Assembly: GCF_963506605.1 (NCBI RefSeq) | Contig: NC_083284.1 | Span: 7,254,001 to 7,318,000 of the forward strand | Length of the DNA stretch: 64,000 nt | Source of the DNA: Zootoca vivipara | Taxonomy: Eukaryota | Reading direction: 5' to 3' | Part shown: piece after piece, positions 1-64,000 of the stretch | How the letters are laid out: each line of letters opens with the position of its first letter | How positions within the stretch are numbered: the first letter of the stretch is position 1 | The notes under the pieces: model-generated | What the model saw: the letters and a program-made list of their open reading frames with translations, nothing else | Database searches by the model: none | Told to the model about the DNA's origin: nothing | Translations under genes and position numbers: made by a program

Positions 1-61
1 GAGGAAGCAATTTTTCTAGACCCAATTCATTCTGGAACCTTAGCACTAACACAGCTTTGGT

Positions 62-201
62 TGTTCTTGAAGCTACCAACATGAGTCTGACCAAACTGCG
101 GGAGGCAGTGGAAGACAGGAGTGCCTGGTGTGCTCTGGTTCATGGGGTCACAAAGAGTCAGACATGACTAAATGACTAAACAACAACAACAACAACAACA
201 A
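62..201 (+). mobile_element. BovB (RTE clade) LINE 3' end fragment
   Basis: Typical BovB 3' sequence ...ggaggcagtggaagacaggagtgcctgg...catggggtcacaaagagtcagacatgact followed by a (CAA)n tail; near-identical to the copy at 1200-1469. Confidence 0.9.
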
Positions 202-202
202 A

Positions 203-820
203 ATGACCTGTATTTGGTGAGAGACATGGAGGGTATGGTTCTCCTTGACCTCTCAGTGGCTGTTGACACCATTGACCAAGGTGTCTCAGAGTGACTTAAA
301 AGGATGGAAGTTGAAGGCATTATATTATAGTGGTTCTGCTCCCAGCTGCAGGGATGTCACCAAAAAGTAGTATTAGAAGATTGTTGTTTGACCCTGTGTC
401 TTTTGAGTTGTAAGGTCCTGAAAAAGAGTCCATTCTGTCTGCTATTCAATATATAGAGCTGTCATTGGGCATTTGGAGCATAGTGCCACCAGTATGGTGA
501 TGAAATGCAGCTCTATCCTTTTCATCTCAGTTGGGATGGGGATTGCACTTCCCCTGAAAACACAATCATAGTTTGACAGTATTCCTAGATTCTAATTTGT
601 CACTGAAATTTCATGTGGCATCTATGACATCAAGTTACAATGCTTATCTTAGGCTGATTTGCCAGGTATGGCCATTCCTGAACTGGGATAGCCTTGCCTC
701 AGTTGTCCATGCTCTAGTAGCGCCACCTTAGACTACTATAATGTGCTGTATGAGGGGCTGCCCTTGAAAACATTCTGAAGGCTGTAGCTACTGCAGAATG
801 TGGCTGATAGATTGGCAGGA
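203..820 (+). mobile_element. Degenerate L2 LINE reverse-transcriptase fragment
   Basis: ctccttgacctctcagtggctgttgacaccattgac reads as an LLDLSxAxDTID motif; tatggtgatga is a decayed YADD; further L2-like motifs (LDYYN, LQLLQN) follow with stops and frameshifts. Confidence 0.75.
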
Positions 821-1199
821 AAAGGAGAACCTTGGAATAGTGGCATTTTAAAAGGAAAATTTCTGAACCCTTTGCACCAAAGGATCAGCTCTAAAAATAA
901 AATAAAAGGCACCCCAAAAGCACATACACATAATAGGTTACCAAGTTGAGGCAATGGAGTAGGTTTGGGACAGCAGTGAGGAGACTTTTCAGGCACCACG
1001 TGACTGGTTCTCCAGATGTTTGAACTAAAGGTGTTAATTATCCTCAAGTTGCAAATCTTTGGTCAAGCTTTAGTGCTGACTTGAGCTGCTTCTTACCCTC
1101 CAAGGATTTTATGGCGTTGCTGTGAAAAGTGGGAACTTTTAAAAACCTTAGCAGTTTTTAATGTGTTAACTACAGCACTCTTAATTTTACCTCCCCTCT

Positions 1200-1469
1200 G
1201 TTGTTGTTGTTGTTGTTTAGTCGTTTAGTCGTGTCCGACTCTTCGTGACCCCATGGACCATAGCACGCCAGGCACTCCTGTCTTCCACTGCCTCCCGCAG
1301 TTTGGTCAAACTCATGTTCGTAGCTTCGAGAACACTTTCCAACCATCTCGTCCTCTGTCGTCCCCTTCTCCTAGTGCCCTCCATCTTTCCCAACATCAAG
1401 GTCTTTTCCAAGGATTCTTCTCTTCTCATGAGGTGGCCAAAGTATTGGAGCCTCAGCTTCACGATCTCT
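1200..1469 (-). mobile_element. 5'-truncated BovB LINE, young copy
   Basis: ORF 1217-1462 (KLRLQYFGHLMRREESLEKTLMLGKMEG...HGVTKSRTRLND) is the BovB C-terminus; (CAA)n tail; 10-bp TSD cctcccctct at 1190-1199 and 1470-1479. Confidence 0.95.
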
Positions 1470-2028
1470 CCTCCCCTCTAGTACTTTTTTAAAAAAGTAC
1501 TATTTACTATTGTTGTGCATTTATCTATTATCCATTGCTGCTTTCCTATTCAAGCCTTCATAGGTGTTACCAGAACAGAGTGGACAGTGAAACCTTTAAG
1601 TTTACCCCACACTGGACCGTCTGTGAAACAAAGCTGAGAGCAGCTTAGTTTTGGAAGCAGCTTAGTTGCTTTAATAATGAGGAAAAAATAAATAAAGTGA
1701 AGATGCCTTAGAAGTCGAATCTTGTACAAAATATCTGATTATACAAGGTGTACAGGGCTGTTGATTCCATAGCTTTTCTTAGGTTCAAAGTTCTTACATG
1801 TGCATATACTGTTACATGCCACCCCAATCTCTGAGCGGAGCAAGATTCCAGGGGTTCTGGTGTGCTTTACCCAGAGACCATGTTTCCATTTGGAAAATGA
1901 GGCACAGCAGAGACTGTGGTGTTTTGATGATATGTGGTTTATTTACACATATATACAACCTGAGCCTGCAGTGGAGGGGTTCCCAGCATTATACTCCAAG
2001 AGGAACTTGCCTTTTTGATAGGTGCAGC

Positions 2029-2704
2029 TAGTGATGTGAGGTGAGAATATTCTCCAGAGAATATTCTCGAGAATGAGAATATTCTTGAGAACATTCTCTG
2101 CTAGAAAATTCTTCTGAGAATATTCTCCACAAACTGTAAATTCTAATGTAAGAGCCAGTTTACAACCCACATTTATAAAATCTAGTAAATAATAAGTCAC
2201 GCTGTGGTATTGCCAGTGTAAGTAATGAATAATGATATTTTTTGATCCAGTTACATTACTGGGCATTGTGTCATTCACCATTGGCAGTTCTGAAATGTGA
2301 GCTACAGAAAACATTTTTTTTTTTGGGGGGGGGTTAAAAATGCTATTCATTTAATTTGATGAACATCTGAATTTGTATGTATTTCAACTATATGTAACAG
2401 CCTCCCCCCCCTTGCTATTTTGGTGTGACCTTATTCTTAGCAATTCTGTACAATTCTGGCCATACAGTGAATGAGAAGCAAAGAATGTGAATTCACTGCA
2501 TTGCCCCATTGAATAAAAGTATCTGTACAGATTTTGGTTGCCATCTGAACGAGATTATCCATGAATAAACATGTATATTCACTAATTATATCATTTTCAA
2601 TGCATTAAAATGAATATTCTCCTATTTTAAATGAAAATTCTCTAATATTCTCATTAATTGAGAAAATTCTCCAAAAGATTATTCTCAAGAATTTAACATT
2701 ACTA
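2029..2704. mobile_element. Non-autonomous hAT-type DNA transposon
   Basis: TIRs tagtgatgt / acattacta; 8-bp TSD ggtgcagc (2021-2028) / agtgcagc (2705-2712); subterminal GAGAATATTCTC palindrome arrays at both ends. Confidence 0.8.
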
Positions 2705-2777
2705 AGTGCAGCTCTGAATCCTAACAGACAACAGCCATCATCCTCTCACTCCAGCCTGCTACTTCTACGTTGTACTA

Positions 2778-3194
2778 CAGTGGTACCTCGGTTTATGAAC
2801 ACAATTGGTTCCGGAAGTCTGTTCATAAACTGAAGCGTTCATAAACTGAAGCGAACTTTCCCATTGAAAGTAATGGAAAGTGAATTAATCCGTTCCAGAC
2901 GGTCCACGGAGTAAGCGTTCATAAACTGAAGCAAACTTTCCCATTGAAAGTAATGGAAAGTGGATTAATCCGTTCCAGACGGGTCCGCGGAGTACTTAAA
3001 CTGAAGCGTTCATAAACTGAAGCATGGGTGTAATTGGTTCCGGAAGTCTGTTCATAAACTGAAGCGTTCATAAACTGAAGCAAACTTTCCCATTGAAAGT
3101 AATGGAAAATGAATTAATCCGTTCCAGATGGGTCCGCGGCGTTCATAAACCGAAAATTCATAAACCGAGGTGTTCATAAACCGAGGTTCCACTG
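2778..3194. mobile_element. Tc1/mariner (pogo/Tigger-like) MITE
   Basis: TA TSD; TIR cagtggtacctcggtttatgaacac / gtgttcataaaccgaggttccactg; internal repeats gttcataaactgaagc and tttcccattgaaagtaatggaaa. Confidence 0.92.
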
Positions 3195-3460
3195 TACTTC
3201 AAACTGATCCAAACATTCAGCTTACCTTCAGCCTAATGTTAATCTCATAGAATAAGCATGTGTTAACATTGTCTAGTACACAGTTTGATATACATGGTTC
3301 TGGCTTAATACACATTGGGTCTGGCTTAAATACACATTGGTTCTGCATACTCAGTTTTAACACTCCAAGCACTGACTAACACCTTTTAGACCCAGGAATT
3401 TAGGGTGTCTGGCACCCACAAACTCATTCATTTAAAGCTTTCAAACTTGGAAGTATAGTA

Positions 3461-3705
3461 CAGTCATACCTCGGGTTACAGCCACTTCAGGTTGCGTCTT
3501 TTCGTGTTGCGCTCCTCCTGGAAGTACCGGAACTGGTTACTTCCAGGTTTCGGTGCGTGCACAAGTGCTAAATCATGCTTTGAGCATGTGCAGAAGCGCC
3601 GAATCATGACCCACGCATGCGCAGACGTGCAGGCACGGGTTGCGAATGCTGTGGGTTGCGAACGCACTTCCCACACTGATCACGTTCGCAACCCAAGCGT
3701 CACAT
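3461..3705. mobile_element. pogo/Tigger-like MITE, right end damaged
   Basis: TA + cagtcatacctcgggtt left TIR; decayed right TIR gttcgcaacccaagcg; similar internal ggaagt and gcatgcgcag motifs to the 38401 and 51212 copies. Confidence 0.75.
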
Positions 3706-4842
3706 AGACAAGAAAGGAAGGAGAGTTTGGATTTATTTCCAACCACCGTGATCAAGTAAAGAAACTACATAAGCGCTATCAGTATTTTGTTCTTTCCCTT
3801 TCAAACTCCTTTAACATAAACACCCAATAAATATGTGTTGAAAACATGTACAGCTTTTCTTTGGGGCTGATACTTGCAGGGCCAAGTTTCTGCCCGAAGC
3901 AAATTTTTACAACTCTGCTTCAGACTTGGCGTTTATAGCAGAATTGCTGACATGTTATTACTGTGGCAGCCCTAATATTTCCCCATAGAGGTTGTGGGGG
4001 GGGGGGTCTATTGTGAGTGGCCTGAGGTATAGAAATCATGATGAGACACTTTGGAGTTTCTAGAATATGATTCAAGCAGTGCAGAATATAATCTTTTTTC
4101 AGGACAAGGAAATATTGCTATGCACTGCATTTTAGGAGTGAATCATTGACACTACTGGGACCTGTGCTTGACCTGGGCAAAACGTGATTGGTGTCTAAAT
4201 GATCATAGTAAATGTAATAACTAATCATTTGTACGATTTTTGACAGCTTAGAATAAGAGAAATGTAGTATAAAAGGGCCTGCAACTGTGGATCCAAAGCT
4301 AGAGGAATCACTCTCTGCATTAGTCTTGATGCTTTCTCTATATATGCATGAAGTTTCTAATCTTTATACTCACAGATCTTTCCTCACCAGTGACAGCTTA
4401 GCTTCTTGTTGCTCTTACCACAGTCTTCTTCTTGCTGTCCTTGACTTCTCTCTTCTTTTCCTGTTTTATATTCTGCTGTGTGACTTCCTTTGCCAGGAAT
4501 AGCCTTTTCATCAAGCCAACTTTCTCCCCTTTAATTACTCTAAAATCTGACAAAATTGACCTTAGTTACTATTGTTTCTTTCTCCTCTGCTACCACATAA
4601 ACATCCTCTACTATCAATTTAAGATCTTACAACTTTGGTCAGTCTCTAGTAAAGTCACCCACCCCCAACCCCAGGAGGAAGCATAATATAGAATCTAGCA
4701 CACTGGGGAGAACTGCTATGTCGTGGCAGGTAGCTGGGAAATGTGTAATAATAATAATAATAATAATAGGAGATCCACACAGGAAATAAGAACCAATCAG
4801 CTAGTGTAAAATCCCAGTAAAATGTGACAATGGATTGCCAAA

Positions 4843-5000
4843 AAGAACATAAGAAGAGCCCTGCTGGATCAAACAAAAGGCCCATGTAGTCCAGCATTCT
4901 GTTCTCACCGTGACCACCCAGATTCCTCTGGGACGCCTGCAAGCAGGACCTGAGTGCAATAGCACCCTCCCCACTTGTATGCCGAGGCATACTGCCTCTG
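4843..5000 (-). mobile_element. CR1-type LINE 3' end
   Basis: aagaacataagaagagccctgctggatca...ggcccatgtagtccagcattctgttctcac, a common squamate CR1 3' end; related copy at 49918. Confidence 0.75.
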
Positions 5001-5106
5001 ACACTACACTGGAAGCACCAGTTTATGAGCCTTGTAGGCTTGGTTTGAGTGGAATCCCAGACAATACTAAAGATCTGACTAGATAAACTTTGGGGTCCTA
5101 TCCCTA

Positions 5107-5463
5107 CAGGTGAAACTTGGAAAATTAGAATATCGTCGAAAAGTGCATTTATTTCAGTAACGCAACTTAAAAGGTGAAACCAATATATGAGATAGATGCA
5201 TGACATGCAAAGCAAGATATGTCAAGCCTTTATTTGTTGTAATTGTAATTATTTGTCGTTAGGCGGGTCAATTATGAATGGAATGTAATTGATGAAATGT
5301 AATAGCGGTATTTATTTTTGTATTATTGTAAATATTTGTTTTATTACTGTGGGATTTCCAAAAGAAAGCATTTGTAAAAATTAGAAGAAAAATAAAAAAA
5401 TAAGTTGCATTACTGAAATAAATGCACTTTTCGATGATATACTAATTTTACGAGTTTCACCTG
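5107..5463. mobile_element. Tc1-like MITE
   Basis: TA TSD; ~63-bp TIRs caggtgaaactt...tgcatttatttcagtaacgcaactta / taagttgcattactgaaataaatgca...gagtttcacctg. Confidence 0.92.
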
Positions 5464-6023
5464 TATTTGTATGAAAGAGAAGATGAGTGTTTAATGAAGC
5501 GTATGCCATCTCTAGTATGATGCATGTTGCAACTTTTGAATCAAATAATTGTCTATCCGGGAGCTATTTTTACACTGGTAGGACACAGTTTTGTTTGGCA
5601 TTTGCTTTCTGAACAGGCCCTGAAGCCCTTAAAATTGTTCTCTGTCTGGTATGAAATGTGTGATTTGGTGTTGGCTTTGCATGTTCCTGTAGGGAGCATG
5701 TTCAGTCTACATAAACTCTGAATGTACCTAATGGGAAAGCTAACCTATCATTTTATTGCATAATTGAAAGAGTGATACAGTATTGAGGTTGCTTGCATTT
5801 AATGGCTGCCCTTGGTAAACCATCAAAATCCTCGCTACATAGTGATTTTTATTAAATATATTTACACCTAACATTTCCCACTCTGCCTCCTCAAGTCTCG
5901 ATGATACATATTGTTAGGAGCCCATTTTAAAGCAGAAAAGGGGCTGTTTGGCTTTTCAGATCTAGGAGTATGTCCACTTCTTTATAGTCTTTGTGCTCTC
6001 CTTTTATACAATGATTTCCTACT

Positions 6024-6319
6024 AGGTAAAAAGGTAAAGGGTAAAAGACCCCTGGACGGTTAAGTCCAGTCAAAGGTGATTATGGTGTTGCGGAGCTCAA
6101 CTCGCTTTCAGGCCAAGGAAGCCGACATTTTCTCACAACAAACTTTCTGGATCATGTGGCCAGCATGATTAAACCGCTTCTGGTGCAACGAAACACTGTG
6201 ACGGAAACCAGAGCACATAGAAATTCTGTTTACCTTCCTGCCACAGTGGTACCTATTTATCTACTTGCACTGGCGTGCTTTTGAACTGCTAGGTTGGCAG
6301 GAGCTGGGACAGAGCAGGA
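6024..6319 (-). mobile_element. Sauria SINE (5'-truncated)
   Basis: (AAAGGT)n tail on +; diagnostic body tcatgtggccagcatg...tttaccttcc...cctatttatctacttgcac...gaactgctaggttggcagg. Confidence 0.9.
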
Positions 6320-6570
6320 ATATACTTTGTATATATACTTTGTAAATACCAGCATCCATATACTTTGTAAATACCAGCATCCAAACATCCTTTTTTTGTA
6401 CCCAATACAAACTTGTAACATGTCCACTCCACCTTACAGTATATAATTTACTCATTAGCATGGTGATTGATTTCCTTGATAGAACCTTCTGTCTGAGCAA
6501 AGGAACCACCAGCAGGAGTGAGGAAATTCAAACAGGGTGTCATACTGTCTCTTATATTTATACTCTAGTG

Positions 6571-6706
6571 CAGTGTTTCCCAACCTTGGGTCTTCAACTG
6601 TTTTCAGACTTCAATTCTCATCATCCCTGACCACTGGTCTTGCTAGCTAGGGATGATGGGAGTTGTAGTCCAGAAACAGCTGGAGGCACGAAGCTGGAAA
6701 ACACTG
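6571..6706. mobile_element. Short palindromic hAT-type MITE
   Basis: cagtgtttcccaac...ggaaaacactg termini; internal inverted repeat catcatccct / agggatgatg; related copy at 30242. Confidence 0.75.
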
Positions 6707-6853
6707 TACTGTATAGTTTCTCATTTTTAGAGGTGGGCTTAGGTCAGCAACTCACTCTTAGTTTTTTTGTTTCACTCCAGCAATTTTCACAAATTCTCAG
6801 ATCCTATATAGAAGCATGACAATAAGATTGCATAAATCTCCTCAGCTGTAATA

Positions 6854-7327
6854 CAGTGGTACCTTGGTTCTCAAACTTAATCTGTTCCAGAAGTCTGTTC
6901 CAAAACCAAGGTGCACTTTTCCATAGAAAGTAATGCAAAATGGATTAATACGTTCCAGACTTTTAAAAACAACGCCTAAAACAGCAAATTAGCATGAATT
7001 TTACTATCTAACAAGACCATTTATCCATAAAATGAAAGCAATCAATGTACTGCAATCACACAATCAATAGCTGAACTGGGCTCCATACAGTCACAAAAAC
7101 AAAACAAAAAAAGCCACAAGAACGCAAAATAAATAGCAAAAACAGACCGACCTCAGAATAACACTCAAAACGGAAGTGTGGCACTCAAAACGGAAGTGTA
7201 ACACTCAAATGGAGTATGTTCAGCTACTGAAAAAAATTCACAAAGTGGAACACTTACTTCTAGGTTTGTAGTGTTTGGGTTCCAAGTTGTTTGAGTACCA
7301 AGGCATTTGAGAACCAAGGTACCACTG
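6854..7327. mobile_element. pogo/Tigger-like MITE
   Basis: TIR cagtggtaccttggttctcaaa / tttgagaaccaaggtaccactg; TA on the left, CA (mutated) on the right. Confidence 0.88.
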
Positions 7328-7714
7328 CATATGAATAATTTTGTCCTCAGTTCCTCCCCTCTCCCATTGTAATGAATGTTTAGCTCAGATTTGAGGACCT
7401 GCATATCTGAATAGTGCCATAGCCACATTCGAGCCCCATGATAGACAGCTATGCATGCTGGCCTGAAAAAAATATGATGGTTGGTAGTGGGTGACAGTCG
7501 AACTCTATTGGTGCTAATGCCTGGCTTGCCGATTATTAGCTGTGTTTGGTTTTTTGACAGTCTTTGAACAATGGCTTAAGCTCACTACACCACAGTCATG
7601 TCTTTTTACAGTAAAAAAAATGAACTAAAATGATGTACTCACCTATACTGCCATAAGACATGAAGGCTTCATTGGTGACCCTAACTGCTGCTTGGTTATT
7701 CAGTGGCATGCCAT

Positions 7715-8000
7715 TAGAGCCATATTACACCTATTAAGTCACTTACACTTACCACCAGAACCATTCAGAGTCCAGTTCAAGGTGCTGATGTTGGTTTGTG
7801 GCCCAAATACTTAATGGAGTGCCTCTCCGGGTTATGTGCCAACCTGGCTTTTAAGATCCTTGGAGGGAGCCAGTGGACAATTCCAAATTGGCAGTGATTC
7901 AGGTTGGGGCCTTCTTTGGTAGTGGTTCCCTCTCTGTAAGTCATAATTAATGAATTCACTGTCTGCTTATGACACACCTCTTTACCCAGGCTTCTAATAC
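7715..8000 (+). mobile_element. Old L2 LINE 3' fragment
   Basis: Decayed motifs catattacacc, cagttcaaggtgctg, gggccttct, gacacacctctttacccaggct typical of the L2 ORF2 C-terminus. Confidence 0.6.
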
Positions 8001-9391
8001 TGTTTGTCGTTTGTCCTTTGGATCTTTTGTCCTTTGTCCTTGGATCTTTTGATTTGTTGCACTGTTCAGCAGATTTGTTCTAACCCTTATTTGAATTATG
8101 TAATGGTTTTAGAGATTTCAAACATGTTTTATTATTTTTTTGTGCTGTTTTATATTTATATCAGGGTTTCTGAACCTCTACAATTTTTTTAAAAAAAGTA
8201 AAATCAGATATACATTAATACACTAGAGATGCCAGCAGAATTTGTTATTTCAGGATTCTAATAAAATTTCAGGGGCTCTTAATACTCAGCTTCAAAGAAG
8301 AGGCAAGTATTAGGAGCCCAGGTTCTATGGCTTGAATTAAAATCAGAGATAGAGAAGATTCCTATCCAAGCATCCTTCCCATCTAGCTTTCCAACTCCTC
8401 TTTCCCTTTAAAGTAATTTTACTTCATTTGTGTAGCCTGTGATAGAAAGTAGTTATGGAGAAAGGAAAGGAAGAGGATATTTGTTTCCCCCATCCCCAAC
8501 ATCTGGTATGCCACCTTGCAACATACCAGGAGGACAAAAGTCCTTAACAACCCTTAGGAAATGTAGTTTCCTCAAGGGTGATTTCAATGTCAGTAGCACT
8601 TGGACAAACTACGGTATGTTTACCTGGGACAGCCAGGGTCGTGCATTTTCCTGGCATGCAGCTTTGAGAAAAATAGGTCTGGCTAAGTTCAAATTAGCTT
8701 GAAAATGAGTGGACCTTTCCTCCATTTTTTTGGGTGATTGTTAATAACTTGGCTTATTTTTGAGCCACTAAGTTTGGGTGGTTCACTCATCTGTAATATG
8801 GAGCGGTGGTTTGTGTAGTAGAGACCAAACTAGAATTAGCTGGGGTTGGGAAGGAGACTGCATTTTTAATTTTGTGATTTCAATTGTTTTTCTATATATA
8901 ATATGGGGATGCCATGTGATTCACATATAGCTTAGGTTCTACTTACCCTAAGTGGTGCAGGATGATAAATACAATTGATTGAACAGGAAAATGTAACCAT
9001 CTTACAAGAAAACACAGTATTGTGCAATAGAATGAAGTTACTCTGTCTTATTTCATCAGCTTCAATTAAAGAAGTGACCATATTTTGTTTCGGTTTTTAT
9101 GGGTTGTTCTGCTCTGAAAATTTCAGGCAACATGAAAATCATACTACCGTATATAACAATTTATCTTGCCCTTGATTTTCTTATGGAAATGGTATAGGAA
9201 TGAATATCAGGGCAACTGGAGTTGAAGTGGAGGAGAATTTTGTCAACTCTGATTTATTGGATACTAAAAATCCATTTGGATGCAAATCATCGTTCAGGAA
9301 CTGATGTGATGTGACATGTGTCATTGCTTTACTACCATTAAACTGTTTTTTCTTTGGTTAACAAATTTACTTTGAATGAAGTTTCCTTATC

Positions 9392-10614
9392 GGGTTCCGG
9401 TTTCCGCCGGCAGGAATGGCGGACCTGTTTTCCATCTCTCTGACCTTCGTAAGGAATTTGGCGGTTGCTAGGGGAGTAAATGGCAACCCCCTACCCTCTC
9501 CGGGGGTTACGGAGAGGGGCCGCTGGCCCGCGATGCCCCCAGACCCACTCCGACTGTTTTTGGAGTGGGGGGAGCTTGGGCTGAGCACTTACGAGGGCCA
9601 GGACTCCCGGACGCTAATCTGCATGGCGGGGATTTCCATGGTTAAAGAAGATAATTAGGCTTAAATCTATGGACATACTTCAGAAGGAGGGGAAGAAGCG
9701 CTGTTTACTGCTGAGAAATTTATGCTGCTGAGGGAGAGGAGTCAAAGGCTGTATTTCATCTGAAAGAAGGATTGATGGGGACGGAGCGATAAGGGAAGTG
9801 AGTTTTTTTTTTTCTTCATATGAGTTACTTCGTACCTTCCCAGATGCGATGTCCTGGTTTGTTTGGAGTGAAAGAGAAGCAAAAGACTGTGTGAGTTGAA
9901 CTTTATAAACTGTTGTTACTGAGCATATTTTTTAAAGATGTGGAGTTGCCGACGAGAAAAGCCCCCCTCTAGTTAGACGGAAGGAGTGCCTGGACGCGTT
10001 CGGAGGATTTATGAGCTGTGACGCACTTTGAATTGGAGCAGCGACCTGAAGCTAAGTTCAGCTATAGGGCAAGGAGATCCATTAATTTACCAAGAGTCTA
10101 TGGTTTGATGTTTGGGTCTTCTGCCTGGAAAAGCTGTAAATTTTATAAAGATCGTTAATCTACCCGGTTATGAGAGAAAACGAAAGTGTTTTGAGTTTTT
10201 TTAAGATGGCGCTGCTTCGTGTTGACGCAACAGGGAGCTCCAGACCAAGAAGATTTATGGGGAGGCTGGACTGATTAACCCACACAGGAGAAAGAACATT
10301 TGTGAAACCTTGTTTGATATTTATCTCAGCAGCTGGGAAACAATCGGTTGAAAGTGGAAAACATCTATGTGATTGTAAGGGAAAGATTCGGATTATTATG
10401 AACTTGGAGAGACGATTTGAACTTTAGAAAAAAGACGGCAGTGGACGGTTGCGAGGAATCCCCAATTTCTTGAAGCATGGGAACCCAAAAAATTTTTTTA
10501 GATGATTTGGCATAATATTCGGTTTGATTGATATATATGTGTATAATTTGAAATAACGAATGTGATATAATTGGTTTTAATTGGAAAATTAATAAAAATA
10601 TGTTTTAAAAAAAA
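9392..10614 (+). mobile_element. Non-autonomous, probably L1-mobilised retroelement (copy E1)
   Basis: 18-bp TSD gaatgaagtttccttatc (9374-9391 / 10615-10632); GC-rich 5' end gggttccggtttccgcc...atggcgg; AATAAA at 10591 and A tail; no RT motifs seen. Confidence 0.88.
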
Positions 10615-12187
10615 GAATGAAGTTTCCTTATCTAAGAAGAAAGTTAGAGTTAAATGCAGCAAATAATAGAATTACCTGCTTGTCTACTGATGCACACTAT
10701 CACAGTTTGTTTCTTTGCTGCTTAAAAATACCACAGCAGCACTGCTAACTCCTCTTTATCAGGAAGGGCAAATGTTTTGGAGAGAATTGTGCAGTCACAG
10801 TTGTTAGTTTGTTCATATTAATATTTTTCCAGTTAAATAATTAAAATACAAAACATAATGGATGCATTTTAAGTTTTACTTATTATTTGAATTTTTAAAA
10901 TCTGCTCATTTGATTAAGCTCCACTGGTTAAGCAAATCAGTGGCCAGTCCACTCTGTATATGTCTTTGTGTTTTCCTGTGTATTTAGTAGATTTTTATAC
11001 CCACTGCCTTGTGGGACATCTTCAAGAGAAGAAAAGGGTAAGGAGTAAGCCCTACACAAATCTTGAGTGGAGTCCCAAGGCGGTTGGATGGTGTCTTGCA
11101 TGCCTCCTTCCAGCAACTCCTGCAGCCTAACTGGTGCCAAACATACTGCTCTGCTTTCATTTGGATCACATCAGCCCAGGACCTCCATACATACTGCTCA
11201 GGCTTGTGCCCTGGAGAGGTCACTTCAAAGATTAGGGGAGTTGTAATCCAAAACACTTAGATAATGGAGAAAAGTTGTTTATCTCAATTGGTTTTAGTAC
11301 TTCCCTGCTGCTTGTTGAGTTTATTGTTTCCCAGTTTGCAAATGTTGAAGACAGAAGTGATGGAAACCTTCACCTTCCCTATACAGCCATTATAATAATA
11401 AGTTATATGATGATTTGAACCACCTGTGGTGTTCACGTCTGTTACAGTACTTTGAGAATTTGATGATCTTTACATTGTTTATGCACCCTCTCTTACATAA
11501 AATCTTCTCTGGGTAGGTGTTTGTTGAAAGTTGCACTTCTACACAGCATTTTTTATGTCCAGCAAGCAAGCACTTTGTACAGAATACTGTTGCTTTATTT
11601 ATATAGCACCATCTATTCATGGCACCTTTGTTAGTCCCTAGTGAAAGGGACCTGCAACCTTAAAAATAGGCACGGGAAGCAACAAAGGCAGTGGTAAAAT
11701 ATGCAATTACTTCAATTACATATACTTGTTACAGTAAGGCATTGAGACTAGAGAGTTGTTCCAAAGTATTCAGGGAACCAGTATATTCCGAAAACAGGTA
11801 TGCAGGAAGTAAGAGGATGGATGAGGTATCACAGAGTGTTCTGGGTGCAAAGATAAGGGGCAGCAAGGGTGGAGTAATTTCAAGGAGTAGGAAGCTTCTC
11901 TGGTAGAAATGTATGAGGATATAAAAGCAGAGAGATAAGGTTGGCAAGGCTTAGGGGTTTTAAAGGAGGTAAAGTGATCAGAGTGATGAAATAAATTATC
12001 ATGGCAGCAAAATCATGGCAGCAAAGTCAGACAAACGCAAAATGATGAGGGCATGGATAAAAAAGGGGGGTTATGAGGAAAGGCTGTATTTTTCTTCTAA
12101 TGTTAAAGAAGCATCAATATGATTTGGTGATGGATTGAGTACAAGGAGCAAATACAAGAGAGGAGTCAAAACAGAAATTGCTAGACA

Positions 12188-13064
12188 CAGCATGAAGCTC
12201 CGCCACCGGGGGCGGAGAGCAGACGCGCTGCCCCCAGAGACGTGGTGCACATTTTGGGGGCGGGGCGTGCGCAGGGGCGGGACGCATGTTTGGGTGTGTG
12301 TGTCAGGAGTATGGGCAGGAGTCAGGCTCTGGGGCCTGTAGTGCTTTGCAGGACTGGGGCATGCCTCAACTTGTGCTAGAGAAGCAAGGCGTGGCCACAG
12401 GAGTATGGGCAGGAGTCAGGCTCTGGGGCCTGTAGTGCTTTGCAGGACTGGGGCATGCCTCAACTTGTGCTAGAGAAGCAAGGCGTGGCCACACAGGTGA
12501 AGTCCTCAGCTTGTGCTGGAGAAGCAAGGAGTAATCACCCAGGTGAGGCCACTTGAGATCTCACTGCACCTGGTGGCAGGAGCTGGGAGGGATAAAAGCC
12601 CAGCATTTCCCTTCAGCTCTTTGCCACAGCAACGCTATCCCTGCCTGGTTGCATCTGGCCTCCTGTTCCTTGGACCCTTGCCTTGTTGCTGCCGTGCTTC
12701 TTGGACCCCTGCCTCGCCTTCGCCTTGCTTCTGCCCCGTGGACCTTTGCCTTGCTTCTCGTTCCTGGATCCTTCGCCTTGCTCCTTGCTCCTTGGACCAT
12801 TGCTTCGCCTTCGCCTTGCTCCTGCCCCGTGGACCTTCGCCTTGCTTCTTGTTCCTGGACCCTCGCTTTGCCTTTGCCCTGCTTCGTGCCCCGTGGACCT
12901 TCGCCTCTGCCTTCGACCCTGCTTCTTCACCACCATCTTGCCTCTGGTCCTGACGCCCGCCGACCGGACCGTGACAGGGTGGGATGGACAGCCGCGATGG
13001 CGCCCCTGGGATCGTGCTGCTTGGGGAGGCCCGCCCCCACCGCCCCTATCTTCCTACGCCCCTG
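12188..13064. mobile_element. GC-rich hAT-type non-autonomous element (contains a solo LTR)
   Basis: Perfect 8-bp TSD gctagaca (12180-12187 / 13065-13072); right terminus ...cctacgcccctg; left TIR reduced to cag. Confidence 0.7.
12301..12976 (+). mobile_element. Solo LTR (Gypsy-like)
   Basis: tgtca...tgaca termini; 5-bp TSD gtgtg/gggtg; TATA-like gataaaag at 12591; internal ~95-bp tandem duplication (12304-12492) and pyrimidine-rich cttcgccttgct repeats (12660-12925). Confidence 0.85.
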
Positions 13065-14161
13065 GCTAGACAACAGTGTGAATAGTAAGGTTGTCAATAC
13101 ATAAGCGTGAAAAAGGAGAAGAGGGCTTGGGAAGAAAAGTAAGATTAGTACCGTATCAAACTTCACCCCCTTCAGATTAATCTGTGTATGTAGTAAACTC
13201 ACACAGGCATTTAAACCTCTGCGCCCACCCCCAACACCACACTGGTGATGAAAATCATGCCATTCCGGTTGACACTTTCCCAGTGGCAGCATTGCTCCTG
13301 CTGGAACATTGGATCAGTGGCTGTCAGGCAACTTAGGTCAGGAAAGCTTGGTGGAATGCATCAGGTTCTCTGCCTTAGGTGGTTCCTCTTGTATCCATTT
13401 TAGAGACAGATAAAAGTCTATGAAAACTGTTTCAAGGTAAATTGAGTATGTAATGTGCTACAAAAACCAAGGCTTTTCTTTTTAAATAAATAATAACAAG
13501 CTCCCACTGCTCTTCACTTGAATTTTACCAACAAATATAGTGTACTTTGCTAATCGACATTTCATGTTCAAGACCCAGCTGGAAATAAATAAATAAATAA
13601 TGAGCATTGGCTGCCTATTTGGCTGGCTAATGCTTTAAATGATTTCATTCTGTTATACGTGGCGTTTCCACCTAGTTTACTTGCATACCAATTCCCACTC
13701 CAGTTCTGAGCAGTTTAAAATCACGATTATGCTCTTCACTGTTCCCAGCTGATTCTGCTCACAGTTGATGGGGATTCAAAAGACTCTTTCTTCTTCTACC
13801 TGCCAATGCAGAAGGTCTCTCCCATCATCCCTTCTTGCCACCACCTTGCTTGTGCTTGTCAGAGTTAATTGAGCCTTCTCAAAAGTTCTGTAGCAAGCTT
13901 TGCAGATTGGCCATTTCTATTAATCTCAGAAATGTTAGTAGTTTATGAAAGGTGTTTTTAGAACTTTGTCTCATTTAAATAAATAGTAAGATATTTAATT
14001 CCTCAGGCACTTAAAATGCAAGAGGCCTCAACAGATTTGTTTGTATTTGGGTGCTGAATTACTGTAAGGATTATTGTTGTATAGCCTGCTTTCAATTAAG
14101 TTCATTGGCTTTTGCCTCCCATATCTACTGCAACAGCAAAAAAAATAGCAGATACATTCAT

Positions 14162-14194
<33 letters not shown>

Positions 14195-16611
14195 TGTGTG
14201 CGTTTTAAATGGGAGGGGGTTTGAAGATTGAATGTGGCAAGGTTTGTGATTGAAAAGTTGAATCAACTGTAAGAAAGGAGCAGAGAATATAGGCACAATA
14301 AACTTCTTGATATCAGTAATTTTGCCTATGATTCACTTCATTGACGATATTAGTTCATTGTTTTGTATCTGTTCTCTAGAACAAAGATATGACGGTGTAC
14401 CATGTCTAAGGCACTCTTTCCCCTTCCCATTATTCTTAAGTGTTTCTCTCGTGATTTTAACAGCTTAAAAAGATATAACAATTTCTCACCATGTCCTTGT
14501 GAAAGTCAGTTGTTGAACATCTGCTGACTGAATGGAACTTTTGTTGTAAATTTACTAACTTGAGATTTTTTAGCCCACTCTCCCTTTGTGAGTAGCAATT
14601 TGTACTATAAGTTTCATTGTATATTAAAATTTAGCAAGTGGCATGACTGCTATCTACCACTCTTTTTGTTCAAGGATTAATCATATCTGTTGCAGTGCTG
14701 GCAGTTGAAATGGAAAGAGTTTGCCAGGTGCATCCTTGCCAAGTAGTATGCACATGTAGGCATTTGCATATTGGTGGAAAATTGTTTCTTCCTTGGTGTT
14801 AATGCTTTCCCAAAGTATGTGTTTGCTGAAAAAGTTAAGATAAATTTTCTACATGACTTCAGATACAGCTTAGTATGGATGAGACTTCACAGTACACAAG
14901 TATAGTCGATGAGCATAGTAGTCTGCCAACAGGTCATCCACACTATATAAAAAAGGGTATTTGAGAATTTTAGGGGAGGGCTAATATAGGTGGAATACAT
15001 TTAAGAAAAGCTTATCTGAACCAGTTGTAGGTATTATCATTTCTGTTTTATATTTGCATATATAGTCAGAGATGGGAGTGACTAATGAGTGAGGGTGTGT
15101 CCTTAAAATATAAGACACTTTTTGTTTTCTGTCTGTAATTTTTCTTAGTGACAACTTTGCCCATGGGCATGCTACTTTATTACTCCATCATCTGTGGGTG
15201 CCGTCATTCCAAGTATATTTGACAGACAATATATTTCCTGATACTGTACAACCTTACAGATAGGGAGGGTTGGGGGACGCAGCAGTACCTAAACATGACT
15301 TTGGACAAACTATACTGGAAATGCTAGAAACCAGCCAACAAAAGTAATACTTCTCTACCCAGTTCTTGTGCCAAAGCCCCAGTGGGCAAGGCCTTGGAAG
15401 TGCTGGCATGTTGACAAAGTTACCACGCTGCCAAATCAGTCTGGACTAATATAGAGTATAATGCTGGCACTGCAGTTTGCAATCTGGCACCATTCCTAGA
15501 TTTGAGAAGATATTGCCAACATTTAAAAACATCTTGGCCCCTTTATCATTGTCTCATTCAGTTTTGTTCATGCATCCTCATTGAGTTGCTTCCACCAAAT
15601 CTGGCAATTGGTGAAGCAGGCTGCAGTGCTGAAAATGTGATAAGAGTATATATCCCAGTCAATAATATTACTAAGTGGTTGCTTTCAGGTTTTAGAGTGC
15701 AGAGTTTTAGGGCTACCAAACTTAATTCTATAGTAGAATAAGTCATTCACATTATTTTTGGAGTACTTGTGCTCACTTCTCTGTCAGGCAGGTTCAAGTT
15801 AACTTTTGGTAGTGCCAGAGAGACATAATAGTATTTCGCAGCAAGAATTTTCCCTGCTTCGTGGATTCTGATTGTTTTAGACTAGCATTGTAACTGAATC
15901 TCATATATTTGCACATTTGCTTAGCACATGTTCAGATGTATTTGGGTGATAGTTAGCTCCCCCCCTATAACTCTGTATATATAATTCATATGCAAATTGC
16001 TAAAATTAAATAACAATAGACAATATAGTAATTCCCATATTGTGGGATTTTGTTTTTAACAGCTTTATTATGAGTATGAAAATTATATGTAATAAAATAT
16101 AATTACATTTCATTTTTTCATATTGTTTTCTATTCATTCATATTGCTCAGAAATGCTGGGATTTATTACCTCCCTCCACCCCATAGATTAGCATATTTTG
16201 GTTTCTCTGTGAATGTTTCAGTCCTCAAGCTCTCTGCTATTTTACTACCAGCTTTACTGTGAAACATGGACCACTTATAAACACCATCTCCAACTCCTTG
16301 AAAGATTTCATCAATGGTATCTGAAAAAATCTACACATCATTTGGAAAAACAGGTCAGTGTGCTGGAAGAAGTGGTGGTTGGGGGACGGGACAGTGTCAA
16401 AGCAATGATTCTTCAACACCAACAGTTGGACTGGTCTTGTTCAGATGCCTGATTATCATCTTCCAAAGCAACTACTTTATTCCGAACTTAAAAATGGAAA
16501 ATGTAATGCTGGTGGTCAACAAAAGAGGTTTAAAGACTCTCTCAAGGCAAATATGGAAAAATGTAGTATAAACTACATTATATACACACACACACACACA
16601 CATACACATAC

Positions 16612-16865
16612 GTAGAACCAATGTGGCGTAGTGTGTTTAAGAGTGGTAGTCTCGTAATCTGGTGAACCAGGTTCACGTCTCCGCTCCTCCACATGCAGCT
16701 GCTGGGTGACCTTGGGCTAGTCACACTTCTCTGAAGTTTCTCAGACTCACTCACCTCACAGAGTGTTTGTTGTGGGCGAGGAAGGGAAAGGAGAATGTTA
16801 GCCACTTTGAGACTCCTTAGGGTAGTGATAAAGCAGGGTAGCAAATCCAAACTCCTCTTCTTCTT
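16612..16865 (+). mobile_element. tRNA-derived CORE/MIR-related SINE (Squam3-like)
   Basis: A box tggcgtagtg and B box ggttcacgtct; CORE motif gctgggtgaccttgggctagtcac; 3' end ttagccactttgagactcc and (CTT)n tail. Confidence 0.8.
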
Positions 16866-16885
16866 AAACAACAACTGGGAACACT

Positions 16886-18190
16886 TACACTGGACTTCCG
16901 CTTGGATCGCCATAGAAAATGGCTGAAAATACCATCTCTCCGGTTACCACGGGGTAATTTACAAGGCTGTAAATGGGAGTATGCAGCCTCCCAAAGTTTT
17001 CCCAGGGGGTACGCGAATATGCAGTCTCATCTACAGATGCCCACCACCAGCTTCTACTTCCGAAGGAAGGAGGGGCTGGGGGCACTGGATGAAAAGCCCC
17101 CATCGGAGCTTGGATCTCCTGGGAAGCCGATTCTACGAGCGAAAACAGGCTCCATGACAAGAGAAAGATTGGATATAAGTCATGGACATGCTTCAGACAA
17201 GGAAAGAAGATTTATTCTGCTAAGCTCAGCCACTGAGAAAACAAAAGATAACAGAGAAATGTACCCAAGAGCAAGAAATGGTATGTGACGGAGCTGAAGG
17301 GGGGAGTGAGAACTTTATATCGTTGCTTTACTGTGTCTTACAATTTACTTAACAAAACTCCCTCCTGAAGAACCATAAACAACATTTACAAGGCAAGCGA
17401 GATCAGAAAGTGGGAAATTTATTGAATTAATATGGTTTCTTAAATATATAAACTGTGTGAATTGAAAATATGTATGTATTCTTGGATTCGCTTGGAATGT
17501 GGTTAAAGATTCCTTAAAACATGGACATCAAAGAGAAGCAATCTCATTAGCGGCTGGAAACTTGTCAAGAAACTTCTGAGTTATGATGCAGTTATAATTT
17601 AGATTCCGCCATATTGGAGATAAAGCCGGCTATGATATTATTCAAAGGGGGAGGGAGCCATAAATAAGACATTAGATGTGTGTTTATAGCTCTGACCTGG
17701 CAAAATCTCCCCTGAAAAGGCTATATTGAGTAGCGATCTGGAGAAATCATCACAGAGGCTTAAAGCTTTGATTTATGGGGACTGCTCGAAGATGGCGGCA
17801 GCTGGCCTTGAGAAGGATCTTTGGATTTCTGGACGGACTTGGCAAGATACCAGCGTGCGAAGAGACAGTGCTAATTTACAGAGGAATCATAGGCATAAAT
17901 TCACACAGAAATATACGGTTTGGTCAAACTTGCTTGCTCGAATAACTCAGGGACTTGAAAGTAGATAGAAGGATTTTAATAGACTATTGGATAAGATCTG
18001 GACTATATTGATTAGAAATGCAATGACTATAAGAGGACTAGGCTTTCTGAGTCTGAAGCATGGGAAGTCAAATTTAAATTTGTATAATTTGGCAGAAGAT
18101 TTGGATTAATTGTTTAATTGATATTTGTATAATTTGAAAATGGATTAGATATTTAAATAGGAAAACCTAATAAAATGTTTATTAAAAATA
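16886..18190 (+). mobile_element. Non-autonomous, probably L1-mobilised retroelement (copy E2)
   Basis: 20-bp TSD aaacaacaactgggaacact (16866-16885 / 18191-18210) at a TT|AAAC site; 5' ggacttccgc...aaaatggc; AATAAA near 18169 and A-rich tail; no RT motifs seen. Confidence 0.88.
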
Positions 18191-19060
18191 AAACAACAAC
18201 TGGGAACACTGGCATACGAGTGCTCCAATTGAAGAACAACCTTTACCAAAGGTGTCATGGACTATGAAAAAGCATGAACTCAGGGTGAAAAGGAGAAATG
18301 AACTAAGAGGAAGGCACATTTGGCAAACCCTCACTGTGATCAACCTCTACCCAGAAACCTGTCTCCCCACTGTGGAAGGGTATGTGGATCCAGATTTGGC
18401 CTCCATAGTCACTTACGGACACACCATTAAGATTATTTTCATGGAAGACAATATTACTCGGCTTCAAGTGATCACCAAAGAAGATTAGTGTATAGACACT
18501 GTGCCGCCCCCCTCCAGTACACTGCATTAATCCTTAGGAGGCTTTTTCTTTATTAATAACATGTATGGTTGTGAATCTGAAAAACTCATAGAATATTATT
18601 AGAGTTATTAACATGTATTCATATTTGACAACCACACCAAACATTTTTCTGCCTTGCATCAGGAGAACATAGGATCAAATTTCAAATTAAAGAAAGAAGC
18701 AAATTAATTCCTCGCTAATAACTTTTGCTTGACATGTGATCTGCTTATCTTCTGTTAAATCAGCCAGTTGTAATTAGATCACATTTCAGAGCAGCATCGT
18801 GAACTGGAACAGTTCATGTCAGCCTAATTACCAAGGAGTGAAACTTGTAGAACTGTACATGTATACTAGTGTATCTGTTTGAATTTGACTTTAAGTTATT
18901 CCTTTTCCATGGTGCATTTTAAACAACAAATCATTGAAATGTCGAACTCCAAGGATTATTGTCTCATCTGCTGTTAGTTTATTTAGTAATTAGTAATAGA
19001 GATAATAGAAAAGAACAAATGGGCTCCTTGAAGATTAGTTGGTGTTCAAAAAATAAACAC

Positions 19061-19196
19061 TTCTGAAGAAGTGTGCATGCACATGAAAGCTCATACCAAT
19101 GACAAACTAAGTTAGTCTCTAAGGTGCTACTGGAAGATTTTTTTTGTTTTGTTTTGTTTTGACTACGTCAGACCAACACGGCTACCTACCTGTAAC
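19061..19196 (+). mobile_element. Penelope-like element terminal (pLTR) fragment
   Basis: ctgaagaagtgtgcatgcacatgaaagctcatacc...tagtctctaaggtgcta...cagaccaacacggctacc; second copy in the opposite orientation at 34117-34240. Confidence 0.8.
19063..19097 (+). ncRNA. Minimal type I hammerhead ribozyme motif (5' stem I arm lost)
   Basis: CUGAAGA core, stem II GUGUG-CAUG-CACAU, GAAA, palindromic stem III AGCU, CUC triplet. Confidence 0.6.
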
Positions 19197-19450
19197 AAAA
19201 AATAAGTGTATGATTGTTGTTATAATTTGCCATTTTGTGTTTTTTGATATAAATATAAACTGGGCAAAATGTTCAGGCAACCCTTGTAAGGTCCAGGTCT
19301 GTTTCCTGCCCTATAACAATGGTAGTAGTGCCTTGGAGGAAAAATTCCTGGATTGGTCTCCCCACCTAGATCCCTTGATGAGTATTGAGGTGGTGCAGAT
19401 AGGGACTCCCCACTCCACAGTCACAATTGCATTTGAGTATGATGGTACTA

Positions 19451-20092
19451 CATACTCTCCAACTTCTCTCAGATGAATATAAGGACATTTTTCACTCCCC
19501 CCTCCAAAAAACCCCCCTGACTCTCTGCGACTCCACAATTTTTGCCCCCGCCACCAAGCATTTCCTATCATAATAAGGTCCAGTGCCATCACCACTACCC
19601 CAATGAGACACAGCACACATGCACTTCACCATCTTAATCCCAATTTTATTTCTTTGGCAGATTTACAAAAAGAAAACCTACACCAATAATTAGACGTGGA
19701 CATACAAAACATTTTGTTTAAAAATTGAGATTCCTTGCAGTCCACTCCGCTCCCCCATTCTTTCTATCCAGGGTAGCCCTGTCCTCTGCCTGCTCTTCCA
19801 AGCCAGCACACCACATGGGGCTGTGCCTTGGTGGTTGCAGCCTCTCCTCCTCCTTATCCGCTCTCCAGCAGCTGCTATGAGCTGCCCAAGGGAATAGGCT
19901 GGCAGCAGCAACCATAGGTGGGATGCTCCCTTGCCGCCACTCAAGACATGCACTGGCTCATCCTCCTTCCCAAGCTCGGCAGCAGTAGCACTGGCAAGGG
20001 AAATAGGGACATTTCAGGATCATCTCAGAGGCCAGGATGGCTTTTGTAATTCCAGGACTATTCCTGGAAAACTGGGGCACTTGGAGGGTATG
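19451..20092. mobile_element. Non-autonomous DNA transposon
   Basis: 12-bp TIR catactctccaa / ttggagggtatg; subterminal (a/g)ggacatt motifs; imperfect flanking repeat gtacta / gtacca. Confidence 0.7.
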
Positions 20093-20994
20093 GTACCAGC
20101 AGCTTCTATGAGAAAACAACTCTTGTCAAATTTCAATTGCTTTGGGCTTGCAAAATACTACAAATTAAATCTGTATAAAGAAAGAAATAGCGCTTCTCCC
20201 TACCCCTCTCCCATTCATATTTTATTTCCTTTAAGTTTTAGATTTAAAAAAATGAAGTCAGAAATGCTTTGAAATATTTTCCTATGCAAAATGCCAGTCT
20301 TTTATGTTAATCTTTGAATGAAATCTTTTGTACTAAAGAAAAGGCGAAAAGTTATAGAAAAACATCTTCAAAGCTGATGCACATAGAACCCAATAGGTAG
20401 AATAAGTTATAGTTCTCATTCGATGTCATTGTTTGAATAAAACATCTTTTGAGTGTGGAGAAAGCATTAGTATTATAATTTCTCTTTTAATTGGAGTAAT
20501 ACCATTCTTGCAAATGTGTGAGAGGGACCTTACAGATATTTAACATAAATGTAACAAAAATCTAAGTAATTGCTTCAGAAGGAATATGGGTGATACAAAG
20601 GTGAGGAATTTTTTCTTATTATTTTAGTGTCTAACAACACAATCATGTGCATTCTAGTTGGTCCCACTAAATTCAATGAGTTTTATTTACAGGTAATCTA
20701 GTATAGGATTGTAAAATTACTGATTTTGCTGGGAATGGGGCTTAAAGGTAAACATGTACAAAAGATACACCAATAATATTTAAACATGCAAGGATGTAAC
20801 CTGCTTTGTCTGTTCTGTGCCCGTTTTAGAGTTTTCTATGTGTATGTATGTACATGTTTGTAGATGCTCTAGCTAGTCATTGAATAATCCTGATCACTTG
20901 GAATAAGTTTTTAACCCCTATCGCCTTCTTCAGTATTATTGGTGGCCTGTTACCAATAATAGTGGAAGTGTCCCTCATGTAGATTTCCAGTGAG

Positions 20995-21013
20995 ATATAT
21001 ATGTATATGTATA

Positions 21014-21081
<68 letters not shown>
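20995..21081. repeat. Compound (TATATG)n(TA)n(GA)n microsatellite
   Basis: Seen directly. Confidence 0.95.
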
Positions 21082-21675
21082 GTTTCCACAATTTTGGCCA
21101 CTAGTATAAATGCACATTGCTATCTTTTAATATCCTCTTTATTACTTTTGTGTGCAGAATCCTAATGCTTGAGTTCTGAACTAAAAGATGCTGAGAACCT
21201 GTCTAATCCATTAAAGCACTTCAGAAGGTGCTTATGCTTGAGGAATTCCACTGGAGTCGAGACTAATCATGTGCAAAGAGATGTTTATGCCTGGCTGCTC
21301 CATCAGATGAAACTACTTAGCAGTTTGTTTCAGGAAAGAGACTTTGAATCCTGCTTCTTCACTTTTTACATTGTATATTTAATTCACTCATACCGTATTT
21401 ATCCTCTGATTACCAATACTGTAAAGGCAGGTATTCATAACCAATGAGTGGTGGGGTTGATGTTTCTCTCATAGAGCTATAAACAAAAGCAGTCAGATTT
21501 TGGCCTGCTAGTGGTAATACCCTTGATTTAGTACTCTTTCCTCAGTGAGGTATACTTGGCTGGTTCCCGGATCAGTTTCCTCAGACTAAGAAATACCTTC
21601 TTTAAAAAAGAGGTCGGTCTTCCATCACTCATTGGGGACAGTTTGCTTTATTTTAAAATCTTAATGTTGACATAT

Positions 21676-21919
21676 CCTGCCAACCTAGCAGTTCGAAAGC
21701 ACGTCAAAATGCAAGTAGATAAATAGGAACCGCTACAGCGGGAAGGTAAACGGTGTTTCCATGTGCTGCTCTGGTTTGCCAGAAACGGCTTTGTCATGCT
21801 GGCCACATGACCTGGAAACTATACGCCGGCTCCCTCGGCCAATAATGCGAGATGAGCGCGCAACCCCAGAGTCGGTCACGACTGGACCTAATGGTCAGGG
21901 GCCCCTTTACCCTTTACCT
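21676..21919 (+). mobile_element. Sauria SINE (5'-truncated)
   Basis: Diagnostic body and (ACCTTT)n tail; 15-bp TSD ttaatgttgacatat (21661-21675 / 21920-21934). Confidence 0.95.
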
Positions 21920-22851
21920 TTAATGTTGACATATAGCTCTCACATCATAGCTCTGTGGGAGGAGAGTAAAGGAGGGGGAAGTATTAGTATTTTATTAGTA
22001 TTATTAATATGGTTTATGATTTTTTAAATGTATGAATGCTTTAAATTTTGTAAGACACTGTAGGCATCCTTTGTGGACTGAGTGTTGCGTGGTAAAAGCA
22101 AATAACAGAAAAGTCAGTGGAGGTGGATCTACTAGGAGTTTGCAAATAGTGAGAGCAGTTCAGGAGATTTTGAAGCTGGGTTCCTAGAAAGTTTATCAGA
22201 GATTCAGTGGTGGCAATCAGCTTTCCTGAAAGGCAGCTTGGCCAGTGTCCACTGTTGTTGATTTCTTCTACATTGCACAGCCTCAGGTGTGTTTTGGCTG
22301 CATTCTAGGCTGTTTTCAATTTGCCTGCTGTAATCCCTTCACAAAGCCTAATAGGATGGCCCCGTGCCCAGGACAAACTGTTTGCCTTAGAATGCATTTT
22401 AGGGGGCTTGGCAGCACAAAGGGAATTGTTTCTTTGGCAAATGGTTAGCTTTAGGGGAGTCCTTGGAAGACAAATCATTGCCAAAAATAGGAAGTGAGCA
22501 TCTCTGAAAAGGAGGTAGATTGGCTAACAATACAGCAGTGGGGAAAAACAGGTAAAGCAGTCAAAACAATTTTTTAAATCTAATGCACAGACGTGTGAAA
22601 TGTAATACAATTGGTATAAAATCCCTACCTCCCAGCTAGTCCCCCTCCCCATTTTTTTTCTTACTAAGACAAGACTTAGTTGCTATGGTAGCCTATGGCA
22701 ATTTTGCAGCTATATAGAAGAATTGCGTGTGATTAGCCTAGCTACAGAAAATCCATATAATCCACAAGATGACTTCCTATATGAAAGAAAGCAACAAAAG
22801 CTGTAAATTTATAGGTTTGCAAATTGAACTTGTTGACAGAATAAACTTTCA

Positions 22852-24895
22852 TTTTTTAATGTTTTTTGAAGCTAATGAAAAGCAAGAACAGATATTCATC
22901 CAGAAAGAAAACAGTAATAAATGTTACATCAAATCACAATAAATTCTTCTTAAAATTATAACGACTTCCTGTCACCCCATCATGCATCTACCACTTTTTT
23001 TTTCTAACACACTACCCATTTTCCTTAATTAATTTCCATTAAAGATTTATTCTATAAGTATCCACAATATCACAGAAATCATTCAAGGCCTGCCATTGAA
23101 GTCATGTTATTACAATGCTCCTTACGGTATTTTTTTTGTACATGTCCCATTCTTTAATAAATGTCTGTTCACTATGATTTCTCAGTCATTTTTGCCAACT
23201 TGGCGTATTCTAACAGTTGCCACTCCAGTTTAGTTGGGTTTTTTTCCCCCTTTTCAATTTGTAGCGATTAATATTATTGCAACTACTGTGGCGTACAAGA
23301 ATATTCCCCTCACTTTTTAAGGTATATCTGTGCCTAGTATCCCCAGGAGGAAGGCTTCCATTTTTATTTTTATTTTAAATAAAAGATATCTTGAACATCC
23401 TTTTGATCTCATTATAAATTACATCCCAAAAATCCTTTATTTTCTTACAGGTCCACCACATATGTAGCACTGAACCTTCCGCTTCCCCACATCTCCAACA
23501 TTTACTTGAAGTGTTTTTATACATTTTAGATAATTTTAATGGTGTCAGGTACCAGCGGAATCACATTTTCATGAAAAATTTCTTTCATGGCACAACATGC
23601 GGTGAACTTCATATCTACCTTCCATTGCTTTTCACAAACATCCATAGGGATGTTGTAACCAAAATCTTGAACCCATTTAGCCATTACTGATTTTTCCTCC
23701 TCCCCCTTGACTTCCCAGTCAAGGAGGAGTCGGAACATTTTAGTGAGAATTTTCCCTTTAGAATTGATCAGTTCTTTTTCCAGTCTGGAGGGTTCCATTG
23801 CAAAACCATTTCTTTTATCAAGTTTAAATATCTTGTGGAGTTGGTGATATTGTAACCAACCTGACAGGTACCCCCTAATTTCTTCAAAGCTTTTTAGTTT
23901 CAAATGATTTTCTTCCTCTTTTAACAATACTTTATATGTTGGCCAGTTCCCTTTCATATTTTTCTTCTTCACTGCCAGTGCTTCTAGGGGAGATATCCAC
24001 TATGGAGTTTGGGGCTCAAGCAAACCTTTGTATTTTGCCCAAACCGTATATAGAGGCTTCCTTATAACATGGTTTAAAAAACTTTTGTGTATCTTGACCT
24101 TGTCGTAGCCTAAATAGGCATGCCAACCGTAACGAAGAGGTCTGTATTTTGTAATATACACCATTCCCTGATCCAGGATAGACAGGCCGCCTCATAGTAG
24201 AGTTTCAGATCTGGCAGGGAAAATCCCCCTCTTTCTTTGAGATCAGTTTATAATTTATGCTTAATCCTGGTCTTTCCCCACTGCCAGATATATCTCGTTG
24301 CCAATCTTTGAGGCAGTCTGCTCCCCCGATCACGGGAATTGTCTGAAATAGGAAATAGGAAAAGTATTTTCGGTAAAACATTCATTTTGATGGTGGATAT
24401 ACCCCCAAAAGATAGTTTTAATCTGCTCCAGATTTCTAGATTTCTTTTAATCTCCGTCCAGATCTTAATGTAATTATCTTGAAATAGGTTGATATTTTTC
24501 ACAGAGATCCATATTCCCAAATATTTTGCCTTTTTACAAATCATCAAGTTTGAAGCTCTTTGTAAATCATCTCTCTCCTGTGCTGTTAGATTCTTAACCA
24601 GGAGCTTTGTTTTAGAACTGTTTAGTTTGAACCCCGCCACCTGCCCAAAATCCTTAATCGTTTCTAATACCTTTAACAAACTTTCTTTTGGGTTCTCTGT
24701 CATAATGATGAGATCATTGGCAAATGCCTTTAGAGAATGCTTTCTTTCCTAATGTTATTCCTTTTATATTTTTGTCCTCTCTTATTCCCCCCCCCCAGCA
24801 CCCAGCACTTCCATTACCAGAATGAATATTAGCGGGGATAGCGGACACCCTTGCCTTGTCCCTTTTCTTATTACAGTCTTCTTTAATGTTACCAT
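22852..24895 (-). mobile_element. 5'-truncated L1 LINE (disrupted ORF2 RT and C-terminus, 3' UTR)
   Basis: KGTRQGCPLSPLIF, FANDL, DFGQVAGFKLNSSKTK, KYLGI, IKMNVLPKILFLF, CWRCG..HMWWTC; several frameshifts; T-rich tail at about 22852. Confidence 0.93.
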
Positions 24896-25526
24896 GTTGC
24901 CAGATCTTAGCCCGTTGGCTGCCTCTTCGAAGTTCCACTTGAGAATGCGAAGTTGGAATCTTGCATTCACCCTAGATATAGTACATACACTTCACATTTT
25001 TTTTAAAGAATGGTAAACTTTATTGATTTTTGCCATGCTCATAAATTCTTATACCTTTCATGAATTTAAGAACCCTTAGGAGCTGGGGCAGTACCTAAAC
25101 CCACCATTTTTATAACTTGGTTACTTCCTTCTCCCTTTCTTGATATGCAAAATAGTTGAGTAGTTCTTGCTCACTGGATTATACACAGACCAGTTAGGCT
25201 TTGTCTAGTTATTTTATGTTTTAGTGCAGAGATTTATTGTGTGTTTCTGTGAGCTTTCCTTGTATCTTTAGAATGTTGTCAGAACTTTTGAGTGTCCACT
25301 CAAACGGGCTTGTGCAAGTATGGGTTTTCTGTTCATTTGCATTGATTGTCTGGGAGTAGATGAATATGAAATTGTCAATACTTCTTGGAATGACTTAATG
25401 AAAGGTATACAACATATAGATCTTTAAAAGAAATAAATACACATGTTTTACATTCTTGGGTTGTGTAAATCCCTCTTGGTTTAAATTTGCTTTTTTCCCA
25501 TGAAACAAAACAGAAGGTAAGTAATT

Positions 25527-25690
25527 TAGGGTTGCCATATGCCTGGATTTTCCCAGATATTGCTGGGATTCAGCCGTTGCAAATAGTGTCCGGGTGAAAA
25601 TCTGGATGTGTGGCAACCCATTTTGGCAAAATCCCTATAAAAAATGCTCAATGACTCCGGATTTTCACTTCTCGAAATATGGCAACCATA
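25527..25690. mobile_element. hAT-type MITE
   Basis: TIR tagggttgccatat / atatggcaaccata; approximate AT-rich flanking repeat. Confidence 0.75.
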
Positions 25691-27944
25691 AATAATTAAA
25701 ACCATTTCTTGGTTTCTTTCTAATAAGACACAGTGTGTTTGTGTCTAGGATGGAATTGTTGCTCAGAAAGCTAAAATCAGGGATTAACTTAATCTTCATT
25801 TTATCTACTCCTACATTTTGTGATCTAATACTTAATCTTGTTTTTAGTCATTTGGGACATTGAGCTAATGTTACAAAGGGGAATGTAGCTGTATCTTTAA
25901 CCTGAGCAAAGATAAAATGCAATAACAACATACAGGTCCTTTCAAAACAGCAGAGTCTGCTAACCTATGAGATTATTTAGAAAACCATGCATGACAGTGT
26001 TCTTAGATTCATACGAGTGAGCCTGAAGTCATAACTTTCTGTTGTGTTCCAGGATTTTGTAAGCAGCTGAAACTAACACATCTGATAGGTCCAGCTTTTC
26101 CTGTTCAAGTTGTGCAGTACTGGTAGCTGCCTGCTTCTCATCAATTGGGATATTCTCATGCCCTGCCCCTGCCTGTACAGTATCTGATGAAGTATCTGCA
26201 GTATGTGTCTGGGGCTCAATATATGCATAGCTGCCAAGTTTTCCCTTTTCTCGTGAGGAAGCCTATTCAGCATAAGGGAAAATCCCTTAAAATAAGGGAT
26301 AACTTGGCAGCTATGTATATGTCTTCTGCTTTTTGAAGTAGTTGCAGATATCCATAGCTCAACAAATAAAACCAGCTGTGCTGATTTGCTCTCTCTCTCT
26401 CGCAACCTAAATGGAAAAACTTCATGCCTTTCTGTCAACCTTCAAACCAATCAAAATGATAAATTTCTGTTTCCTAGGAAAAGGATTTTTGCTATCATTT
26501 CCTGAGAACCTCGCAAGTGCTTTTAGTTCTTACTCTTCTGGGCTAGTTTTATTCTTGGCCACAGCCTCTCCCTGCTCCTCAGAAAGCATGATCGGGTTCA
26601 GCTGCAGCTCCAAGTGCCTCACCTAATCACAAGAAGGCATAACTCATTTGCTTATATTATCATTGCTTTTTAAGGGTTTTCAAATCTTGCAACATTTGCA
26701 GAAGCATCATCATTAGAGCAGAACAAGCAGCATTCATCTGAACTGCCTACTGGCCCCCAGAAAAGTGCGGTGTTTGGCAACCAGCCTCAACAGGAGTTGT
26801 CTCAGATATCATTCTAAACCTCTTGTTGACTGTGTGTATCTGTGTACATTAAAACAAATGCATTTAGGACTCCTGGGGCGTGGGGTAAGACTGGCTGATT
26901 ATTTCTGTTATGGTTCCTTGATTGTTTCACTTGGCATTTGTTTGCTTGTGTTTTATTTGTGGGACATTTTCTGTTGTCTAATTGTTTTGCTCTTACGTTT
27001 GCGAGCAGTTCCCCTGCACGGGGCACCAAGTGGAGGGGACACAAAATCAAGAAGATCTATAATCGAGAAGATTCATTTGGGGGTGCCAATATTTGGCCTT
27101 TGTCAGGGCACCATATTACCAAAGATTACCAAAGTCTCCACCCCTGGCATAGGTGTAGATATTCAGAGTTCTTAATGTTTCTTTGCTTATTTTTCTTTGG
27201 TGGGGAAAAACCTATCTATTAGTGCATAAACCTGTAATGTCTCTAATCTCAATTTTTGTGTGTCCTATAACTTCTGTTTGCCAGTGTTATGTGTATTGCT
27301 GATCTGTTCATCTGCCTGTATTAATTTGGCTGTGACTATAGGATTAGCCCCACTGTAGTGAAATCTGCTGCTGCTGTCCTGCAAATTCTGCCAACTGGAC
27401 CCTCATTATACTAAACTTGTCCCGTATTTATTGCGGTCAGCACATTTTCCATAGTGCTTGAAGCTGAGAGCTTAGCAACTATTTGTTTACTTATTTCAAA
27501 GAACATTGTTACAGTCTAGACAGCATTACTGGAATGAAGTACTGTAATGCTGCCTTGATTATGCCATGTGAATGACAAGCAGAAAACAAAATCTGAGGAA
27601 AAAAATTGAAAAATTATTTTCTGTGATTTAGTCCAATTTACATGCAGGAAAAAATTGCTAGCTTCTAATTAATACTCCTAATTGATACTCCTTAAAAAAA
27701 ATATCCAGAAGAGTAGTTCGGTAATGTGCAGTTGAGTGGTCTGCTTCCTTGGAAACTAGCATACTGTTCTGACTTTTGGCTGTAAAATCTCAGGCCATAG
27801 AGTATCAGTGGCCAACTTTTTTGGGACAAGTGTGGCAAAGTCAATTTTTTTAAAAAAATATTAAGACTGTAATGTGTGCTGTGCTACACATGGCGATCAC
27901 ACTGAACATGTGCTCTATGCTTTGGAGGGTTCTATCTTTTGTCT

Positions 27945-28395
27945 ATTATTAATAATTAATAATAATAATAATAATACATTTTTATTTATACCCCACCCTC
28001 CCCAGTCAAAACCAGGCTCAGGGCGGCTGACACCAGTAAAATTATAATGATGTAAAAGAAAGAAAAACAATTAATTAAAATACGGGTTAAAATACAGTTT
28101 AAAGTTAAAATTTTAAATTGCAGCCTCATTTTAAAGTAGCCCAAATCAAAACCATAAGGGAGGAAAACATAGGGGTCAGACTGAGTCCAGCCCAAAGGCC
28201 AGGCAGAACAGCTCCGTCTTGCAGGCCCTGTGGAAAGATGTCAAATCCCGTAGGGCCCTGGTCTCCTGTGAGAGAGTGTTCCACCAAGTCGGGGCCAATA
28301 CTGAAAAGGCCCTGGCCCTAGTTGAGACCAATCTAACCACCTTATGGCTCAGGATCTCCAAAATGTTGTTATTTGTGGATCTTAAGGTCCTCCGC
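27945..28395 (-). mobile_element. L2 LINE 3' end
   Basis: Minus ORF ..TRARAFSVLAPTWWNTLS..FHRACKTELFCLAF; 3' UTR ending ggggtataaataaa and (ATT)n tail. Confidence 0.88.
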
Positions 28396-29335
28396 AGGAC
28401 CTTAAGATTCACAAACTGAGTCAGGATTTAGGGAAAAGTGCAGTCCTGACTATATCATACCTACATCTATAGGTCCTCCTGTTCATGCTTCAGCAAACCC
28501 CTGCTGCCTGTAACATCTGTGCCATGATGGTCCATGCCAAAGTATATTTCATCAGATACATACAGTGGCCTGTGCATTTAATAATGTTGGCTGGTTCTTC
28601 CTGCAAATGCATGTGTCTAGGATTTAAATTAAGCCTGGGCTCGGTGCCAGGACTTTTACAATGATGTAATAGTTGGGACATTTTTTTCCTGTACTTCCAT
28701 ACTGCTTTGAGAGGACAGTGTGTCTGAGCAAGTGCTGATTTGTTCCCACATAATGAATAATCATAGTTGGTTGTCACATATATGAGTTTAGGAGCAGGGT
28801 CTTCAGGTCAGTTTTTAAAATAATGCTTGATGCCAAAGAATGCTTCTATCTTACGGAAAATAGTAGTATTTGCTTAGGTTTTTATGTTAGTTTTAGAACT
28901 TGCAAACCAGCACAGAATGGGAATCTACTATAAGCAAGTTAAAGAATGGATTAAAGAGCATAATGTGGATACATGAACTACAGAGTGTAGTACTGCTTTA
29001 AATGTTGCTATGGAAATGATTGTTGCAGATTTTTGGGATACCTGCAAGGAATTGGAGGCAGAGGAAAGGAAGGGAGGATAAAAAATTCAAATGTATAGAA
29101 TGGAGTGAGGCCTCTGTGCAAGTTGTCTTTTCCTTATTCAATTGGATTTGGAGCAGTGGGAGGCAGGGAGGGGGAAGTTTGGGGGTAATTAATGTGTCAA
29201 TTTCTATAGGTGAAACCACTGCAGGAAACAGTATTTCCTCCTTGGCACTTACATGGAAACTTATTTCGTGAAGGAGCACTTTTGTAGTATGGTTGCCAGT
29301 TAAGATATTCAGAAAATAACCAGGATGGGAACCTC

Positions 29336-29661
29336 AGGGTAGGGCACCTCAGGTCTGAGGTTGAAATGTGGCCCTCCAAGCTTCTTTTTCTCACCATAAA
29401 GGCTTTCTCCAGGCTGCCACACTCCTCACCAGCTCTGCTTCACACCCTCCTCCAAATGCTTTTGCCTGGCTGGAATGTGTTTTCACCTGGATGGAGGAGA
29501 GATAAGGGTTGTTGAAATAACCTACTGTACAAACGTAAAATTTTGCATTTCTTGCGCTGCCCACTTTTGCTTCTAGCTGCACCTACCAGTGGCATGTAGT
29601 CCCTGGAAGATTGCCCAGAAGGGAATGCAGCCCTTGGTCTCAAAAAGATTCCCCATTCCAG
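29336..29661. mobile_element. Old hAT (Charlie-like) non-autonomous element
   Basis: cagggtagggcacct left end and aaaaagattccccattcc right end, with gtggccc / gcagccc subterminal motifs. Confidence 0.55.
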
Positions 29662-29724
29662 AATAAAGTAAATTATAGTCTTACTGTGCTGATGTATGTC
29701 TTTGTTCCACAATGCCACATCATT

Positions 29725-29922
29725 TCCAATGGCAGGAGCTGTTCCGCAGTGGAATTGACTCCCTCAGAAAGTAATGTACTGTCCTTCATAGGAGGTTTTA
29801 AACCAGAGGTTGGATGGCCACATGTCACGGATGCTTTAGTTGAGATTCCTGCATTGCGGGGAGTTGGGCTAGCCAGATGACTCTCAGGATCCCTTCCAGC
29901 TCTACAATTCTATGATTCTATG
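29725..29922 (+). mobile_element. CR1 LINE 3' end
   Basis: ...gatcccttccagctctacaattctatgattctatg, i.e. the (ATTCTRTG)n CR1 tail. Confidence 0.9.
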
Positions 29923-30204
29923 TTTCACCACCTCTCAATCTGTCAGCTGAGCCAATAGGCTCACATTGGCTTATGGATGTTACAGTCCTGGTTCTTCACT
30001 GCACCTCTCCTCCCAATTCAGTAATACTGTATATGGAGCCACTCTGAGTGAGTAATAAAAGAAAAGTGTCAGGCACACCCTGTAAAACTTAACTCAAATA
30101 CATTTATTTGCTTAATTTTTTAAAAAAATTACTACCATTGAAGATGCATAATAATATTGAAAGTTAACAAATTTTAACATTTAAAATGACATTCAGTGTT
30201 TTAA

Positions 30205-30545
30205 ATCATAGAATTTTAGGGTTAGAAGGGATTATTAAGAGCAGGCACCCTCAACCTGTGGCCCTCCAGATGTTTTGGCCTACAACTCCCATGATCCCTA
30301 GCTAACAGGACCAGTGGTCAGGGATGGTGGGAATTGTAGTCCAAAAATCTGGAGGGCTGAAGGTTGGGGATGCCTGCAGGAGTCATAGCTAAAAATACCA
30401 AATATATGGCTTTCCAACCTCTGGTTAAAAACCACAAATGAAGGGGAGTTCACCACCTTCTGAGGTGGTCCTTTCAATTGTCAAACTGGTCTTACTTTCA
30501 GTAAGTTATGCCTAATGTTTATCTGGAATCTTCTTTGTTATATAT
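30205..30545 (-). mobile_element. CR1 3' fragment interrupted by a MITE
   Basis: aatcatagaattttagggttagaaggg tail; body tccaacctctggttaaaaacc resumes after 30376. Confidence 0.7.
30242..30376. mobile_element. Short palindromic hAT-type MITE
   Basis: TIR caggcaccctcaacct / aggttggggatgcctg; the element forms a hairpin; related to 6571-6706. Confidence 0.85.
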
Positions 30546-32557
30546 CAAACCAATCTGTTAATCCCTGTCCAAAACATGAATTCTTTTGTATTAACATTGA
30601 GCAATTTGAACACCAGCCTTGCTGGACCTTGGAAGAAAAGACTATAGAATTAACATGCCAGTCCTAAGTGCCTCTACCTAATAAAAAATTGCAGCATGGG
30701 GAGCGTCGTCAATAGTCCATTATTGGTTAAAGAAAGATTGCCCTGAGAACGCTGGACCTTAATGCCAGGAACAAAAACAAGCAGCTTTTTTGAGGAGCGG
30801 ATGGGTGGGTGGGGGGTGTCAATTTAGTAAACTTTTAAATTCAGGTACTTTTATCTCCTCATTCTTTTCTACACATGTCTCCCTAGTAAGGCAGTTATCT
30901 TTGTAATATCACATTGGACATGGTAGTTCTATATTTACAGTAGTTTACAGATGTGAAAGTGAAGTGCAGTGATCAAGTGTCTTATCAGATGATACACAGG
31001 GAACTGACATGATGGCAAGGAACTGAACAAAAAACCCCAAGTTCTTGTAATAGGGCTAGACTGCCTTGACTGACAGAAAGAGGGAATATTTACTTTGCTT
31101 TTGTTAATTTCATTGATCTTTAACAAAGCGCAAAACTAGACTGCAGTATTGAATTGAAAAGGCTCAGATATGAAAATGAAATATTGAGATCGCCCCAGGC
31201 AAGAGTACCCACACCGCAGACTGTATTCCAGCGCTTCACAGAACTCTTAATTCATATATGGGTATGTTTACAAAACTCCACATACATAAGATTGGCTGTC
31301 ACAAAGGTAACTGGGAATGCAAAAGTTCAGATTCTCAGGGTCTTTTGGGCTAGCAGACCTTCATCACCTTGGATGTGTTTTGGCACAATGTTGCATAGTT
31401 TGGGCTTGTAGCAGTGATTCTTGTAATTTTTAGAAGCAATGATTTTGGTCTGCGCTATACGGAAGCTGCTTTTACTCTATCTCATAATGTCTTTGATGGT
31501 TCTGTTAACATGCATATGTCTCCTTCAGAAGTTTTAGAATTTGCAGAACATTGTTTGAAGCTTGTAGTCACAGTGGGAGTCTATATAGTCAAGCACTAAT
31601 TAAATCTGGGAAACATTTGCCTAAGCAAGTTGACTTTATACCATTAACATTTTTGCTGTCATTCACAACTTTGAATCTGCCAGTTTTGACACAAAATGGT
31701 TGCTTTACAGTCTGACAGTCTAATCTTCTGAATTGGCTTCCAATAGTGCTCTGCACTAGCCTTGCAGGTGGTAGAGAGTTAAGAGAGCTGAACCAAATCA
31801 GTGACAATTTTTAAAATGTTACATCCAAAAGGCTTATGTAGAATAGGCAAGAAGCTACAACCAATGACAGTTTCTGTTTTGGTTTACTGTGCTTGCCATT
31901 TGGCGAGCCAGTTTGCTGGATATTTTGCCAAAAGGGCCAGAGGTCTTGGCAAAGTGCAAGTTCATCCTTATACTCTACTCTCTTTCCCAACACTGGGACA
32001 GATATAATTGACATGTTGTGTTGTGGGATACATGATATGGCACTGACTCTGTCATTGCCGAACTTCTGATCCTTAAAAAGTTGTGCTGGCCTAGGTCCCA
32101 TTTAAGAAGGGTATGACTTTCAGCTTGTGGAGTTTGTTATGGCCTGGGTTGTAAATTGGTTTATAGATAATTATTGCACTGTGAAATTAAGTCCTCAATT
32201 TGCTCCATAAAACAGGAATTGCAGGAAAGTAGCAGTAAGCTTCCTCATTCTCTCCTGCCAGTTCTTCCTACCAAGCTTAGTAGACCAACTGTGCAGTGAC
32301 AGTGATTGTCTCCCCATGGCCACTTTAAAGACATTAAGTGAATGGCTCTAGGTTTTTGGGTTGAATGTTAATCATTAGCATGCAGTGTCTGCTCCCTACA
32401 GCAAGTGCTCTGGTTTCTAGCTGCAACAATTTCAAAATGCTAGTGACACTCCTGTCTTCTCTGTCTCCCTACCCTCTCCAAAAACATGGACTGTGATTTA
32501 TGGCCAAAGTTAGAGATAGTGAATTAAGTCCACCCTTAATTTTGAAAGTGGGAATAT

Positions 32558-32669
32558 GGTATGTATTCAACTAAGTTTTACGCAGAGTAGTCCCATTGAA
32601 ATTTATGAACATGACTAAGTTAGGTCCATTCATTTCAATGGGTCTGAGTGAAGCTGTTGAATACCACCC
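32558..32669. mobile_element. Small palindromic MITE-like repeat
   Basis: gtattcaac / gttgaatac and cccattgaaat / atttcaatggg inverted arms. Confidence 0.6.
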
Positions 32670-32848
32670 ATTATTTTTTTAGAAGCTCAGTGGGAAAGGA
32701 AAAGTATTATTAGAGTGAGACAGATCTCTTCCTCTATCCTACTTGTGCCTGTGAGGCAAAAAAGAACACGCTTCAGTGCACCCACTTCCAGGCCACTCAC
32801 AACTCGTAACTGCACAGGTTCATTATTACTCTTGAGATATTTGGTCAC

Positions 32849-33329
32849 TGTCAGAGGGTCGTCGTGGCTACTCTAGACTAACTCCGCCTGAGTCTAGTTT
32901 GTCTTCAAAGACGTTTATTGTGCTATTTATTTACAGTGTAGAGACAGCTTAAAACATGACCTCTCATCCCGAATCAGAATCCGGCAATGGCATACGCCTG
33001 TTCCTACGCCAGCAAAGTAGTCTGTGCACCCCAAAACGCCATCCCCTTGACCTGCGTTGTGGTGCTCTCCTTACTCTTGCGCCGGAAGGAGTGATGCCCT
33101 TTCAGCTTCCTCCCTAAGCGGTCGGTGCCCTGGCTCTGCAACATCCCTGAGCATCTGCCTGCATCCCTCCATCCCCGAGCTTTCCCATTGTTCCTCCCTC
33201 TGATTTCTCTCCTTCTCCGAGTCTCTCCCTTCCCCTCTGGCTGCTTCAGAACCACTGGTGCTCTCTGTACTTGACGCGGTGGACATCAGGATGATGGGGG
33301 CTGGCTCCCTGTAGGGAGTCACCCTTACA
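32849..33329 (-). mobile_element. Solo LTR (Gypsy-like)
   Basis: TG...CA termini (tgtcag / cttaca); 5-bp TSD gtcac / gccac; minus-strand AATAAA at about 32916; CpG-rich relative to flanks. Confidence 0.85.
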
Positions 33330-34116
33330 GCCACCTTCGGATTTTACTTTTGCAGGCCTCTTGAGAAGATTGGTATGAAAATCGACTGAAAACACTGGCT
33401 CTCTTGTAAACAGAGTTTGGAAAGAGCGAGATCCTCAAAATTTTCACTGTTAACAGTATGCAGTGGAGAGGTGGTGTACTGTGTGGGGTAGCATGCATAG
33501 GACAACATTCACTTAAGTAGAAGAGTTAACATGTATGTGCAATATAGAAAAGTGGAAGCTATAACTGATGAGAGGATTTGCTAAATTGTTAGAAATTTAG
33601 GCCAAATGCTGTGCATCTGTTTTTTTTTTAACCTAACCAGAGGTACCACTGTATAGGTTTGCTCAGTCTGACTCCACCATTCTGAACACTGATTTAAAAG
33701 AAGCAAGGCTGTTTCTGTTTAAGATATTTGTTTGCTCCTTTCTCATTGATAGCATGGCTGTCTATGCAGCGAAGTGTTCATTAAATCACGAATACCTGTT
33801 TACCCATAAATTTTGTAAAATTCTAATTAATGTCAAGTTATCTTGTTCTTTGAGGAAATTAAAGGATTAATTGCAATCTAAATGGGAAGGTTAGCTGCAG
33901 TCAAAGGAGATTATTTCTTTCAATTTAGTAGTAATGACTGTCCAGAATTGTTTAGCATAATCTAAGAGAGGTGGGTAACACACCCCATGCATTCTTGATT
34001 TCATGTTTTGAACTCCAAAGTCCTCTGAGAGAATCAGTTGAGGCATTGCTCCCTTTTCCTCTAGGGCTCATACTGGCCATTAGCTCTTCCCTTCGATAAC
34101 AGTATTTCCCATCTTT

Positions 34117-34240
34117 AGGCAGGTAGCCGTGTTGGTCTGACGCAGTCGAAAAAAATAGTAAAGTAGGCACCTTTGAGACCAACTAAGTTTGTTCTGGGTA
34201 TAAGCTTTCGTGTGCATGCACACTTCTTCAGATGCCAGAT
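34117..34240 (-). mobile_element. Penelope-like element terminal (pLTR) fragment
   Basis: Reverse-complement homologue of 19061-19196. Confidence 0.8.
34197..34236 (-). ncRNA. Minimal type I hammerhead ribozyme motif
   Basis: Minus strand GGCAU-CUGAAGA-A-GUGUG-CAUG-CACAC-GAAA-GCUU-AUACC: core, stem II, palindromic stem III, stem I GGCAU/AUACC with one mismatch. Confidence 0.7.
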
Positions 34241-34589
34241 ATGTCTTCAGATGCTTCAAAGCATTTTATTTAACCAACATGGTTTGCTCATTAGGTCATG
34301 TATGTCATCATAATTGTCTGCACCTGGAAACCTTGAGGGTTCAAGATCATTTGTCGGATGAGGGCAATTGCTGTAAAAGTAATGAACCTCTTCCTGATTT
34401 CCTTTTCCCTGTGTTCATCACATATATTATTCTGTTAATTCACAAATCTAAAAATTTATTACCTCATCCTGGAGCTGCTCAGTTAAATATTGTAGTGGGA
34501 TTATAAATTCTTTACAGTGACAGTGACTATTTTAGCTCTGGGATAGAGTCTAGCAGAGGAAGGTAAGGTGGAGCTACACCATTTTCTGC

Positions 34590-34978
34590 ATTTGAATGAA
34601 GATTAGATGCCTTTCTGAATGAGAGGCAGTGGCCAAATTCAAGTTAATGGGCCCTGATATTGTAATTACTGGAGGAAATTCAATCTTCTATTGGAATCCA
34701 TTCTGCTAGCTATGCTTGAACTGCAGAGCCAATATTGCTGGTTGTGATATGCATTCCGTTTACTCTCAGGGATTATGGAGAGCGCATTTGGAGAAGTGTA
34801 ATAGACCCCTTCTATATCAAATGGATTGTATGAAGAACTTCACAGGCGATTTCTTCAAAAGCATTTGAGTTCTTTTCTGACACCACTAGGGAGAAAGCTT
34901 GAGGCATTTATTCAAAAGTGTTGTCCTCTGGATTGTGAAGTAGTTCAGTTGGTTGAACAGTATTATGAAAACGACTGA
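34590..34978 (+). mobile_element. Decayed Gypsy (Gmr1-like) gag / SCAN-like remnant
   Basis: Hand translation gives DAFLNERQWPNSS*WALIL and, downstream, HLSSFLTPLGRKLEAFIQKCCPLDCEVVQLVEQY, resembling WPxxxWA and SCAN C-terminal motifs. Confidence 0.4.
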
Positions 34979-35161
34979 CTGAAGAATAAGCTATCAGAAA
35001 GTCAGGGATATAATATTTTCCTTCCTTTGTGATAAGTAAATGCACAATTACAGTACTCAAGTTCCTTTTCCATCTCTTGCCAGATTTCCCAATATTAAGT
35101 CTCCCCCCTATTTATTTATTTATATATTTTACATATCTTAATACATTGATTATACAGTCCA

Positions 35162-35196
<35 letters not shown>

Positions 35197-36573
35197 TTGT
35201 TTGTTTTCTCTACAGGCAAAGGGCTTTGTTATATATTTTAGGACACCTGGTGCAGCTAGCTAACATGATTGTTGCAGTCTCACATTAGTTTTTCCTACTG
35301 AAAACATATGATATGCATGCATACATATGTAAGCAGTTTTCAATGTGTTTTGGGCTGCCTAGCCCAATCAAGACTGGTGAGCATTGCTTCCTCCACCATG
35401 TTGTATGAATCATTCTTGATAAAAGAGAAGAAATGCTGGATTTCCTTTTTTCAGGGCAAATGTTTCCAGTCCATATGCTTAATCTGTAGTTTAGAGTTCC
35501 CCCTCTTTGTTCAAGGTAGTGGAACAAACACAACTACAAATCTTAACTATGACTGCACAGGCATTGATTTAGTAATTTTTAAATTTAAGAATAGTTTGTA
35601 GTCCAAGCTGTAGAAGTAAAATGCTAGCAAAGTCAGTGTGAGTTATGACACATATGCCATTTGTAGACGTCATTCCTGCCCTCTTTAAAGCTAAAGGGTG
35701 GCAGTCACTGTAAGGCTGCAGGTTAGTGATTATTTCTGTTCTGTTCTTCTATGAACGTTATAGAAATCATTTTAAAGGTTATACAACTTAAAAGTATGTA
35801 ACAAAGTATGCCAAAACCATGAAGTTTAGTGGTGCAAAACATCCATTGGAACTATCTGCCTGAGTTGCATCTATTTTTTTCTGTGGCTAAAAGACAGCTT
35901 GGGCCCCCTCTGTCATCTCTTGGAGGTTGCACCGCTTGTCAGTGAATAGTGAGAGGTGCTTATAACCAATGTGTGTTTTCTTGATGCTTGTTGCCTTTCT
36001 TTTCTCTAAATTTTACCTTCATTTCTGTTGCCTCTGCTTCTTTCTTCAACAATCCCACAATCCCTCCCATATATTTTTGTTTCCTTCTTTCTCCATCTTT
36101 CTCTCTGCCCCCCCCATCTCCTTTCTATTCGTAACTGAGTTCTAGTTGTATCTGTTTCCATACATCACTGTGATATCCATAATAGGATTCATTATTTGGT
36201 TGAATACAAATTGATTAACCTCTTTGGTTGTTTGTCTTTAGGTTAGACAGCACACCCCTAGGGGATGCAAATTTGTTTTCTAATATTTATAATCCTTTAT
36301 ATGAGGTAGCTATGTAGCATTTTATACTACTTATAAAGGGTTTTATGCTAGGTAAAAGACTGCAGAGAACTGGCAGAATTTTTTTGGTCCCATATATTAT
36401 TATTATTTATTAAATTTATATACCACCCTTCATCTGAGGACTACAAAGTGGTTTACAGGATACGTTTGTTCAGACATAAGAAACCATGATTGTTGTTACA
36501 GGAATGAACCTGCATTAGCCTTCGTCTTGCTCTCCTCCCCTCCCCTTCTGTTTATATGAGTAGACGGTCAAAA

Positions 36574-36724
36574 GCACCCAGCCTACAGCTCTGTTGGTAG
36601 AGCATGAGACTCTTAATCACAGGCTCATGGGTTCGACCCCCACAATGGGCAAAAGATTCCTGCATTGCAAGGAGTTGGACTAGATGACCCTTGTGGTCCC
36701 TTCCAACCCTGAAATTCTATGATC
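36574..36724 (+). mobile_element. tRNA-Lys(CTT)-derived SINE with CR1 3' tail
   Basis: Head ggtagagcatgagactcttaatc..gggttcga..cccaca.tgggc matches vertebrate tRNA-Lys-CTT; fused to agattcctgcattgc...ggtcccttccaac..attctatg, shared with the CR1 at 29725. Confidence 0.88.
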
Positions 36725-37464
36725 TATTTTTGAACCAACTACAGTTCCCCATTATGTCTTAATTCAGGAAACTGTGCTTGCTTTTAAAAGTGGATAGTTA
36801 GAAAACCTGAGTGTCAAACCATGGCACTTGTGTAGACTTATTTTCATAATAACAAATCATGGATTGTTGTTAAACATCTGAACAGGACCTTTTCTTTGGA
36901 TGGGTTTATCTGAACCAGTGTGGTCTAGATGGGTCAAATTGTACTTAAGTCATGAATTTACTGGTAAAACTAAGCTAGATACTTTTGACTATGTCTAACA
37001 TCCTCACTGATACAAATGGAATAAGTGCCCTACATAAAAAGGGTTGCCAAGGGATTCTGGATATTAAACTATGAACTTTGTGGCCTAGATAGGAGACCTA
37101 GCCTGATGAAGTTGCCATAGATCTTGTATGCTGAATCTTCTTCAGAGACAGATAGAAGCAGGTGTATGCAATAGCATGATGCTTCTGGACTGGCTGAACT
37201 TGGTATAGGGACTTTACCTTCAGATGGGTGCATACTGCACTTAGCACCAAATTCCTGCTTCTTTTGGACACCCTCTGGCCTCTAGGCTAGATTTGGATAC
37301 AGCCACTCAAGTCTCCAACAGATGCAATAATCTGTGAAGATGACCCAAAGAAAGATAGTAGAGTATATTGTAAACTGAAAGAGCAGTTGAAATTATGATT
37401 TTTTAAAATTCAACACATATTTTCTATGCTACATATCAACTTCAAAAATGCTTCCTTACATGTA

Positions 37465-37707
37465 CAGTGGTACCTCTACTTACGAATGTAATGTGTTCCG
37501 AATGCACATTCGTAAGTCGAAAAAAATTGTAAGTCGAATCCCATAGGAATGCATTGGGAGAAAAAAATTGTAAGTAGAAGCAACCCTATCTAAAAATTCG
37601 TAAGTAGAAAAAATCCTATCTAAACCGCATCCAAGATGGTGGACAGAGCTCCGTTCGTAAGTAGAAACATTCGTAAGTAGAGTTATTCGTAAGTAGAGGT
37701 ACCACTG
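37465..37707. mobile_element. pogo/Tigger-like MITE
   Basis: TA TSD; TIR cagtggtacctctacttacgaat / attcgtaagtagaggtaccactg; internal ttcgtaagtag repeats. Confidence 0.92.
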
Positions 37708-50058: not shown

Positions 50059-51211
50059 GATATCAAACAGAAATTCTTACGGTCATTTTCTGTTTCCGGG
50101 GTTTCCTGGAGGCCATTATCATAGGGTCATGATGTTTGGTAGTTGGTTCTGCCAGCGCCATATATATGGGGTGGTAGACAGAGACTGGGATTATTCTCTC
50201 CCTCTGAATTTCTGTATGTTCATGTGTTCTCATTCAGTTATAGTTAGCCAGTGTAGCTCTTAGAATTGCTCACAGGCACGTCTCTAGCATATTGATTGAG
50301 TTGATTATAACAACAAGTGATTTCATTCCTCTATAGTCAGTATCCTGTGCAATTTGTTCGCCATTGGACTACTGGAAGGTGTTATGCTGTGGTATGTTTG
50401 TAGCATTTGTTATTCCTTCTTTAAGGACTTTCGTATCTGTTTATGCATTTAAAACTCTGAATATACTTTGCCTTCTATTGCTATTTTAATCTGCTCATGT
50501 GGAATCATAATCATTCAAGCATTCTGAACCATTGCTGAATATTGAGCTATTTCTAGAGGACATATAGTCATCTATTGAAGCTTTCACAGCAAATTAAGCA
50601 TATGTGTGCATTGCAGAACGGAGTGATTAAGCTTTAATTCATGGTTTGAAATGCTTTAATTAACGACACATTGTTACAAAAGTTTATACCGAGCAAAGTG
50701 CAAAATAGTAAAAGTTAAGGCATTTAAGACATGCATTTAATGTTTAAAAAAGTTAGACCTAAAACAAATATTGCTTTTGCAATAAATTGTACACTTTGTT
50801 AGATTTCAAGACTTACACAATTTTGAATTAAAAGAAAATTTTCAGTGTTGAGCATTCCATCATTAGTTGAATGATACATTGATCAATATTGATCAAATTT
50901 TGAACAACAACGGGCCCAGGGTTGAACTCTGTGGCACCTCGCTTGTCAATTTTTACCATGATGCTGAGGAACCGTGACCCCCCCCCCCCCTTGCCAGGAA
51001 ACTAGAGTAGCAGCTCCACACCACCTGGCAATCTACTTCTGATAAGTACCCTTCCTTCTTTCCTGGCCAAAATGGTGAATGGTGTTTCTTAAATGGTGTT
51101 GTCAATCTGTGATGCTAATGTTTGGGTATTAATATTTTCTTTTTCCAAAATTACATCCCAGACATAACAATGTTGAATTCTACAACATTCGTAATAAACA
51201 GATTTGATATA

Positions 51212-51450
51212 CAGTGGAACCTCGGTTTACAACTACCTCTGTTTATGAACGCCTCCTGTTTACATCCGGGTTCTGTGGCATCGGATGCGCAGATCGCTTC
51301 TGTGCAGCTCGCGCATGCACAGCAGCCATTGCGCAGTGGTGCTCTATCGGCGCTTCACGCACGTGCAAAAGCGTGCTTTTGGGGAGCGAATGCCTCCATT
51401 TACAAACGCCTCCGTGGAACGGATTGCGTTCGTAAATTGAGGTTCCACTG
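51212..51450. mobile_element. pogo/Tigger-like MITE
   Basis: TA TSD; TIR cagtggaacctc / gaggttccactg. Confidence 0.88.
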
Positions 51451-51629
51451 TATTTGTATTCATTGCCTTCTTTACCACATATAGCAGTCTATTAGTAACT
51501 GTAACAGTAATTTAAGAAAAGTTGTATGCATAGCAGCACTTTGGCTGTAGTTTCTATATGAAACAGATATTCTTAGAGGCATGTGAAGTACCAGTGAAAA
51601 CATGGGTAGCCTACTCCTGTTCTCATGTG

Positions 51630-51960
51630 CATTGAGCTATCAACCATGACTTCAAGATTTCTCTCCTGGTCAGTCACTGTCACTTCAGATCCCATTAATG
51701 TATATATGAAGTTTGGCTTTCTTGCCCCAATGTGCATCAGTTTACACTTGCTTACGCTGAGTAACACTTGCCATTTCAAAAACCATTCATGCAGTTTGGA
51801 GGGATGTTTTTGGAGCACAAATCTTTTTTGTTTTTTATCACCCTGAATGCTTTGGTGCTATCAGCAAATTTAGAACCTCACTGGTTATGGACTTGCTTAA
51901 ACTTGCTTAAACAATTATGGACTTGCTTTAAAATTATGAAGAAGTTCAAAAGCACCAACC
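51630..51960 (-). mobile_element. CR1 RT fragment
   Basis: KFADSTK, KLHEWFLKWQ..SKCKLMHIG..ERNLEVMVDSSM on the minus strand; another small CR1 RT piece (VPQSSTLGPLLF) at about 50900-50980. Confidence 0.85.
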
Positions 51961-52432
51961 CAGAGGCACCAACTTGCAAGGGAAATTGGGGGGGGGGGAG
52001 CACCAACTTTGCACATGATTTCCTGACATTGCATGCTTGATGTCAGGGCATTGAGAAGAGCTGGGGTGGGGCCAAACGCTGTGGTCGCATGGTTTCAAGG
52101 CCGGTGACTCAACCCTCTGCCGCCTCCTGGCCAGGGCCATCTCGAGCAGGTCGGGTGCCCTGGTGCTGAGGCACGGAGATTGCTCCGGCGCCCCTGCCCT
52201 CGCAGCGCGCAGCACGGCTTCCGCGCGACTTTGCTGCACAGCACTCCGGGAGTGCACCTAGAGCTGGGCCTGCTCCTGGCACTGCCACTGGCGGGAGGCT
52301 GCTTCCACCCTCCTTCCCCTCCACAGAAAGAGGAGAAGGAGCTGTTTACTCCACTCTGCACTGCTCCATCCCCTCAACATTGGCTATTGAGGGGGTTCAA
52401 AACAGCTCAGGCCCTCAGAAGCTGGTGCTCCT
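51961..52432. mobile_element. GC-rich non-autonomous DNA transposon
   Basis: Imperfect TIR aggcaccaact / agctggtgct; G-runs next to both ends; GC-rich interior in AT-rich flanks. Confidence 0.55.
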
Positions 52433-54032
52433 CCTATTACCAGACTTGATGAAATCACACACACATATGTAACACCCAGTTACATATGTAACTTTGATTA
52501 GCATGCAGAAGGCATTGCCACCACTTATCTTTTTAAAGTTACACCACAGTTACACCACCATTCTGAAATGGTGATGCTTTGTTTGATTTGTGTATTACCT
52601 ATTTTAACCAGGAGATGCTTTAAGTAGAGGAGCGTGTTCTCAGGCTTCTATTTGCAGATGTCTATCAAGATAGAGACGTCAAACACTTTGAACCTTTTTT
52701 CCTCACTGTTTGAAATGTTAGTAAAAAATCTTTAAACAAAAACTAAACATTGATTCCATTTTCTTAGTGGTTTTTTTTCCTTGCAGAAAGAGTTGCAAAA
52801 TGTCAATAGCTGTGTGAATCAAATCCTGAGGAAGCAAGTTCCCCCATATAACGGAAAAATCAATTACATTATAATGCCTGCAAAACTGGCAGTTCAGAAA
52901 GTATTATTATGGTTGAGGAAAGTGGGCTGCAGACCAGGTGTTCTCGTCACCTGTTTACTTTGGTTCTCCGCACAATTCCTGCTGCTGTTAGGGCTGAGGG
53001 GGATATTGTATTAGGCAGGATTGTGGTATCCAAAATTCAAGTTGAGGCTGAATTACACATCAGTTTGGAAATAAATTCAGTTTTAAAGTTATGGGCTCCA
53101 AATAAATGCGTTCACAATTAAGTTAGCACTCCGAATTGATTTTGTTTTTAGCCTGTAATATTGTCATTTAAAAATAAATTTTGGCTGCATTAGTCACAAA
53201 TACTGGCGATAAAATGCATCCATTAGCATTGCTGGGGCTGCTACTAGGAATAGGACCATGCATTTTGGGTTTCTGGGTGTTACTATATCTCATCAATCAT
53301 TTCCTCTTCTATGCAGAAATCTTAAAACAATTCTTCTTTTTTTGGCCTAGAGTCCAAGCCAGGCTTGGCTTAACACACCTAGATAGATAGCAACAGCCTG
53401 CTGGACTGTCCAGCTTACCAGCTTCTTTCCATCTGTCTCAATAAACCCTGTTCCTGACAGGGTTATTACTATTACTATAGTATTACTATGCCCACCAACC
53501 CGTGCTAACATGTTTTGTGCCCAGTAGACCCATTGTTGCTACTAGGAATCTTTTTTGCTTATTGCATGCAGTTTCTTTCCATATAGAGAAGCAAAGGTTT
53601 TGTTCTCCCATTCTTTTCCTCCCCCCACCCTTGAATAGCTGGAATATGGGAAGAGAAAAGCTTTGTTGCCTTACTGTCAACAAAGTGCTGCCTTGTAAAT
53701 GGAAAGGGCCACATAAGCAATGTCTGTTCTGTGGTGTTCCTATGTGGGAAACTGTAATGTATTAAAAAAGGGTAAAGGACCCCTGATAGTTAAGTCCAGT
53801 CGCAAACGACTCTGGGGTTGCAGCGCTTATCTCACCTTACCAGCCAAGGGAGACAATGTTTGTCCACAGACAGCTTTCCTGGGTCATGTGGCCAGCATGA
53901 CTAAGCTACTTCTGGCAAAACCAGTGCAGCGCACGGAAATGCCGTTTACCTTCCCGCCGGAGCGGTACCTATTTATCTACTTGCACTGGCAGAAATAATA
54001 AAAGCTAAGGCGGACTGGTGGGCACCATTCTT

Positions 54033-54228
54033 TTTCTTTTTCTTTGAAGATTTATAATATTTATTTATTAAAACTAAATTTGATTTTCAAATCAATCCAA
54101 TACAAATCAATACAAATCATAAATTTCCAAACTGAAGGATATATCCAAACAATGTTATATAGCATTGTTAATCCCACCACCTCCCCTCCACCCTTTACAC
54201 CACCCTTCCCTCCACCCCCGCTTCCCTC
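54033..54228 (-). mobile_element. Short L1-type 3' UTR / poly(A) insertion
   Basis: 10-bp TSD caccattctt (54023-54032 / 54229-54238); T-rich tail and tttatt; removing it restores the RT frame WWAPFLANLF. Confidence 0.85.
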
Positions 54229-54558
54229 CACCATTCTTAGCCAACCTCTTTACTCACATAGAGGATACTGGCCGCATCCCCAGGGATTGGGGAACAGCCA
54301 TAATGGTTCCATTCTATAAAAAGGGCAACAGAAGGGACCCAGCGAATTACAGGCCGATCAGCTTACTAAGTGTGACTAGTAAGCTCTATGCAAAACACCT
54401 CTTTAACAAGTTTACAGAATGGCTAGAGAAGGAAGATATCCTGGCAACTGAACAAGCGGGCTTCAGACCCGGCAGGTCCACAACAGACCACTGCCTAATG
54501 TTACAACATCTCATAGACAAGTACAAATCATGAGGGCAGGCCTCACTATATGCCGCCT

Positions 54559-56388
54559 CCCCCCCCCTTTTAATAATATGTTTATTGAAGATTTTTGGGT
54601 AGAAAATATAACAAAAATACAGAAAAATAAAAGAAAAAAGAAAAGTACAAAAAAGCAAAAAGAAAACAAAACAAAATGCAAAAAAACCCAATCTTGTTAA
54701 TATCGTATCATCGACTTCCCTGTCCCTCCCTTCCTGAATCTATTTTAAATCCCATTATACAGCTTTCACAATGTTTGCAAAATAATTCAACAATTACAAA
54801 TCTTATTCTTCACTCAATAATATATCTTACTCAATTTTAAACGACTTCTTAACTTCTTCTAATTATATCCCTTAGCCTTTAATTCCTCCCTGAAAAATAT
54901 ATCGTTTTCCCAAATCTTCCTTCTTCATATGTATTTACAATTTCTCTTAAATCTTCCCCTCCCTCCCCTGGGTAACAATTCCCTCTATTCCCCAACCAGC
55001 TCCTTAATCCTTTCTGTTTTCAGACCTCTTTAAACCATCCATTAATTGATATTCCATAAAAAATTTTCACCCCACACCCTCTCTTGACCACTCCAACCCA
55101 CACCATTCGCCTCTCCTCCCCTTCTGTTGTTTCGAATCTTCAGCCAGTCTCCCTCCCACATCTTCATTTTCCTTATCCCCTGTTATCACCCATCTTCTGT
55201 CTGGATTGTGTCCCCCTTCTCTCACTAGAGAGGCACAAAACCAGACCCAATCATCTTCATCTACCACAGCTTGATTGTCTCTGACTGGGGCCTGATCTCC
55301 CTCTCCCACTGGAAAATCAGGACCCCAAGTTCCATCTTGATCTGGAGATCCTTGAATCAAATAAATGTCCTTCGCAGCCTCTCTCACAGGTTGCTCTTCA
55401 ATCTGCTCCTCCTCCTTTTCTTCTTCTTGTGGATTTTCATTATTGTTGTCTTCTTCCTCCTGCTCTTGTGATTGTAAATTTTCTATTAGGGGCTGTGAGT
55501 TTCTATTACAGTTACACATTTCTTGAGTCATTTCTTGGATTAATTCCAAAATGTACTGTAAGCTGTTCTCTACTGACTGTAGGTTGGGTGTTTTGTCTGG
55601 CTGCATCCTTTGTCTTCTCATATTACAACGGAAGGCATATGTTATAGTACCAGAGGTGGTGCTATATTCTTTTGTTGTATTTTGTCCAAAATAAATCCTT
55701 TCTTTTGTTTCCAAGGTCTGGAAACTTCTTATATTCCAAAGTCTCTTAGAAGTCAAGTTAATACATCGATAGTATTGTAGCTAAAAATCAAAAGTTCGCC
55801 ATTGTTGATACATTCTTTCCCTTCGTAGCCTCGCTGTTTCAGCTGGTCACGGCTTCGAGGGTCTTGCTCCCAGATTACAGAGGGGGGGGGGTGTACTCCA
55901 ATCGTATTTTGCAGAGTTCAACAATTTAAGTATCTTTATGAGAGTTCACAACCTCCTTCAAACAACGTGGCTGCAGGCTAGTTAGCTGCGAAGTGGTTAT
56001 ATCGGTGTGGGGGGAGCGACCTCCGTTTCCTTTTTTAACTCCCCTCCCGTGACCCAATTTTTTCTAATTTCTCAAATCAATCTTGCATCCATTTACTCAC
56101 GATCAAATTCTTTTTTTGGAGGTATCTGCCACTCCGTTGTCTTTGGATCAGAGCTTTTCGTCGCCGAGGTAGCAAAGGACCCAAGGTTCTGTCACGATCA
56201 GTCTGCTCTCGAGGCTCCAAAAAGGGGCTTTCCGGCAGCGATTGTAACTTCAAAGAGCACGGCTGGGAAATCCAGGTCCCCAGAACGCTCTATCTGGGGG
56301 TTCTCTGGGTGGTTGTGGCGCTCACGCGACTCACCCCCCCTTGGCGGCGATGGGGGCCTCAGAGACCGAGACGCTCCCCGCCGAACGA
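54559..56388 (-). mobile_element. Non-autonomous, probably L1-mobilised retroelement with an ORF (copy E3)
   Basis: 15-bp TSD cactata(t/c)gccgcct (54544-54558 / 56389-56403); CpG-rich 5' region; AATAAA and short A/G tail; removing it restores SLYAAFVDLK. Confidence 0.88.
55067..55621 (-). CDS. Element-borne ORF, 184 aa from first ATG; predicted coiled-coil plus acidic tract; unknown function
   Basis: Frame open for 229 codons (to 55756); heptad-like LQSVENSLQYILELIQEMTQEM; E/Q/N-rich tract; ends WSREGVG. Expression unknown. Confidence 0.5.
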   Translation of the reverse strand: MRRQRMQPDKTPNLQSVENSLQYILELIQEMTQEMCNCNRNSQPLIENLQSQEQEEEDNNNENPQEEEKEEEQIEEQPVREAAKDIYLIQGSPDQDGTWGPDFPVGEGDQAPVRDNQAVVDEDDWVWFCASLVREGGHNPDRRWVITGDKENEDVGGRLAEDSKQQKGRRGEWCGLEWSREGVG

Positions 56389-56736
56389 CACTATACGCCG
56401 CCTTTGTAGACCTAAAAGCAGCCTTTGATACAGTTTCCAGAACTAGACTCTGGGACAGACTACAGGGCACCACAATTGATAGACAGCTTCTGCTACTAAT
56501 TCAGGCACTGCACGCAAACACGGCTCTCAGTCAGGTACAGCCGCCTAGGACACCTAACAGGCCACATTAAAATCTACAAGGGAGTCAGGCAAGGGTGCCT
56601 TTTGGCCCCACTACTATTTAACTTTTTTATAACTTAGTAGCCACACTTAATGACTTAGAACTTAATCCACCAAGGCTCGGAAACCTGCACATTTCAGTCT
56701 TGTTATATGCCGATGACACAGTAATTCTATCTAAAA

Positions 56737-57125
56737 CAGGGGTCCCCAGACTTACCGGGCTTCGGGCCGGTGCCCGCCGCACCGACCGCGCGTCGGGCCG
56801 GAGGGCAGGGGAGTGCGTGCGCAGCGGGCCGGAGGGCGGGGGAGTGTGCGCCCGTGCGCATGCGCGCACGCACACGGTCAGAAAAAAATCGCCGAAAATC
56901 GCTTGTGTGCATGCGTATGGACCTCCCCAGACCCGGAAGTGCATCGGAAATGACCTCTTCTGGGTCGGGAGAGGCCCATACGCATGCACACAAAGGATTT
57001 TCGGCGATTTTTTGCCGATTTTGAAGATCGCCGCCGCGCGCCGCGCCGTAAGAGCGGGCAGCGGCAGCGGGCGGCGGGGGTCGTCGCGGGCCGGATTGGG
57101 AGGAGCCGTAGTATGGGGACCCCTG
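56737..57125. mobile_element. Young GC-rich hAT (Charlie-type) MITE
   Basis: TIR caggggtcccca / tggggacccctg; 8-bp TSD atctaaaa / atctagaa; removing it restores YADDTVILS[K/R]TPIGL. Confidence 0.93.
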
Positions 57126-58516
57126 ATCTAGAACCCCTATTGGACTCAAAAGGGCACTAAGAAAGCTTGCTATATACTGTGAAACCGAATGTCTTAAAAT
57201 CAACTATCAAAAAACCAAGATACTAGCCTTTGGGGAAAAACCAAAGCTTAGAAGCTGGGAACTTCAAGGCCACAAATTAGAACAAGTCTCAAATTATAAA
57301 TATATTGGAATGGTGGTACAGGCTTCGGGATCCAACAGACTTCACATAAATTCTACCGGAAGCTCCGTGGAAAAAAACCGCAAAATGCATCCTCAATTTT
57401 TTGAGAGCTCAAGGGGGATTTTTTGTCCCCACAACCCTTAAACTATTCAAGGACAAAACGCTGGCACAGCTCCCTTATGGAGCCTTTCTGGGTCTGCCTT
57501 CCTCTACCTTCTCCCCCCTGGAGTGTGTGCAATCCAAATTTCTTACAGCTCTCCTACAAGTCAACAGATGCATTTCAAACAGATGGGTCAGACTAGAAAC
57601 GGGGATGATGAGAGTGGAGGCTTTCATCTGCCTAACATCAGTTTACAAAAGGCTGGCATTAAATCTGCTCCCTCGAGGAATAGCTCATTTGGTCCTCTGC
57701 GACCAGTTCCAGTCAGGCTGGCTGACAGCAGTCCTGAACACCCTCCAGAAAATGGGTTTTTCCTCCCCAAGCCCTTCTAAGTCTGGGGTTAGGCCAAGTA
57801 AAAGCCACGGTTAGACAAAGAATCATAGACATTGAGAGACAACAGGACTGCTCAAGATGCCCCGACTATAAAATTGGAGAAACAGAGAGATATACAGCCG
57901 CTCTGGCAGCTTACCTCTCCTTCCTCTTAGCCAAAAAGGCAAGAAGGGCTTTCACACTCACCAGAAGTTCAGCCCTGCCTCGCCAGTCCTGGAAGGATCC
58001 TACAAAAAAGTACCATACACCCAAAGACTCTGCGCCTGTTCCTTAGGGGAAATAGGAAGCCCAGAGCATCTATTTTTTAGATGTCCCTTCTATGAAGAGG
58101 CTCATAGGGAGATCCTTGATTCCATGCTGGTGAGGCTAGCTGACCTCCTAGAAAAGCAAATATACAATCTGCTCCTGTTAGGCAAAGATCAGAAGACAAC
58201 CTGGATGGTCGCCAGATTCTGTGTTCAGATCTGCAGACATAGACCTTCCCCTGAGCCAAACTAGTTCGTTTGAAAGTCCCTAAATCCAGTTCCCTGAGCG
58301 ACCCAGGGCCTGTTCTCTGCGGCAGCTTATCTTAAAGTTTTAAGTACTGTATCTTTATGCTCACTGCATTTATAAACATTAATGTTATCATTGTACAAAG
58401 TTTTATGTGTATGTTTTGTCCTTTGGGATTGTTCCCCCAAATGTGTTTTAAAAGCTGGTCTCCAACCATAATAAATTATTCATTCATACTTGCACTGGTG
58501 TGCTTTCCAACTGCTA

Positions 58517-59559
58517 CCGTGTTTCCCCCTTTTTAAGACACCGTCTTATAACTTTTTTTACTCAAAAAAACAGACGGTGTCTTATTTTCAGGGGATGCCT
58601 TGTACCTTAAGGCCTCCTCGGAAGGGCCAGGCCACTGGCTCGGGGTGCTGCTGGGCGCTCTGCGCGGCACCGAGGTGGCAGGCTGCTGGCTCGGCGCTCT
58701 GCCCAGCGCTGCTGGGCGCTCCAGGCGCTCGGCGCTGCAGACTGGCGGTTCCGGCGGCGGGGGGCAGGCCTCGGGCAGCTCTCCCCCCAAAAGAAGAGGC
58801 CAGGCGCTGCAAGGCGCTCCGAGCGCTTGGCGCTTCGGAGCGCTCCGCTATGCAGCCGCCGCTTCCGACGGCGGGGGGCAGGCCTCGGGCAGCTCTCCCC
58901 CCCAAAGAAGAGGCCAGGCGCTGCAGGGCGCTCCGAGCGCTCGGCGCTTCGGAGCGCTCCGCTCTGCAGCCGCCGGCCTCGGGCAGCCAAACAAAAAGAG
59001 AAGAGGCCAGGCGCTGCAGGGCGCTCCGAGCGCTCGGCGCTTCGGAGTGCTCCGCTCTGCAGCCGCCGGTTCCGGCGGCGGGGCGGCAGGCCTCGGGCAG
59101 CTCCTCCCCCCCAAAAAAGAAGAGGCCAGGCGCTGCAGGGCGCTCCGAGCGCTCGGCGCTTCGGAGCGCTCCGCTCTGCAGCCGCCGGTTACAGCGGCGG
59201 GGCGGCAGGCCTCATGCAGCTCCCCCCCCCCCCGCAAAAGAAGAAGCCAGGTGCTGCAGGGCGCTCCGAGCGCTCGCTGCTTCGGAGCGCTCCGCTCTGC
59301 AGCCGCCGGTTCCGGTGGCGGGGCGGCAGGCCTCGGGCAGCCCAAAAAAAAGAAAAGAAGAGGCCAGGTGCTGCAGGGCGCTCCATGCGTTCACTGCAGC
59401 AACAGCAGCCGGTTCCAGGCCCCTTTGGCTGGCTGGGGCGCTCGGCGGTCTCGCATGGAGGTATGTCTTATTTTCGGGGGGTGTCTTAGATTTCACTAAT
59501 GCTAAAAAATGCTGCCATGGCTTACTTTCTGACTACGTCTTAAAAAAGGGGAAACACGG
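58517..59559. mobile_element. Tc2-like (TcMar) non-autonomous element with internal minisatellite
   Basis: TA TSD; TIR ccgtgtttccccctttttaagac / gtcttaaaaaaggggaaacacgg; subterminal gtcttattttc repeats. Confidence 0.88.
58730..59390. repeat. GC-rich minisatellite, ~95-120-bp unit, about 6 copies
   Basis: aagaagaggccaggcgctgcagggcgctccgagcgctcggcgcttcggagcgctccgctctgcagccgccgg recurs near 58790, 58906, 59000, 59119, 59240 and 59355. Confidence 0.95.
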
Positions 59560-60629
59560 TAGGTTGGCAGGAGGTGGGACCGAACAATGGGAGCTCACCC
59601 TGTCGCAAGGATTTGAACTGCCAGCCTTCCGATTGGCAAGCCCAAGGCTCAGTGGTTTACATCACAGCACCACCCACGTTTCTCTGTAATGTATTAAGAG
59701 GTCCTTAATGAGTATTTTTGGGTTAGTCATTGCCTCTCCACTTCATTTTCTTCTCTTTAAGCATGTTGAATCATGTGGAAAGCAGTGTTCAGCATTAATA
59801 TTACACTACTTAAAGTATTATCTCAGTAACAGTAGGTAGCCCAATATTATTATCCCAATATTGCCATGTGGGGTGAGCTTAGAGAGAGGCTGTGTCTTAA
59901 TTGGGGGATGAATGAAATAAGGATTCTAAATCAGGATGCGTAGTAGTTTTATTAATTAACAATGATTAACAATAGTAAATGATTAAGTAAATTGGATAGT
60001 ACATCTTTTTCCTCTTCTGCAGCTGTACAATCGCAGATAGGTCTGAAAATTCTGTCTGAAATGAAAACCAAATAACAGTGAGGCAAGAAGGAATAAAGCA
60101 AAAGACTCGAGCCTTTTTATTTTATGATTTCCTCTGATATCTCTAGGGACTCTTTGAAATCAAGTAAACGAACTGTTCTGTGGATGGTAGATATGAAAAA
60201 AGGAAAAGAAAAGAGGCATTACAAAAAGGGAATACATTTAAGTACCAACTCATTTTAAGGAAGTTTTATTGCTTAAAGAATGCATTGAAATGCCTTTAAA
60301 ATTAGGACATGTGTTCATTTGAACAGATGCTGTCTCATATTATTTGGTTGGATAAAAGAAAAATGCTCTCACTGCATGATTAAATGGAAAGCCGAGATTA
60401 CCCAAAAGTTTTATTTAAATATGTTGCCAGATTTATTTTTTTGTTTTTGCAGATGCACTCTTAACACTAAAACATTCAAGCTAAACGCCTTACATTATTC
60501 ATTCAGTTACCTCAATGAATATTGGGCAGCCTCAGTAATGCAAACCAATACATGTAGGCAGGCTTTGGCAGTTTGACAGCATCTCAGTGGATCTGAACAA
60601 CCCAGCTGGTTTGCATCCTACAATACAGA

Positions 60630-60687
<58 letters not shown>

Positions 60688-60760
60688 TAAATTTCTATAC
60701 TGCCTTTCATACTAAGATCAATTTTAACAATATAAAAACACAAAAATACATACTGTATCA
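60630..60760 (-). repeat. (GTT)n microsatellite at the tail of an L2-like 3' end
   Basis: (GTT) x ~18 followed by tttattaaatttctatactgcc. Confidence 0.75.
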
Positions 60761-60807
60761 TAATTAGGCACACATGTACAAGTAGACATATTTAGTCAGA
60801 ATCAGAG

Positions 60808-60846
<39 letters not shown>

Positions 60847-61084
60847 AAAACAGACACCCACATGCAATATGTTATAAAATGCATTGGGCCACATTTTAGC
60901 TGCTGCTACATTGTGAAGGAACCTTTGATCTTGGGATTCTTATACAGTATGTGTGCAGCAAGAGTGCAGTCCTTCATGAGCCTTTCTCCTGATCTATGAA
61001 AGCTAGTTCTGCCACAAGTCAGAGAGGGCATTGAGTCTAGCAAGCCAGAAATCCCCCAAAGGGGCAGACTCCTCCATGAAATTG

Positions 61085-61190
61085 TTGTGAGTGGTGATAC
61101 CGGATGAAGAATGAAATCCAGGAAACATCCAAAAGAGGAAATGTTATACTAATGCATGACTTCAACTATCTTCACATAATCTGGCTACAT
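61085..61190 (+). mobile_element. CR1 endonuclease remnant
   Basis: Translates NEIQETSKRGNVILMHDFNYLHIIW, similar to the CR1 MGDFNYPxIxW motif. Confidence 0.55.
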
Positions 61191-63799
61191 ATGGACATTT
61201 CTCTAGTAACTCATAGTATTTATCACATTTCCTTAAAGGCAGAACCCTGGAATTCACTTCGAATTTTGCTTTAGTGGAGATTTTGGTAGTAACTTTAGGT
61301 GAGAGAGTGAGCCTGGCAACTACCAACTGTCAATTACTTTGCTAGCTTGCAAATACTGAAAAGGGGGGGGGGGGCTGTAGTTGATTAACTTTCTCAGTGT
61401 GCATTGAGTCAGTCTCAGCATGTACCAGAGCATTTATCTGACAAAATAAATAGCATATGATGATTACTTTTAACATATTGCTACCATATCCAAATGGGCC
61501 TGTCATTATTTGGAATGGTGAGGCTGCTTTTGATTAGCCATTTTCCTTGTATGGTCCATCTTAAAACAAGGCCCATTTTAAAAATAAAACAAATAGTAGC
61601 ATATCAACAGTTTATACTTTTTAATAAGACACAGGAATTGCTATGTGCTGCTAATTTCTTCAACATTTCTGGCCTTCTGAATATTGTAATAGGTTAAAAG
61701 GAAAGTGATAAGAAAACTATTTGTTCCTGTGGCTTAATTAGAATAAAGGATGATAAATAAAATGAATTTATACTGTTATGACAAGTAACTCAATATAGCC
61801 TTTCCCCATCTCAATAGAGTTCTACTGTTTCTGACAACAGTGACTAGATATTTCAGAATGCGCAACTTAGACACTTTTATAATTGACCATATGTGCTGTG
61901 CAGTGTTTTTGCTTTGTAACTTGTAGTATCTCTGCTAAATAGCTTGTCCTGCAGATAATGACTCTGTATTGTCCATTTCTGTTATTCAAAACCCTTGCCA
62001 ATTATTCTTACCATCTGTTCACTGATAGATTTTCAGTGATATGTTTTCTTAGCTCAATTAACATAGTACTAAATATATTCTGCTAGTTCCTTGATAATGT
62101 AATGAAATTGACTGATCAATATATTATACTTTTATTTGCATTTTCAGTTCCCTAGGGATGTGTTGGCTGGGGCTGTTGGGAGTGGTGGTTCAAAACATTT
62201 GGAAGGTGCCAGGTTGGTGGACACTGCCCTGTATGATAGCGCCTGTGTATCTATTTTGCTACTCCTATAACCTGTAGTGTAGAAATGCTGCTAGTAATCA
62301 ATTCAAATAACATAAATTGAACATTTTTCTTGATACAATACAGAGCCTTTCATTCTTGGGACTCCTTGTGTCTCTTGTTTATTTCAGCTATAGGTTTTGT
62401 TTGTTTGTTTCTGTATCTGTTTCTTATTATTCTTATTCTTATTTGTTTGATTTATATACCACCCTTTATCCAAAGATCCCAGCTGTCTACTCTCTTTTCT
62501 TACAATGGTACTCTTCACTTACCTGTCTGTGTCTTCTCACAAATATTCAGATAACCAGCTTTATCATTTCTCATTGTGAATGTACCATCCCAATGCCAAC
62601 CTAGGTTTGGTTTGGTTTTTCTGTGTTTGTCTCATGAAGTTCTGTTTCGTTGTTTGGTTTACATGGGAAAAATTCAATAAAAATACTTTTTTAAAAAAAG
62701 TCTTGGGTTTTATATATTTATTAATTAAAAGATTTCAACACCACTTTCCATTTAAAGAAAGAAATGCCAAAGTGATTTATAGTAATAAAACATAACAAAT
62801 TAAACAAAAATAATTGGCTTTTGGAATACATTCATTGGGGAATGAAGGAACAGAATATTAAATGTGGGAAAGGACATGAATTAAAAAGGAGGGGTGTTGT
62901 AACATATGTATTGATCACTGTATATTATGTATGGGATGGTTGCGTTTTTCATGTGCCAATTCAGAAGAGCTTTTTGAAAGGTATGGAGAATTTATTTTCT
63001 GAAATAGTAACTGGTGGAAATTTTGTGTGTGCCTCTTTCCCCTCCATATTCAACCCCAAATTGATTTATATTAATCAGCGCAGGCAACATGGACCTATCT
63101 TATATATATTGCCTTCATAATACATCCACATCTTCAAAATTTGATTTGCAAATGCTTGCGTAACTATGCTTCTAGAATGAAATAGTATCATTTTATTTAA
63201 TTGAAGGGCTGCAGAAATAATTACATGCGATAAACCTTTCTGATTGAAAGAAGCAACCAGTGAAGATTTGTTGATGCAGTGCAAATGTTACTTCTGGTTT
63301 TAGGAAAGTTAGCATATTAAATCCCTATGTGTGGAGAGCCTTGTTTCCCTTACCTGATGTTGATTTAAAGTCTGAATGGCTCTTTGCCGATTTAGAATGA
63401 TGCACAAGGCGATTTTGTGAATTGATTTTTTAAGGCTGATCTGAATGCTGCCTTGAATTTTAGTTCTGCCTTCCCACTTGAGAATTAATTAAATCTCCTT
63501 ATTGTTTTAACTGTGAAAAGAAGTCTTCATTATTGGAACAAATCTCACCGTTAATAACATTTAAGCTTATGTTTTAGGTGCAATACCCAGGTGCCCAGTA
63601 AATGTAAATTTTACATTTGCTGTTTTACTGAGCTATGTTGACCTTTGCTGTTCTTGCTTATTGAAAAAAAAGAGTCTCTAAAAACCGTATCAGAAACTTT
63701 CACATAGCAATGGCTCAAACTGAGTTGGAAAGTCAATCTTGCATTGTTATCCATTGAGCACAAACCATTTTTCTTATTCAGAATTGCTGGTTAGAGACT

Positions 63800-63862
63800 A
63801 ACAACAACAACAACAATTTTATTTATACCCCACCCATCTGGCTGGGCTTCCCCAGCCTCTCT
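63800..63862 (-). mobile_element. L2 extreme 3' end
   Basis: Reverse complement of the 3' UTR at 41280-41320 (ggctggggaaacccagccagatgggtggggtat) with a (TTG)n tail. Confidence 0.8.
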
Positions 63863-64000
63863 AAAATTTGGCCCTACTCCTTTCCCACTGGGTGGGAAGG
63901 GGCTGTTTCCCCCTTTTATTCACCTTTAGTTGGGTATATGTGTTGTGTGGTGCCATCACTATCTGCATCTCAGCACTCTTGGAAGATGAGGATGGCAGGC

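Follow-up and report, generated by a model that had tools for sequence, protein, structure and literature searches.

The window analysed here, that is, the whole 64-kb stretch of DNA under study, which contains no N, carries two retroposon insertions of similar architecture on its forward strand, denoted E1 and E2, and, on the opposite strand, an unrelated element, E3, and an old L1 fragment. E1 (positions 9392-10614, + strand; 1,223 bp) is annotated here as a full-length copy of a non-coding, RT-less retroposon of putative L1 type. The element is flanked by an 18-bp target-site duplication (TSD), gaatgaagtttccttatc, of which the 5′ copy (9374-9391, +) is identical at 18 of 18 positions to the 3′ copy (10615-10632, +), and ends with the polyadenylation signal AATAAA (10591-10596, +) and a tail of eight A residues (10607-10614, +) that abuts the 3′ TSD, all of which are hallmarks of an L1-type insertion. 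Once the duplication is resolved, the pre-insertion site of E1 reads cttt/GAATGA, a partial, imperfect match to the TT/AAAA-type site of the L1 endonuclease.

The L1-type 5′ terminus of E1, GGGTTCCGGTTTCCGCCGGCAGGAATGGCG (9392-9421, +), contains two copies of the ETS-like motif TTCCGG (TTCCG at 9395 and 9402) and the YY1-like ATGGCG (9416). It opens a 5′UTR-like head or body segment (9392-10202, +) that is structured and rich in GC and CpG at its 5′ end, with 57-66% GC in the first 200 nt of the element, and that includes a conserved block with a donor-like GTGAGT (9780-9802, +). The head is followed by the motif AAGATGGCG (10203-10211, +), a candidate YY1-type site or vestigial start of ORF1 (the ORF that begins there has only 22 codons), and, further downstream, by the tail block (10471-10606, +), a candidate L1 3′-end module. 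Over its whole length, E1 has 44% GC and 43 CpGs, with a CpG observed-to-expected ratio of about 0.7, compared with 0.33 in the 64-kb window; together with the perfect TSD, this ratio indicates a probably recent, young insertion. The two hairpins of the head, ccctctccg/cggagaggg and cccactcc/ggagtggg, are present and appear in the predicted fold, which is better than those of shuffled sequences (z = -2.1). Thus, the anatomy proposed for this 1.2-kb unit in the original prediction, from the TSD, AATAAA and A tail to the GC-rich 5′ end with its TTCCG and ATGGCG motifs and hairpins, was recovered in full at the positions given there.

The element has no coding capacity. No ORF in E1 exceeds 80 aa, and none in E2 exceeds 128 aa; searches of five ORFs from the two elements against Pfam yielded no RT, EN, ORF1 or other domain match, the 80-aa ORF of E1 had no homologue in the protein collection that was searched, and tblastn with lizard L1 ORF2 proteins produced no match on either element. 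ARAGORN and Rfam detected no tRNA and no small-RNA head across positions 9000-18500, and with the Rfam threshold relaxed to an E-value of up to 1, there was nothing in E1 and only a chance-level match to a bacterial sRNA in E2. The hairpin module GGTGGCAG is absent from E1, E2 and E3. The predicted lack of a tRNA head, an RT and a long ORF was borne out. A SINE identity of E1 and E2 was rejected, given that there is no Pol III head by the tRNA and Rfam searches and that the elements are 1.2-1.3 kb long, compared with the usual length below 700 bp, and so was a HAL1 identity, given that no L1 ORF1 (Pfam Transposase_22) is recognizable and that no ORF has any Pfam match.

To assess the abundance of E1-like sequences, public runs were mapped on positions 8900-11100 at a likeness of at least 80%. 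In the DNA run from the same organism, the summed contig depth, which is not a calibrated copy number, is 1.2-7 x 10^5 across 9392 to ~10610, compared with 51-56 in the single-copy flanks. The depth over E1 is therefore about 2,000-13,000 times that of the unique flanks and changes sharply at 9392 and ~10610. From this ratio, together with edges that coincide with the TSD, we conclude that E1 is a member of a high-copy family, probably of thousands of copies. The 4,283 contig pieces that map on the region vary in their similarity to E1: 1,274 are at least 99% alike, 1,365 are 95-99% alike, 1,106 are 90-95% alike, and 538 are below 90%. In two of the DNA contigs, position 9392 is preceded directly by unrelated sequence, which shows that other copies have their 5′ end there too. 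In a second organism, contigs cover 9596-10097 and 10169-10489 without a break, with differences of a few per cent; given that these contigs and those from other copies run through the interior, the internal architecture of E1 is common to copies and species and is no one-off deletion. The diversified, high-copy family that had been postulated is therefore supported by depth and by the number of contig pieces, and two outcomes that would have spoken against it are ruled out: the thousands-fold depth rules out a single-copy sequence or processed pseudogene, and the interior that the copies share rules out an L1 whose internal deletion has breakpoints of its own. Nor is E1 a truncated L1, as it is not 5′-truncated and its interior is contiguous in other copies and in the second organism. 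Within the 64-kb window, no further copies were detected by blastn or nhmmer, and exact-pattern searches for other copies in metagenome and prokaryote-genome contigs gave no match, as expected of microbial collections.

E2 (16886-18190, +; 1,305 bp) is a diverged relative of E1 with a like architecture. It starts with tacactGGACTTCCGCTTG, followed by ATGGCT, ends with AATAAA (18169-18174, +) and a short A-rich end, and is flanked by a 20-bp TSD, aaacaacaactgggaacact (16866-16885, +), which is repeated at 20 of 20 positions at 18191-18210 (+). Its insertion site, ctt/AAACAAC (a TT/AAAC site), is a good match to TT/AAAA; with E1 and E2, there are two sites in all, too few to establish a preference. 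In nhmmer comparisons, E1 and E2 form one end-to-end colinear alignment (E = 3.1e-15 and 2.7e-20), and the score of their global alignment exceeds that of shuffles that preserve local composition block by block with z = 10.6. All four motif-delimited segments score above shuffles as well (z = 7.0, 5.7, 2.5 and 7.9), the head and body of E1 being homologous to segments S1 and S2 of E2. Identity is ~59-62% across segments and rises to 74% in the tail block, the most conserved part; blastn matched the last ~150 nt alone (71% over 152 nt, E = 4e-11). The motifs that the original prediction listed as colinear were all found at the quoted positions in both elements: gacggagc (9780 and 17287), aagatggcg (10203 and 17789) and tgaagcatgggaa (10471 and 18054), along with gtataatttgaaa near both 3′ ends. 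In E1, tgaagcatgggaa (TGAAGCATGGGAA) follows AAGATGGCG at a distance of 268 nt, compared with 265 nt in E2, and the donor-like block, GTGAGT or GTGAGA, is conserved, one in each head. E1 and E2 are, by sequence comparison, deeply diverged lineages (~60% identity) of one design, and because the much diverged E2 keeps the architecture of E1, this design would be either old or recurrent.

The proposed kinship of E1 with two further elements held for E2 and failed for E3. In global alignments of E1 and E2 with E3 (54559-56388, -), z is ~0 to 1.3, and the tail of E3 is dissimilar too, so that E3 was ruled out as a relative. E3 encodes a 229-aa acidic ORF that ends in GVG-stop and, by its sequence, is assigned to another family, whose ~2-kb members carry such an ORF. 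These ORF2-less retroposons resemble E1 and E2 in having a TSD and AATAAA and no RT, but carry an acidic ORF of roughly 200 aa, whereas E1 and E2 are non-coding and have no nucleotide similarity to E3.

The most informative comparison for the origin of E1 and E2 is with the L1 elements of lizards. According to the survey by Boissinot and Sookdeo (2016; PMC5381506), Anolis clade-1 L1s start with a conserved GACTTCCGGTG-N8-ATGGCG; their 5′UTRs have a mean length of 1,268 bp (range 792-1,465), 45% GC and ~56 CpGs, and their 3′UTRs are AT-rich and end with AATAAA and poly(A). E1 starts with GGGTTCCGGTT-N13-ATGGCG and E2 with tacact-GGACTTCCGCTTG-N14-ATGGCT, so that the first ~30 nt of both match the published consensus, with a spacer of 13-14 nt instead of 8; GACTTCCG at the start of E2 is an exact 8-mer of that consensus. 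Across the 64 kb, TTCCG-N3-30-ATGGCK is confined to the starts of E1 and E2, with 0.53 occurrences expected. The length and GC content of the E1 head fall within the range published for lizard clade-1 5′UTRs, and the length, GC content and CpG number of E1 and E2 fit the description.

For the 3′ end, an internal reference is provided by an old, 5′-truncated L1 copy (~22990-24898, -), which was identified in tblastn searches with ORF2 proteins of Podarcis and Anolis; these proteins had been found in an HMMER search with the RT fragment of the window. The last ~150 nt of E1 align colinearly, if weakly, with the 3′ end of this copy (23000-23200, -); the score was reached by 1 of 500 shuffles (p ~0.002). 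The tail of E2 showed no significant similarity to the same 3′ end, with 78 of 500 shuffles reaching its score; at the protein level, neither tail was significantly similar to ORF2 C-termini when compared with shuffles, and a presumptive remnant of the ORF2 C-terminus (EAWE compared with EDWG), alike by eye, was discarded on this test. Moreover, nhmmer found no match of E1 on the L1 fragment of the window. Because the link is based on a short published motif, the spacer of which differs here, and on one weak alignment of tails, we consider the descent of E1 and E2 from L1 likely rather than proven. The view that these elements are distinct from both SINEs and truncated L1 stands, the former on account of the 1.2-kb length and the missing Pol III head; to call them distinct from L1 as such goes too far, because they look like L1 deletion derivatives of the SIDE type.

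Transcripts of E1-like sequences were examined in one raw-read RNA run, sampled at ~6 in 100, from which 3,575 reads mapped on the E1 region. Between 9418 and 10305, coverage in the dominant direction is 170-570, with a strand bias of roughly 10:1 (3- to 40-fold by bin); E1-like heads are therefore transcribed mainly from one strand. The dominant read direction corresponds to sense RNA in most stranded libraries. From 10306 to the end of E1, coverage is 14-57 in both directions, while the DNA copies reach 10614. Because the strand-biased RNA coverage stops at ~10306 and the DNA copies continue, much of the signal may stem from relatives with which E1 has only the head in common, for example, full-length L1s or members of the 2-kb family. 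The RNA starts at 9392 that the original prediction named as a check were not seen: no pile-up of read starts was reported there in this run, and 76 reads extend upstream of 9392 into fairly consistent unrelated sequence (agreement 0.82) that is absent from the 64-kb window.

Taken together, E1 is probably a non-autonomous, internally deleted L1 derivative of the SIDE type, a high-copy element with an L1-like head that would be mobilised in trans by L1. Under this scenario, E1 would have kept an L1-type 5′UTR head with an internal Pol II promoter and the ETS/YY1-like motif at its 5′ terminus, and probably also a 3′ end of L1 type that includes the AATAAA, and would have lost both ORF1 and ORF2. 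The life cycle envisaged, which is derived from the anatomy of E1 and E2 and from established L1 biology, comprises three steps. Transcription driven by the head, the promoter activity of which is predicted from its motifs, would begin at or near nucleotide 1 of the element; the RNA would be polyadenylated at the element's own signal; and the L1 ORF2p, acting in trans, would nick a TT/AAAA-like site and, by target-primed reverse transcription, copy the RNA starting at the poly(A) end, producing TSDs of 15-20 bp.

An alternative is that E1 and E2 do not propagate themselves as lineages but were made repeatedly, from different autonomous L1 families, by retrotransposition of spliced or internally deleted L1 mRNAs, similarly to the human SpIREs; the recurring architecture would then arise from splice or deletion sites that the different L1 families have in common. 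Insertions of spliced L1 RNAs have reportedly been documented in the human SpIRE study, which counts in favor of such an origin. The divergence between E1 and E2 is about that between lizard L1 families, yet the spacing of their motifs is near-identical (268 and 265 nt); the donor-like block is conserved in both heads; and the coverage of E1-like RNA ends at ~10306, as if the expressed RNAs continued differently. However, the donor-like site stays unspliced in both elements, and a polypyrimidine-CAG stretch at 10318-10336 is still inside E1, not removed. Furthermore, a likeness of at least 99% is seen for many of the contig pieces, and the interior recurs in other copies and in a second organism, which fits amplification of the short form itself. 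Judging by the depth, E1-like copies number in the thousands, whereas a low copy number is reported for lizard L1 families (PMC5381506). On balance, we regard repeated generation from L1 mRNAs as unlikely.

The family could also have been founded by a host Pol II RNA, for example, an lncRNA with an internal housekeeping-type promoter of the ETS/YY1 kind, so that L1 would be only the mobiliser and the L1-like ends would be coincidental or convergent. Indeed, ACTTCCGG (ETS) and ATGGCG (YY1) are common promoter motifs, the likeness to the L1 5′ end is one of motifs, and the similarity of the tail to L1 is weak and seen for E1 only, with no nhmmer match of E1 on the L1 fragment. Nevertheless, both elements have these motifs in their first 30 nt, right after the TSD, as in the published L1 consensus; a promoter can travel with an element only if it is itself transcribed, as is the case in L1; and size, GC and CpG content match the clade-1 5′UTRs as described in PMC5381506. 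A host origin thus appears improbable, to about the same degree as serial derivation from spliced L1 RNAs. Far less credible still is an ordinary processed pseudogene, for which a spliced mRNA or lncRNA of the host would have been retrocopied once. The TSD, AATAAA, A tail, GC-rich 5′ end and lack of introns in E1 are all compatible with such a retrocopy, but there is a diverged full-length relative 6 kb away, E1 has neither coding capacity nor a protein homologue, and the depth is thousands-fold above the flanks and high across the whole 1.2 kb, with ends shared family-wide; because of this depth, we consider a plain processed pseudogene excluded. The reading of E1 as an L1 derivative mobilised in trans can be extended to a bolder one, which we offer tentatively and think doubtful, if less so than either L1 by-products or a host founder: E1 and E2 might represent an old, self-propagating, ORF-less 'hyperparasite' lineage of L1 that diversified alongside the L1 families and outnumbers its autonomous partners by orders of magnitude.

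Among described elements, SIDEs are the nearest kind. They have been called rare and listed only from Drosophila, Anopheles, Trypanosoma and Lepidoptera, the examples being TbRIME/ingi in Trypanosoma, Ag-Sponge in Anopheles, the R2 SIDEs in Drosophila and Persaeus/Zenon (CR1) in Lepidoptera (2019; PMC6740152). SIDEs retain the ends of a LINE but not its ORFs, lack a Pol III head and depend on a partner LINE; E1 and E2 likewise have neither LINE ORFs nor a Pol III head, would carry the 5′ end of L1 and probably its 3′ end, and would depend on L1. Persaeus resembles the E1 family in being high-copy with a poorly conserved middle. The differences are that the partner of E1 and E2 would be L1, in a vertebrate; that their head is long (~0.8-0.9 kb) and is combined with a poly(A) tail and long TSDs; and that the homology of their ends to those of the partner is known only from a motif and a weak alignment. 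The mammalian HAL1 is likewise a non-autonomous L1 derivative without ORF2 that is mobilised by L1 (PMC5753468). However, HAL1 keeps ORF1, whereas E1 and E2 have neither ORF1 nor any other Pfam-recognizable ORF. Human SpIREs are derived from L1, as E1 and E2 probably are, and lack internal sequence while keeping the 5′ and 3′ ends, TSD and poly(A). SpIREs are said to lose only 5′UTR or 5′UTR/ORF1 segments and to be sporadic by-products, in contrast to E1-type elements, which lack both ORFs and probably number thousands of copies. Finally, the hominid SVA elements are, like E1, non-coding, roughly 1-2 kb long and polyadenylated, with long TSDs; they are transcribed by Pol II, as predicted for E1, and mobilised by L1, as E1 would be. 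SVA, however, is a composite of Alu-like, VNTR and SINE-R (HERV-K) parts that is not derived from L1, and E1 has no VNTR or composite structure. In the literature searched, no paper on an amplified lizard family of ORF-less L1 derivatives was found; the parasitic strategy is known, but for L1 in reptiles it has apparently not yet been described.

Outside mammals, the E1 family would represent a parasite of L1 that is of the Pol II type and not a SINE, close to SVA in function and to RIME or Persaeus in structure. If thousands of young copies of a non-coding L1 derivative exist, the L1 machinery of lizards would be very productive in trans, and an E1-type element would constitute a natural test of the cis-preference of L1 and of the RNA features that grant access to ORF2p. 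Units of this type probably end up as 'Unknown' or as mis-split 'LINE/L1' in de novo repeat libraries, and their CpG-rich, promoter-like heads may seed transcription in host genes. The L1 of lizards, frogs and fish is described as a set of many diverged families, each with a very low copy number, a pattern the reason for which is debated (PMC5381506). Should E1 and E2 indeed belong to an old lineage that propagates at the expense of L1, the structured head and the 3′ block would have been kept because the L1 proteins of lizards recognize specific features of L1 RNA beyond poly(A), and heavy parasitism in trans would be a possible reason for the low copy number of autonomous L1s in non-mammalian vertebrates.

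The 5' heads of E1, a 1,223-bp non-coding, RT-less L1-type retroposon (9392-10614, plus strand), and of E2, its diverged colinear relative (16886-18190, plus strand), each carry a strong hairpin (9540-9575 in E1 and 17045-17080 in E2). When the two elements are aligned, these hairpins occupy homologous positions, about 150-185 nt into each element, but their stems differ in sequence. Folding of each head is better than that of shuffled sequences (z of -2.1 for E1 and -3.7 for E2), and RNAalifold, run on these two sequences only, identified 12 pairs in which both partners are changed. Downstream of the hairpins, the two elements share a conserved block, GACGGAGC..AAGGG.AGTGAG (9780-9802 in E1 and 17287-17310 in E2), the 3' end of which forms a good splice-donor-like motif, GTGAGT/GTGAGA, that is kept unspliced in both.

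The original prediction also grouped with E1 and E2 a third RT-less retroposon, the 1.83-kb E3 (54559-56388, minus strand), but its sequence is unrelated to theirs, and this kinship was rejected. E3 is inserted in an RT-coding LINE fragment, is flanked by the target-site duplication cactata[t/c]gccgcct (54544-54558 and 56389-56403), and is probably 5'-truncated. It encompasses an ORF for an acidic protein of 229 aa with GVG-stop at its end, a T-rich 3'UTR, and a tail in which AAAA precedes nine G, instead of a pure poly(A) tract.

The window further contains an old, 5'-truncated and stop-riddled L1 ORF2 fragment (about 22990-24898, minus strand) that spans the region from the RT to the CWRC motif and is closest to proteins from Podarcis muralis (about 50-62% identity) and to the L1 ORF2 of Anolis carolinensis; the 3' end of this fragment was the sole L1 tail used for comparison. 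A SINE-like repeat is present in several copies (2762-3170, 6838-6962 and 40834-41590) with internal sub-repeats of ~58-150 bp, TACAGTGGTACCT...GTTCATAAACTGAAGC, and additional SINE-type repeats are located at 6145-6274, 40167-40400, 53877-53990 and 21675-21920. Two tandem repeats, a perfect 94-bp duplication at 12304-12491 (within a 57% GC region) and a GC-rich array of about six units of 114-121 bp at 58700-59400 (within a 54% GC region), may be CpG-island or promoter-associated minisatellites.

Beginning about 360 bp downstream of E1 is a second very high-copy repeat (10972-11100), with a summed DNA depth, which is not a calibrated copy number, of 2.8-4.7e4 compared to 51 in the unique flank. 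In one contig, position 11076 of this repeat directly abuts an E1-type 5' end at another genomic site.

In the single RNA run sampled, 76 reads matching the E1 head extend upstream of element nt 1 (9392), with a fairly uniform extension, AATGAGTCCCACTGAGATGAGAAAGAAGCA (agreement 0.82), that was not found in the 64-kb window. Such reads could come from a single highly expressed locus with an exonic copy or from a longer relative. The strand-biased RNA coverage of E1-like sequence ends abruptly near 10306, shortly before a polypyrimidine-CAG stretch (10318-10336); DNA depth stays high through to the end of E1 (10614). The region near 10306 may be the point where E1 diverges from its expressed relatives.

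Follow-up and report, generated by a model that had tools for sequence, protein, structure and literature searches.

Known passengers of L1 either use RNA tricks, as Alu does, or keep a whole ORF1p, as HAL1 does; Alu, SVA and processed pseudogenes rely on features of their RNA. In the part of the literature cited here, these three are carried in trans by L1 proteins, and transcripts made by Pol II depend on ORF1p in addition to ORF2p (PMC2666806). HAL1 of mammals, as described in the cited portion of its source, derives from L1 and is non-autonomous: it has L1-type ends, poly(A) and TSDs, lacks ORF2, and encodes in its single ORF an ORF1p with RRM and CTD (PMC5753468). The insert analysed here, E3, belongs to a non-autonomous family of L1-type retroposons in the lizard Zootoca vivipara, and the frame that it carries is of another kind.

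E3 lies in the window, that is, the whole 64,000-nucleotide stretch analysed (NC_083284.1, positions 7,254,001 to 7,318,000), where it splits a decayed, plus-strand LINE of RT type. Much of what the earlier note had read from this insert was confirmed, namely its 1.83-kb length between TSDs, the acidic tract and the WSREGVG C-terminus, the donor-like gtgagta in the leader and the lack of ORF1 RRM and CTD and of ORF2 (Table 1). The 184-aa frame stood as well, and the open frame around it measures 237 codons (55780–55070) in place of the 229 reported. The unusual A4 G9 tail is real, but it is a trait of this copy and not of the family, most members of which end in plain poly(A), with a G run in one of 28 other tails caught by pattern. 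In run X1, DNA contigs join 54543 to 56389 over an empty E3 site, which may come from an allele lacking E3 or from further copies of the host LINE, and another contig spans the 5′ junction of E3 exactly. A GC-rich, very high-copy repeat (56737–57130) also splits the host LINE, a decayed L1 ORF2 fragment lies further upstream on the minus strand (23250–24900), and the window contains repeats that we take to be Sauria SINEs.

Table 1. Positions of E3, its parts and the two other L1-type inserts discussed, in window coordinates
Feature	Position	Strand	Remarks
E3 element, copy of a 1.8–2.0-kb non-autonomous L1-type family	54559..56388	-	About 22 nt of the family's 5′ start (GACTTCCGGTYTGCCGCCATTG) missing
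TSD copy at E3 3′ end, CACTATATGCCGCCT	54544..54558	.	15 bp
TSD copy at E3 5′ end, CACTATACGCCGCCT	56389..56403	.	One mismatch; 14/15 identical to the other copy
E3 5′ leader	55622..56388	-	767 nt, 6 upstream ATGs
Donor-like GTGAGTA in E3 leader	56094..56100	-	About +310 of full-length copies
E3 ORF, 184 aa from ATG 55621	55067..55621	-	Next ATG at 55606; open frame reaches back to 55780
Predicted amphipathic helix, model residues 8–32	55508..55582	-	pLDDT about 85; most constrained part, omega 0.34
Predicted disordered spacer, acidic then Gly-rich	55085..55507	-	Weakly constrained
Four GTG[AG]GAG DNA motifs inside spacer	55153, 55219, 55303, 55381 (plus-strand starts)
C-terminal R-E-G-V-G	55070..55084	-	Match to RxxxG C-degron pattern; pattern only
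E3 3′ UTR	54572..55066	-	GGGAAGTC (54713–54720), T-rich tract, AATAAA (54581–54586)
E3 tail, A4 G9	54559..54571	-	Copy-specific
E1	9392..10614	+
E2	16886..18190	+

At least 150 copies, E3 among them, make up a 1.8–2.0-kb poly(A)/TSD family. Searching the animal's own genome with its DNA gave 56 matches from 40 of the 391 candidates scored. With the protein as query, 150 of 2566 candidates yielded 152 matches, most of which extend to the last residue and the weakest of which are 34% identical. Full-length copies begin with GACTTCCGGTYTGSCGCCAT, of which the genome holds 102 exact matches; 40 of these 102 loci were retrieved, mostly absent from the list of protein matches, and are referred to below as picked by their 5′ end. 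The family DNA profile matched all 40 (seven had helped to build it) and the protein profile 35, while the donor-like motif was found in 37 and a TSD of 10–22 bp after the poly(A) signal in 29. None of the 40 was followed by an ORF2 of its own. Among the 42 elements in these loci, only 14 were intact from helix to stop, the rest having stops, shifts, insertions or deletions; L099 is counted with the latter because its frame shifts close to the end. Family leaders contain 1–10 upstream ATGs and the L1 5′ UTRs of the same genome 2–13. RNA reads (about 6% of three runs for E3 and of two for the related copy L100) covered both strands thinly, came almost wholly from relatives less than 99% alike, and contained no joints within either copy; they bear neither way on expression or splicing.

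Several loci have histories of their own. In L099 and L100 (G000:C3), members of two different subfamilies share one TSD head to tail, the second member lying in the first one's tail, and the pair is present twice with alike flanks. L086 (201–770) is a derivative of 570 nt with an internal deletion; it has a TSD of its own and no ORF, so either a form without the ORF was copied once or more, or the ORF was lost during insertion. The 17-bp TSD of L003 reads ATACTTACCTGGCAGGG, which we take to be the 5′ end of U1 snRNA and hence an insertion into a U1 fragment. L077 is split by a Copia-type LTR retrotransposon of about 5.5 kb with two near-identical LTRs, and in L064 (oriented 1651–3600) an L1 3′ fragment with 462 open ORF2 codons and its own TSD sits in the family 3′ UTR. 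Spliced copies were sought in five pairs, and the deletions of L026 and L086 do not begin at the donor. An upstream coding exon was rejected too, since the aligned subfamilies do not all keep the frame that precedes the donor. A CTCF-like motif preceded the ORF in 0 of 26 family members versus 7 of 27 L1s and was likewise set aside.

The link to L1 was sought in 36 L1 loci, most of them with intact ORF2 and ORF1; the intact helper candidates have ORF2 frames of 1250–1282 aa with ORF1 upstream. The L1s of this genome also start with GACTTCCGG, carry GGAAGT motifs and end in 3′ UTRs rich in T, and the start of the Anolis clade-1 L1 matches GACTTCCGG likewise in the cited part of its description (PMC5381506). 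The GGGAAGTC motif of the E3 3′ UTR recurs in L1 3′ UTRs, and the first ~420 nt of the family leader are collinear with the 5′ UTRs of two L1s, L134 and L131. Aligned to L134, the leader scored a mean of 37.4 versus 25.5 ± 3.2 for shuffled sequence, a weak signal, and nhmmer alone did not find the similarity between leader and L1 5′ UTR. Together these likenesses weakly suggest that the family UTRs are L1-derived, as in HAL1. The termini and TSDs point to mobilisation by L1 ORF2p, and the L1-derived leader would be the source of Pol II transcription. In L116, the L1 5′ UTR in frame before ORF1 reads ELPVREKRDIYEI, resembling the family EQPVREAAKDIYLI, a likeness that may be due to chance. GT[AG]AGT donors lie at about +100 in seven of the L1 5′ UTRs L109–L124 and at +326 to +356 in 3 of 18, the latter resembling the family site at +310.

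The frame of E3 is longer than its composition would be expected to give. A stop-free run of at least 184 codons appeared in none of 2000 dinucleotide shuffles of E3 (maximum 181); when the ORF region was shuffled 3000 times, at least 150 stop-free codons appeared twice. For codon comparisons, 57 loci with a frame of at least 120 aa ending in [GR][VI]G were collected, a filter that biases stop counts and the last Gly; 53 of them fell into 26 clusters below 90% nucleotide identity, and four short loci were dropped. At a mean column identity of 39%, the frame is open with the same stop throughout these filtered clusters, and an in-frame ATG lies 6–28 codons upstream of the helix in 26/26, at shifting positions. 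The GY94 codon model gave an omega of 0.61, with lnL −9585.7 versus −9620.9 at omega = 1 (2 × 35.2 log units), rejecting omega = 1. Fifteen disjoint pairs were also aligned as DNA, which avoids the bias of protein alignment, and here omega was 0.62 in frame, against 0.99 and 1.07 when the two other frames were read and 1.06 for the 3′ UTR. Indels were four to five times rarer in the ORF (5.3 per kb) than in the UTRs (22.0 and 25.1), and multiples of three made up 22 of 38 in the ORF versus 58 of 373 (p 3e-8). Leaving out CpG sites or setting kappa to 4 kept omega at 0.61–0.72. Judged by how it changes among copies, the ORF is a real coding frame of about 175 codons under purifying selection.

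The earlier note had named dN/dS among copies as the check on whether the ORF might be a by-product of purine-rich composition, to which conserved nucleotide motifs could be added; across subfamilies the value is 0.62 and the frame stays open, so the ORF withstands this check. GTG[AG]GAG motifs are indeed conserved as DNA, and an omega near 0.6 also comes from the private changes of young clusters (0.60–0.68 from 20 synonymous and 38 nonsynonymous changes; p 0.09–0.24 against 1), which do not demonstrate the neutral decay expected after insertion; these 58 changes, half of them from three copies, fit 1 or 0.6 alike. The shuffles, the control frames, the indel counts, the kept ATG and the synonymous variation at invariant residues all speak against a by-product, and the longest sense frames of E1 and E2 reach only 88 and 130 codons. 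This reading is largely refuted, and we consider it very improbable.

Constraint lies at the two ends of the protein, and the middle is a nearly free spacer kept open. Omega is 0.34 in the helix (LRT 44), 0.74–0.86 in the middle (LRT 1.6–3.8) and 0.50 in the last 12 codons (LRT 6.0), and the pairwise values run in parallel (0.38–0.47, 0.61–0.84 and 0.40–0.44). AlphaFold2 predicts one 25-residue helix, with a pLDDT below 50 for most of the rest, so that the heptad-like helix previously noted holds at about 25 residues whereas a long coiled coil does not. Its 3–4 hydrophobic spacing extends over two to four heptads and is kept across the 26 clusters; from helix to stop the length varies between 138 and 174 codons. 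Within the spacer, the VRE repeats use GTG in 26/26 clusters at two columns, and GTG[AG]GAG motifs are ten times commoner than in shuffles (85 observed versus 8.5). These motifs look like conserved nucleotide signals. The family protein is neutral to acidic and appears to belong to no known family: Pfam scans gave only sub-cut-off, low-complexity matches, a silence that says little since Pfam also misses true ORF1s of this genome; protein searches with a 30-sequence alignment gave no matches among 1.84 billion representatives; a second search, covering only proteins of 82–426 aa, found no relatives; and the ESM Atlas gave a best score of 0.79 and no lead.

The other constrained end reads R-x-G-V-G-stop in 34 of the 35 domains of loci picked by their 5′ end, in 28 of 30 DNA matches and in all 20 protein matches. 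Among unrelated ORF ends, RxxxG-stop occurred in 10 of 1449, a background to be read knowing that family copies share descent. The Arg at −5 is present in 25/26 clusters and uses two codons, the last Gly uses all four, and both Gly vary synonymously. In the cited parts of two studies of mammalian proteins, KLHDC3 binds a C-terminal RxxxG (PMC12922316) and APPBP2 prefers RxxG or RxxxG (PMC7458402). A review, as far as its cited part goes, gives mainly -RG and -KG for KLHDC3 and Gly at −2 or −3 as best for APPBP2; by these preferences the -VG end is not the optimal degron form, and the comparison carries mammalian data over to a lizard host. With that proviso, the terminus fits the KLHDC3/APPBP2 degron pattern and likely marks the protein for destruction.

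In one alternative, the act of translation is what matters. The frame would keep the RNA on ribosomes, stable and where L1 ORF2p is made, the helix would bind a host factor or itself and not ORF1p, and the degron would clear a useless product. Most of the ORF is only weakly constrained while frame, ATG and length are kept, a degron suits a waste product equally well, and the current model for Alu, as given in the cited part of its source, is ribosome association (PMC11760393). Mere translation would not, however, demand that the helix be the most constrained part or that its hydrophobic spacing persist in 26 clusters, and we regard this explanation as rather unlikely.

The helix could instead be inherited from ORF1, the earlier note having proposed a truncated ORF1-derived coiled coil that joins helper ORF1p. 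No significant match supports the descent. With hhalign, the ORF1 N-terminus of one L1 group gave a 45-column match at E 0.0085 and a probability of 4.7%, the ORF1 of a second group gave no match (E 0.23), and neither the family profile nor a helix profile scored 27 ORF1s above reversed ones (11.2 versus 11.3). If the family were a degenerate HAL1, its ORF would be a remnant of the start of the ORF1 coil, self-oligomerising to scaffold its own RNP. The ORF does stand in the place of ORF1 after an L1-related leader, RRQ followed by the helix recalls the ORF1 start RRxS...L.DIKELI.EM, and in one L1 group the helix profile lands on the first helix of 7 out of 9 ORF1s. Yet the family protein has no RRM or CTD and no Pfam family at cut-off, the profile scores do not exceed those of reversed ORF1s, a neutral-to-acidic protein makes a poor RNA chaperone, and in many subfamilies RRQR lies before the ATG or in another frame. 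We therefore think a degenerate HAL1 unlikely.

The other half of that proposal, co-assembly with ORF1p, fared somewhat better. Complex prediction of the E3 helix with two ORF1 coils of L131 scored 0.49 versus 0.00 for the best control, with at least 85% of contacts agreeing among runs and a partner pLDDT of 66. Among solved pairs, 51 of 78 reach the mark that this score passes, as do 2 of 108 mismatched ones, and among passes, scores of 0.60 or less belonged to only 5 of the 78 solved pairs and to all 4 passing mismatches. The helper L1 was a guess and no alignments were used. Because the controls were not matched amphipathic helices (pLDDT 37–38), and because solved structures of human ORF1p coils exist, the pass may reflect likeness alone. 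The prediction thus lends weak support to co-assembly of helix and ORF1p. Heterotrimers between different ORF1p coils are possible according to the cited part of one study (PMC10588031).

We favour, at a probability of about 0.4, the reading that the protein is a cis-acting hook that binds helper ORF1p. The predicted N-terminal helix would join ORF1p of a helper L1 while the nascent chain is still tethered to its own mRNA; the spacer would be long enough for the helix to clear the ribosome; and the C-terminal RxxxG would be exposed only on release, so that freed protein is destroyed. Hook, spacer and release-exposed destruction signal would together enforce action in cis. The reasoning behind this arrangement is that selection can keep the protein of a dispersed parasite only where the protein benefits the very RNA from which it was translated; translation, ORF1p as the partner, action in cis and degron function are each inferred.

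The same contact could in principle harm L1. The earlier note had allowed for dampening as well as hijacking, and the protein might poison ORF1p trimers in trans and be kept as help to the host. The possibility of heterotrimers between different coils (PMC10588031, in the part cited) and the weak pass in complex prediction would suit this. Selection in trans would then be required, whereas the frame is kept along many separate transposing lineages and not at one fixed locus, the element itself depends on L1, and a degron would limit trans action. Dampening is accordingly disfavoured, and we judge it quite improbable.

The cis-acting hook, if real, would have wider meaning. It would show how a mobile element enforces cis preference, a long-standing question of L1 biology, and would offer a handle of about 25 residues for loading any mRNA into an L1 RNP. 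The 26 natural variants and the many intact helper L1s make direct testing feasible. A further step, which we regard as possible but doubtful, is that the family represents a new class of L1 parasite that hijacks by protein and not by RNA fold, with a co-translational ORF1p hook, a ribosome-length spacer and a C-degron enforcing cis preference; the divergence of the 26 subfamilies would then track many coexisting L1 lineages.

E1 and E2, which had been put forward as relatives that lost the ORF, turned out to be separate. The two align collinearly from end to end (1.2–1.3 kb, TSDs of 18–20 bp) and form families of their own, with 40 and 45 matches; the E1 subfamily is young, all 40 scored matches being 96–100% identical and nearly all full length. 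Within the window, the E3-family DNA profile matched only E3 at E < 0.2, and the protein profile found nothing on E1 or E2. The two are apparently a non-coding L1-type family that shares only generic L1-type ends with E3.

In the literature searched, which lay outside Repbase, Dfam and most subscription journals, so that a consensus may already be catalogued, we found no squamate family of the E3 type and no work joining retrotransposon, C-degron and ORF1p. The described systems can nevertheless be set beside it. Lizard clade-1 L1s, as given in the cited part of their description (PMC5381506) and represented here by L101–L136, share with the E3 family the GACTTCCGG start, the ~420 collinear nucleotides (L134/L131), the GGAAGTC motif, the T-rich 3′ UTR and AATAAA. 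They differ in size, at about 6.5 kb versus 1.9 kb, in their ORF1 and ORF2, which the E3 family lacks, and in what follows the 5′ motif, N8-ATGGCG in clade-1 L1 and CGCCAT in the E3 family. The substrates of CRL2-KLHDC3 and CRL2-APPBP2, in the cited parts of the respective studies (PMC12922316; PMC7458402), share the terminal R-x-x-x-G, which lies on a predicted disordered tail in the E3 family and is here a pattern match only. The family agrees with HAL1, in the cited portion of its source (PMC5753468), in being an L1 derivative that is not autonomous, in its L1-type ends, poly(A) and TSDs, and in having a single ORF while lacking ORF2. HAL1, however, belongs to mammals and encodes ORF1p, whereas the E3 family belongs to a squamate and encodes about 175 aa with one predicted helix, a disordered tail and the RxxxG end; it works like a HAL1-type passenger but, encoding no ORF1p, is not filed as HAL1. 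Alu, SVA and processed pseudogenes are carried in trans by L1 proteins (PMC2666806, in the part cited), as the E3 family probably is, and unlike them the E3 family keeps a selected protein-coding frame: where known L1 passengers bring an RNA trick or a whole ORF1p, it keeps a protein of its own, selected at two short ends.
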